This document shows, one piece after another, positions 1 through 48,065 of a DNA stretch of 48,065 nt. Position 1 is the first letter of the stretch. Every line of letters begins with the position of its first letter. Below the pieces are notes generated by a model that saw only the letters and a program-made list of their open reading frames with translations, had not been told where the DNA came from and made no database searches. The stretch comes from Planctomycetota bacterium (GTDB lineage: Bacteria > Planctomycetota > Planctomycetia > Pirellulales > Lacipirellulaceae), in assembly GCA_039190745.1 (NCBI GenBank), contig JBCCXZ010000026.1, positions 1-48,065 on the forward strand. The letters run 5' to 3'. The position numbers and the translations under genes were made by a program.

Positions 1-56
1 CCCTGGGCTACGTTGTTTAGCTCCTTCAGAGCAAACCTCCTAATCAAGCCCCGCTC

Positions 57-85
57 TGTAACATCCACCCCTCCCGTGCAACAAA
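57..85 (+). promoter_or_regulatory. Putative ECF-type autoregulatory promoter (TGTAAC-N16-CAAC)
   Basis: TGTAAC at 57-62, 16-nt spacer, CAACAAA at 79-85, just upstream of the GTG start (92) of an ECF sigma gene; AAC-containing -35 elements are typical of ECF promoters. Confidence 0.35.
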
Positions 86-91
86 TAGGGT

Positions 92-583
92 GTGGACGCC
101 AAGAACCAAGCATCGGCCTACGACGAACTCGTCGAACGCAACCGCGGGCGGCTCACCGCCATCGCGCGAGCCTACGCCCCGGGCGACGTGGACGACCTGC
201 TGCAGGAGATCCTCCTGCAACTCTGGAGGAGTCTCAGCTCGTTCAAAGGCGAAGCAGGCATCGACACCTGGGCCTACCGCGTCGCGCTCAACACGGCCCT
301 CGGCTGGCGCCGCTCGGCAAGCACCCGCCGCGACCGCCTGCCGCAGAGTGAGCGCTGCCCCCAATCCATCAGCGGGGGCGACGACGGACAAGACCACGTC
401 GCTCTCCTCGAAAAGTTTATCGCCACGCTCTCGGCTCCCGACCGGGCGCTGCTGCTGATGATCCTCGAAGACATGCCGGGTAAGGAAATGGCCTCCGTGT
501 TCGGCGTCCGCGAGGGTGCGGTCCGGGTGCGGGTCCACCGGCTCAAGGCACGACTCCAACAATGGGCGGAGCAACTCCCATGA
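92..583 (+). CDS. ECF-type RNA polymerase sigma-70 factor
   Basis: Region 2 motif DDLLQEILLQLWRSL..F.G....TWAYRVALN; region 4 LSAPDRALLLM...EMASVFGVREGAVRVRVHRLK; 163 aa. Confidence 0.93.
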   Translation: MDAKNQASAYDELVERNRGRLTAIARAYAPGDVDDLLQEILLQLWRSLSSFKGEAGIDTWAYRVALNTALGWRRSASTRRDRLPQSERCPQSISGGDDGQDHVALLEKFIATLSAPDRALLLMILEDMPGKEMASVFGVREGAVRVRVHRLKARLQQWAEQLP

Positions 584-1203
584 AACTCGAAGACCTGAAA
601 GAACTGTGGCGCTACCGCTGCCGCGAAGACGACGCGGAACGCTTCCGCCGCCTCGCCGCCGAGGTGGTCGCCCGGACCGACCGATTCGAATCGGCCATCC
701 TCCGCCGCGACCGCATCGAGTGGGCCGCTGGCGTCTTGGTTCTGGCCCTCTTCGGCGGGGCGTTGCTGGGGGCGCCCGGCAACGCGGCGGTCCGCCTCGG
801 CCACGTCATCATCATGCTGGGCACGGTACTCATCCTTGCCGTAATGGAGTGGGGCCGCCGCGTCGACCTTAAGCCCGAGCCCGGGGCGCCGCTCGCCGAG
901 TTCGCCGCCGCGGAGCTTCGGCGCATTGACCGGCAGATCGCGCTGCTCCGCAACGCCATTTGGTGGTACGCCGCCCCGATCCTGTCGGGGGCCATGGTCT
1001 TCCTCTACGGCATCCTCTCCCTCGTGCCGGAGCTCCCAAGGGCGACGTTCTACACGTTCCTCGCCGGATTCTTCGCCTGCATCCTGCTGGCCGGGCTGAT
1101 CATCGTCCGCGGCAACTCACGCGCCGCTGACCGCGACCTTGTCCCGTTGCGTGAAGAGCTAACGGCGCTCATCGCGGCACTGGAAGACAAGCCCGGAGAT
1201 TGA
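580..1203 (+). CDS. Multi-pass membrane protein, probable anti-sigma partner
   Basis: ATGA overlap with the sigma stop codon; N-terminus MKLEDLKELW followed by about 4 hydrophobic segments, a layout typical of ECF-coupled partners. Confidence 0.75.
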   Translation: MKLEDLKELWRYRCREDDAERFRRLAAEVVARTDRFESAILRRDRIEWAAGVLVLALFGGALLGAPGNAAVRLGHVIIMLGTVLILAVMEWGRRVDLKPEPGAPLAEFAAAELRRIDRQIALLRNAIWWYAAPILSGAMVFLYGILSLVPELPRATFYTFLAGFFACILLAGLIIVRGNSRAADRDLVPLREELTALIAALEDKPGD

Positions 1204-1251
1204 ATCGATGAGACGCCCCATCGCCGCCACGCCTATTCGACCGCCGGGTGC

Positions 1252-1376
1252 CATGCCCACGCTCGCGTGGGCATGCTTGAACTACGTTGTTGGCTCCAAA
1301 ACCCATTCTTTGCCCCAACGGGGCTCAACAACATAGCCCAGGGTAAGCCTGTCGCAAGCAGGCGCCACCCTGGGTT
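1252..1376. repeat. REP-like palindromic cluster
   Basis: Perfect 10-bp stem CATGCCCACG-CTCG-CGTGGGCATG (1252-1275); GCCCC-AAC-GGGGC (1312-1324); AGCCCAGGGT...ACCCTGGGTT (1335-1376) enclosing GCCTG/CAGGC. Confidence 0.6.
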
Positions 1377-1459
1377 GCTGGCCGGAACCCAACACGTCCG
1401 AGCGGGCCGCGTCGCCGCCATCGGCACGTCGCCGAGGACGCCTTAACCCGCTCCCGGGC

Positions 1460-1684
1460 TCATCGCGCAACGATGAGCCAAAGCAGCAGCACGGCGAAGC
1501 CGACCGCCGTCAGTCGCCAGAGAAAGGTTTCCATGGGAGTCGGTGCAGCCTTCTCGCTGTCCCGTCCAGCGATGGATCGGACGGCCCAGAGTCTCGTGGC
1601 GAGGCCGCCGGCAATCATGTATAGCGCCAGCAGCACCAAGTGCGGCAGGACGTTTACTCCCCAAGCTAGCGCACCTTGCAGCAT
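1460..1684 (-). CDS. Possible small two-TM membrane protein
   Basis: 74-aa ORF with two hydrophobic stretches (VLPHLVLLALYMIAGGLA; LTAVGFAVLLLWLIVA); no recognisable family. Confidence 0.35.
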   Translation of the reverse strand: MLQGALAWGVNVLPHLVLLALYMIAGGLATRLWAVRSIAGRDSEKAAPTPMETFLWRLTAVGFAVLLLWLIVAR

Positions 1685-2290
1685 GGTCCGCCTCGTATTC
1701 CATAATCGGGATCAGCCTGCTCCAGGCGGGCGCCCCATCGGGTTGTTGTAGACCCATCACCGCGTCCGAGTGAGTGGCCTTGAGGCCATTGCAGCTCTAC
1801 CAAGGGCGCCGACTTCCCGCGGATGGTGACGTCTTCGGTCAACCGCTGGGCGCAACCGCGGTCTGTCTCAAACGGCGAAACGCAGTCGCAAGCCTTAAGG
1901 CTCGCACTGTTGTATGCACGATCGCTAGGCTCCATGTCTTCCGTAGGGTCATCGAGTCATGGGGGTTCCACCCGCTCAGCGGCCAGTCACCAGTTGCGCT
2001 CACATGCTTGAGAGCTTTGTCAGGCGCTCCTAAAGCAGGAGCCTGAAAGCGACAGGATTCGTGCTGGTTTTTAACTGCCTCAGCATTGCTTGCGCGAATG
2101 CCTTGGCTATTCTGAAGGAATTGTGAATGACCCATGCGGATAGCTGAACCGAACGAGAGCCAGTCATAGCGCAGTCGTCATTGGAGTGCCCGTTGCCACT
2201 CCTCCTGCGATCAAAAGACCCTTCGGTTCGTGTCCCTCTTTGGTAGACGCGCGATCGCTGTCTCGAACACCATTTGCTGAATCGGATGCC

Positions 2291-3481
2291 ATGATTGCTT
2301 CTCTGGGAACAACACTCGTAGCGGTCGCGCTGTTCCTCGAAACCGCGCCTGCGTTGGCTGGTGCTGACGAATCGATGTACACCGGCGGCGGGATTCCAAG
2401 GCGGTTAGCGACTGTTCGTGATAGGAAATCGGGGAAACCCGTGATTCGTGTCAAAACCACAGTTGCACGCTCCCCAACGATCTTCAAGATCTTATCTCTC
2501 GAGACCGGGAAGCCGCTCACACTGAAAGCCGGTTCGGACTGTATTCTTGCGATCGACGGAAAGCCATTCCCCACCACACCCGAGTTTATTGCCGCAGTCA
2601 ATTCAAGAAAGGCATTTCAGATCGAGGTCCGCAGACGCAAAGGGGGTTCTCTCCCCAGTTCGACACACCAGAAAATGCTGGTGATTACACGCTTAGCGCT
2701 GGAAGGTGCAAACAACGGTCAGGACACGTCTTTCAAGGCCTTGTTGGATGCAAGGTACGATGCCGCGATGAAAGAGTTGATGAGACTCTGCATCTATCAA
2801 GACGAAGCTCTTCTACCAATCGCCAAGAAGTTTTCGAGTTGGCGTGAGTACGCTCTGCTGTCACAGGCGGAACAGAAGCAGTTCCGTATCGATATGGAGT
2901 ACGTCGAGACAAGGAAGAACGCAATAGAAGCCACTATGACGGAACTCCTGATCCATGAGATTGCATACGAAGTGAAGAACAACGCGAAGCTGAAAACCAA
3001 ACGGGAAAGAGAAGAGACCAGCGGCGTTAAGGATATGTACCTCAAGCACCTAACCAATCTTGAGTCCAGGATTCAAATGATAAGAGCTGTTGAGGACTTC
3101 GATAGAGAACGGAAGGAGCTTCTCCAGCAGATCGTCATTTTCAGGAGCAAGCTGGCAGAAGAGAGGAGGCGCCGCAATGAGCAGTTCGAGCGCGATTTTC
3201 AGGAGCTGATTTCCTTGGTCGTAGAGACACGGGAGCAGATGCAGGTCGCCTACGATGACTTGGCTACTCAGATTGCAATCCAGCAAGCGGAGGTAGACGC
3301 GTACAATGCTTGGGCAGACGAATACAACGCCGCTATCGACGAGCAGAACGCTATTGCGGAAGCCGAGTACTATGAACAGGCGGAATACGATGGCGGCTGG
3401 TCGCAATGGGACACCAGCCGGCTGATGTTCAATCAGAGCTATCACTACAATCCAGACCATGCGTCCGTCTACGGCAACTGA
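2291..3481 (+). CDS. Exported hypothetical protein: PDZ-like domain plus long coiled coil
   Basis: Signal-like N-terminus ending APALAG; PDZ-like pattern SPT...LKAGSDCILAIDGKP...EVRR; E/R/K/Q-rich helical C-terminal half; lower GC than the flanks. Start placed at ATG 2291. Confidence 0.65.
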   Translation: MIASLGTTLVAVALFLETAPALAGADESMYTGGGIPRRLATVRDRKSGKPVIRVKTTVARSPTIFKILSLETGKPLTLKAGSDCILAIDGKPFPTTPEFIAAVNSRKAFQIEVRRRKGGSLPSSTHQKMLVITRLALEGANNGQDTSFKALLDARYDAAMKELMRLCIYQDEALLPIAKKFSSWREYALLSQAEQKQFRIDMEYVETRKNAIEATMTELLIHEIAYEVKNNAKLKTKREREETSGVKDMYLKHLTNLESRIQMIRAVEDFDRERKELLQQIVIFRSKLAEERRRRNEQFERDFQELISLVVETREQMQVAYDDLATQIAIQQAEVDAYNAWADEYNAAIDEQNAIAEAEYYEQAEYDGGWSQWDTSRLMFNQSYHYNPDHASVYGN

Positions 3482-3594
3482 GTATCCCGGGCTCAGTTGG
3501 CCGTGCCGTAGCCATACCAAAGTCTTGCAGAGATAGTCGGCCCTTCTAGTCTGATTCCAGCGGTTCTGCTCCTAACCCGGCCAATGCTGCTCGA

Positions 3595-4122
3595 TCACAT
3601 TACTTCGTACTCCGACTGCATAAAGCCGTCCTCAAACGCCCGCGTCTCGACGTGCTTAAGGGGCAGGTCCCCCGGCAGCGGGCCGAACAGCGGGATGCCT
3701 TCGCCCAGCAGCACGGGGATGCGGGTGAGGATCAGCCGCCCAACGAGCCCCGCCGCGAGGAACGACTGGATCGTCCGGCCCCCGTCGATGTAGAGGTGCT
3801 TCGCGCCGCGCTCTTCGAGCGCCGCCGCAACCGCTCCCACCGGCCCGGGCATCGCCTCCACCTTCCCGCTCAGTTCGTCCGGCAAGTCCAGCGGCCGGCT
3901 GGTAAGCACGACTACTGGTTTCTCGTACGGCCAGGGGATACCGAACGACAACACCTTCTCATACGTGTTCCGCCCCATCACGAGGTAGTCGATCGTCTCC
4001 ATAAAGCGGTAGTACCCGTAGTCGTCCTGGTCGTCCTCTGGGTCGCCGAGCCAGTCGATGTCGCCGTCTTTCCGGGCGATGAACCCATCGAGGCTCGTCG
4101 CGATGAACACCGATGCTTCCAT
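3595..4122 (-). CDS. Dihydrofolate reductase family protein (RibD C-terminal-like)
   Basis: Motifs FIATSLDGFIA, VMGRNTYE, YIDGG, IPVLLGEGIPLF; GAGGA ribosome-binding site upstream of ATG 4122. Confidence 0.93.
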   Translation of the reverse strand: MEASVFIATSLDGFIARKDGDIDWLGDPEDDQDDYGYYRFMETIDYLVMGRNTYEKVLSFGIPWPYEKPVVVLTSRPLDLPDELSGKVEAMPGPVGAVAAALEERGAKHLYIDGGRTIQSFLAAGLVGRLILTRIPVLLGEGIPLFGPLPGDLPLKHVETRAFEDGFMQSEYEVM

Positions 4123-4197
4123 GAACACTTCCTCTCCGTTGATCCCCCGGCGAGCCGCCGCCCGCAACCGCCGACATCCACCATAACCGACGAGCAC

Positions 4198-4234
4198 AAA
4201 AAAACCGGCCGCCCCTGAATTCAGGAACGGCCGG
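4198..4234 (-). terminator. Intrinsic terminator of the PEP-CTERM gene
   Basis: Minus strand CCGGCCGTTCCTG-AATT-CAGGGGCGGCCGG followed by T7, starting about 30 nt after the stop at 4263. Confidence 0.8.
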
Positions 4235-4262
4235 GCGTCTTGATTTGCGTTGTCCGCGGTCG

Positions 4263-4910
4263 CTATTTCCGGCGACGCAGCGCCGCCAGGGCGCCGATCG
4301 AAAGCAAGGCCGCCGAGGTCGGCTCGGGGATCATAAACTCCTCGTTCTGCACCGCGATCACGAGCCAGTCGTTGAAGTTGCCGCTGCCTTCCAGCCAGCC
4401 GCGGCCGACGATCGACGTGCTGTCGTTATCCAAGCGGTAACCGTCCATCCGGAACTCGAACGCCTCGCCGTCGCCGTCGAGTGCGCCCGTCAGCGTGTAC
4501 GCCGAAGGCGTGGGCGCCGGGCCGACATCCGCGTAGGTCAGCGTGCCCGTGCCGCCGGTGGCGATGAAGCCGTCGGACACGGCGGTGACACCTGTGAGCG
4601 TGTAGTCGACGTCCCAGATCTCGCCGGTTTCGTTGTTGATCGTCGAGCCGGTGATAGTCGCGGTCGTGCTGAAGAGGGGCCAAGTCAGAAGGACCGGGCC
4701 GGCGCCTTCGACGTCGAAGGTCGGGCCGTCGCCCACAGGAGGAGTCCCTGCGTCGAGGCGGATGCCATAGGGCTCGGTGGGCGTCGCGATCGCCCCGTCC
4801 GGATGGTTGAAGAGTTCGTAAATGCCCGGCGTCAGTGCGCCGGCTTGGGCGTGCGAAGCGGCACTAGCCACGAAGAGGGCCAGTGCGGCAAGCCATGGTG
4901 TCCGATTCAT
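4263..4910 (-). CDS. PEP-CTERM sorting domain protein
   Basis: Signal peptide (..ASHAQA); C-terminal IPEPTSAALLSIGALAALRRRK (PEP motif, TM helix, basic tail); T/G/D-rich beta-type body. Confidence 0.93.
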   Translation of the reverse strand: MNRTPWLAALALFVASAASHAQAGALTPGIYELFNHPDGAIATPTEPYGIRLDAGTPPVGDGPTFDVEGAGPVLLTWPLFSTTATITGSTINNETGEIWDVDYTLTGVTAVSDGFIATGGTGTLTYADVGPAPTPSAYTLTGALDGDGEAFEFRMDGYRLDNDSTSIVGRGWLEGSGNFNDWLVIAVQNEEFMIPEPTSAALLSIGALAALRRRK

Positions 4911-5050
4911 TAGTCCGCTCCACTTAAGACAGAAAAAATGAGCTATTCAATTCGAATGGTCAAAATAGGTCTTGCTTGGAGAGGATCTCAGGCCAGGCAA
5001 GTTAGCTATTTATGAAGATTCCGTTCAGACTAGAGGCATATGCGGCAATC

Positions 5051-5067
5051 TGCAAGCTTTTTGCCAG
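5051..5067 (-). promoter_or_regulatory. Putative sigma-54 (-24/-12) promoter
   Basis: Minus strand CTGGCAAAAAGCTTGCA = TGGC-N7-TTGCA with exact GG-N10-GC spacing, about 140 nt upstream of the PEP-CTERM start. Confidence 0.65.
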
Positions 5068-5152
5068 AGTTTGTGGGTTAACTCCTGAGGAGATTCTAAA
5101 TCTCGCCAGTCTACTCAGAATGCCCAGAATGCAACCAAGTGGGCAGTTTGGG

Positions 5153-6205
5153 CTACTGCCGAAAACCCAAGAGCGGGAAGCAGAGCCAGGGAATGCTCAG
5201 CGAAATGAGCCCGATCGCCCACCGCAGCGGCCCGAGCTCAACCTTGTCGTCCGCCGTGGGCGGGTGGTGGATCCCCATCAAAATCACCAGCACCAGCATC
5301 GGCGTCCACAGTACCGCGTCGTTCAGGTTGTACACCACGTAGGCGATTGCCAGCGTCACGAACCACCGCGCCAGCGTGTGGGCCCGCTTCAGAAACAGCG
5401 CGTAAATCGTGTGACCGCCGTCGAGCTGGCTGATCGGCAGCATGTTCAGCCCCGTGATCAGCATCCCCACCCAACCCGCCATGAAGTACGGCCCCAGCTG
5501 GCTCCGCGACACCCACACCTGCTCGGCCCACTCTGGGTGCGCCCGCCCCAACATCCACTGGCCGATCACCGGCAGGTAGAGCTGAAACTCCCCCGACGCG
5601 GCGGGCGTGCTCAGATCCAGCCGGGTGATGCCCACCCAGAACACCGGCACCGCCACCACGAGCCCGGCCAGCGGGCCCGCGATGCCGATGTCGAAAATCT
5701 GCTTTCGGTCGGCCTTCATCCCCTCCATACCGATCACGGCCCCCATCGTGCCGATCGCGTTGAACGGCACTGGGATGCAAAGCGGGTAGCTCGCCGGAAT
5801 CCGGTGCCGCACCGTCTGCAGGAAGTGGCCCATCTCGTGGGTGAGCAAAATCGCCAGCACGGCGCCCATATAGGTCAGGCCCAGCGACCAATTGATCTTC
5901 ACTACCCGCCACATCATCGCCAGTGAGCTGGTGTACTCCGGGGCGACCGGGTCCCAGAACGTCGCCCCCACCCAGAACGTCGACGCGCACGTCGCCAGGA
6001 ACAACACCACCGGCAGCCTCACGCTCCGTTTGGGCGCTGACCGCAGGTCCGAGGCACGCAGCTCCCGGTAAGGCGTCGGCTGCGGGCCTGGTCGGGCCGT
6101 CGACCCGCCAGAGGAACCATCGGCCGCGGGCCGGGGCACAGAGGCCGCCGTTGTTGGCGGGGTCTCACCGGGCGGAGTGGTCGGGCTCGGGCCGGTGCTG
6201 CTCAT
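5153..6205 (-). CDS. Site-2 protease family (M50) intramembrane metalloprotease
   Basis: HEMGH zinc motif, IAGPLAG, NMLPISQLDGGH; multiple TM helices. Confidence 0.93.
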   Translation of the reverse strand: MSSTGPSPTTPPGETPPTTAASVPRPAADGSSGGSTARPGPQPTPYRELRASDLRSAPKRSVRLPVVLFLATCASTFWVGATFWDPVAPEYTSSLAMMWRVVKINWSLGLTYMGAVLAILLTHEMGHFLQTVRHRIPASYPLCIPVPFNAIGTMGAVIGMEGMKADRKQIFDIGIAGPLAGLVVAVPVFWVGITRLDLSTPAASGEFQLYLPVIGQWMLGRAHPEWAEQVWVSRSQLGPYFMAGWVGMLITGLNMLPISQLDGGHTIYALFLKRAHTLARWFVTLAIAYVVYNLNDAVLWTPMLVLVILMGIHHPPTADDKVELGPLRWAIGLISLSIPWLCFPLLGFRQ

Positions 6206-6300
6206 CGACGAATTCTACCAGAGTCCCCGCCGACTGTCGCCGTTACGCGGCACGCCCCGGACGCTGTGTGTGAAACCCGCCACCAAGCGTGGCTCGCCTG

Positions 6301-7857
6301 TCAAAACAACTCGATGCTCTTCACGCCGTCGCCCACCGCCGGGGCCGCTTCCAAGCACCGGCCGGCCGCGTCCAGCAGGTCGCCCGGCGGGAAGTTGCGT
6401 GAAGCGAGCGTCACCGTCGCCGCACCAACCCGCGTCTGGAACGGCACGCCCCCAACCGCCTCGATCCGCGACGCAGCAGCCCGCAGCTTCGACGCGATCT
6501 CCCCCGCAAGCTGCACCGCCTCTTTCCGGTCGCAGTCCGGCAAGACCACCACCGGCCGACCAGACTCAAGCTGGTTTGTCTCTGCGCCCTCGAGCGGCGT
6601 GCGTTTGCAAAGCTGGGCGAGCAGCTGGCTCAGCAGCAGGCCCGCCCGTTCGTCGCCCGAAAGCACCCGCGTCTCGCAGACCAATACGCTCAACGGCTGC
6701 CGGAGCGAACGGCAGTGGCCAACAGCCAGTGTGAGTCGACTCGCGAGATCAGTAAACGGCGACTCGAGCTGCACTGCCGAATCCAACACCGCCGCAGAGC
6801 CCCGTACCGAGTCGCCGCCCGACGCCAAGCTTGCCACTGCCCGGCGAAGCGAGGCAGCGTCTACGCCCAACACAACCGGCCTATCGCCGTTCATCCGGGC
6901 GGCCATCGCCTCGGCCCCCTCAGACATCTGACGGTGCGCCGCCGACACGATCTCGTGAAAATCCTCTGCCTCGCAGCCCACCGAAAACGCTTCCGCCAAC
7001 TGGTCGACCTTCTCTTGCAGTTCCTCAAGGCAGCCCCTCAAGGGCTTCTCTTCCAGCGAGAAGTAGCTGCCGGCCGCTTCGATCAGCTCGGGCAGCAGCC
7101 CCAGCCGGTGCTGCGCCACCAACTGGGCGATCAAGTCCGCGGCGTGCAAAACCCGCGCGGTTGTTCCCCCCGCTGTGCTCCGGCGCCGCAGGGCATCTAC
7201 CGAACGCGGGGCCCCAATCGCGTCGGTGATCGAACGCGGCAGCCCCCAGCCCGAAAGCAGCGCCGCGCTGAGCTGGCGGTGGTCGAAGCCCAACGCTTCC
7301 CGTTCCGCGTCGGCCAGCGCGATCGGCCCTTCGATTGCCGCGTCGAGCACGCGGCCGTAGTCGTTCCCCAACTGGTCGATCAGCACCAGCACGCCCATGT
7401 CCTGCAGCAGCGCCGCCAGAAACGCCTCGTCGCCGCACCCGGTTCCGGCGGTCGCGTCGATCAACCGAGCCGCCGCGCACCGCGCGAGCGTCGTCTGCCA
7501 GTACCACTCCAGCCGGCGCTCCCCCGCCGCGGCAAAAATTTGCTCCGGCAGGCTGAACCCCAGCACCAGTTGCTTCAGCGGGTTCACCCCCAGCAACGCG
7601 AGCGCTTGGTTTAGGTCCCCCACCTCCCCGCGGAGGCTAAACGCCGGGCTGTTCACCACCCGCAGTAGCTTCGCGGTCAGCCCCGCGTCCCGCTCGATGC
7701 ACGTCTTCAGCGCCGCGACGTCCACGCGCGGGTGGTCGGTCAGCCGCACGACCTCGGCGGCCACCGCCGGCACGGTGTACACCTGCCGGCACCGCCGCAC
7801 GACCTCCTGCAGCAAACCGTCGTCGGCCCCTGCTTTGGCCTCGGGGGTGGATTCCAT
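6301..7857 (-). CDS. HDOD domain protein with degenerate GGDEF-like C-terminal domain
   Basis: D.GLTAKLLRVVNSPAF...L..ALALLG; AFLAALLQDMG; E...LGFDH..L...L...WGLP; C-terminal PLSVL...VVVLPDC...EA...A...RVGAA...L..AA..CL..A with no GGDEF signature. Confidence 0.85.
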   Translation of the reverse strand: MESTPEAKAGADDGLLQEVVRRCRQVYTVPAVAAEVVRLTDHPRVDVAALKTCIERDAGLTAKLLRVVNSPAFSLRGEVGDLNQALALLGVNPLKQLVLGFSLPEQIFAAAGERRLEWYWQTTLARCAAARLIDATAGTGCGDEAFLAALLQDMGVLVLIDQLGNDYGRVLDAAIEGPIALADAEREALGFDHRQLSAALLSGWGLPRSITDAIGAPRSVDALRRRSTAGGTTARVLHAADLIAQLVAQHRLGLLPELIEAAGSYFSLEEKPLRGCLEELQEKVDQLAEAFSVGCEAEDFHEIVSAAHRQMSEGAEAMAARMNGDRPVVLGVDAASLRRAVASLASGGDSVRGSAAVLDSAVQLESPFTDLASRLTLAVGHCRSLRQPLSVLVCETRVLSGDERAGLLLSQLLAQLCKRTPLEGAETNQLESGRPVVVLPDCDRKEAVQLAGEIASKLRAAASRIEAVGGVPFQTRVGAATVTLASRNFPPGDLLDAAGRCLEAAPAVGDGVKSIELF

Positions 7858-8093
7858 CGTTAGCGTTGGCAATTCGGTCTGCTCCTTCGTGCGTCCAGCG
7901 CAAGCGGCCAAGCGGCTGCTCCCTCGTCTAGGTAGCAAACACTAGCTTATTGCGGCCTCCCAGCGTCTCGGGACGCTAGCACAACCCGCACCACCGCACC
8001 GACCGGGCCACCGACAGCCTTGGGGCGTCAAGCGGATTCGTCGTAGAATGGCGGGCGGCCTCGGAAGGCCCACTCCCACCGCAAGGACGCAAC

Positions 8094-10952
8094 GTGGCCC
8101 GCAAACCCTCACACGCCCGCGCGCTCGCCGCTCTGCTTGTCGCCTCCTCGGTCGCCGCCCAGTCGCACGGCACAGACTACCAGACCCGCCCGCCCGCCGA
8201 CGCGACGCTGCACGACCTCACCTTCGTCGACGCCCTTCACGGCTGGGCCGTCGGAGCCGCCGGAGTCATCCTCCACACCGAAGACGGCGGCAAGCACTGG
8301 GCCCGCCAAGCCTCCGGCGTCCGGGCCACGCTCCGCGTCGTCCGGTTCGCCGACCGCCAACACGGCTGGGCGATGGGGGGCGTCCGCAGCCCCTACACCG
8401 GCCGCTCCTCCGCCGTGGTGCTCAGCACCGAAGACGGCGGGCGGTCCTGGCAAGAGTCCCGTCCACTCATGCCCGGCATCCTCGCGGCCGAGGTCTTCGC
8501 CGACGGCTCTGCCGCCGCGCTGGTCGAACCCAACCCCGGCCAGCCCGAGCCGCTCTACACCGCAGAGAAAATCAGCCGCAGCTGGGAGGCCGCGCCGATC
8601 ACCAGCCCGCCCGTCGCCGGAGAGGCCTACGCCGTCGCCGCGCTCGCAGGGCCCCGCACCGGGCTGCTCGCTTCCCGCAGGGTCTGGACCACCCAGCTCA
8701 TCCGCGGCAACCAAACTCCGCCCGCCCAAGCACCGCCCACCCAAGCGTCCGCCTCCGGTGTCCTTCGGGCCGCCTGCCTCCACCGCCCCGCGTCCGCATG
8801 GCTCGCAGGAGACGGCGGCCTCCTCCTGAAGTCCGAAGACCTCGGCCGCAGTTTCACGGCCACCGATACCTCGTTGCCCCAGCAAGACTTCACGGCCATC
8901 GCCGCCGCCGAAGACCTCCTTTGGCTGGTCGGCCAACGCGGCGACGCCGTCGCCCACTCGCACAACCGCGGCGCCGCTTGGACCGAACAATCAACCGGCA
9001 ACCCGGCCCCGCTCCGCTCGCTGGCGGTGGTCGATGGACCCGAGGGCCGCCCGCACGCCTGGGCCGCCGGCGACTGGGGCCGCATCGTCGCCAACTCCGC
9101 CGCCCGGGGCTGGGCGCCCCAGCGCAACGCCGACTACCGCGCCGTTGCTCTTTTCGTGGCGGCCGACTTCGACGAGCTACCCCTCGCCGCGATCGCGCAG
9201 CTGTCGCTTGGCGAGGGCTACCGCGTCGCGGTCCAGCTTGTGGGCGGAACCCCCGAACCGGCCGCCGTCGAGGCCGTCGGCCTGCTCGGCGCAGCCACGC
9301 TTACCAGCGCACAGACCGACCTGCAGCCCGCCCTCCGGGCGTGGCAGCCCAGCGTCGTGTTCGTGGCCGGCGGCCTCGCCCAGCAGCTTGAACCAACTGG
9401 CGACCAGCCGCCGTCTGCGGAGCCCTCCGGCCCGGCCCGAATCTTCGCGGTACTGGAAGACGGCGAGCGCGGCACGCACCGCACTCCGACCGACCGACCC
9501 CTCGACGCTACCGGCCTCACCGCCGCCGACGCGGCCGCCGAGGCACGCTCCCTCGCCCGGCCCGACTACCGAGAAGCGCCCGGCAGTTACGAGTACCGCT
9601 TAATCCAAAACCGGCCCGACGCCGCGCCGCCGATCGGCAATCACCCGATCGCCGGGCTGACCGGCTTGGACGAGGCCCGCCGCCCGCCCGCCGCCGACGC
9701 ACTCCGCGTCACGGCCGTCACCCGCCGTGTTGCCCAGCGTCGCCGCAACCTCCACGGGCTCGCCCGCGCCGCGCAGAGCGACAACCACGCCGCGTGGCTT
9801 GCACAGCTCACCCGCTTCTCCGCCGAGCTCCCGCCCCGCCTCGACGCGCCTACTCTCTACACACTGGCGCACCAGGCCCGCGAACAAGCAATGCCCCGCC
9901 GCGCGGCCGACACGCTCTTGCTGCTCGCCAAGCGGCACCCCTCGCACCCGCTGACCGAACCGGCGTTGTTCGAGCTGGCCTCCTACTTCGGCAGCGCCGA
10001 GGCGGCACACTCCCACACGCCGCGGGGCGGGGCGGTCGTCCGAATCGACCCCACGCCAATGGCGAGCGGCGTCCAGCAGGCTTCCGCCGAACTACCCTTG
10101 GACACGCAACCCCAGGAAACGCAACTCCCCAGCACGCTTGACCCCAGCGCCCGCGGCCACTTGGCCCGCTGCCTCAAACTCGCCGACTACACGGCCCAGC
10201 ACCGCCCCGCTCTCCACCTCGACCCCCGCATGCGTCTGCCAGCGATCGCCGCCGACCGTACCCTGAACGGCGCGGACGGCGACGCCTACCTGACCCGCCT
10301 CTTCCGCGCCCCCGAGACCGACCCCTGGCGTACCGTCGGCCGTGTCGAGCAGTGGCTGCAGAACCCGGCCAAGCTCAGCGCGCCGTGCCCGATGACCCGC
10401 TCCAGCTCCGCCGAGGCGAAGCCCTACCTCGACGGTAGGCTTGACGAACCCGTCTGGGAGACGGCCACAACCCTCCAGCTCAGCGGCGACCCCGGCGGCA
10501 CGCTCCGTGTCGCCCACGACCGGCAGTACCTCTACCTCGCCCTCCGTTGCCCGCACGCCGAGGGCCCCCAGCCGATCACGCCCGAAGGCCCCCGCCGACG
10601 CGACGCCGACCTCGCCGGCGCAGACCGCGTCGTCATCCGACTCGACACCGACCGCGACTACCTCACCGCGTTCCGCTTCGCCGTCGACGCCGCCGGCAAC
10701 ACACACGACCGCTGCCTACACGACGACGGCTGGGACCCCGAGTGGTTTGTTGCCCGCCACGCCGCCGAGGGTCGCTGGCAGATCGAAGCCGCCATCCCCT
10801 GGGCCGAACTCGCGCCCACGCTGCCCACCCCGTCCGACGCCTGGGTCCTCCACGCCGAGCGCCACACCCCGGCAGACGCCGACGCCGACATCGAACTGCA
10901 CCGCGACCCTTCGCTGCTGCTGTTCGCAGAACCCAAGACCTTTTTTCGTTGA
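8094..10952 (+). CDS. Exported YCF48-like beta-propeller protein with helical middle and C-terminal CBM9/DOMON-like domain
   Basis: Signal peptide; repeats F.D..HGWAVG..G.IL.T.DGG..W; C-terminal P.LDGRLDEPVW...DRQYLYLA...WQIEAAIPW. Confidence 0.8.
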   Translation: MARKPSHARALAALLVASSVAAQSHGTDYQTRPPADATLHDLTFVDALHGWAVGAAGVILHTEDGGKHWARQASGVRATLRVVRFADRQHGWAMGGVRSPYTGRSSAVVLSTEDGGRSWQESRPLMPGILAAEVFADGSAAALVEPNPGQPEPLYTAEKISRSWEAAPITSPPVAGEAYAVAALAGPRTGLLASRRVWTTQLIRGNQTPPAQAPPTQASASGVLRAACLHRPASAWLAGDGGLLLKSEDLGRSFTATDTSLPQQDFTAIAAAEDLLWLVGQRGDAVAHSHNRGAAWTEQSTGNPAPLRSLAVVDGPEGRPHAWAAGDWGRIVANSAARGWAPQRNADYRAVALFVAADFDELPLAAIAQLSLGEGYRVAVQLVGGTPEPAAVEAVGLLGAATLTSAQTDLQPALRAWQPSVVFVAGGLAQQLEPTGDQPPSAEPSGPARIFAVLEDGERGTHRTPTDRPLDATGLTAADAAAEARSLARPDYREAPGSYEYRLIQNRPDAAPPIGNHPIAGLTGLDEARRPPAADALRVTAVTRRVAQRRRNLHGLARAAQSDNHAAWLAQLTRFSAELPPRLDAPTLYTLAHQAREQAMPRRAADTLLLLAKRHPSHPLTEPALFELASYFGSAEAAHSHTPRGGAVVRIDPTPMASGVQQASAELPLDTQPQETQLPSTLDPSARGHLARCLKLADYTAQHRPALHLDPRMRLPAIAADRTLNGADGDAYLTRLFRAPETDPWRTVGRVEQWLQNPAKLSAPCPMTRSSSAEAKPYLDGRLDEPVWETATTLQLSGDPGGTLRVAHDRQYLYLALRCPHAEGPQPITPEGPRRRDADLAGADRVVIRLDTDRDYLTAFRFAVDAAGNTHDRCLHDDGWDPEWFVARHAAEGRWQIEAAIPWAELAPTLPTPSDAWVLHAERHTPADADADIELHRDPSLLLFAEPKTFFR

Positions 10953-11009
10953 AAATGGGCCAGCGACTGTGCTACACCGAAGCTTCCAGAGTAGGCCGCG
11001 AAGCTCAGC

Positions 11010-11220
11010 AGTATGCCGCACACGCGTCACACGCAGCGGCAGCTAGCAACACGGCATACTTATGACCCAAGAAACTCAAACAAACAGAACGCAAACCCCG
11101 AGAGTAAAGTCCGCTCGCAACTAGCCGCGACGCTACGCGTCGCCGGTGAACCCGCAATCCACCCCGACAAAACAACCGACTTTTGGCGTAACGCCACGTA
11201 GTCGCCGATCCGCGCCAAAA
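11010..11220. repeat. Intergenic inverted-repeat cluster (REP-like or structured RNA)
   Basis: AGTATGCCG (11010-11018) / CGGCATACT (11052-11060); GCGACGC-TAC-GCGTCGC (about 11127-11143); TTTTGGCG (11181-11188) / CGCCAAAA (11213-11220). Confidence 0.5.
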
Positions 11221-11300
11221 CCGTTGCCGCTGCCAAAACTCAGGCCGACGGCTATACTCACGCCCCCCGGACACCAAGGACGCCGCCGGACCAACCCACT

Positions 11301-12320
11301 TTGCAACCCGCCTCACCCCCAAGACTGACCGCCGCCGACAAGGCCGCCGCCCGCCGCCTCGTCGGCCCGCGTTACCTCGTCGGAATCGACGAGGCCGGCT
11401 ACGGCCCCAACCTCGGCCCGCTCGCCGTCGCCGCCACCGCCTGGCGGATCGACACCGACGACAGTAGCGACGACGACCTCTACAGCCTGCTCCGCAAGGC
11501 CGTCTCCGCCGAGCCGGCCAAGCGCAAGATCCAGATCGCCGACTCCAAGGCCGTCTACAAACCCGGCAAGGGCCTCGCCGGGCTCGAGCAAGCGGTCCTC
11601 CCCGCACTCCAACTCGCCGGCACCCCGGCCGCCGCTTGGGCCGACCTCACCGCCCGCCCGGGTTGCTCCTCGGTCGAAGACCCCACCACCACGGGTTTCA
11701 ACCCCGTGCTCCCGATCGACCTCACCGCTGCCCAGGCCAACGCCACCGCCGACCGGCTCGCCCAGGGGCTCCAAGACGCCAAGGTTAGCCTCCTCGCCGT
11801 CGCCCTCCGGTTGGTCTTCCCCGCCGAGTTCAATCGCCTCGTCGACCACCACGGCACCAAGGGCGCCGCCCTCTCGCACGTCACCCTCACACTGCTGGCC
11901 GACGTGCTCAAAGGGCTTCCCGCCGAGGCCGGTTCCTCTTGCCGCGTCACCTGCGACAAACACGGCGGCCGCAACCAGTACGCCGCGCTGCTGCAGCACC
12001 ACTTCCCCCACGCATGGGTCGAGGTGCTCGACGAATCCCGAGCTGTTAGCCGCTACCGCTGGGACCACCAGGGCCAAACCCGGTCGGTCGCGTTCCGCGC
12101 CGGCGGCGAGGCCGAGTTGCCGACCGCGCTGGCCTCGATGACCGCCAAATACCTCCGCGAGCTCGCCATGCGGGGCTTCAACGCCTACTGGGCCGAGCGG
12201 GCTCCCGGAGTTAAACCCACCGCCGGCTACCCGGCCGACGCTAAACGCTTCTGGGCCGACACCGCCGAGGCCCGTCAGGCCACCGGCATCCCCGACCATC
12301 AGCTCTGGAGAAGCCGCTGA
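11301..12320 (+). CDS. Divergent type-2 ribonuclease H (RNase HII-like)
   Basis: GIDEAGYGP, ADSKAVY, CDKHGG, ALASMTAKYLRE and GYP motifs; start codon uncertain. Confidence 0.8.
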   Translation: MQPASPPRLTAADKAAARRLVGPRYLVGIDEAGYGPNLGPLAVAATAWRIDTDDSSDDDLYSLLRKAVSAEPAKRKIQIADSKAVYKPGKGLAGLEQAVLPALQLAGTPAAAWADLTARPGCSSVEDPTTTGFNPVLPIDLTAAQANATADRLAQGLQDAKVSLLAVALRLVFPAEFNRLVDHHGTKGAALSHVTLTLLADVLKGLPAEAGSSCRVTCDKHGGRNQYAALLQHHFPHAWVEVLDESRAVSRYRWDHQGQTRSVAFRAGGEAELPTALASMTAKYLRELAMRGFNAYWAERAPGVKPTAGYPADAKRFWADTAEARQATGIPDHQLWRSR

Positions 12321-12814
12321 TGGCCCGCTTCGTGTACATCGCCCGCCACGCCTGGGCCGGCCAGTTTGGCGACCCCGGCTACAGCGACGACTCGCTCCGC
12401 GAACTCGAAGACGAAGGGGCCGAGCGCTACGCCCGCGTCGTGCAAACCCTCGCCGAGCGCGGCTTCGCCCCCGACCTGGTCGCCACCAGCCCGTTCACCC
12501 GCTGCCTGCAGACCGCCCAGCTCATCGCCCGCCACACCATGCACTCCCCGGAGGTCGTCACGCTCGAATCGCTCGTCCCGGGGAGCGACATCCAGAGCCT
12601 CATGGACTGGACCCGCAAGTCAAACTGCGAGCAGGTCTGCTGGGTCGGCCACGCCCCCGACGTCACGACCATGACCGCCGCCCTGGTCGCCAATGGCGGC
12701 GCCAACATCCGCTTCGCCAAGGGAGCCATCGCCGCCGTCCGCGTCGACGGCCCGGTCGACTACGGGGCCGGCGAGCTCTACTGGCACCTCACCGCCAAGT
12801 CACTCGGCCTCTAG
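12320..12814 (+). CDS. sixA: SixA-type phosphohistidine phosphatase
   Basis: RHA, TSPFTRCLQTA, VGHAP motifs; TGATG overlap with the upstream stop. Confidence 0.85.
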   Translation: MARFVYIARHAWAGQFGDPGYSDDSLRELEDEGAERYARVVQTLAERGFAPDLVATSPFTRCLQTAQLIARHTMHSPEVVTLESLVPGSDIQSLMDWTRKSNCEQVCWVGHAPDVTTMTAALVANGGANIRFAKGAIAAVRVDGPVDYGAGELYWHLTAKSLGL

Positions 12815-12852
12815 CCGCTTATTACTCAGCTACCGACAAGGAAGTCATCCGC

Positions 12853-14481
12853 ATGCCTAAGAACGGCAAGTACGACTGCGTCGTCATCGGCGGCGGCCAC
12901 AACGGGTTGGTCTGTGCCGCCTATCTCGCCAAGGCCGGCCTCAAGGTCTGCGTCGCCGAACGCCGCCACGTGCTCGGCGGCTGCGCCGCGACCGAAGAGC
13001 TCTGGCCCGGCTACAAGGTCTCCACCGCGGCCTACGTCATTAGCCTCTTGCAGAAAGAGGTCCTCCGCGACCTGAGCCTCAAGCGGAACGGGCTGGAGAT
13101 CCTCCCCCGCTCGCCCTCGTCGTTCACGCCGCTGCCCGACGGCCGCAGCCTCACCATGGGCCCCGACGAGCAGCTCAACCGCCGAGAGATCAGCAAGTTC
13201 AGTAACGCCGACGCCCTGGCCTACCCCAAGTACGAGGCCTTGCTGGAGCGGGTCGCCGCGGCCCTCGAGCCGACCCTCAGCGAAGCCGCCCCCGACCCGC
13301 TGCCGATGCCGCCCGAGTGGCGGAAGATCGGTCTGCAGAAGAAGATCCGCGACGGCCGCAAGCTGCTCGAGTTCTACAACGCCACCAAAGCCCTGGGGGC
13401 CGACACGCCCGAGGCGATCGAGCTGCTCACTGGCGCTGCGCGGCCGATCCTGGAGCGGTGGTTCGAGTCGGAGGTGCTCAAAGCCACGCTCGCGACCGAC
13501 GCCATCATCGGGGCGTTCACCTCGATCAGCGCTCCCGGCAGCGCCTATGTTCTGTTGCACCACGTGATGGGCGAAGCCGGCGGGGCCCGGGGTGTGTGGG
13601 GCTACGTCCGCGGCGGCATGGGCGGGCTGGCCGACGCGCTCGAGTCCGCCTGCGTTGCGCTAGGTGTTGAGGTCCGCCGAGAGGCGCCCGTTCATTCGAT
13701 CCACACCGGCCCCAACGGCGTCACCGGCGTCGGACTAGAGGACGGCAGCCAGCTCGACGCGAAGCTCGTCGCCTCGGGCGTCGACGCACACCTCACGTTC
13801 GAGCGGATGCTCGCTCCTGAAGCGTTGCCGGACGACTTCCGCGCGGCGGTCTCGCGGATCGATTACTCCTCGGCTTCGGCCAAGGTGAACCTCGCCCTGG
13901 CCGAGCCGCCCCGGTTCACGGCCGCTCCAGGCGACGGTGTCCAGCCGCACCACCACGGCACGATGCACGTCGGCCCGTCGCTCGACTACCTTGAGCGGGC
14001 CTACGACGACGCCAAGTACGGCCGGCCAAGCGATGAGCCGGTGCTGGAGTGCACTATGGCCACCAGCGTCGACGACACGATCGCTCCGCCGGGCAAGCAC
14101 CTGCTGTCGATCTTCGTGCAGTTCGCTCCTTACAAGCTCAAGGAAGGCAACTGGGACGACCTGAAAGAGTCGTTCGGCGACCGCTGCGTCGAGATGCTCG
14201 CCCGCTACGCCCCGAACGTGCCCGACGCGATCGAGCACCGTCAGGTGCTCAGCCCGCTCGACCTGGAGCGGACCTACGGCATCACCGGCGGCAACATCAT
14301 GCAGGGGGCGATGACGCCCCACCAGCTCTACTGTTTCCGGCCGGTCGCCGGCTGGGCGGACCATCGGACGCCGGTCCGGGGCCTGTACCTGTGCGGGGCC
14401 GCTAGCCACCCCGGCGGCGGCGTGATGGGCGCCTGCGGCCGCAACGCCGCGACCGAGATCCTGCGGGACCAACGCTGGTAG
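12853..14481 (+). CDS. FAD-dependent oxidoreductase, phytoene dehydrogenase family (PYROXD2-like)
   Basis: GGGHNGLV.AAYLA..G; GGMG; SPLDLE...G..GGNI; TPVRGLYLCGAASHPGGGVMGACGRNAA. Confidence 0.9.
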   Translation: MPKNGKYDCVVIGGGHNGLVCAAYLAKAGLKVCVAERRHVLGGCAATEELWPGYKVSTAAYVISLLQKEVLRDLSLKRNGLEILPRSPSSFTPLPDGRSLTMGPDEQLNRREISKFSNADALAYPKYEALLERVAAALEPTLSEAAPDPLPMPPEWRKIGLQKKIRDGRKLLEFYNATKALGADTPEAIELLTGAARPILERWFESEVLKATLATDAIIGAFTSISAPGSAYVLLHHVMGEAGGARGVWGYVRGGMGGLADALESACVALGVEVRREAPVHSIHTGPNGVTGVGLEDGSQLDAKLVASGVDAHLTFERMLAPEALPDDFRAAVSRIDYSSASAKVNLALAEPPRFTAAPGDGVQPHHHGTMHVGPSLDYLERAYDDAKYGRPSDEPVLECTMATSVDDTIAPPGKHLLSIFVQFAPYKLKEGNWDDLKESFGDRCVEMLARYAPNVPDAIEHRQVLSPLDLERTYGITGGNIMQGAMTPHQLYCFRPVAGWADHRTPVRGLYLCGAASHPGGGVMGACGRNAATEILRDQRW

Positions 14482-14604
14482 CGGTTCGGCCGGTGAACTT
14501 GTGAGAAACCGGCTCTCGGAATGCGGTTGCCTCACTAGCCTGCGTTGCTTCCGCACCGGATAATGAGTTGAGAACCGTCTCCCGCCTGAAACGCACGATC
14601 TCTG

Positions 14605-15006
14605 ATGCCCTCAGAAGAAGAGCTCTACCAAGAGCACATCCTCGATCACTACGAAGACCCCTTCCACCGCGGGAGCCTCGACGGCTGCACGCACGCCCAC
14701 GAGGACAAGAATCCGCTGTGCGGCGACGTGGTGCGGATCGAGTTGAAGCTCGGGCCGGACGGCAAGGTGGAGGACCTCTACTTCGACGGCGAGGGCTGCG
14801 TCATCAGCCAGGCGTCGGCCTCGATGCTGCTAGAAAAGATGCAGGGCAAGACCGTGGACGAGGTGAAAGAGTTCTCGGCCGAGCAGATGCTTGAGCTCTA
14901 CGGGCCGCGACTGACTCCCAACCGGCAGAAGTGCTGCCTGCTTTCGTGGAAGGTCATGCAGTCGGCCGTCCACTCGCCCGTGGACGGGGCAGAGGGTGAG
15001 CAATGA
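14605..15006 (+). CDS. sufU: SufU/NifU-type Fe-S assembly sulfur-transfer protein
   Basis: LYQEHILDH, NPLCGD, GCVISQASAS, R.KC..L.W; coupled to sufS. Confidence 0.92.
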   Translation: MPSEEELYQEHILDHYEDPFHRGSLDGCTHAHEDKNPLCGDVVRIELKLGPDGKVEDLYFDGEGCVISQASASMLLEKMQGKTVDEVKEFSAEQMLELYGPRLTPNRQKCCLLSWKVMQSAVHSPVDGAEGEQ

Positions 15007-16301
15007 CCATCCTGGCTACCGAGCGTATCGATGAGCGGCTGCTGCTGCCCGAGAGCATCCGCGGCGATTTCCCGATCCTAGATCAGGAGGTAGGGACTGG
15101 TCGCCCGCTGGCGTTCCTCGACAACGCCGCTAGCACGCAGCGGCCGCGGCAGGTGATCGACGCGATTGCGGGCGTCTACGAGCAGGACTACGCCAACGTC
15201 CATCGCGGGATCCATACACTCAGCGAGCGGAGCACCGAGCTGTACGAGCAGGCTCGCGAGCGCGTTCGTCGATTCATCGGCGCCGCGGATTCCCGAGAGG
15301 TGATCTTCACCCAGGGCACGACGGCATCGATCAACCTTGTGGCCCAGAGCTGGGGGCGCACCAACCTCAAGGCCGGCGACGAGATCCTCACCACGGTGAT
15401 GGAGCATCACTCGAACCTCGTGCCGTGGCAGCAGGTGTGCGAGCAGACCGGCGCTGTGATGCGTCACGTGCCGATCACCGAAGACGGTCGGCTCGACATG
15501 GTCGCGTTCGATGAGCTGTTGAGTGAGAGGACGAAGCTGGTCGCGGTGGTGTCGGTTTCTAACACCCTCGGGACGATCAATCCGGTGGATGAGATGATCG
15601 CCAAGGCCCACGACGCAGGGGCGTTGGTGCTCGTCGACGCGGCGCAGAGTGTGCCGCACATGCCGACGAACGTCGCGGGCTTGGACGCTGATTTCGTGGC
15701 CTTCAGCGGCCACAAGATGCTTGGCCCCTCCGGCGTCGGCGTCCTCTACGGCAAGGAGGCGCTCCTGGAAGAGATGCCGCCGTTCTTGGGCGGGGGCAGC
15801 ATGATCAACGTTGTGGAGCTCGATAGTTTCACGCCCGCCGAGCTTCCGGCGAAGTTCGAGGCGGGCACGCCTCCGATTGCCCCCGCAATCGGGATGACCG
15901 CCGCGATCGAGTACCTCGAACGCATCGGCCTAGAGCGGGTCCACAATCACGAGCAGCAGCTCGTGGCCCGGGCCTACGACTTGTTGAGTCAGGTAGACGG
16001 GCTGACGATCCTTGGCCCCGCGCCGGAGCACCGCGCCGGGCTGGTGAGCTTCACGTTCGAACGGATCCACGCCCACGAGTTTGCTCAAGTTCTGAACGAT
16101 CAGTTCGGAGTGGCCGTGCGGGCCGGGCACCACTGCACGCAGCCGTTGCACCGGCTGCTGGGCATGTCGTCGAGCACGCGGGCCAGCTTCTACTTGTACA
16201 ACACTCCCGCAGAAGTCGTGCGGCTGCTGGAGGGCATCGTGAAAGTGCAGGAAATGTTCGCACCGAAGGGCCGCACGCGTCGGCGCAGGCGTTCAGAGTA
16301 G
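15003..16301 (+). CDS. sufS: Cysteine desulfurase, SufS (group II)
   Basis: LDNAASTQ, ANVHRG, MEHHSN, DAAQS, FSGHKM.GP.G, KFEAGTP, RAGHHC; ATGA overlap with sufU. Confidence 0.96.
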   Translation: MTILATERIDERLLLPESIRGDFPILDQEVGTGRPLAFLDNAASTQRPRQVIDAIAGVYEQDYANVHRGIHTLSERSTELYEQARERVRRFIGAADSREVIFTQGTTASINLVAQSWGRTNLKAGDEILTTVMEHHSNLVPWQQVCEQTGAVMRHVPITEDGRLDMVAFDELLSERTKLVAVVSVSNTLGTINPVDEMIAKAHDAGALVLVDAAQSVPHMPTNVAGLDADFVAFSGHKMLGPSGVGVLYGKEALLEEMPPFLGGGSMINVVELDSFTPAELPAKFEAGTPPIAPAIGMTAAIEYLERIGLERVHNHEQQLVARAYDLLSQVDGLTILGPAPEHRAGLVSFTFERIHAHEFAQVLNDQFGVAVRAGHHCTQPLHRLLGMSSSTRASFYLYNTPAEVVRLLEGIVKVQEMFAPKGRTRRRRRSE

Positions 16302-16306
16302 CCGCG

Positions 16307-17395
16307 TTAGCCGCCCGCCGGTTGCGTACTGTCCAGCGAAACTGTCGCTACATGGTTGCGTCGCAGCTGGCCGCAGGCGGCGTCGATGCGGTCGCCCTTG
16401 CGGTGGCGGAAGCGGATGCGGATGCCGGCCTCTTCGAGGATCGTGCGGAACTGCTGCTGGCTGGTGCTGGACGGCGTCTTGTACGGCAGGCCGGCGACGG
16501 GGTTGTAGGGGATGATGTTCACCAGCGCCTCGCGGCCGGCAAGCCGGCGTGCGAGCTCGCGGGCGTGCTCGGGGCGGTCGTTCAGCTCCGCGAGCAGCAC
16601 GTACTCGAAGGTCAGCCGCCGGCCTGAGACTTCGAAGAACCGGTCGGCCGCCGCGAGGATTTCGCCGACGCCGATCTTGTCGTTCACGGGCACGAGTTCG
16701 TCGCGGATGCGGTCGTTGGGGGCGTGCAGCGAGATGGCGAGCCGGTAGTGCGAGGCCTCGCGGCTGAGCCGGTCGATGGCCTTGGGGAGCCCGACGGTGG
16801 AGATGGTGATCCGCCGGGCGCCGACGTCGAGCCCGTCGGGGCGGTTGGCCTCGGCGAGGGCGGGGAGCAGGTTGTCGAGGTTGGCCAGCGGCTCGCCCAT
16901 GCCCATGACGACGATGTGGGTGAGCTCTTCGTCGTCGGCGAGGAGGTGCTTCAGCCGTAGCATCTGTTCGAGGATCTCGCCCGTGGAGAGGTTGCGGTCG
17001 ACGCCGTCGAGGCCGCTGGCGCAGAAGACGCAGCCCATGCCGCAGCCGACTTGGGTGCTGATGCAGAAGGTGCGGCGGACGCGGTCGCGGAGCAGGACGC
17101 ACTCGACCTGCCCGCCGGCGTCAAACTGCATGAGCAGCTTTTCGGTGCCGTCGTCTGCCTGGGTGTGCTGGGTGACGCGGCCCGACCAGAGCGGGGCATC
17201 AGCGGAGAGCTTCTCCCGAACGGCTTGCGGCAGGTCGGTCATCTCCTGCCAATCCCGCGCGCGGCGTCGGAAGAGCCACCGCCGGACCTGCTTGGAGCGG
17301 AATGCGGGCTGCCCGAGGGAGGCCAGCCGCTCGGCGATCGCGGCGTCGGGATCGTCGAGCAGGCGGTCGGGCGTGGGGGGCTTCGTTCGGGCCAC
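16307..17395 (-). CDS. rlmN: 23S rRNA (A2503 C2) / tRNA methyltransferase RlmN (radical SAM)
   Basis: CISTQVGCGMGCVFC, MGMGEPL.N, ISTVG, LAISLHA, FEYVLL, IDAACGQL. Confidence 0.95.
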   Translation of the reverse strand: MARTKPPTPDRLLDDPDAAIAERLASLGQPAFRSKQVRRWLFRRRARDWQEMTDLPQAVREKLSADAPLWSGRVTQHTQADDGTEKLLMQFDAGGQVECVLLRDRVRRTFCISTQVGCGMGCVFCASGLDGVDRNLSTGEILEQMLRLKHLLADDEELTHIVVMGMGEPLANLDNLLPALAEANRPDGLDVGARRITISTVGLPKAIDRLSREASHYRLAISLHAPNDRIRDELVPVNDKIGVGEILAAADRFFEVSGRRLTFEYVLLAELNDRPEHARELARRLAGREALVNIIPYNPVAGLPYKTPSSTSQQQFRTILEEAGIRIRFRHRKGDRIDAACGQLRRNHVATVSLDSTQPAGG

Positions 17396-17397
17396 GG

Positions 17398-18474
17398 TCA
17401 GCGGGCCTGGCTCGAAAGCAGCGACGGCAGCCAGGTGCAGAGGTAGTAGGCCCTCGGCGTAGTGAGGTCGAGCAGCGACCGCACGTCGGGGGCGATCCGG
17501 TTCGCTGCGTCTGCCTTGGCGGCGAGCAGCGTCGAGAGCGACGGCGGCGGCTCGCTGTATTCGATGCAGCGGACTTCCTTGGTATCTAGACCCGCGAGCT
17601 CGGCGGCGCGTTCGATGGCCTGTTCGATAAAGCCGATCTGGTCGACGAGGCCCAGCTCTTGTGCCTGCTGCGCAGTGAAGATCTGGCCGGTCGTCGCCTC
17701 GGCTAGTTTCTCCTCGTCTCCGGCAAGCAAAGGCCGGCCTTTGAGGACAATTCCGCGGAAGCGGGCGAAGCTGCGGTCGACCAGGTCTTGGAAGAGCTCG
17801 CGCTCTTCCTCGCGTTGCTCTCGCGTGAGCTCACGGGTGGGGCTGCCCATGAGTTTGTTGGGGTGGCTGGCGATGGAGTCGTCTTGGATTTTCCAGGACT
17901 CCAAGAGGCCCGAGAGGTCGTAGTGGGGGATGACGACGCCGATGGAGCCGGTCCAGGTGGTGGGCTCGGCGAAGACTGTATCTTCCTGGTCGCCGACGGC
18001 CATCGCGATGTAGTAGCCGCCGCTGGCGCATATGCCGCCCATGCTGATCACGAGAGGGAGCTCGCGCTTGCGGACGACCTCACGGGTGTGGTGGTAGAGG
18101 TAGTCGCTAGCGGTGACGGTGCCCCCCGGAGAGTTGATTCTCAGGACGACCGCTTTGACGTCGTCGTCGTTTTCGATCAGGTCCAGCTGTTGTTTGACGA
18201 AGCCGTCCGGCTCCATGATCGTATCAGTGATGGTGACGATCGCGATTTTGTTTTCGGCGTTGCGGCTGAGCGAGTGGTAACGTTCCTGGGGGCCGCCGGG
18301 GGGGCTGAAGTAGCTCTGGTAGGCACCGACTAGACCGAAAATAGTCATGACGGACAGTCCGAGCAGGATCAGCAGCAGCTTGCCGTAGCGGCCGAACGCG
18401 GATGGCTGCTGTAGCACGATCGGTCGCGCGTTTGCCGGCACCGCCGAGCTGTCGGGGAGGGGGGCGTTAGACAT
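17398..18474 (-). CDS. sppA: Signal peptide peptidase SppA (S49, short form)
   Basis: N-terminal TM; LRINSPGG, ASGGYYIAM, TGSIGV, A.ELGLVDQIG. Confidence 0.9.
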   Translation of the reverse strand: MSNAPLPDSSAVPANARPIVLQQPSAFGRYGKLLLILLGLSVMTIFGLVGAYQSYFSPPGGPQERYHSLSRNAENKIAIVTITDTIMEPDGFVKQQLDLIENDDDVKAVVLRINSPGGTVTASDYLYHHTREVVRKRELPLVISMGGICASGGYYIAMAVGDQEDTVFAEPTTWTGSIGVVIPHYDLSGLLESWKIQDDSIASHPNKLMGSPTRELTREQREEERELFQDLVDRSFARFRGIVLKGRPLLAGDEEKLAEATTGQIFTAQQAQELGLVDQIGFIEQAIERAAELAGLDTKEVRCIEYSEPPPSLSTLLAAKADAANRIAPDVRSLLDLTTPRAYYLCTWLPSLLSSQAR

Positions 18475-18688
18475 GGTTTTTTTGGGCTCGCAGAGCGTCG
18501 TCGCCGTGCTGTGTCCACGGCCGGGTGGGTCGCCTGTAACCGTATTCTACTGCCGTGCCAGCGGTCGACAACGCGGCTTGCGTCGCGCTGTTGCTTCGCC
18601 TGTTCCCTAGGCGGTAGATTGTGCCGGGTACGGTGTCGCTTGGCGGCCCGGCCATGTAGTCTGGCCCAACTGGAAAAGGAGTGTCAGG

Positions 18689-19441
18689 GTGTTCGTTTGT
18701 GCTTCGCTAGAGTGTTTCCCCGATCTGCCGCCCTCAGAGGTGTTGGCCATGCTGGTCGACCTGGAGTTTACGGCGATCGAGCTGGCGATCCACGAGGAGG
18801 GCCCTGCGTGGATCCGTCCGGCCGAAGTTGTGGAAGACGTGGACCGCAGCGCGGACCGATGCCGCGATACGCTGCGGTTGAGCCTGGCGGCTTTGAGCTT
18901 CGACAGCCCGACCGAGGCTTCGGATTACTACGAGAAGTTTGCGGCTTGCTGCAAGTTGGCCAAGGCTTTGAAGGTGGTGCCGATTGTCGTCCCAGCGGCC
19001 GAGTTGGGCACGCCGTTCAACGCGGAGATCGAGCGGCTTCAAGAACTCGTTCGGATCGCCTCGTTGGAAGGGTGTTTGGTTGCGCTGCAGACGCAGATCG
19101 GGTGCATGACCGAGGACCCGGATACTGCCGCGGTGCTGTGCGACAACGTGAAGGGCCTGGGGATCTCGTTGGACCCCAGCCACTACGTCGCCGGCCCTTG
19201 GCAAGGGCGGGACTATGCGAAGCTGGTGCCGTACGTCTACCACGTTCGGCTCCGCGACTCGACGAAAACTGACCTGCACGTGCGGGTGGGGCAGGGTGAG
19301 ATCGACTACGGGAAGGTCGTGAGCCTACTTGAGAAAGCTGGCTACAGCCGGGCCCTGTGCATCCATATGGCCCCCTTGGAGGGGTTCGACCACCGGGCCG
19401 AGATGCGGAAGACGCGGTTGCTGCTGGAGAGCCTTCTCTAG
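18689..19441 (+). CDS. Sugar phosphate isomerase/epimerase family (xylose isomerase-like TIM barrel)
   Basis: AIEL, LDPSH, YHVRLRD, VGQGEIDY...L...GY pattern; several usual metal ligands appear substituted. Confidence 0.8.
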   Translation: MFVCASLECFPDLPPSEVLAMLVDLEFTAIELAIHEEGPAWIRPAEVVEDVDRSADRCRDTLRLSLAALSFDSPTEASDYYEKFAACCKLAKALKVVPIVVPAAELGTPFNAEIERLQELVRIASLEGCLVALQTQIGCMTEDPDTAAVLCDNVKGLGISLDPSHYVAGPWQGRDYAKLVPYVYHVRLRDSTKTDLHVRVGQGEIDYGKVVSLLEKAGYSRALCIHMAPLEGFDHRAEMRKTRLLLESLL

Positions 19442-19449
19442 ATAGGCGC

Positions 19450-19477
19450 GGAACTCTTCCGGTGTGCCGGGGTTATA
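19450..19477 (+). promoter_or_regulatory. Putative ECF promoter (GGAACT-N16-GTTATA)
   Basis: GGAACT 19450-19455 and GTTATA 19472-19477, directly upstream of an ECF sigma gene. Confidence 0.55.
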
Positions 19478-19532
19478 CTTGGGGGCCGCGGCGGGCGGCG
19501 GCCCGAGATGCCTGGGAACCGGAGAAGCTGGC

Positions 19533-20171
19533 TTGGCGATCAGCGACACCACGGCCGAGCGGTACACGTCGCAAGATCCCGACGTGCGGCTGATGCTCAA
19601 GGTGCGCGACGACGACGCGGATGCGTTTGCGGAGTTGATGTGCCGGTACCAGGACCGGCTCGTTTCTCTGATGATGCACCACCTCGGCCGTCGCGATCTG
19701 GCGGAAGATTTGGCGCAGGATGTCTTCCTGCGAGTCTATCGGGCACGGAAGCGGTACGTTCCGGGCTCGAAGTTTTCGACGTGGCTTTACACGATCGCGA
19801 ACAACGTAGCGTTGAACGCTCTACGCGGCCTTGCCCGGCGGAAAGAGGTGAATGTCACCCCGTCGCCCAGCGGCGAACTGTCGCGGCCCAGTGTGCAGGC
19901 GATGGCTGCAAGCGGCCTGATGCCCACCCGTCAGGCGGCCTCGAGTGAGCTGCGGGATGTGGTGAAGCTCGCGATTGCCGAGCTCGGTGAGCGGCAGCGG
20001 ATGGCGGTGCTGCTGAACAAGTTCGAGCACCTGAGCTATGAAGAGATTGCGGAAGTGATGGAGATGTCGCCCCAGGCGGTTAAGTCGCTCCTCTCTCGGG
20101 CACGTATGAAGCTCAAGGAGCTGTTGGAGCCCTACCTGCAAACCGGCCAAAGCATTGCGGGGGCGCCATGA
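19533..20171 (+). CDS. ECF-type RNA polymerase sigma-70 factor
   Basis: AEDLAQDVFLRVYRA, KFSTWLYTIANN, L.ERQRMAVLL...LSYEEIAEVM.....VKSLLSRAR; start placed at TTG 19533 after GGAG. Confidence 0.93.
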   Translation: MAISDTTAERYTSQDPDVRLMLKVRDDDADAFAELMCRYQDRLVSLMMHHLGRRDLAEDLAQDVFLRVYRARKRYVPGSKFSTWLYTIANNVALNALRGLARRKEVNVTPSPSGELSRPSVQAMAASGLMPTRQAASSELRDVVKLAIAELGERQRMAVLLNKFEHLSYEEIAEVMEMSPQAVKSLLSRARMKLKELLEPYLQTGQSIAGAP

Positions 20172-21673
20172 GCGAGTCTTCTCGGCGAGCATCAGAGGCA
20201 GCGCCAGAAACGGGCAGCGAGCAGCACGTCGAGCTGATGGTTGCTTACCTCGACGGGGAGCTTTCGCCAGAAGAAGTCGCTGGAGTGGAACGTCGGTTGG
20301 GTGCTGATGAGTCGTTCCGCACCGAGATGCGTCGGGTGGAAGCGGCGTGGGAAGCGCTGGACCAGCTGCCTGTCGCGACGGTCGACGACGACTTCTCCAA
20401 GACCACGCTGGCGCTGGTCGCGGCGGATGTGCGTGGGGGGTTGGAGGCTCGGACGAGTGCTTTGCCGGCTGTCCAGTCTCGCGGGAAGCGGTTGTCGTGG
20501 CTCGGTGCGGCGGCTGTCGCGGTGCTCGGTTTCTTGTGCTTGCGGCTGATGAGCACTGGCCCGGATCGCTGGTTAGTGCGGGACTTGCCCTCGATCCAGT
20601 ACATCGATGTCTACACGCAGTTCCAGGACGCCGAGTTGCTGCTTGGGTTGGAAGCCGAGCTTGGCGATCGGGTATGGGCGCCCGGAGTGAGCGAGGAAGA
20701 ACTGAGTACGGAGCTGCAAGAGTTTACGCTGGTAGCGGCGAGCGATAGCCGGCGCGAGTACCTTGCCGGACTTAGCGATTCTGAACGCAGCAGCCTCCGC
20801 ATGCGGCAGAATCGCTTTCGAGCGATGCCTCAGCAAGAGCAGGAGCGTGTCCGTGCCTTGCACTCCGAAGTCACGGAGATGCCTTCCGCCGCGCGGGCGG
20901 CGTTGTTGCAGTACCGCCATTGGCTCGCCGGTCTGGAGGACTACGAGCGGTTCGAGCTGAGGCAGATGAACGAGTCGGGAGAGGTTAAAGCCGTCGTGGA
21001 TCGGGCGAAGCAGTTGATCCGTGAATCTGATTTTGTCCTCAACAAAGAGGAGCTGAAGGTCTTCGGCGAACTGGTCGAGAGCACGAAACGAGAGCTGATG
21101 TCTGAGTTCAAGTCCCGCCGTCGAAAGCAATCCGGGGACGCCGCGACACGGGAGCTCGCGCGAGCCTTGTCCGAATCTCCCGACCGCCGATATCAGTTCT
21201 TCAACGCTGCAAGGCGGGTGCTCTCGGAGGAGAAGAGAAACCGGTTTGACGAACTGCCTTTCCACCGGCAGGCCGCTACGATTCAGAGCTGGATGGTTCA
21301 ACTGCGGAACGAGCGATCATCGAGCAAGGGAGGCGTCTCGGCCGCTGAACTCGAAGACTTCTTCGTCGAAGAGTTGCCGGTTGAAAGGAAAGCTCAGCTT
21401 CTATCGCAGCCGGTGTCTTCCATGGAGCGCCGGCTGCGGCAGATGTACTTGCTGGGGGACGAGCCCCCCCGTGGGCCTCGTGGGTTTGACGAGGAGCGGG
21501 GGCCGCGGCGTGGGCTGCCGGGACCGCCACGCATCGATCGAGACCGCCGCGGGTTCGGGCCTCCGGGCCGACCAGATGGGCCCAGGCCCGATCGTCCACG
21601 ACCTGGGTCGGACGGGCGGTATCGGAAACGCGGCTTTCCAGAGGACGGTCCTCCGCCGCGTCCTCCTCGATAA
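20168..21673 (+). CDS. Probable anti-sigma factor (N-terminal anti-sigma domain, TM helix, helical extracytoplasmic domain)
   Basis: ATGA overlap with the sigma; ELMVAYLDGELSPEE...VERRL..D; one TM near residues 110-127; R/G/P low-complexity tail. Confidence 0.8.
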   Translation: MSESSRRASEAAPETGSEQHVELMVAYLDGELSPEEVAGVERRLGADESFRTEMRRVEAAWEALDQLPVATVDDDFSKTTLALVAADVRGGLEARTSALPAVQSRGKRLSWLGAAAVAVLGFLCLRLMSTGPDRWLVRDLPSIQYIDVYTQFQDAELLLGLEAELGDRVWAPGVSEEELSTELQEFTLVAASDSRREYLAGLSDSERSSLRMRQNRFRAMPQQEQERVRALHSEVTEMPSAARAALLQYRHWLAGLEDYERFELRQMNESGEVKAVVDRAKQLIRESDFVLNKEELKVFGELVESTKRELMSEFKSRRRKQSGDAATRELARALSESPDRRYQFFNAARRVLSEEKRNRFDELPFHRQAATIQSWMVQLRNERSSSKGGVSAAELEDFFVEELPVERKAQLLSQPVSSMERRLRQMYLLGDEPPRGPRGFDEERGPRRGLPGPPRIDRDRRGFGPPGRPDGPRPDRPRPGSDGRYRKRGFPEDGPPPRPPR

Positions 21674-21705
21674 ATGAGGGTCGGCCTATGTGGGGCTTGG
21701 CTCTG

Positions 21706-23076
21706 CTACAGCTCGTAGCCGTCCCGGTACTCACGTTGGACGATTGCACGCAGGCTGGGGTCGTTGGTGGGCTCAAGGTTCTCTGCGTCCCATTCCACGA
21801 GGCCACGTTTCCAGACAGCAAGGTTGCCCAGCAGGATTGTCTCAGTCAGCGGGCCGCCGTAGTCGACGAAGTTTGAAACGGGACGTGCTTCGGGGTTGTG
21901 GATGCCATTGTAGAACTCCTCGACGTGGCCCAGTTCCGGGGCCCTGGGCGGCCGCGGGTAGTCGACCTCCAGCCACGGGTCGTTGTTGTTCAACTCGATG
22001 CCCTTGTCTGCGTAGTCTCCGCCGGCGTACATCGAGGCCTTGTCGCCGACGATGATGCAGCCGCTTGCCGCGAGGCCCTTGGTCTCGCCCGTTTCTGGGT
22101 CGGGCTTGAGGAACTGGCTGTAGATGTCCTCGGAGGGCAAGCGGGACTTGTCGTACCAGTAGAGCGTGAAGGCGGGCCGGCCGTCGAGTTCAGGGAACTC
22201 GAAGCGGATCTTCGACCATTCGGGGTAGCTGTCGTGGTTGTGCTCGGCGCACTCGGCCTCGACCGAGGTCGGGTTCCGCATGTTGAGTGCCATGAACGGC
22301 AGGTTGCACGTGTGGCACGCCATGTCGCCGAGCGAGCCGGTGCCAAAGTCCCACCAGCCACGCCAGCGGAAGTCGTGATAGGCTGCGGGTGCATAGGGGC
22401 GGAACGGGGCGGGGCCGAGCCACGACTCCCAGTCGAGGGTCGAGGGAACGGGGGCGGGTTCGGGTCGGTCTTCGCCTTGAGGCCAAACGGGCCGGTTGGT
22501 CCAGACGTGCACTTCTTTGACCGTACCCAGCTGCCCGGCGCGGATTTGGTAGGCAGCCTGACGCATCGGCTCGTAGGCCGTGTATTGGTTGCCCATCTGC
22601 GTGGTGACGCCCTGGTCGCGGGCGATCTCGGTCAGCTTACGGGCTTCGTAGATCGAGTGCGTTAGCGGCTTCTGACAGTAGCAGTGCATGCCCAGCTTCA
22701 TCGCCTTGGCGGCGATGACGGCGTGCGTGTGGTCTGGTGTGCTGACGACGGCTACGTCGATCTGGTCGCCCAGCTTGTCGAGCAACTCACGGTAGTCGGT
22801 AAAGTTGTTCTCGGTTTTGTAACTCTTCGCTGCGCGATCGAGCAAGCCACGGTCAACGTCGCAAAGGGCGTGGATCTTCCCGAAGCGTGAGGCGTTGCGG
22901 ACATCGCCCTTGCCTTTGCCGCCGACGCCGAACTGGGCGATCTGCAATTGGCCGTTGGGTGAGTTGCTGGCTTTGGCTGCTAAGCCGCCGGCGACCCAAA
23001 ACCCGACTCCCGCCGCAGTGGAAGTCTTCAGAAAACCTCTCCGGTCCACAGACTGGTTTTTCTTGCCGCTGTTCAT
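21706..23076 (-). CDS. Gfo/Idh/MocA family oxidoreductase with Tat signal
   Basis: Twin-arginine DRRGFLK; GVGGKG; STPDHTH; YCQKPL; QMGNQ; WRGWWDFGTGSLGDMACH. Confidence 0.94.
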   Translation of the reverse strand: MNSGKKNQSVDRRGFLKTSTAAGVGFWVAGGLAAKASNSPNGQLQIAQFGVGGKGKGDVRNASRFGKIHALCDVDRGLLDRAAKSYKTENNFTDYRELLDKLGDQIDVAVVSTPDHTHAVIAAKAMKLGMHCYCQKPLTHSIYEARKLTEIARDQGVTTQMGNQYTAYEPMRQAAYQIRAGQLGTVKEVHVWTNRPVWPQGEDRPEPAPVPSTLDWESWLGPAPFRPYAPAAYHDFRWRGWWDFGTGSLGDMACHTCNLPFMALNMRNPTSVEAECAEHNHDSYPEWSKIRFEFPELDGRPAFTLYWYDKSRLPSEDIYSQFLKPDPETGETKGLAASGCIIVGDKASMYAGGDYADKGIELNNNDPWLEVDYPRPPRAPELGHVEEFYNGIHNPEARPVSNFVDYGGPLTETILLGNLAVWKRGLVEWDAENLEPTNDPSLRAIVQREYRDGYEL

Positions 23077-23446
23077 TGGTTTCTCTACCCCTACTAGATC
23101 GCGATTGTGCTGCCCTTGGTTGGCCTGCGTTTCGACGTTCGAGAGTTTTCAGATGTCTTGCATCAGAATGCGATATGCCGGTTCGGTTGCGGCCCCCAGT
23201 ACACTTCTTCGGCCCCAGGAAAACCGGTAGATGGCTCGCGCGGCCGCAAGATTGAAAGCGCGCAAGACACTGCTAAGAATGATCGTGCCTTCCGAATGGC
23301 TTTTGAGTTTACCCAGGTCTGCACAGCCGAGCAACCAACGCAGGGCCCCGTCGTCCTTGAACCGCCGTCCGCTGGGCAGATAGACTCGTAATTCCTGCCC
23401 AAACGATGAACTGATTTGGGGTTCTAGAAACAGGAGAGGTACTTGG

Positions 23447-24670
23447 ATGACAGACTTTCTCCCTCGGTTTGTGCCGAGAATGGACGCCCTCGCGTCTCTG
23501 CTTGTGCTCGCCTCACTGCCGCAGTTCGTTGGCTCTGGGTCCTGTGCGGCAGCGGAACCGTCATCGGAGGCGGAGCCCGTATTGGCCAGGGTCGAAGAGT
23601 TGCGTGGCGAGGCATTGCTCGATGCCGATGGAGAGATCCGTGCCGTTCGCTTGCCCAATACGGCCGTCTCGGCCGCGGACGTGCGTTTGTTCGCTTCTCA
23701 GCAGAGCCTTTCGGAACTGACGTTGTGGGGGACAACCGTCGACGACGAAGCCGTGGCGCCCCTGGCAGGGCACCCGTCGCTGAACCGGCTCACGCTGCGT
23801 TCGACGGTGGTGACCGATTCGGGGCTGGATTTATTGGGAACTCTGCCGAAGCTCCGGATGCTCGATCTGCGCGGCTCGGCCAGGATCAGCAGCGCAGGGA
23901 TGCAGGAGGTTGCCAAAGTCAAATCGTTAACGCACCTGACGGCCCTTTACACGAAAGTGACCGACAGCGGCGTGGAGGCGCTCGGGGGCCTCAGCAAACT
24001 ACGGCTGCTGGACCTGCGGGGCTGCAGTCTTTCCAACCGTTCGTTGAAGGTCGCCGCCGGCCTGCCTTCTCTCGTGGCTTTGAAGCTGAGGAGTTCCTCG
24101 GTCGATGACGAGGGGGTAGCAGCGCTGGCCGGGAAGTCGCGACTGCGGGGCCTTCATCTGCAGGACGCACGGATTACCGACGACGGGATGCGTTACCTGT
24201 CGGGTCTTACAAGCCTCGACGATCTGGACCTAATGCGTGTTCCCATTGGCGACGAAGGCTTGGCGGCGTTGTCAGGCCTTACAAAGATGCGGCAGCTGAT
24301 CTTGCGGGCCACTTATGTTTCCGACGACGGCCTGCAGCACCTCGCGGGGATGCAGGAACTCTTCAAGCTCGACCTGAGCGAGACCGATGTGCGGGGGCCG
24401 GGCCTGGAGACGATCGCGGCTTTGCCGAAACTCAGGTGGTTGAACCTCTGGAACACCTTTATCGACGATGAAGCGGCGGAGGTCCTGAGCAAGATGCAAG
24501 CTTTGGAGTACCTCAACCTCGACGGGACCGGTATCACGGACGCGACTCTCAAAAGGCTCACGGCTCTAAAGAAACTAAAGACTCTTTCGCTCTCGCAGGC
24601 CAGTGTTAGCGCCGAAGGGATCGAGGCCCTCAAGGAGGCTCTCCCCCACCTGTCGGTCCGGAGCGAATGA
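23447..24670 (+). CDS. Exported leucine-rich repeat protein
   Basis: About 14 repeats of roughly 24 aa, L..L..L.L..T.VTD.GL..L, after a hydrophobic leader. Confidence 0.9.
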   Translation: MTDFLPRFVPRMDALASLLVLASLPQFVGSGSCAAAEPSSEAEPVLARVEELRGEALLDADGEIRAVRLPNTAVSAADVRLFASQQSLSELTLWGTTVDDEAVAPLAGHPSLNRLTLRSTVVTDSGLDLLGTLPKLRMLDLRGSARISSAGMQEVAKVKSLTHLTALYTKVTDSGVEALGGLSKLRLLDLRGCSLSNRSLKVAAGLPSLVALKLRSSSVDDEGVAALAGKSRLRGLHLQDARITDDGMRYLSGLTSLDDLDLMRVPIGDEGLAALSGLTKMRQLILRATYVSDDGLQHLAGMQELFKLDLSETDVRGPGLETIAALPKLRWLNLWNTFIDDEAAEVLSKMQALEYLNLDGTGITDATLKRLTALKKLKTLSLSQASVSAEGIEALKEALPHLSVRSE

Positions 24671-24678
24671 GCTGCTCG

Positions 24679-25140
24679 TCAGTTGATGGCTACTTTGAAG
24701 TCGTAGAAGCCGACCATCTTGAGCGGCTCACCCTCGACTCGGTTGTTGACGACATCCTGGATCTGCTGGCGTAGGGTCACCAGTCGAGGGTCTTCAAGGT
24801 CTGCGATCGGGAGCTGGCGGACGCTCAGCAGCAGCCCGTGCATGATTTCGGAGTCGTGTGCGTCGATCGCCTTCTGAACGGTCTTGAGGTCCTTGTAGGT
24901 GACCTGGCCAAAGGCGTGAAAACGGATCTCAGCGGTCGAGGCTTCACCTCGTGCGTAGGGCAAGGTCACCCGGAATTCGCCTAAGTCGACCTCTTCCAGC
25001 TTCGTCAGCATGGCCGTTGCTCGGTGCGATTGCACGAGCGACTCAGCGTCGTAGCACCCGGTTGCGGTTAGCGCCCAGCAGACGCCCAGCAGCAGAGCGC
25101 TCCGGAGATTCTCGGGTGTCTTCCGTACACGGTGGGGCAT
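24679..25140 (-). CDS. FliL-like lipoprotein
   Basis: Lipobox-like LTATGC; EVDLGEFRV...LL..VR.....LEDP....LRQQI...VN.......V.FYDF pattern of the FliL C-terminal domain. Confidence 0.65.
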   Translation of the reverse strand: MPHRVRKTPENLRSALLLGVCWALTATGCYDAESLVQSHRATAMLTKLEEVDLGEFRVTLPYARGEASTAEIRFHAFGQVTYKDLKTVQKAIDAHDSEIMHGLLLSVRQLPIADLEDPRLVTLRQQIQDVVNNRVEGEPLKMVGFYDFKVAIN

Positions 25141-25315
25141 TTCAACCGGCTCTCCGCTTGTTCGGCGTCCAACAAACCATCACAGCCATTACAAGGCGAT
25201 ACACGTTTGGGAAGCCGTCCGTATGGTCTTGCCTGTTGCGTGACGCTTGCGACCGGGCGGAGCTACCCTTGGGGCGATGCCCAGGCACGGCGCAACCCTA
25301 CGTTTCGAGAACCGT

Positions 25316-25816
25316 ATGACACCGACTGGTCGATGGACCGTTCCCAGGAACACGCGAAGGCGGGGGCTAGTGCTGCCGGTTGTGCTGGTTCTCGCAGCCG
25401 GCTGCGGCACCGAGAACTCCACCAAGCTCGACGACTACCTGGAAACCCTAGAGTTCGGTAAGCCGACCGAGAGGATGCTGGAGATTGGACTCGGAGAATT
25501 CCGTGTTCCGATCACCCTGTCTTCGGGGCGGGCATCGGCAGAGGGCAACGGGGCGGGATGGTTCGAACTGCGTTTCCACATGTTCCTGGTTGTGCCGCCG
25601 GCCTCTGAGAAGACGGTTCTGGGCGTCATCGAGGAGCACCGGGGTGTTTTGAGAGACACGATCTACACCGCTTGCCGTACGACCTCGCTCGACGAGCTTA
25701 GCGACCCGCGGTGGACGACCCTCAAAGCGAAACTGGCCGACGCGGTAAGGCCCGTGTTCGGCGAGCAACACGTGCGGCAGATTCTGTTGGTAGACGCGAC
25801 TTCGGAAACCTTGTGA
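25316..25816 (+). CDS. FliL-like lipoprotein
   Basis: Lipobox LAAGC; EIGLGEFRV...LRDTI....R.....ELSDP....LK..L...V...F....VRQIL. Confidence 0.65.
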   Translation: MTPTGRWTVPRNTRRRGLVLPVVLVLAAGCGTENSTKLDDYLETLEFGKPTERMLEIGLGEFRVPITLSSGRASAEGNGAGWFELRFHMFLVVPPASEKTVLGVIEEHRGVLRDTIYTACRTTSLDELSDPRWTTLKAKLADAVRPVFGEQHVRQILLVDATSETL

Positions 25817-25845
25817 GCGTTCCCCAGAGAACCGGGCGATTGGCG

Positions 25846-26289
25846 ATGATCAGGTGGGTGACTAATCGAGTGTTCTTCGGCGTTGCCTGCGCCGTTCTGC
25901 TGGGCACCGGCGCGGCCTCGGCCGAAGATGTTGCAGGAGAAACTCCCGGAACCCTCGAGACCGAGGCGCTCCGGGAAGTCTTCGATTTGGGGCGGTTTCA
26001 CATCAAAGACCTCCGGCCGGCACGCAACGAGACGGTCGAGTTGAACTTCGTGCTGCACTTGGCTTTGAAACCCGAGACGCCTTCCGCCGTATTGGCCGAC
26101 CTCGAGGGCTGGAAGCACAGGTTGCGCGATCAGGTGATCACCGCGGCCCGAGTGGCTGAAACCAAAGACTTTTCCAGCCCCAGCCTCCACCGATTGCGGC
26201 GGCTGATGATCCTCCGGGCCAACCGCTTAATCGGCGGAGACTTGATCGATGAGCTCTTGCTAACGGAGTTTGTATTCACGCTGAAGTGA
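25846..26289 (+). CDS. FliL-like exported protein
   Basis: Signal peptide ending AASA; FDLGRF...LRDQVI...R......F..P....LRR......N..IG...I.ELLLTEF. Confidence 0.7.
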   Translation: MIRWVTNRVFFGVACAVLLGTGAASAEDVAGETPGTLETEALREVFDLGRFHIKDLRPARNETVELNFVLHLALKPETPSAVLADLEGWKHRLRDQVITAARVAETKDFSSPSLHRLRRLMILRANRLIGGDLIDELLLTEFVFTLK

Positions 26290-26307
26290 GCTTTGCCGCC
26301 GGATTGG

Positions 26308-29300
26308 TTAACCGCGGAGGAAAGCGAAGAGGTCAGCGACCTCCTCCAGCGACAGCTCGTTGAGCAGCCCTTGGGGCATAACGGAAGTCGCGCTGGGCTG
26401 CACGCTCTCGATTTCGTCCGGGCCTAGCTCAAGCTGCCGGCCGTCCGAGAATTGGACGAGCAACGCCCCGCCAGGCTTCTCGACGACGATACCCGGGTAG
26501 GTTTTCCCGTCGGTTGTGACGACGACCTTGCTGGCGTACTGGTCTGAGACAACGTGCGAAGGGTAGACAATGGATTCGAGGATCTCCTTGTCCTGGAATC
26601 TTTTGTTCACATGAGTGAGGTCGGGGCCCAACCCCTCCCACTCGCCGGCGTAGCGGTGGCAGGCGGCGCATTGGGCTTTGATGTAGGCGGCCCGTCCCTG
26701 GCGCGGGTTGCCCTCTTTTCCCGTCGGGCTCCTTAGGAAGCTCAGCAGTTCTTCGTAGCTCCAGCGGTCTCTGCCCGAGTCGACCGGCAGCTCTGCGGGG
26801 GGCGCGTCCGGGAAGTTCGCGGCGTAACGCTGCTGCCAGCCGACCAATCGGGTCTGCCACTGGTCTTTCGAAGGTTGGCCGCCCGCCCAGTGGTCGAGGA
26901 GTTGCACGGCTTCGCCTCCGCCGCTCTCCTGCAGTTTTAAGCCCTGCAGGATTACCTGGCGGTATGGCTCGGGGTCTGAGGGCCGTTGATTGACGGCGCG
27001 GAGAGAAGTGAGCACCTCGCGCGCCGCGACGCCTTCCACGGTCTTCAGAGAGTCGACCAGCACCCGCCAGTTCTCGCCTTGGGGGTTCTGAGTCAGGCTC
27101 ATCGCGACGGTTTCGCGCTGCTGCGGTTCGTTCTGGTAAAGGGAGTGCAGGTACTGATGCGCTTGGCTGTTGCCACTCCGACCGAGCACCGCGGCGATAC
27201 CCACCCGGAGCCGGCGGTGCACGTCGGCCTTCTCTGCGAGCGGCTTCACGCGGCGGTCCAACGCGATGAGCTTCTCGATTAGGTCTGGCGGCAGTTCTTG
27301 AGGTAGCCTCGCCAAGACCGAGAGGGCTGATGCGGGCCACTCGTGGCCGCTGAGCAGCACGCGGTCTCGTTCAGCAGGAGTGAGCTTAGTGAAGAAGTCG
27401 CGGGCGAACGCTTCGATGTAGCCGCTCACGCTGTAGCCGCCTTCGGCTCCCGTTGTCGACTCGAAGAACTTGAGGAACGCGAATTTGGAATCAGTGTTCC
27501 ACCCGCGGTTAAGTCGCGCGGCGTGGCCGGCTAGGTGGATCTTGTCTGCCGTGGGCATCTCGGCTGCGACTTGGGCCGAGAAAGCCGTGGCCGCAGGTCC
27601 CCACTGGAGCTCGGTAAGCAGCCGAACGATCTCGCGGTCGACTTGGAGCGTGTTGGTTGGGTAAAGCTTTGCGACGACGGCCGCGAGGCGGTCTTGGGAA
27701 TCTGTGGCTGGCTCGGACCGCGCGAGACAAAGTTGGGCCACCCGTAGAGCACCAAGGATGTCTCGGAACGAGTTCGCTTCGGCTTGCTCCAGGATCGTCA
27801 CGCAACGGTCGATGATCTCAGCGGAGGTGGTGCTCGAAGGGTTCGTGGTGATGAGCGCGACGCTGCCGACAAGAAAGGCCCGATTGTCGGTGGATTCTGC
27901 AAGAACAAGCTCGCTCCATTGATTGGCTGGTAGGGTCTCTAGCAGCCTGCGGGCGGCGTTCGTTACAAATCGATCGTCCTCACCCAAGAGGGGCAGCAGC
28001 TTGTTGGGGTCGGCCTGAAGGCCGGTGCGTGCCATCGATTCGCAAGCCACGCGGCGCACTCGTGCGTCTTTATCCCCCAGCAAGCTTGAGAGCAGGCCCG
28101 GGTCTGCCGATTCCCCCAGCATGAGCGAAGCTGCTTTGGCTCGAACTTCCGGGCGGGGGTCTTTGGCGAGAGGCCTCAAGGTATCTAGCCGAGGGTAGGG
28201 GCCGATCGTGGCGAGGAGGTGCAGAGCCGAGACGCTGTCTGCGGGGGTTCTCTCGGGATCGGCTGCGACCGACGCCAGCGAGGTCGCCCAACGGGCTCCC
28301 GCTGCTCTTTGCACTTGCCGGATCCGCCGGCGTGCCCAGGCCGAATTGGGCTGCGGGTTTTGGATCGCTTCGGCAACAGTGCCAGCCTGTACGGAGGGTG
28401 GGGCGGAGGGTTTCCCCGTCCAACGCACGCGGTAGACGCCGCCGTCGGTGGCTCGGCCGCCGGTTGTGAAATAGACGGCCCCATCGGGCCCGACGGCCAG
28501 GTCGGTGACGTTGAGGGGTTGGCCGGAGATGAACAGCTCGCTCCGACCGGCGACCGTCGCTCCGTCTGGGCGGAGCCGGACCGCGAAGATCTTGCCGCGG
28601 GCCCAGTCGCAAGCGAGGAGTGCTCCATGGTACTTTTTGGGGAAGACGGTGTGCTGGTAGACCTCGACGCCGGTCGGGGAACCGGGCCCGACTTCGACCA
28701 TTGGCGGCAAGCTATCCAGGTGGTACGAAGGCCACTTCGCCCAGCCGCTCCGCCAGCCGAAGTCGGCGCCGGCGGTCGCGTGGAGGATGCGGGTCGGACG
28801 GTACCAGGGTGCACCGATGTCCCATTCCATGTCTGAGTCGAACGTCACGATGTCGCCGTCGGGCGTGAACGCGAAGTCGTAAGCGTTCCGGAGGCCCGTG
28901 GCTACGACCTCGGTAAAGCGGCCCTGCCGGTCGGTGCGGTAGACGATCCCGCCGGGGGCGGGGATGCCAACGGCGTGGCCACGCGCGTCTTCGTAGCGGG
29001 GCTGAATGAGGTCGCCTTCGTAAGCTTTTTCAAGCAGCCCCGGGATCGGCCGCGGGCTCTTGATCGAGGCGTGGTTCCCAACGATGCCGTAGATCATGCC
29101 GTCCGGCCCGAGCCGCACTGCGTGCGGGCCGTGTTCGCCTCGCGAGCCCTTAAACTGCACCAGCGGACGCACGTCTTCGGCGACCCCGTCTCCGTTGGCG
29201 TCGGTCAGACGGTAGAGAGCAGACCCCGCCGGGCCGCTGCCGACGGCGTAGACGCTGCCGTCCAGAGCGAGCAAGCCTTGAGCGCTCTGAACTTGTCCGC

Positions 29301-30054
29301 AGAACACGCTGGAGGTATCGGGGGCGCCGCTGCCGTCGGTGTCTCGAACCAGCAGTAGTGGGCCGCGTTCTTGTGAGACGATCAGGTCACCGTTCTCGTT
29401 GAACGTCATCGCGATTAGTGAGCCGACCTCGTCGTGGGTCATCGACCGTTCGATGACAAAGCCGTCCGGCACAGTGAACCGAGAGCCTTCGCCCGCGAAG
29501 ACGACCTCGTCGCCCCAGGGCAGTGTGGCGCCGAGCGGGCCAAACTCCTGGGCGGCGAGCCAGTCTTCCGAAGGGAACGCGGCTTGGGTCCAGCTTGCGT
29601 AGCGGCGGACGCTGCACCGCCAGGTGTCGTCGGTCAGCAAGACCTTTACGGGGTCCGACTGCTGTTCCGCAATCAGCCGCGCCGCGAGGCCCGCGGTGCC
29701 CGTGTCGGTGTTGCGGACGTGCACCGCAACTACGTTCATCCCGTTGACCAGAGCCTTGCTGATGTCGTGGACATTCATCCGCCGCCAGTCGCCGCCGCGG
29801 CCGACGGGCTGTGAGTTGACGAAGACTTCGTAGGCGTTGTCGGCCGTGATCTGAATCTGCCCTGAGGTAGGTCTGGCCAGCTCAAACGTCTTGCGGAAGT
29901 AGCAGTCGACCGCAGGGACGTCGCCTTTCTTGTGTGCCGGCGACCAGACCCACATTGGTTCGTCGATCGCGGCGGCTGGTTGCTGGATGAGTGAAGCAAG
30001 CAGTGCAGCAAAAAGCAGCGGCCCGAGGCCGTTTGTTCGAATCCGTTCGGTCAC
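26308..30054 (-). CDS. PVC-type heme-binding protein: CBM-like domain, beta-propeller, HEAT repeats, c-type cytochrome
   Basis: Signal peptide; WVW...YFRKTF...TADNAY domain; FTVPDGF...EHGPH...GLRNAYDFAF...GSPTG propeller; HEAT repeats; CAACH, GPDLT, ILESIVYPS, SVMPQGL. Confidence 0.9.
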   Translation of the reverse strand: MTERIRTNGLGPLLFAALLASLIQQPAAAIDEPMWVWSPAHKKGDVPAVDCYFRKTFELARPTSGQIQITADNAYEVFVNSQPVGRGGDWRRMNVHDISKALVNGMNVVAVHVRNTDTGTAGLAARLIAEQQSDPVKVLLTDDTWRCSVRRYASWTQAAFPSEDWLAAQEFGPLGATLPWGDEVVFAGEGSRFTVPDGFVIERSMTHDEVGSLIAMTFNENGDLIVSQERGPLLLVRDTDGSGAPDTSSVFCGQVQSAQGLLALDGSVYAVGSGPAGSALYRLTDANGDGVAEDVRPLVQFKGSRGEHGPHAVRLGPDGMIYGIVGNHASIKSPRPIPGLLEKAYEGDLIQPRYEDARGHAVGIPAPGGIVYRTDRQGRFTEVVATGLRNAYDFAFTPDGDIVTFDSDMEWDIGAPWYRPTRILHATAGADFGWRSGWAKWPSYHLDSLPPMVEVGPGSPTGVEVYQHTVFPKKYHGALLACDWARGKIFAVRLRPDGATVAGRSELFISGQPLNVTDLAVGPDGAVYFTTGGRATDGGVYRVRWTGKPSAPPSVQAGTVAEAIQNPQPNSAWARRRIRQVQRAAGARWATSLASVAADPERTPADSVSALHLLATIGPYPRLDTLRPLAKDPRPEVRAKAASLMLGESADPGLLSSLLGDKDARVRRVACESMARTGLQADPNKLLPLLGEDDRFVTNAARRLLETLPANQWSELVLAESTDNRAFLVGSVALITTNPSSTTSAEIIDRCVTILEQAEANSFRDILGALRVAQLCLARSEPATDSQDRLAAVVAKLYPTNTLQVDREIVRLLTELQWGPAATAFSAQVAAEMPTADKIHLAGHAARLNRGWNTDSKFAFLKFFESTTGAEGGYSVSGYIEAFARDFFTKLTPAERDRVLLSGHEWPASALSVLARLPQELPPDLIEKLIALDRRVKPLAEKADVHRRLRVGIAAVLGRSGNSQAHQYLHSLYQNEPQQRETVAMSLTQNPQGENWRVLVDSLKTVEGVAAREVLTSLRAVNQRPSDPEPYRQVILQGLKLQESGGGEAVQLLDHWAGGQPSKDQWQTRLVGWQQRYAANFPDAPPAELPVDSGRDRWSYEELLSFLRSPTGKEGNPRQGRAAYIKAQCAACHRYAGEWEGLGPDLTHVNKRFQDKEILESIVYPSHVVSDQYASKVVVTTDGKTYPGIVVEKPGGALLVQFSDGRQLELGPDEIESVQPSATSVMPQGLLNELSLEEVADLFAFLRG

Positions 30055-30370
30055 TGGAGGGTCCTGAAGAGCGGTGGCGTGGGGAGCCTTAGTTGGTCAC
30101 GAGCAGCGCGGCGGGTAACGCAAGCGTGTCTCGCTGGCGCTGAATCTATCACCAGTCTTAAACCGAGAGCAACACGACGTTTCCCGCCCAGAAACCTGGT
30201 TCTAACGGCCCGAACTGCTAGCAGCAGAGCTGCGTACCAGCCGCATTGACCCGGGGAGAGCGGTTGGTCTAGGATCGCCGCGTAAGACCTTACAACTACT
30301 GGATTAACGTAAAAGCTCGCATCGCTAGCCAAAGGTTTGTGACAGCGGGGCATCCCCGGGAAGGGTTTCT

Positions 30371-32305
30371 ATGACCGGTCTCTTTCACCCGCTAAGCGCT
30401 TTGTCCTGCCTGTTCATGCTGCTTGCCTGCGGATGTTCCTCTGATTCCTCGAAGGAATCGTCGGGTGTCGTCGAGAGTGATGTGGTAATTGGAGACTTGG
30501 TCGAACCCTTCACCCCGCCCTCGCTAGCCGAGCTCATCGAGAAGAACCAGTGGGGAGATCGCGAAGTCGTTGATTTCTTTGAGCGTCTCCGTGAGAGCCA
30601 CGATGCGGAGTGGGGGGAACCCGAACTCTCGGCAGAAGAAGCATTAGCCCTTAGGAACGGGTCAGCCGAAGACAACCGCAAGATTCTGCAGACACTCGGC
30701 CGCCTAGCGCCCGCGGACGGATCGGGGGTGGATAAGGACGCGGTGATCGTGAGGAAAGCGAACTCGGACCTGAAGAGCAGCAACCCGATCCTCCAGTCGC
30801 TGTTGACCGAGCAGGAATATCACCGTCTGACGGGCCTGGCTTTAGTGGGCTATGACAAAGACTTCTTGTTTTATGCCGACGCCAACATCGTGACCTCGTG
30901 GCAGACGAGCGAAGACAACCTAGTCGATGTGCTAAAGATCAGAAATGACCTTACTTGGTCGGATGGGGAGCGCGTAACAGCTTACGACTTCGAGTTTGCC
31001 TTCTTCGCCATCATGACTGAAGACGTTGTGGTGCCATCCCTGCGGCAACCGGCCGAACAGATCAAGTGGGTGAAGGCCTACGATGACCAGACCCTGGTGT
31101 TTTTTCACAAGAGGCCGCTCGCAACAAACACAGCGAACATAAATGCGATTCCGGCGATCCCGAAGCACGTCTACGAGGAGGCGATCCTTGAAGACCCCAC
31201 GCTATCCAAGAGCGCACGGCACTCTGAGCTTGAAGACAACCCGATCACAGCGGGACCATATGAGCTTGTGAAGCGAGAACGGGGGCAGGAGTTTGTGGTT
31301 CGCCGGCGTGAAGGGTGGTTCATGCATGAGGGCAAGCAGGTACGGTCGGTGCCCCACTTCGCTGAAGTCCGCTTTAAGGTGATCGAGGACTACAACACCG
31401 CGCTGCTTGCCCTCAAGAACGGGCAACTCGATGAATCGGAGTTTACGGCTGAGCAGTGGGCCACCCAGACCGACGACGCCGATTTCTACAAGAAGAACAC
31501 GAAGATAACCGGCAAGGAATGGACCAGGTACTACATCTGCTGGAACATGAGGTTGCCGCTTTTCGAGGACAAACGCGTGCGTAAGGCTATGTCATACTCA
31601 CTCGACTACGACGAGATGCTGCAGACCATCCACTACGGTGTTCATCTGCCCTCCCGCGGGACGTTCCATCCGGACTCCTGGATGTTTCCCGAAAATGGCC
31701 CCGAGCCGTATGTGCAAGACCTGGACGAGGCGGAGCGATTGCTCGATGAAGCCGGTTGGGTCGATTCGGACGGTGACGGGGTGCGCGACAAGGAGATCAA
31801 CGGCCGGAGGGTGCCTTTCCGCTTTACCATGCTCACGACCCTTACTGAAGCGAGCCGCGCCACGGCCATTCTTCTGAAAGAGAGTCTTGATCAGATCGGA
31901 GTCGAGGTCATACCCAAACCGACCGAGTTCACAGTTCTTGTTCAGAAGTGCCGGGATAAGGATTTCGAGGCCTTTCTAGGGGCCTGGATTACCGGGGCAG
32001 ATCCAGACTCGGGCACGAACTTGTTCGCAACTGGCGAGATGCGAAACTACCCGGGCTATTCAAACGAAGAAGTCGACAGACTGTTCGACGAAGGCCGCGT
32101 CGAGACTGATATTGAGAAGCGGGCAGCCATATACGGGCAGATTCACAATCTCTTGTGGGAGGATCAGCCTTACACCTGGTTGATCTACAGGAACTCACTC
32201 TACGGGTTTAGTAAGCGTTTACGTGGCTACAGTTTTGCTCCGGACGGGCCCTACGGCTACTACCCCGGATTCCAGGGTATCCACGTTCTCGAAGCTCAGC
32301 CGTAA
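30371..32305 (+). CDS. Peptide ABC transporter substrate-binding lipoprotein (family 5)
   Basis: Lipobox LLACGC; WSDG..VTAYD..F; PITAGPY; DKRVRKAM; LLDEAGW.D.DGDG; N.EVD.L. Confidence 0.93.
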   Translation: MTGLFHPLSALSCLFMLLACGCSSDSSKESSGVVESDVVIGDLVEPFTPPSLAELIEKNQWGDREVVDFFERLRESHDAEWGEPELSAEEALALRNGSAEDNRKILQTLGRLAPADGSGVDKDAVIVRKANSDLKSSNPILQSLLTEQEYHRLTGLALVGYDKDFLFYADANIVTSWQTSEDNLVDVLKIRNDLTWSDGERVTAYDFEFAFFAIMTEDVVVPSLRQPAEQIKWVKAYDDQTLVFFHKRPLATNTANINAIPAIPKHVYEEAILEDPTLSKSARHSELEDNPITAGPYELVKRERGQEFVVRRREGWFMHEGKQVRSVPHFAEVRFKVIEDYNTALLALKNGQLDESEFTAEQWATQTDDADFYKKNTKITGKEWTRYYICWNMRLPLFEDKRVRKAMSYSLDYDEMLQTIHYGVHLPSRGTFHPDSWMFPENGPEPYVQDLDEAERLLDEAGWVDSDGDGVRDKEINGRRVPFRFTMLTTLTEASRATAILLKESLDQIGVEVIPKPTEFTVLVQKCRDKDFEAFLGAWITGADPDSGTNLFATGEMRNYPGYSNEEVDRLFDEGRVETDIEKRAAIYGQIHNLLWEDQPYTWLIYRNSLYGFSKRLRGYSFAPDGPYGYYPGFQGIHVLEAQP

Positions 32306-32359
32306 CGCTTCTTGGAAGGCGTCACTGTGTGCCCTAGCCCGTTATTCTCTTGAGCCTCT

Positions 32360-33343
32360 ATGGTCTCGTATCTTCTTCGTCGCTTGCTGATTGCCGGCCT
32401 GACGCTGGTGATGATCACCTTCGTCGTGTATGCGCTAATCCGTAATATGCCGGGTACGCCACTGACGACGGACCCGCAGATGATGAACCCCGCGAGCCAG
32501 CTCTCGGAAGAGGACATCGCGCGGCTGAACAAGCTCTACGGCCTCGACAAGCCTTGGTACGTCGCTTACTTCAGATGGCTGTCGAATCTGCTTGTACTAG
32601 ATTTGGGGACCTCGATCCCTCGGAACAATGTCCCGGTATGGAAGCTTATCAGCGAGAGGGTGCCCGCGACGCTAGTGCTCTCGGTCACTTCGATGTTGTT
32701 CGCATACCTCCTTTCCATCCCGCTCGGACTCTGGTCAACCGCCAAGTCGGGTTCCGTCCCAGAGCGGACAGTCAGCACGTTGCTCTATATGCTCTACTCG
32801 CTGCCGTCCTTTGTGGCTGCGCTCTTCTTGCAGATCGTGTTTGCGGTGAAGCTGGGCTGGCTGCCGTTGTTTGGGATGACTAGCAACAACTACGCTGAGT
32901 TGACCGTATTGGGGAAAGCGGCAGACATCTTTACGCACGCTGCGCTGCCTGTTGTTTGCTTTACCTACGGCAGCCTGGCCTACTACACCAGGTTCATCCG
33001 ATCGAACATGCAGGAGGTGATCCGCCAGGATTACATCCGCACTGCCCAGGCAAAAGGCGTAACGCCTTGGCGAGTTCTCAGTCGGCACGCGTTCCGGAAC
33101 ACCTTGGTGCCATTGGTGACGCTCATCGGGCTGACTCTGCCCAGCCTCTTGAGCGGGGCAGTCATCCTTGAGCAGATCTTTACGTGGCCGGGCATGGGGA
33201 GGCTGTACTTCGAAGCCATCGGCCAGCGCGACTACCCGACGATTATGGGCCTCACGCTGGTGTTTTCTACGCTGACTCTGGCCGGGCAGTTGCTTGCCGA
33301 CATCCTTTATGCGGTCGTTGACCCGAGAGTCTCATACCATTGA
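32360..33343 (+). CDS. Peptide ABC transporter permease (OppB/YejB-like)
   Basis: YLLRRLL, YGLDKP, DLGTS, DYIRTAQAKG (EAA-like loop), HAFRN, EQIFTWPGMG, DPRV. Confidence 0.95.
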   Translation: MVSYLLRRLLIAGLTLVMITFVVYALIRNMPGTPLTTDPQMMNPASQLSEEDIARLNKLYGLDKPWYVAYFRWLSNLLVLDLGTSIPRNNVPVWKLISERVPATLVLSVTSMLFAYLLSIPLGLWSTAKSGSVPERTVSTLLYMLYSLPSFVAALFLQIVFAVKLGWLPLFGMTSNNYAELTVLGKAADIFTHAALPVVCFTYGSLAYYTRFIRSNMQEVIRQDYIRTAQAKGVTPWRVLSRHAFRNTLVPLVTLIGLTLPSLLSGAVILEQIFTWPGMGRLYFEAIGQRDYPTIMGLTLVFSTLTLAGQLLADILYAVVDPRVSYH

Positions 33344-34506
33344 GCGACAGAACCCTCAACCTGATTCCCTCTGAATCGACCGCTGCACAGACCGCAGGGT
33401 CTGGGTTCTGGGTTGAGGCCTGGCGTCGATTTAGGCATCGACGCCTCGCGATGCTGGCATTGGGGTTCATTGCGTCGCTCGCGCTGGTGGCCCTCTTTGC
33501 TCCGATAGTTGCCGGTACCAAGCCGATCGTCTGCAGATACAAGGGCGAAATCTACTTCCCGTGCCTGGGCTACTACCACGCCGCGTGGGAGAACCCCGTC
33601 TTCCGGCGGGACAAGTTCCGACGCAACGCCTACCCCTGGCAGCTGCACGACAAGGACCCCGAGAGCTGGGCGGTTTGGCCGTTGGTTTATCAGGACCCCT
33701 ACCGCCGCGTGACGCAACGGGACTGGGGCGTGCGCGACCGTAAGACTCGTGAATGGGCTTTCGTGCCCGGCTGGGAGGACCGAGAGCCGAACCCTGCCGG
33801 CGTGGACGGCGTGCCGACCGGGAACAACTTCTTTGGCACGAACCAGCAGGGCGTGGACGTGTTTGCACAAATGGTGCACGGCACGCAGGTGGCGCTCAGC
33901 GTCGGCTTTATCTCGATGGGGATTGCTTCGGCGATCGGGATCACCATTGGGGCGCTCGCGGGTTACCTGGGCGGGTGGGTTGACATCCTGCTCAGCCGGT
34001 TGATTGAACTTGTGATGTGCATCCCGACGCTGGTGCTGATTCTTGCGCTGGTCGCCATGTTGGAGGAGGTCTCCAACTTCCACTTGATGGCGATCGTCGG
34101 GGTGACCAGTTGGACGGGCATCGCACGGCTGACCCGCGCGGAGTTCTTGAAACTGAGGCAGATGGAGTTCGTTACCGCCGCCCGGGCGCTCGGCGCCAGC
34201 CCAAGCCGGATTATGACGCGGCACGTGCTGCGCAACGCGCTCGCGCCGGTGCTGGTTCCAATCACGTTCGGCATCGCCGCCGCGATCCTGATCGAGAGCG
34301 GGCTGAGTTACCTCGGTTTCGGCGCGTCGCCCCCCAACCCGAGTTGGGGGGCGCTGCTCCGTTCGGGGCGGAACACGATCCAGCAGACGTGGTGGCTGAT
34401 TGTGTTCCCGGGAACCGCGATTTTTCTTACGGTGCTCGCGTACAATTTGATCGGCGAAGGCCTGCAGGAGGCGACCGACCCTCGGCTCCGCCAGGACAGC
34501 CACTAA
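33340..34506 (+). CDS. Peptide ABC transporter permease (OppC/YejE-like)
   Basis: KPIVCRYKGEIYFP insertion as in YejE; FGT...G.DV; EFVTAARALGAS; SYLGFG..P..PSWG; DPR. Confidence 0.93.
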   Translation: MSDRTLNLIPSESTAAQTAGSGFWVEAWRRFRHRRLAMLALGFIASLALVALFAPIVAGTKPIVCRYKGEIYFPCLGYYHAAWENPVFRRDKFRRNAYPWQLHDKDPESWAVWPLVYQDPYRRVTQRDWGVRDRKTREWAFVPGWEDREPNPAGVDGVPTGNNFFGTNQQGVDVFAQMVHGTQVALSVGFISMGIASAIGITIGALAGYLGGWVDILLSRLIELVMCIPTLVLILALVAMLEEVSNFHLMAIVGVTSWTGIARLTRAEFLKLRQMEFVTAARALGASPSRIMTRHVLRNALAPVLVPITFGIAAAILIESGLSYLGFGASPPNPSWGALLRSGRNTIQQTWWLIVFPGTAIFLTVLAYNLIGEGLQEATDPRLRQDSH

Positions 34507-34557
34507 TCTATTGTTGGGAAAGACCCCGTCGAAACCGGGGCGATGAGGGAACACTGC

Positions 34558-36423
34558 ATGAGCGCGACTCAACCGGTGCTGGAGATCGACGACCTCCGCA
34601 CACATTTCAACACCGACGAAGGCGTCGTCCGGGCGGTCGACGGGGTGACGCTGCGGATCGATGTCGGGCACACGTTGGGCATTGTGGGCGAGAGTGGGTC
34701 GGGCAAATCGGTCACCTCGCTCTCGGTGATGCGGTTGTTGGCCCCGTCGGCGGAGATCGTGTCCGGGAAGATCGCGCTGCTCGGCAAAGACGTGGTGGCG
34801 CTTCCGCCCGCGGAGGTGCGCAGCGTCCGCGGCAAGGAAGTCAGCATGATCTTCCAGGAGCCGATGACCTCGCTGAACCCGGTGTTCACGGTCGGCGCGC
34901 AGGTGATGGAAGCGCTGATGCTTCACGAGAGCATGACCAAAGCGGAGGCGCGGGAGCGGACGATCGAGTTGTTCGAGGAGGTTGGCATCCCGGATCCGTC
35001 GCAGCGTATCGATTCGTATCCGCACCAGATGTCGGGCGGTCAGAAGCAACGGGTGATGATCGCGATGGCTTTGTCGTGCAACCCGAAGCTGCTCATCGCG
35101 GACGAGCCAACGACGGCGTTGGACGTGACGATCCAGGCACAAATCCTCGACATGTTACGGGAACTGCGCGACAAGCGGGGCATGGCGATCTTGTTCATCA
35201 CGCACGACCTCGGCGTGATCGCGGAGATCGCGGACGAGGTGCTGGTGATGTACCGGGGCGAGATGGTCGAGTCCGGCAAGGTGCTGGACATCTTTGAGAA
35301 CCCTCAGCACCCGTACACGAAGGGTTTGTTGGCGTGCCGCCCTCGACTGGAGACCACGTACCGGCTGCTACCGACGGTCGACGACTTCATGGAGACCCGG
35401 GAGGTGGACGGCCTGGTCGAGGTGATCGAGAAGCAACTCGACGCGGCTAGGCTAAACGAGCTAGCAACCACCGGCCGCGGCCGCCTGCTGCACCCGATGC
35501 CAGAACTGGAGGCGATGGGCCACCCGTGGGATTCGACGCCACGTGAGGCGGACACGACCGTGGTCGAGAGAGGTGCGCAGCCGCTACTCGAGGTGGAAGA
35601 CTTGAAAGTCCATTTCCCGGTGAGGCGGGGGGTGTTCAGCCGGGTCGTCGACCACGTGAGGGCGGTCGACGGAGTGAGCTTCCGGGTCTACCGGGGGCAG
35701 ACGTTGGGGTTGGTTGGCGAGTCAGGGTGCGGCAAAACAACAACGGGTCGAGCTTTGTTGCGACTGATTGAACCGACCGCGGGGCGTGTTCATTTCGAGG
35801 GTCAATACGTTCGTTCGCTGGATCGTGCCGAGCTCCGCAAGCTGCGGAGCCGTATGCAGATAATCTTCCAGGACCCTTATGGTTCGCTGAATCCGCGGAT
35901 GACCATCGAGTCGGCGGTGACCGAGCCGATGGTGATTCAGGGGATCGGAGATAGCCGGGCAGAACGGCGGGAGCGGGCCGCCGGGCTGCTGGAGGAAGTG
36001 GGCATGTCGGCCGATCACCTCCGCCGGTACCCTCACGAGTTCTCCGGAGGGCAGCGGCAGCGGATCTGCATCGCCCGGGCAATCGCCGTGGAGCCCGAGT
36101 TCATCGTCTGCGACGAGTCGGTCTCGGCGCTCGACGTTTCTGTGCAGGCCCAGGTGCTGAACCTGCTCAAGCGGCTTCAGGAGACGCGCGGCCTGACCTA
36201 CATCTTTATCAGCCACGACTTGAGCGTCGTGAAGTTCATGGCTGACATGATGGCCGTGATGAATGCGGGGAAGATTGTGGAATTCGGCCCGTCGGAGGCG
36301 ATCTACGCCGACCCGCAAGAAGACTACACAAGAAGGCTAATCGGGGCGACGCCCAAGGACGATCTCGAGCACATCCGAGCCGTGGTTGAGAAGCGGCGGA
36401 AGCTCCGCGAGGGCGGATCTTGA
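34558..36423 (+). CDS. Peptide ABC transporter ATP-binding protein with two fused NBDs (OppD-F/YejF-like)
   Basis: Two Walker A motifs ([16 protein letters not shown]), SGGQKQR/SGGQRQR signatures, ADEP/CDES Walker B. Confidence 0.96.
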
Positions 36424-36438
36424 TGCAGAACCGGTAGT

Positions 36439-36497
36439 AAGCCGCAACGTGACGGGGAGCCCGAGGGGACGCGGGCTCCCGCGCCTCGCTACGGCTT
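36439..36497. repeat. REP-like long hairpin between convergent genes
   Basis: Outer arms AAGCCGCAACG / CGCTACGGCTT (pair with G-U on the minus strand); inner perfect 9-bp GGGAGCCCG / CGGGCTCCC (36455-36463 / 36472-36480). Confidence 0.55.
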
Positions 36498-36651
36498 CAA
36501 AGGGGGATCCGTCGACAGGGGAGAGCAAGCTCCGTGCCGCAATGCTGCCGCGGCTATTCTCGGCGGGAGAGCAGCAAGAATGCCGCTGAGCAGGTTGAGG
36601 TTGCACAACGTGCGAGGCGGAAATACCTCGCCGGCTTCCGGCCGGGGTGTG

Positions 36652-37989
36652 TCATTCTACGCCGATTAGAGTCTGTAGTTGCTCGATCAGCTCCGACGCA
36701 TCTTCCGAGAGCACGCAGGTGTGGCTTACGCCTTCGGAGAGGTCTTTTACCTGGCAGTTGCCGGCGGCGAATTCGTCGGCCCCGATGATTACCGCCGCTC
36801 GGAAGCCGCGCCTGTCGGCGTACTGGAGCTGCTTGCCGAGTTTCTTGGCTTCGGGGTACACCTCTACACGTAGCCCCGACCGCCGCAGCTTGGCCGCGAT
36901 CGATAGGTAGTCGTTCGTGTGGTCTTTATCGAACAGCGGCACGAACACGTCGGCCGATGGCGGTGTGCACGGTGAAAGATTGAGTTGGCGCAGGGCTTCC
37001 AAGAGCCGGTCGAGTCCCAGCGACGCACCGACACCGGGCAGTTCTTGCTTGGTGAAGAGTTCCGCGAGGTTGTCGTAGCGTCCGCCGCTAGCGACGCTGC
37101 CGATTGCGGGGAGTTGGTCGAGCGTGGTCTCGATGACCGTTCCCGTGTAGTAGTCCAGGCCCCGGGCGATGGAGACATCGAGCTTCAGGTTCTCCGCGGG
37201 GACGCCGCTCGCTCGGCAGGCGGCTAGCAGTTCCTGGAGCTGTGCGACGCCCTGTTCGCCAATTTCACTGCCTTCCACGAGCCGGCGGATCTGATCGAGC
37301 ACAACGTCGTCGTCTCCCTGGACAGAAGACAGTGCCAGGAGTTTTTCGGTCTGAGAGCGATCGGCACCGGCCGTTCTCAATAGTTCGTCGGCAACTTTTT
37401 GCGGTCCAATCTTGCCCAGTTTGTCGAGTGCACGGAGGACCGCGGCGCTTTGCTCGGCTAAGCCGAGGTTTTCGAGCACCCCGTTGAGCACCATGCGGTT
37501 GTTCACGCTGATGGTGAACTGCTGGATGCCGATGGCCCGTAGCAGGTCGTTGACGACGAGCACCATCTCGGCGTCGGCGACCGGGCTCTTGGTGCCGATG
37601 GTGTCGAAGTCGCACTGCATGAACTCGCGGTACCGGCCGGCCTGGGTGTTCTCGCCGCGCCAGACCGTCGCGATGTGGTACCGCTTGAACGGGGTGCCCA
37701 GCGTTTGGATGTGCTGCGCCGCGAACCTCGCCAGTGGCACGGTCAGGTCGAACCGCATGCCGACGGTCCGCCCGCCCGCGTCCTCGAAGCGGTACATCTG
37801 CTTGTCGGTTTCGTCGCTGCCCTTGCCGGTGAGAACCTCGAGGTGTTCGAGCGCGGGAGTATCGATTGGAGAGAAACCGTACGACCGGTATGTACGCTTC
37901 GCGGTCTCGATGAGCGCTTCGCGGGCGGCCATCGCTTCGGGGAGGTAGTCGCGGAAGCCCTTCAGCGTCCTAGGGGTAATCTGCGCCAT
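36652..37989 (-). CDS. hisS: Histidine--tRNA ligase
   Basis: KGFRDYLP, RFDLTVPLAR, WRGE..QAGRYREFMQCDFD, ARGLDYYTG, GGRYD, anticodon domain KQLQYAD. Confidence 0.97.
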   Translation of the reverse strand: MAQITPRTLKGFRDYLPEAMAAREALIETAKRTYRSYGFSPIDTPALEHLEVLTGKGSDETDKQMYRFEDAGGRTVGMRFDLTVPLARFAAQHIQTLGTPFKRYHIATVWRGENTQAGRYREFMQCDFDTIGTKSPVADAEMVLVVNDLLRAIGIQQFTISVNNRMVLNGVLENLGLAEQSAAVLRALDKLGKIGPQKVADELLRTAGADRSQTEKLLALSSVQGDDDVVLDQIRRLVEGSEIGEQGVAQLQELLAACRASGVPAENLKLDVSIARGLDYYTGTVIETTLDQLPAIGSVASGGRYDNLAELFTKQELPGVGASLGLDRLLEALRQLNLSPCTPPSADVFVPLFDKDHTNDYLSIAAKLRRSGLRVEVYPEAKKLGKQLQYADRRGFRAAVIIGADEFAAGNCQVKDLSEGVSHTCVLSEDASELIEQLQTLIGVE

Positions 37990-38056
37990 GGCGGTGCGAT
38001 ATGGGCGTTTGGCCGAGGGGCTTGTAAACAGCGCGGCCGCGGGCCGGCTGCGCGAC

Positions 38057-38500
38057 TTAGGTGAGCACCGGCAAGACTTCGGGCTTACGGCTGCGGATCG
38101 AACCGATCTGCTTCTGGTAGACCGCTTCGGTGTACTCCCAGACTTGTTCGGGCGTCTCTAGGTAGAACTCGTAGGTCCATTCGTCGTCGTACTCGCAGTT
38201 GTCGGTGGTGTAGTCGCGACAGATCTGCGGGCGGGTCTCGTAGATGCCGCAGCGGTTGTCCGGCAGGAGGTGCTTGCAGGTGGTGTGCACGAGCAGGTAC
38301 CAGTCGTCGTCTTCCTTGAAGACGCTCGCCCGGTCGTGCAGGAGGAACCAGCGGATGTACTCGAGCTCCTCGAAAGACTCGGGGGTTTCGATCGGCATCG
38401 CGAAGTAACGGCAGCACTTCGCGGTGCAGTGCTCGCAGAGGTTGCCCCCGGGGGGGAGGTCTTCGCGCCGAATCTTCTGGGAACCGAAAGGAGTCGACAT
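38057..38500 (-). CDS. YkgJ family cysteine-cluster (CxxCxxCC) protein
   Basis: CEHCTAKCC ... CKHL...NRCGIYETRPQICRDY. Confidence 0.9.
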   Translation of the reverse strand: MSTPFGSQKIRREDLPPGGNLCEHCTAKCCRYFAMPIETPESFEELEYIRWFLLHDRASVFKEDDDWYLLVHTTCKHLLPDNRCGIYETRPQICRDYTTDNCEYDDEWTYEFYLETPEQVWEYTEAVYQKQIGSIRSRKPEVLPVLT

Positions 38501-38620
38501 GTCGATAACCTAACGTCTGCTGGGACCACTCGGTGCTCGGTGGGGCCGGCTGAGGGCCGCCCGACGAGACACTAATTTAGCAAGCCGGGTTCGGGAACTG
38601 AATGACCCGAACTGCGGGTA

Positions 38621-39181
38621 TCAGGCGTGCGGGCCCGCCTTGTGCATCATCCTCAGCACGCTCTCTTCGTCGGTGGCTTGCATCAGCTCTGTCCTGGTGA
38701 ACCAGCGGACATCGTGCGATTCTTCGCTGCAGAGCAGTACTTCGTGGCCACGGGCTTGGAGCAGGTAGCGGAAGTCGTGGTGGTCGTGGGCCGATTCTAT
38801 TTCCAGCCCGGCGGGGTTGTGCCGGGCCGGGATGCGGTGGACGTCGAGGTCGAGCGGCTCGTCGGATAAGAAGGCTAGGTCTCGCAACCCGGTCTCTTCT
38901 TCGACCTCTCGCCTGGCGACCGACCCGGGGTCGGTTTGCCCGTCGCAATGGCCGCCGGGCTGGAGCCATCGCCCCAGTTTGACGTGATGGACCAGCAGGC
39001 ACCGCGACCCGTCCGGGGAGAGGACCCAGGCGGAGGCCGTGACGTGCCCCGGGCGGCAGCTCCGGTCGAAGCAGTTGGCGTGGCCGGAGACCAGGCTTTC
39101 GATTTCATCGACGACCGGCGCTTCGAGTGGGTATCGTTCGCGATACCGACGAAGCACTTCTTGCAGGTCCGACCGGCTCAT
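38621..39181 (-). CDS. NUDIX hydrolase
   Basis: GHVTASAW, H.KLGRWLQPGGHCDG, REVEEETGL Nudix box, H.HHDFRYL. Confidence 0.92.
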   Translation of the reverse strand: MSRSDLQEVLRRYRERYPLEAPVVDEIESLVSGHANCFDRSCRPGHVTASAWVLSPDGSRCLLVHHVKLGRWLQPGGHCDGQTDPGSVARREVEEETGLRDLAFLSDEPLDLDVHRIPARHNPAGLEIESAHDHHDFRYLLQARGHEVLLCSEESHDVRWFTRTELMQATDEESVLRMMHKAGPHA

Positions 39182-39954
39182 TGAGGTGTGTTTCTTTCGT
39201 TGTTGAAAGGGATTGCGCTGGGTTGGGGCCACTGGCCTTTGAAGTTCCAGTCCTTGTTGACGTACTTGGTCTTGGCGAGCGCTTCTGCCTCTGGGATTGG
39301 CGGATCGAGAAGCGGCTCATTGGCAGACCACTCCGAGATGAGGGCCTTTCGCAGTTCGGCCCGGCTTAGGTGCAGGTTGGTGACGAAGCCTTCGTGCCCC
39401 CGGTCGCCTCGGTAGTCGGGGGTCCGCACCGGATCGCTCAGCAAACGCGAGACCCTGGCGAGGTCGAAGTTGTAGAGGAGCGAACCGTGGTAAAGGAAGC
39501 GGTTAGCCCTCATCCGGAGGGCGTTGCCCGAGAACTTCATGCGGGCTCCATCGATAGACAGAGTCAGGTCACTCGTGCCCGAACGTATCACAGATGGGGC
39601 CGCTGGTTGCAGGGAGTGTACCATTCGTCCGAGTACGTAGCTGTGGGCGGCATCAATGCCGCGTGATCGTCCCAGGGTTTCTTGCGGTAAAACCAACGAG
39701 TACATCAGGCAACCAGGGCCCGCCAGCACAACTCCCCCGCCGGAGGCCCGGCGGAGGATTGGCACCCCTTCCGTTTGGCACCGCTCGGCGTGGACTTCAC
39801 GGATACGCGACGACCGACCGAGCACGACAAAGTAGTCGTCGAACTCCCACAGCCGCAGCACAGGCACAGCCGGCGCCGACTCGCGATCGAGCAGGGCCTC
39901 TTCGAGCGCTAGATTGGCACCGGGCGTCGGCAGCGTGAGGTCTAACAGCAGCAC
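39178..39954 (-). CDS. Lipoate--protein ligase family (catalytic domain only)
   Basis: NLALEEALL, LRLWE, RRASGGG.V, KFSGNA, HGSLL; start placed at GTG 39954; stop overlaps the NUDIX ATG. Confidence 0.88.
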   Translation of the reverse strand: MLLLDLTLPTPGANLALEEALLDRESAPAVPVLRLWEFDDYFVVLGRSSRIREVHAERCQTEGVPILRRASGGGVVLAGPGCLMYSLVLPQETLGRSRGIDAAHSYVLGRMVHSLQPAAPSVIRSGTSDLTLSIDGARMKFSGNALRMRANRFLYHGSLLYNFDLARVSRLLSDPVRTPDYRGDRGHEGFVTNLHLSRAELRKALISEWSANEPLLDPPIPEAEALAKTKYVNKDWNFKGQWPQPSAIPFNNERNTPQ

Positions 39955-40115
39955 GAGGATGCTTACGGGTTGGTCAGAAGTGTTTTTGCTTGGCGTGACT
40001 TCCGGGTGGGCCGGCTGGCATCTAACCTGATAGATGGAGGGCACGCCTCGCAAGGGGAGAGCGTAGCCGAGTCTGGCGGATCAGACTGCAATACCCGGGA
40101 CAGAGAGCTTAACTG

Positions 40116-41165
40116 ATGGATTCCACCACACCCGACAGCGGTCACCCCAGCGGCCAGCAGGTTGCGGCCGACGACATGTTGCCGCCGGTCGAGGCGCCGG
40201 ACGGTCGGTTCTTGCTGCAGTTGTTTGTGGTTCCCGCTGTGATTGTGTTCTGCGTGGTGATGCTGTGGCTGCTCGTGACAACCCTCGCCACCCGCGGGCA
40301 GGCCGACCCGGCTGAGATTGTGGGCGCCTTGCGGGGTTCGAATCAGGCGCGGTGGCAGAAGGCCGAGCAGCTTGCGAGCATGCTCCGGGCGCCGCAACGG
40401 TACCCCGACCTGAAGACGAACGCCGCGCTCGCCTCGCAGCTCGCCGTTTTGCTTGAAGAAGAGATCGAGGCAGCCGGGGAGAACGACAACGCTATTGAGC
40501 TGCGCTACTATCTGTGCCGGGTCCTGGGGGAATTCCGGGTCGACGACGGGCTGCCCGTGCTGTTGCGGGCCGCACGCGAGGACGTGGAAGTTGATGTCCG
40601 CCGCGAGGCGGTCAACGCGATCGCTGTGTTGGCTCAGTCGTTTGCCGAGATGGACCCGCCGCAGGTGCTTACCGCCGATTCGTTTGTCGAGACCTTTCAG
40701 GAGTTGGCGAACGACCAAGACGACCTGATCCGGTCGCAGACGGCATACGCGCTCGGCGTTCTGACGCAGCACGAAGAGGCCGACTCGGAACTGAAGAATG
40801 AGCTCACGGTCCTGCTCTCGGATCTCCACCCCGACACGCGATACAACGCAGCTCTGGCCTTCGCTAGGAGCGGAGACGTGCGGGCCTCGGGGGCACTCTC
40901 AGAGATGCTTGATCCCGAGGGCTTGGCGCTAACGCTCAAGTCCGAAGAGCTGGAATCTGCGAGGTCGCTCAAGCGAGACATGGTCTTGCAGAACGCGATC
41001 CTCGGCGCGAAAAGCCTGTTCGACCAGAACCCTCCCGAAGCGGTTGCCGACCTCCGCGGCTCTCTGGAGGCGTTTGTGCAAGCCGCCCCAGGGTGGACGG
41101 AGCCCTCACCGGTGCCAGACGGGCTGATCGACCTGGCGGAGCGTATCCTGGCGGGGCAACCATGA
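40116..41165 (+). CDS. Membrane-anchored HEAT repeat protein
   Basis: One N-terminal TM (FLLQLFVVPAVIVFCVVMLWLLV); repeats VRREAVNAI, IRSQTAYALG, TRYNAALAFA. Confidence 0.85.
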   Translation: MDSTTPDSGHPSGQQVAADDMLPPVEAPDGRFLLQLFVVPAVIVFCVVMLWLLVTTLATRGQADPAEIVGALRGSNQARWQKAEQLASMLRAPQRYPDLKTNAALASQLAVLLEEEIEAAGENDNAIELRYYLCRVLGEFRVDDGLPVLLRAAREDVEVDVRREAVNAIAVLAQSFAEMDPPQVLTADSFVETFQELANDQDDLIRSQTAYALGVLTQHEEADSELKNELTVLLSDLHPDTRYNAALAFARSGDVRASGALSEMLDPEGLALTLKSEELESARSLKRDMVLQNAILGAKSLFDQNPPEAVADLRGSLEAFVQAAPGWTEPSPVPDGLIDLAERILAGQP

Positions 41166-41274
41166 CGGTGTGCGGCCGGTAGGCCTTCCCGTAGACTGAT
41201 GCGGCTCGAATTTTTTTCTGTGCCGACGTGGCTCTCGTTGAAGCATTTTTCTTTGATCGCGAGGAGGCAAATTG

Positions 41275-41832
41275 ATGAAAACGAAGCAATTTCTAGTGGT
41301 CTTGACCGTTGTTGTGTTGGGGGCGGGCACGCCCCAGTGCTCGGCTCAAGGACTGCCCCAGCCCACGCCTGAGCACAAGGCAATGGCCCGAGAAGCGGGG
41401 AACTGGAAGGCCGTGAGCAAACTCTGGCTCACCCCGGAAACAGAGCCGATGATCAGCGAAGCCTCGGAGTCGAACACGCTGCTCGGCGAGTTGTGGCTAC
41501 TGAGCGAGTACGAGGGCAACGTGATGGGAATGCCTTTCAAGGGCATGGGCACGATGGGTTACGACCCAGTCAAGAAGAAGTATGTCGGAACTTGGGTCGA
41601 TACGATCAACCCGCACCTCCAAACGATGGAGGGTGAGTACGACGTCGCCACCCACACGCTTACGATGTACTCCACGGGCCGCGACGTAATGACGAGCGAG
41701 GAGAAGACTTCGAAACTGGTGTCCCGTTACCTTGACGACAACTCGAAAGTTTTTGAGATGCATGCACTCGTGCCCGGCAAGACGGACGAGTACTGGAAGC
41801 AGATGGAAGTCACATACAAGCGCGCGGATTGA
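41275..41832 (+). CDS. DUF1579 family exported protein
   Basis: Signal peptide; P.PEHK......GNW; F.G.G..GYD..KKKYVGTWVD pattern; AGGAGG RBS. Confidence 0.85.
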   Translation: MKTKQFLVVLTVVVLGAGTPQCSAQGLPQPTPEHKAMAREAGNWKAVSKLWLTPETEPMISEASESNTLLGELWLLSEYEGNVMGMPFKGMGTMGYDPVKKKYVGTWVDTINPHLQTMEGEYDVATHTLTMYSTGRDVMTSEEKTSKLVSRYLDDNSKVFEMHALVPGKTDEYWKQMEVTYKRAD

Positions 41833-41865
41833 CGGTGCCGACGGCCGGAATGACTTCTCCACCTG

Positions 41866-41890
41866 GCCCTCCTCACGGAGGGCTCTTTTT
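41866..41890 (+). terminator. Intrinsic terminator
   Basis: GCCCTCC-TCAC-GGAGGGC followed by TCTTTTT, about 35 nt after the stop. Confidence 0.8.
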
Positions 41891-42219
41891 GTGCGCACGG
41901 AGCGGTCCGCCGTGACATGGTGGTGAGTTTGACGGCTGTAACGATTGCGAGACGGCCCCGGCGTCGAATACCGCCTAGAGCCTTTACGCACTACTTGCTT
42001 GCCGCTCGTCGCTCACTTCAACTGGATGCCTGCCAGCAGGGATATTCGCCTACTCACGGTCGTGGATCGGGGGGTTGTGCCGGTGATAGCACAGGTTTTT
42101 GGCGAAGCTGATTTGCTCCGCGTCGGATCGTTCGCAACACTTGCATACGGGGAGAGTCAATCGCTGGCGATAGACCGGCGAGAGACATGAACAACACACA
42201 GCGGGCATGGGGTTGAAGT

Positions 42220-43383
42220 ATGGGTGCGTATCACCTGAAGAAGTTTCTTGTTCTTGCTAGCGCGTTGGCCGCCGCATCGGCGCCGGAGTTGGGTCGCGCT
42301 CAGTGCGACGCGTGTTGCGAGTACGTGCTGAAGTGCCAGACCGTTTACGAGGAGCGCCAGGCTACCGCGTACCGGATGGTGCAAGAGACGGTCTACGAAG
42401 ACCGTACCGTAACCAGGCGCGTGCCGGTGTGGGAGACTCAACAGCGGGAGCGGCGCTACAGCGTGTCGCGTCCGGTGTACGAGACGAGCGTCCGTGAGGA
42501 ACGCTACACCGTGCAAAGGCCGGTGTGGGAAACCCAGATGCGCGACGGCAGCTATAACCGGGTTCGGAACGTTGTCGAGACGAGTCAGCGCGAGGAACGC
42601 TACACCGTTCAGCGGCCGGTATTCGAAACTAGCGAGCGCGAAGAAGCCTACACGGTGATGCGTCCTGTAATCGAGACGGTCGAGCAGGAGCGTCGCTATA
42701 CGGTGATGCGTCCGGTGACGAGCTACCGCACGCAGTACGCTGACGCTGGGGGCTGCTACGTGAATCAGGTCTCCTACGTCCAGCAACCGTCTCGGGGCGC
42801 CGTGCGTTGGGTGCCTGGTTCGCAGATGGTCAACCCGCTCACCGGCGCAGTGCAAGTGCAGAGGCCCGGCCTGGTCTGGGCTTCGACGCAACCGGCTCCG
42901 ACGCCTGTGGTGAACCAGGTCTACCGGCCGAACATCGTGGCTCAGCAGGTGCCGGTTACTCAGTACTGCCCACAGGAAGTTGTGCAGAAGGTGCCCGTCC
43001 AGGTCACCCGGATGGTCCCCCAGCAGTGCGTCCGCAAGGTGCCCGTCAGGACCTGCCGGATGGTGACCGAAGAGCGTGTCCGCATGGTCCCGGTGCAGAC
43101 GTGCCGGAAGGTCGTCGAGCGGGTCGAACGCCAAGTGCCTGTTCGTGTTTGCCGGATGGTCACGGAAGAGAAGGTCCGCAAGGTCCCCGTACAGACCTGC
43201 CGGATGGTGACCGAAGAGCGTGTGGAGCCCTACCAGGTGCGTGTTTGCCGGATGGTGGAGCAGCAAGACACGGTGCGGGTGCCGGTGACGACCTGTCGTA
43301 AAGTTCCGGTGACCTACACGTACCGCGTTCCACGCACCGTTACGATGCGTGTGCCGGTTTCGTCCTGTGGCTGCGGTGCGTGA
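42220..43383 (+). CDS. Secreted YTV/VPV-repeat Cys-Pro-Val-rich structural protein (planctomycete envelope type)
   Basis: Signal peptide; 16-aa repeats RYTVQRPVWETxxREE in the N-half and VPVxTCRMVTEExVRK in the C-half; Cys clusters at both ends. Confidence 0.85.
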   Translation: MGAYHLKKFLVLASALAAASAPELGRAQCDACCEYVLKCQTVYEERQATAYRMVQETVYEDRTVTRRVPVWETQQRERRYSVSRPVYETSVREERYTVQRPVWETQMRDGSYNRVRNVVETSQREERYTVQRPVFETSEREEAYTVMRPVIETVEQERRYTVMRPVTSYRTQYADAGGCYVNQVSYVQQPSRGAVRWVPGSQMVNPLTGAVQVQRPGLVWASTQPAPTPVVNQVYRPNIVAQQVPVTQYCPQEVVQKVPVQVTRMVPQQCVRKVPVRTCRMVTEERVRMVPVQTCRKVVERVERQVPVRVCRMVTEEKVRKVPVQTCRMVTEERVEPYQVRVCRMVEQQDTVRVPVTTCRKVPVTYTYRVPRTVTMRVPVSSCGCGA

Positions 43384-43390
43384 GTCTGGC

Positions 43391-43458
43391 GATTCCGACA
43401 GGAATCCCACGGCTATTGTTGCCTCGCGAATGCCGAGGCTCGGCGTGCTTTTCGCGAG
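43391..43458 (+). other. 3' hairpins downstream of the repeat-protein gene
   Basis: GATTCC-GACA-GGAATC (43391-43406); CTCGCGAA...TTCGCGAG (43423-43458) enclosing GCCGAG/CTCGGC; no clear U-tract. Confidence 0.4.
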
Positions 43459-43572
43459 CTGGTCGGCAGGTTGTTGACGCTCTTGCTAGGTTCCTGACAG
43501 ACTGTGGCCGTGGCACCGGGCATATCTTCGGGAGCGGACTGGTTTAGCAAACCGGCAAGAGAACAGCATCGG

Positions 43573-44517
43573 ATGGAGGCAACCAACTCAGAGCCGGCGA
43601 CGCTTGGTCAGGCCTATACGCCCGCGATGCTCGCCGAATGTGTTCAGGCGCCCGTGGCTGCAATCCGCCACTGGCACCGACGCGGGCGGCTCATTGCCGA
43701 GTACACCGTTGCGGGCCTCGCTTACTTCGGTTTCGAGGAGGCGTTAGTGGCTCGCCGCTTGACTTCTCTGCTCAAGGCGGGCTGCAGCTTACGGCAGATC
43801 GATCAACGGGTCTCCCGATTGGAAAGAGCGTGCGCGGGATCCCAGCGTGTATTGAGCTTGCCAGCGGTAGTCGTCGTTGGCAGCGATTTCGTGCTGCGCA
43901 CCGACGAGGGCCTCATCGAGCCAGGCGGGCAGAGGCTGATGTGGGATGTTCCCAACGCCGATTCCGATGAGACGCTGCTGCGACTCCACGACGGTGACCA
44001 CGACGACCAGAGGGAGCAGCTCGAATGGGAGCTTGTCGACGAAGTGGATTCGGAGGCTGTTCGGTTGGAGCGAGAGGGCCGGCTCGACGATGCCGCCGAG
44101 GCCTACCGAGCTGCGATCAGGGAGCTGCATGAAACAGTATCGAGCCAGTCGATCGCGGCTCTGAACGTTTCGCTGGCCGCTGTGTTGCTACGTGCCGGTG
44201 AATCCGGGGCGGCCCGCGAACGCTACTTCTGCGCTGTTGAAGCTGACCCGGAGTCTCTTGAGGCTCATGTCGGGCTGGGCAGCGTGTTTGCCGCGACTCG
44301 GTTTCCTGGGTTGGCAGTAGTCGCTTTCCAGAAAGCATTGGATCTCCACCCCGAGTACCCGGACGCGCATTTCCACATGGCCGGCGCTCTGGACCAACTA
44401 GGCGAGACGGAGCCGGCTGATCAGCATTGGCGGGCGTTTGTGAGGCTGGCGCCGGACTCACCGTGGGCTCAGACCGCTCGCACGCGGCTTTCTTCGTTCC
44501 GGTCCGAAGCCCGGTAG
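43573..44517 (+). CDS. MerR-like HTH plus tetratricopeptide repeat protein
   Basis: YTPAMLAE......AIRHWHRRGRL...YFGF...L..LLKAG.SL; TPRs AVEADPESLEAHVGLG and ALDLHPEYPDAHFHMA. Confidence 0.8.
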   Translation: MEATNSEPATLGQAYTPAMLAECVQAPVAAIRHWHRRGRLIAEYTVAGLAYFGFEEALVARRLTSLLKAGCSLRQIDQRVSRLERACAGSQRVLSLPAVVVVGSDFVLRTDEGLIEPGGQRLMWDVPNADSDETLLRLHDGDHDDQREQLEWELVDEVDSEAVRLEREGRLDDAAEAYRAAIRELHETVSSQSIAALNVSLAAVLLRAGESGAARERYFCAVEADPESLEAHVGLGSVFAATRFPGLAVVAFQKALDLHPEYPDAHFHMAGALDQLGETEPADQHWRAFVRLAPDSPWAQTARTRLSSFRSEAR

Positions 44518-44642
44518 GTCGTTGTACGCCTTGGCTTTGCGATTGTTGGGCTGAGTTTCCAAGGGGATAGCCTTGGCTTATCCTAGGAGAGTTAAGCGTG
44601 GGCCCATTGCTGCCGTAGCCGCGATCCATCCAGGGAACCGGG

Positions 44643-46022
44643 ATGCCTGAGATTCTCTTCCACTACGAACGGGTCAACCCGTCGAGTTGGGCGTATCTTT
44701 CGTCGTTCCTAATGCTCGCTCTGTTCTTCAAGTTCTCCCGCATCTGGAGCGTGCGGAACCTCGACCTTCTGCTGCTGATCTCGTTGGCGCCAGGTCTGCT
44801 GTTGGTGCACTTCAGCCGTATCGATCCTTCGGCGATGTCCGACCCCGTGGGTATCGAGCACCTGGGTTTCTTGTGGCTGTTCGGCTCTTGTGCGTTGCTG
44901 CTGACCCGGCTGCTGATCGATTCGGCCATGGTGCGGCGGCCGCTGCTGGAGCCTAACCTCAACGCGGCAGGATTGCTCTTCCTCAGCAGTGCGCTCATGT
45001 TTTTTTTGATGGCGAACGTCGTCACCGGCGAGCCGACGGAGGCGGGGATGCGCCCAGCCCGGCCGGCGAACGAATTGCGAGAGGAGACAACCGAAGGGGG
45101 CCAAGCCAGCACGTTCGCGACCGATGGCCCGGGCTACTGGCTGGTTTACCTGCTGCCCCGCATTTCGACTCAGACGGTCCTCGAAGCCGGTGCCGATGAG
45201 CCCGCCGACTCGGCGGCAGCCGCGGGCGACGACCGCCGGAGGCGTATCCGCGAGATCACATCGCGGCTTGTTTCGATCCTCTCGCATTCGATGATCGTTC
45301 TCGGGGTCATCGCCATTGGCTACTACCATTTCCAGAATTTTGTTGCCGGCGTGGCCGCGGCAACGATGTACCTGATGCTGCCCTACACGGCGCTCTGGAC
45401 CGGCGACCCGACGCACGCGCTCCCTTCGGCGCTGCTCGTGGCGGCGGTGCTGCTCTACCGCAGGCCTGTGCTTGCCGGGATGATGATCGGTCTCGCCTCG
45501 GGCACGTCGTACTACCCCGTGTTCCTGCTGCCGCTGTGGTGCAGCTACTACTGGGACCGCGGCGTGAAGCGCTTCGCCACCGGAGTGCTCATCATGCTGG
45601 GCGTGCTGGTCGCGTCGATGGCTGTCACGGGCACGACGTGGGAGGTCGTGCAGGAGCGCTTCCAGGCGATGTTTGGGCTCCACGTCCCCAAGTTTGCCGA
45701 CATGGAGGGCGTTTGGTCGCGTTGGAGCCCGTACTACCGGTACCCTATCCTGGCGGCTTTTGTCGTGCTTGCTCTGAGCTTTGTCTTCTGGCCGGTCAAG
45801 AAGAATCTCGCGACACTCATCTCGTGCACCGGGGCCGTCATGGTGGCCGCTCAGTTCTGGCACGCGCACAGCGGGGGTCTCTACGTGGCTTGGTACCTGC
45901 CGCTGTTGTTGCTGACGATCTACCGTCCAAACCTCGAAGACCGCGACGCCGTGCGGATGGTGTCCCAAGGGTGGACGGCAAAGCGTAAGCGGCCGGTCGT
46001 CGAGAGCCGACAAGCTGGATGA
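44643..46022 (+). CDS. Polytopic membrane protein, GT-C/glycosyltransferase-87-like
   Basis: Ten or more TM segments; YLMLPYT, G...GLA.G..YYP.FLLP.W, Y..WYLPLLL patterns resemble lipid-linked-sugar glycosyltransferases. Confidence 0.6.
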   Translation: MPEILFHYERVNPSSWAYLSSFLMLALFFKFSRIWSVRNLDLLLLISLAPGLLLVHFSRIDPSAMSDPVGIEHLGFLWLFGSCALLLTRLLIDSAMVRRPLLEPNLNAAGLLFLSSALMFFLMANVVTGEPTEAGMRPARPANELREETTEGGQASTFATDGPGYWLVYLLPRISTQTVLEAGADEPADSAAAAGDDRRRRIREITSRLVSILSHSMIVLGVIAIGYYHFQNFVAGVAAATMYLMLPYTALWTGDPTHALPSALLVAAVLLYRRPVLAGMMIGLASGTSYYPVFLLPLWCSYYWDRGVKRFATGVLIMLGVLVASMAVTGTTWEVVQERFQAMFGLHVPKFADMEGVWSRWSPYYRYPILAAFVVLALSFVFWPVKKNLATLISCTGAVMVAAQFWHAHSGGLYVAWYLPLLLLTIYRPNLEDRDAVRMVSQGWTAKRKRPVVESRQAG

Positions 46023-46037
46023 ACAGCAGAGCGGCTG

Positions 46038-46412
46038 CTATTCCTTTGGCGAGGCTCCTATGTCGACAATGCTGCAGGCAACGACGGGGTTAAGCCCCGC
46101 TGCCTCCGCCCGCTCGACGAGCTCGGGGCTTTCGCTACCGGGGTTGAGCCACAACTCCCTGCAGCCCTTGGCGGCGATCTCGTCGATCAGGCCCAGGCCC
46201 ACCGGCGGCGGCACGTAAAGACTGATCCGGTCGAGGCTTTCCGCAGGTACGTCTCCAATGGCCTGGAAGGCGGCCAAGCCCTCGATTTCCCCGCCCTTGG
46301 GGTTCACCGGGTAAACTTCGTATCCCTGGCGGAGGTACGCCCGCACGGCTTTGTTGCCGAACTTTTCAGGGTTGCTGCTTGCCCCGATGATTGCGATCGT
46401 AGGCTTGTCCAT
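46038..46412 (-). CDS. CoA-binding protein (YccU-like)
   Basis: IAIIGASSNPEKFG, GYEVYPVNP, LWLNPG, AC motif near the C-terminus. Confidence 0.9.
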   Translation of the reverse strand: MDKPTIAIIGASSNPEKFGNKAVRAYLRQGYEVYPVNPKGGEIEGLAAFQAIGDVPAESLDRISLYVPPPVGLGLIDEIAAKGCRELWLNPGSESPELVERAEAAGLNPVVACSIVDIGASPKE

Positions 46413-46428
46413 CCCTCTGTCCTTCGCG

Positions 46429-47667
46429 TTATTGGTCTCGGCGGGCGTCGAAGGCGTCCAGCATCTGCTCGTTCACAAACCACCGACGCCATGCCTTCTC
46501 GTCGTACTCGAAATCGATACCGCCGGACAGCTCCACCAGCGCCCGTCGGACCTCGGGGTTCTTCACGTCGACTGGAACCGCTTTAGCCCCACCGCCGCCA
46601 AAGCTGAATCCACCACTGCCGCCCCCCGCAGAGCTGCTCGAGAAGGATGTGCTGATCTGACCGGGGGGGGCGTCGTTCGGGGAGTAAGTATGCCGCGTTA
46701 CCAGCGCATCGATCAACGGGCTGATGGCCTCTTGGTTCCCAACGTGTTGCAGCGCCTGTGCCGCCGCGTTCACAGTCTCATTGTCAGAGTCATCCAAAGC
46801 CGCGACGTACGGCGATAGGGCGATCGGTTGTCCCCGTTCTAGCAGATGGTCCAACGATTGCAGCCGGGCTTCGAGATCGGGTTCTTGGATCGAGAGGGCG
46901 ACCAGCTGCCTCACAGCATTGGGATGATCGAGCCGCGCTAGGGATTCAACCAGCAGTGTCCGGAGCCTAGGGGTGTCGGTACGCTTCAGCAACCGGATGA
47001 TTGCGTTGGCGGCTAACGGGTCCTGGATGGAGGCGATACTGCGGACGCCTTCTTCGGCCCGGGTGGGGCGTTTGCTGCCTGCCCAGCTGAGCCATAGCTT
47101 CACATCGCGGTACCAGCGTGCTTCCGCTTCTTCCTCGCGGCGGGCGATTTCCCTGAGGGCCACGTCTTGCGGGGTGCGGTACTTGCCGTCGTAGGCCACC
47201 ATCCCTCGGCTGGCCATAATCTCGTCCCGCGTTTGCCAGCGTCCTTTGTGCCGCTGGTAACCGAGGTGGCTGCGTGCCTTTTCGTGGTCGGGTGTAAACC
47301 TGAGTACACGGCACCAGTGGTGTTTGGCCTGGTCGCTCAGTCGGTGGTCGCGGCACCACTGGGCAATTGCTTCGTGGGCCTCAAGCGTGTCGGGCATGCT
47401 GCGTAGCCGCTCTCGATAAAGCTCCGCAGGCCCCTCCTGCACAACGCGACGCACCGACATCGGAGGCAGTCGCAGCTCGATCCCGTTGTCCAAGAGGACT
47501 TGATACTCGCCCCCTTCCACGCGAGCGGCGGAACGCGCCTGCAGCGTGAAGCCGTTTACCAGTTCAACCGTTTCGTCGCCTCGGACGCTCGGAGCCAGGC
47601 CCGCAAGAGGAGCGAAGAGCATTGCAATCGCCAGGGGCGATCGGCTATAGCGATAGAGCATCCGCAT
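46429..47667 (-). CDS. Exported HEAT repeat protein
   Basis: Signal-like leader; W.....L..QA..H...L..TPDHEKAR..LGY....GRW module common in planctomycetes, then HEAT repeats; start uncertain (47661-47685). Confidence 0.75.
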   Translation of the reverse strand: MRMLYRYSRSPLAIAMLFAPLAGLAPSVRGDETVELVNGFTLQARSAARVEGGEYQVLLDNGIELRLPPMSVRRVVQEGPAELYRERLRSMPDTLEAHEAIAQWCRDHRLSDQAKHHWCRVLRFTPDHEKARSHLGYQRHKGRWQTRDEIMASRGMVAYDGKYRTPQDVALREIARREEEAEARWYRDVKLWLSWAGSKRPTRAEEGVRSIASIQDPLAANAIIRLLKRTDTPRLRTLLVESLARLDHPNAVRQLVALSIQEPDLEARLQSLDHLLERGQPIALSPYVAALDDSDNETVNAAAQALQHVGNQEAISPLIDALVTRHTYSPNDAPPGQISTSFSSSSAGGGSGGFSFGGGGAKAVPVDVKNPEVRRALVELSGGIDFEYDEKAWRRWFVNEQMLDAFDARRDQ

Positions 47668-47804
47668 CGTGAGTCGACTAGGCATCGCGGGCTTGGACAG
47701 GTCTCTGAGGCTTGTCCGGAGTTTGAAGGCTTGCTCCATTATAGCTGACTTCACCCGCTCCATAGCCTTCGCCCCTACCTTGTCCACCCGCTTCGACGCC
47801 TGTT

Positions 47805-48065
47805 TTGTCAGACTCACCCGATAAAACCGTGCAGCAGCACCGATCACAGGCTCAGGATGCGGTGTCGTGTGCCGTGCTGACCGTAAGCGATACCCGTACG
47901 CTAGAGACGGATCGTAGCGGTGCGCTTGCCCAGGAACTGATGGTCGAGGCCGGCTACACGGCAAATCACCGGTGCGTCATACCGGACGACGCGGCCACTA
48001 TTGAGGAGGCCTGAGAGGATTTGTCCGTTCGCAGGACTTCCAGGCCGTCCTCATCACCGGTGGCA
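47805..48065 (+). pseudogene. moaB: Molybdenum cofactor biosynthesis protein MoaB/MogA, frameshifted and cut by the window end
   Basis: AVLTVSDTRT.ETD.SG...VIPDD then TGA at 48012-48014; the -1 frame from 48011 continues LRGFVRSQDFQAVLITGG, the family signature. Confidence 0.75.

Follow-up and report, generated by a model that had tools for sequence, protein, structure and literature searches.

A planctomycete YTV-family protein predicted to fold back once into a long two-stranded beta-ribbon

We analyzed P0001, a protein of the YTV family encoded within a window of 48,065 nucleotides (the whole stretch of DNA under study). The two halves of P0001 pair in an antiparallel manner, residue i facing residue j at i + j = 414, and the chain is predicted to fold back at a [DN]PxTG turn, giving a two-stranded beta-ribbon of ~170 rungs; the protein is likely secreted and used as a rod-shaped unit of the cell wall, with one-sided cysteines probably linking neighboring rods. 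We assign a probability of roughly 0.7 to this reading. The register has the signature of a beta-ladder, the two arms match in length among relatives, the ribbon has two chemically different faces, and the protein belongs to the YTV family. Since the arms coevolve and also gain and lose repeats together, one long two-stranded hairpin is predicted. Of the three findings that, according to the earlier note, would have refuted such a hairpin (missing anti-diagonal contacts, uncorrelated arm lengths, local intramolecular disulfides), none emerged in the sequence comparisons. Arithmetic on the number of rungs would give a rod length of ~55 nm, within the 50–60 nm range of the earlier note. What was known before is the family, where in the cell it occurs, and that it is rich in cysteine; what is new is the architecture and the rule by which it evolves, and the hairpin-rod architecture of YTV proteins is so far a computational prediction.

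The ATG start of the gene was the first after an in-frame TGA, and the frame was open through all 387 residues (Table 1). The residue positions assigned to 42220–43383 in the earlier note were all correct on re-check, including the NPLTG motif at 205–209 (the midpoint of the mature chain is 207.5), the N-arm prolines at 69, 85, 101, 133, 149, and 165, and the pairs N205/G209, F135/C279, W103/C311, Y87/C327, W71/C343, and C29/C385, each of which sums to 414. In 121 sequences, G209 of the turn was invariant and P206 was conserved in at least 90%; the motif [DNE]P.[TS]G was present once only in 103 of the 121. Cleavage of the signal peptide is predicted near residue 27, and secretion of P0001 is probable, judging from its N-terminus; AlphaFold2 pLDDT was below 50 across residues 1–30.

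Table 1. Coordinates of the P0001 gene, its parts, and an upstream element in the window.
Feature	Position	Strand	Basis
CDS of P0001 (YTV family, 387 aa) with its stop codon	42220..43383	+	Open ORF; Pfam PF07639
Predicted signal peptide, residues 1–27	42220..42300	+	KK, hydrophobic FLVLASALAAASA, G-R-A|Q; family consensus A-x-A-Q
N-terminal Cys cluster C29, C32, C33, C39, hairpin base	42304..42336	+	Residue check; column 29
N arm, residues 35–175, 16-aa YTV repeats RPVxETxxREERYTVx, ladder strand 1	42322..42744	+	AlphaFold2 strands; DCA partners i + j = 414
N-strand break, residues 110–111, possible hinge	42547..42552	+	DSSP gaps and pLDDT dip
Tip region, residues 176–238, shorter paired strands flanking the turn	42745..42933	+	AlphaFold2 strands; DCA pairs
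Turn NPLTG, residues 205–209, family motif [DN]-P-x-T-G	42832..42846	+	Conservation in 121 sequences
C arm, residues 239–379, 16-aa repeats KVPVQxCRMVxEExVR with periodic Cys, ladder strand 2	42934..43356	+	AlphaFold2; DCA
C-terminal Cys pair C383 and C385	43366..43374	+	Column conservation in 188 relatives
Terminator-like hairpin after the upstream DUF1579 gene	41865..41884	+	3 sites found vs 1.1 expected

P0001 had a match to PF07639 of 177.7 bits (cut-off 21; E 3.8e-53) in seven stretches of the N arm; a paralog encoded in the same genome scored 129.8 bits. No family was matched in the NCBIfam search of P0001, and the Pfam candidates Fibrinogen_BP (E 0.51) and Cornifin (E 0.89), far under their cut-offs, were taken as compositional. 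Of 401 genomes of the phylum, 26 contained PF07639: G000, all 23 genomes sampled in three families belonging to its own class, and two others with weak matches; it was found in 0 of 14 control genomes. Named relatives belonged to Pirellulales, Thermoguttaceae, and Planctomycetia. The PF07639 model spans the N arm alone, and the family definition includes neither the C arm nor the turn nor the pairing rule. The Cys clusters of one relative led a source to annotate it as 'ferredoxin', and one Atlas YTV cluster is named 'Ferredoxin family protein'.

The walls of planctomycetes have long been described as mostly proteinaceous and rich in cysteine. As reported in PMC5287468, PMC8567305, PMC12673574, and PMC10632474, YTV proteins are major constituents of planctomycete walls after boiling in 10% SDS, the family is confined to Planctomycetia, and in P. 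limnophila one YTV-domain protein is among the essential genes nearly exclusive to Planctomycetes; YTV wall proteins of R. baltica, Gemmata, and Tuwongella are cited there as Hieu 2008, Sagulenko 2017, and Mahajan 2020. P0001 shares with these wall proteins the family match, the richness in Cys and Pro, the predicted secretion, and the taxonomic range; by analogy with the published proteomics of other YTV proteins, it is probably located in the wall. No fold or structural principle of the YTV family was described in the literature searched.

Coevolution was analyzed in a sample of 258 sequences out of ~850 homologs, using mean-field DCA on 188 relatives of P0001 (Meff 128). Among the 30 strongest pairs, 28 fell within i + j = 411–417, a band holding 1227 of 62,128 pairs (2.0%), and 25 lay on the sums 412, 414, or 416, including 14 on 414. 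The top 100 contained 62 in-band pairs, 54 with even and 8 with odd sums, a bias expected from an antiparallel beta-ladder. A smaller alignment of 121 gap-poor sequences placed 23 of its top 30 pairs in the band; when the C halves were permuted among sequences as a control, in-band pairs dropped to 0 of 30 and 1 of 100. The line i + j = 414 was the strongest anti-diagonal of the family, with a mean DCA score of 0.497 over 176 pairs (background −0.002, standard deviation 0.216). Thus the register, which the earlier note had read from one sequence, dominates the coevolution map together with 412 and 416, from the pair 45/369 to 195/220; near the tip, contacts were found at 182–233, 186–227, 195–220, and 200–227. 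Covariation took the form of charge swaps between the arms, at 158–256 (ER 49/QQ 31/RE 16), 142–272 (ER 92/QQ 32), and 147–267 (RD 75/MP 27). In the second subfamily, block DCA gave the same register for the base and the tip. Antiparallel pairing of the N arm with the C arm is well supported.

The same map bears on a reading in which folding is local to the 16-aa repeats and produces either a beta-solenoid or a cross-beta meander, with 8-residue strands and one coil per repeat. Both arms of P0001 had a strict 16-residue period (lag-16 identity 0.47 in each, 0.06–0.07 at lags 15 and 17) with a weaker signal at lag 8 (0.20–0.29), and patterns of this local kind are known from ice-nucleation proteins and lacewing egg-stalk silk, whose repeats are likewise of 16 residues. 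A solenoid, however, needs contacts between i and i + 16, and a meander needs local hairpins, whereas the mean DCA score of the lag-16 diagonal was 0.053 and that of the best diagonal was 0.061. Lag-16 pairs were scattered only (84–100, 100–132), as homogenization of repeats would give, and local folding leaves the exact matching of arm lengths unexplained; we consider it hardly credible. The local alignment score of the N arm with the C arm was 73; shuffled sequences scored 46.9 ± 8.4, and reversing the C arm still gave 67. This signal of homology between the two arms is weak and probably compositional.

Joint gain or loss of repeats in both arms, which the earlier note had named as a test of the hairpin, was found among relatives as changes of +16/+16, +32/+32, and −16/−16 residues. 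An insertion of 16 aa was present in each arm of P0052/55/71, P0228, and P0217/242, and one of 32 aa in both arms of P0170; in P0105, residues 145–160 and 256–271 were deleted (sums = 416). Such paired indels originated in at least two separate clades, in addition to P0105. Arm lengths in subfamily 1 include 153/160, 185/192, and 201/208; their overall correlation was only r = 0.53 because most members do not vary. In P0043 and P0058, the C arm alone was shorter by 32 aa, the N arm being unaffected; the deletion site is flanked by two identical repeats in the sister P0011, and the loss may reflect recombination or assembly collapse. In P0244, the N arm alone was longer by 44 aa, with the C end unaligned. 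Estimates for a divergent clade were unequal (176/163, 169/161, 161/169), the alignment there being uncertain.

Subfamily 2, comprising homologs of P0259, the paralog from the same genome, followed a rule of its own. With regex landmarks, the C arm was equal to the N arm minus 6 in 46 of 50 proteins; since 71 of the 121 members were missed in this way, HMM landmarks were used instead. The rule then held in 96 of 121 proteins and in 92 of the 92 with all four landmarks of at least 10 bits, and each of the 25 misfits had one or more landmarks scoring under 10 bits. Ten arm-length classes were distinguished, from 91/85 through 177/171, and loop length varied between 22 and 98 aa (r = 0.14). Every arm length in these classes was odd, so all length steps are even and parity is kept. 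A 641-aa protein from outside the sample had arms of 247/241, with the same offset of −6.

Structure prediction of the monomer, which the earlier note had proposed, agreed with the expected fold: AlphaFold2 closed two near-continuous strands in P0001 (35–109 and 112–175 with 239–302 and 305–379), joined by shorter tip strands (179–187, 192–198, 201–204, 211–214, 217–223, and 228–236). The break at 110–111 faces a break at 303–304 of the other strand (110 + 304 = 414), with pLDDT of 55–63 at both (AlphaFold2, DSSP). The pLDDT averaged 79.8 and was at least 90 for 132 residues, and pTM was just 0.27. The same fold was obtained for P0259, with strands 63–251 and 257–445. AlphaFold2 is not independent of DCA because the same covariation feeds both. 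The closed monomeric hairpin is thus a model-based prediction.

DCA and matched arm lengths are blind to chain identity and cannot tell pairing within a chain from pairing between chains. The arms could accordingly pair between chains, giving either a domain-swapped antiparallel dimer of fully extended chains (~110 nm) or a polymer daisy-chained head to tail, with each N arm zipped onto the C arm of the following molecule. The long, variable Cys-rich loop of subfamily 2 could serve as a flexible joint in such an assembly, and a polymer would explain the insolubility in boiling SDS reported in PMC5287468. Nevertheless, an invariant Gly and a near-invariant Pro of a tight-turn-type motif are located exactly at the midpoint of the chain, the ladder contacts 195–220 and 200–227 reach the turn, and AlphaFold2 closes the hairpin in both P0001 and the paralog. 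Closing within a chain is, as a general principle, also entropically favored over pairing between chains, and we regard inter-chain pairing as quite improbable.

The distribution of residues over the two pairing classes of the predicted hairpin was strongly uneven. All 19 arm prolines of P0001 were in one class and 0 in the other; among the 188 sequences, the counts were 3356 vs 8 for Pro, 462 vs 5 for Trp, and 1999 vs 7960 for Val, which made up 32% of one face. The class holding the prolines was taken to be that of non-hydrogen-bonded pairs. Being in this putative class, the prolines would block the edges of the ribbon, with one in each strand for every repeat. The odd face of P0001 contained T 28, P 19, E 14, Q 14, and R 12 (mean Kyte–Doolittle value −0.89), and the even face V 52, R 33, and E 17 (−0.49). 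A repeat of 16 aa (14 aa in the paralog family) would correspond to about one full twist of the ribbon, which would align patches of Pro, Trp, Met, and Cys on one side. In the literature searched, the twist of two-stranded ribbons came up only as a mention of Ho & Curmi 2002 in a reference list.

These faces and edges are also relevant to a reading in which the hairpin is only a subunit and several ribbons, joined by their edges or their faces, make up a larger body. This could be a broad sheet, a rope of many ribbons, or a giant beta-barrel; a tube of the latter kind would be similar to the stems of pore-forming toxins and to phage tail tubes. The Val-rich face could pack on another ribbon, and the weak fold matches described below all have their long hairpins inside oligomeric barrels or paired arms. 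On the other hand, there was no second coevolving band next to the anti-diagonal (the best diagonal being the one of 0.061 given above), and the prolines, which recur with every repeat along each outer edge, would break regular edge-to-edge hydrogen bonding; the heavy charge on both faces argues against a membrane-inserting stem. Homotypic i–i contacts are invisible to DCA, so this higher-order body is weakened rather than dismissed; we find it improbable.

Searches with the predicted hairpin gave no usable structural counterpart. Foldseek against the PDB gave one match at E ≤ 0.001 (6qz9, phi29 tail, TM 0.07), and VIA-align against 48,161 chains gave Z of at least 2 for 4 chains and of at least 5 for none. 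The ESM Atlas search returned YTV clusters only, and the Atlas single-sequence model of P0001 was poor (pLDDT 0.56). The weak fold matches were phi29 6qz9, aerolysin, lysenin, the anthrax PA pore (6psn, Z 2.2), and HU/IHF, with Foldseek TM of at most 0.10. A core-less two-stranded ribbon of such length had no solved precedent in these searches and may need partners for stability.

The pore-forming toxins and phage tail tubes among these matches (aerolysin, lysenin, anthrax PA pore 3j9c/6psn, phi29 6qz9) have, like the P0001 model, two long antiparallel strands and a tight turn; Foldseek matches were all of this kind. Hairpins of pore-forming toxins, however, are amphipathic, whereas P0001 lacks a strict polar/apolar alternation and is charged on both faces; they also have a few dozen residues per strand, compared with ~170 in P0001, and are known only from inside oligomeric barrels. 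The arms of HU/IHF are free-standing, twisted, two-stranded antiparallel ribbons without a core, as in the P0001 model (VIA-align 6lmh Z 3.3, 1ihf Z 2.1), but only 47–49 residues of 2 × 170 were aligned, there was no sequence relation, and HU/IHF arms bind cytoplasmic DNA. HU/IHF also occurred among the Atlas structure rows. The G5-E repeats of SasG/Aap and the central sheet of OspA form elongated monomeric beta rods that lack the usual hydrophobic core, have a composition dominated by Thr, Val, Glu, and Lys/Arg, and extend for tens of nm on the cell surface; they are chained small three-stranded modules, with the chain reversing every few residues. P0001, in contrast, would have a single turn for the whole molecule and partners up to ~340 residues apart. 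The earlier note compared the VPV repeats with articulins and alveolins, cortical-skeleton proteins whose repeats are short and rich in Val and Pro; no Pfam match of P0001 apart from YTV was significant.

The cysteines at 279, 295, 311, 327, 343, and 359 had been noted as a periodic series; the positions recurred among relatives, but the series was fuller in P0001 than in most of them. The frequency of Cys in the 188 sequences was 0.49 in column 279, 0.15 in 295, 0.58 in 311, 0.39 in 327, 0.66 in 343, and <0.10 in 359, where Cys was nearly confined to P0001. The specific end staple between C29 and C385 proposed earlier was not conserved: column 29 was Cys in 50% of the relatives, column 385 was mostly N or G, and the conserved C-terminal cysteine was C383 (77% of 188). 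Terminal cysteines may still staple the end of the hairpin. Arm cysteines face non-Cys partners, as had been claimed; neither cross-strand nor local Cys–Cys pairing was enriched in relatives, and a scan of Cys co-occurrence found no pair on the 414 line and only the effect of a Cys-rich subclade. Opposite the arm cysteines was Trp or Tyr, with WC at 71–343 in 106 of 188 sequences. By face, cysteines were distributed as 797 vs 136.

In the preferred reading, the periodic and terminal cysteines would form disulfides between rods, possibly building a lattice. Chlamydial OmcA, OmcB, and MOMP are Cys-rich proteins of the PVC group which are cross-linked by disulfides for envelope rigidity and whose folds differ from YTV; in function, nothing else comes as near to the putative lattice as this complex. 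No Pfam domain is shared between the two, YTV being the sole significant match of P0001. Alternatively, the architecture could be the same, with the arm cysteines reduced or binding a metal or ligand together with the terminal Cys clusters, and with the wall held together by non-covalent packing. One whole clade without arm Cys, having Thr, Met, or Val at every such position, points in this direction, as do the occupancy of the columns (just 15–66% Cys) and the ferredoxin names mentioned above. The predicted export to an oxidizing compartment, the link between wall rigidity and the high Cys content of the YTV family drawn in PMC10632474, and the one-faced, never opposed placement of the cysteines, which is how an outward cross-linker would look, argue against it. 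Cysteines that do not cross-link are therefore unlikely, but to be taken seriously.

With odds somewhat short of even, the reading may be extended to the whole YTV family as a new fibrous class, in which a chain folded once would form a core-less two-stranded beta-ladder of 90 to 250 rungs, its length changing in paired steps of one repeat (14 or 16 residues, ~5 nm). With each repeat making about one twist turn, a one-sided stripe of Pro, Trp, Met, and Cys would zip rods into the disulfide-bonded, SDS-proof wall of Planctomycetia. If so, these proteins would be natural beta-sheet molecular rulers and would supply the long-sought architectural principle of the proteinaceous planctomycete envelope. 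For P0001 itself, a ladder of ~170 rungs closed by one hairpin turn would, if true, be an unusual rod design, having neither a hydrophobic core nor a coiled coil, and would likely help to explain the toughness of the planctomycete protein wall. The arm-matching rule predicts that rod length scales with repeat number, and that an unpaired deletion of a repeat is destabilizing while a paired one is tolerated. Beta-sheet nanomaterials could also be built on this design, as scaffolds whose length is fixed in advance and which offer an addressable cysteine at intervals of ~5 nm.

The neighboring genes encoded a HEAT-repeat protein, a DUF1579 protein, a MerR+TPR protein, a GT87-like membrane protein, lipoate ligase, and HisRS, and offered no functional link. 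No sigma-70-like promoter was found. The terminator-like hairpin upstream, together with the functionally unrelated neighbors, suggests that the YTV gene is probably its own transcription unit.

The two halves of the query, a 387-aa YTV-family protein, were shown to pair antiparallel and residue by residue, with a beta-ladder signature, strictly co-varying arm lengths, and two distinct faces; closure of the ladder into a monomeric hairpin is predicted by modeling. The reading frame was open and began at the first ATG past an in-frame stop. The earlier note had described the protein as a candidate giant two-stranded hairpin with a turn, NPLTG, at residues 205–209, N-arm prolines and C-arm cysteines each recurring at 16-residue intervals, and partners summing to 414. 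The query sequence bore these features out: the turn lies at the midpoint (207.5) of the mature chain (28–387), both spacings were confirmed, and each quoted pair summed to 414 with all positions right. The 16-residue periodicity was strong in both arms (N arm 35–175, C arm 239–379; lag-16 identity of 0.47 in each; 0.06–0.07 at lags 15 and 17).

The N arm matched Pfam YTV (PF07639) with an E-value of 3.8e-53 and a score of 177.7 bits (cut-off 21); NCBIfam gave no match to the query. A word-indexed search yielded 851 homologs at E ≤ 0.001 (best 120 of 851 used) and an exhaustive search 886 cluster representatives (best 150 of 886 used); the query and the matches listed from both searches formed a working set of 258 sequences. 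Named relatives among the matches listed were Pirellulales, Thermoguttaceae, and Planctomycetota. PF07639 was present in 26 of 401 genomes sampled across the phylum: the genome of the query, 23/23 genomes of three families in its class, and two weak matches elsewhere. It was found in 0/14 control genomes. Excerpts of published work report YTV proteins as major constituents of Gemmata walls surviving boiling in 10% SDS (PMC5287468) and as occurring in walls prepared from R. baltica and Tuwongella (PMC8567305, PMC12673574), and describe them as confined to Planctomycetia (PMC5287468, PMC8567305, PMC12673574, PMC10632474). An excerpt on P. limnophila places one YTV-domain protein in an essential-gene group found almost only in Planctomycetes and suggests for it a role in wall rigidity via cysteines (PMC10632474). 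The family is named and its location known, and the query is an unexceptional member of it; a full-text literature search found no description of the family's fold.

The 258 sequences were aligned to the profile of query columns, and coevolution was analyzed by mean-field DCA on the 188 sequences covering at least 80% of residues 28–385 (Meff 128). The anti-diagonal proposed as a check was evident: when pairs separated by more than 5 residues were ranked by strength, 28 of the top 30 fell within i+j = 411–417, a band making up 1227/62128 pairs (2.0%), with 25 of the 28 on sums 412, 414, or 416 and 14 on 414 itself. The band accounted for 62 of the top 100 pairs, 54 of these having even sums and 8 odd. 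Such an even-offset bias is expected from an antiparallel beta-ladder, since a residue's direct partner and its diagonal neighbours on the same face are two residues apart. The mean score on the 414 anti-diagonal was 0.497 (176 pairs) against a background of −0.002 (sd 0.216) and 0.061 for the best parallel diagonal, and the signal spanned the whole query, from 45–369 to 195–220. Covarying pairs were chemically sensible across the 188 sequences: 158–256 (ER 49, QQ 31, RE 16), 142–272 (ER 92, QQ 32), 152–264 (ER 115, RE 5), and 147–267 (RD 75, MP 27); W71–C343 was WC in 106/188. A gap artefact was ruled out as the source of the signal by a gap-poor subset (121 sequences, ≤4 gaps), in which 23/30 top pairs were in the band, and by permuting C halves among these 121 sequences, which left 0/30 and 1/100 top pairs there.

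Joint gain or loss of repeats in both arms, also anticipated, was the usual pattern for whole-repeat length variants in the query's subfamily. The arms of 154 near-full-length relatives were mostly N 169 / C 176 residues. Relatives P0052, P0055, P0071, P0228, P0217, and P0242 differed by +16/+16, P0170 by +32/+32, and P0105 by −16/−16 (deletions 145–160 and 256–271, sum 416); on a FastTree phylogeny they occupied at least two separate clades, with P0105 alone besides. There were counter-cases. P0043 and P0058 lacked 32 aa in the C arm only; this gap sits between two identical 16-aa repeats present in the sister P0011 and could be real recombination or assembly collapse. The N arm of P0244 was longer by 44 residues, its C end being unaligned, and a divergent clade gave unequal arm estimates (176/163, 169/161, 161/169) where the alignment is unreliable. 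P0003 was frameshifted and P0119 truncated.

The same genome encodes a paralog, P0259, of a second subfamily. Its repeats are 14 aa long, its C arm is rich in Cys, and each terminus bears long Cys-Gly/Ser clusters; its homologs (120 matches listed) were 267 to 744 aa long. Arm co-variation was tested more sharply here with four landmarks (N-arm start, GHWE-type motif, RVWVP-type motif, and VCKMVP-type C-arm end). Regular expressions found all four in 50/121 proteins, and in 46/50 the C arm fell short of the N arm by exactly 6 residues. Landmark HMMs built from these 46 placed all four in 121/121; the minus-6 rule held in 96/121 and in 92/92 proteins with every landmark at ≥10 bits. Training on rule-obeying sequences cannot impose the rule, because each landmark is located independently. 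N/C length classes were 91/85, 107/101, 117/111, 121/115, 135/129, 149/143, 151/145, 161/155, 163/157, and 177/171, the last including P0259 (arms of 177 and 171 residues). Arm lengths share one parity throughout, which makes each step even, as a ladder that must keep its two faces needs. The inter-arm loop (22 to 98 residues) showed no correlation with arm length (r = 0.14). All 25 misfits had at least one landmark below 10 bits; they were fragments, frameshifted sequences, and the divergent clade P0260–P0269, and in the three inspected (P0270, P0307, P0336) the rule predicted the true central-motif position. A 641-aa protein from another genome, outside the training set, had arms of 247/241. 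When the 92 proteins were analyzed by DCA in blocks of 56 residues, the anti-diagonal reappeared, with 19/30 top inter-block pairs at the hairpin base and 21/30 at the tip on three adjacent even sums, in one common register. Local folding of the repeats as a solenoid or meander is contradicted by the anti-diagonal and the exact arm matching and is very improbable.

A third-type YTV protein of 884 aa carried ~76-aa super-repeats in both halves, with GRWE at residue 422 and RVWVP at 477. Its arms look roughly matched, their ends not being fixable with the landmarks used; its C-terminal ~100 aa resemble a different frame or tail.

Under the 414 register, the arms fell into two chemically distinct pair classes. 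In the 188 sequences, the odd class held 3356 Pro, 462 Trp, 797 Cys, and 5139 Thr against 8, 5, 136, and 1193 in the even class, which held 7960 Val and 4273 Arg against 1999 and 1523. All query arm prolines (19/19) were in one class. In a ladder of two strands, residues of one class hydrogen-bond across to the partner strand and those of the other point their NH and CO outward; only this outward class can accommodate proline. At such positions, prolines would also stop further strands adding at the ribbon edges. A membrane-inserting hairpin was ruled out, both faces being charged.

The monomer prediction called for earlier was run with AlphaFold2 (121-sequence alignment) and gave strands 35–109, 112–175, 239–302, and 305–379, with short, paired strands flanking the turn. 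The mean pLDDT was 79.8 (132 residues ≥90); pTM was 0.27, a low value expected of a long flexible rod. P0259 was modeled as two 189-residue strands (E63–251 and E257–445; mean pLDDT 72.3). These models are not independent of DCA, as both read the same covariation; the indel rule, proline parity, and turn motif are independent of AlphaFold2. In the motif, [DN]-P-x-T-G, Gly was invariant and Pro at least 90% conserved; motifs of this form are strong hairpin-turn formers in designed mini-hairpins. Inter-chain pairing, giving a swapped dimer or daisy chain, is equally compatible with the DCA and arm-length evidence and is considered quite unlikely. For the predicted monomeric hairpin, assembly into a higher-order rope, sheet, or tube also seems unlikely: DCA gave no second contact band, although homotypic contacts are invisible to it. 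Strand breaks at 110–111 and 303–304 face each other in the query model (110 + 304 = 414) and may mark a conserved hinge splitting the rod into two segments. They fall on one irregular repeat per arm, MRDGSYNRVRNV opposite KVVERVERQ, where pLDDT dips.

Foldseek against PDB gave one match at E ≤ 0.001 (phi29 tail protein 6qz9, TM 0.07) and weaker rows of long-hairpin pore formers (TM 0.10 or less). VIA-align reached Z ≥ 2 for four of 48,161 representative chains and Z ≥ 5 for none; an HU-like protein led (Z 3.3), ahead of the anthrax PA channel (Z 2.2) and IHF (Z 2.1). ESM Atlas returned only YTV clusters and small alignments to HU/IHF arms; its single-sequence query model was poor (pLDDT 0.56). 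The nearest solved structures are free two-stranded arms, but these are several-fold shorter than the query or held inside barrels. The YTV architecture appears new, without description in the literature searched and without a solved counterpart; in kind, the query resembles Cys-rich structural envelope proteins and core-less beta rods.

The protein would be exported and form a rod ~55 nm long, as estimated from 171 rungs of ~0.33 nm; twist is likewise an estimate. In a strongly twisted ribbon of two strands, a repeat of 16 or 14 residues would correspond to about one turn, which would bring the Pro-Trp/Met-Cys patches of the repeats into line on one side. Rods would be cross-linked via arm cysteines and base clusters (C29, C32, C33, C39, C383, C385), and such a putative disulfide lattice would fit the published cysteine-rich, SDS-resistant walls. 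No Cys-Cys pair was enriched on the 414 line in a co-occurrence scan; co-occurring cysteines reflected a Cys-rich subclade. The end staple C29–C385 proposed by the earlier note is not conserved (C383 is, at 77%). The structural hypothesis of that note passed each test the note had proposed. Arm cysteines were 15–66% conserved per column, C359 being almost unique to the query; that they are not cross-linkers is a doubtful alternative, to be given some weight.

Coordinates of the features discussed
Feature	Location	Strand	Remark
Query YTV gene	42220-43383	+	387 aa
N-arm strand break	42547-42552		irregular repeat
C-arm strand break	43126-43131		irregular repeat
Antisense ORF	42157-43410	-	417 aa; spans whole YTV gene
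Stretch following the query gene, compared with relatives P0002–P0121	43384-43503
MerR-type HTH fused to TPR repeats	43504-44517	+	3' of YTV gene
Multi-pass membrane protein	44643-46022	+	weak GT87 glycosyltransferase match, 27.9 bits (cut-off 25)
P0259, second YTV gene of the genome	contig C17 ~27516-28946 = L003:514-1944	-	476 aa
Third-type YTV protein	L009:1295-3949 (G330:C1)	+	884 aa

The antisense ORF was rejected as a shadow frame of a G+C-rich repeat gene, since the Pfam match and hundreds of homologs belong to the plus frame; it had no support in any search and is rich in His, Arg, Leu, and Pro. No link between the YTV gene and the two downstream genes was established. The query ends 4 residues past the conserved VPxDxCG end, as do some relatives of 387–410 aa; most relatives (P0002–P0121) carry beyond it a low-complexity tail of 60–250 aa, rich in Pro/Thr/Ser/Ala/Lys/Glu, a possible anchor for the protein. 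A divergent clade (P0228, P0170, P0242, and P0217) lacks arm cysteines and carries VPVQTTRMV-type repeats; the N-arm partner, Trp or Tyr in other members, is Val here. This clade is also the one bearing extra paired repeats. Some YTV proteins (relative P0364, one Atlas cluster) are named 'ferredoxin' in public annotation, a likely misannotation that probably arose through Cys clusters. Relative P0324 (744 aa) combines YTV with Fpg/Nei DNA-glycosylase domains (PF06831, PF01149) in one predicted protein and is probably a gene-call fusion of adjacent genes.
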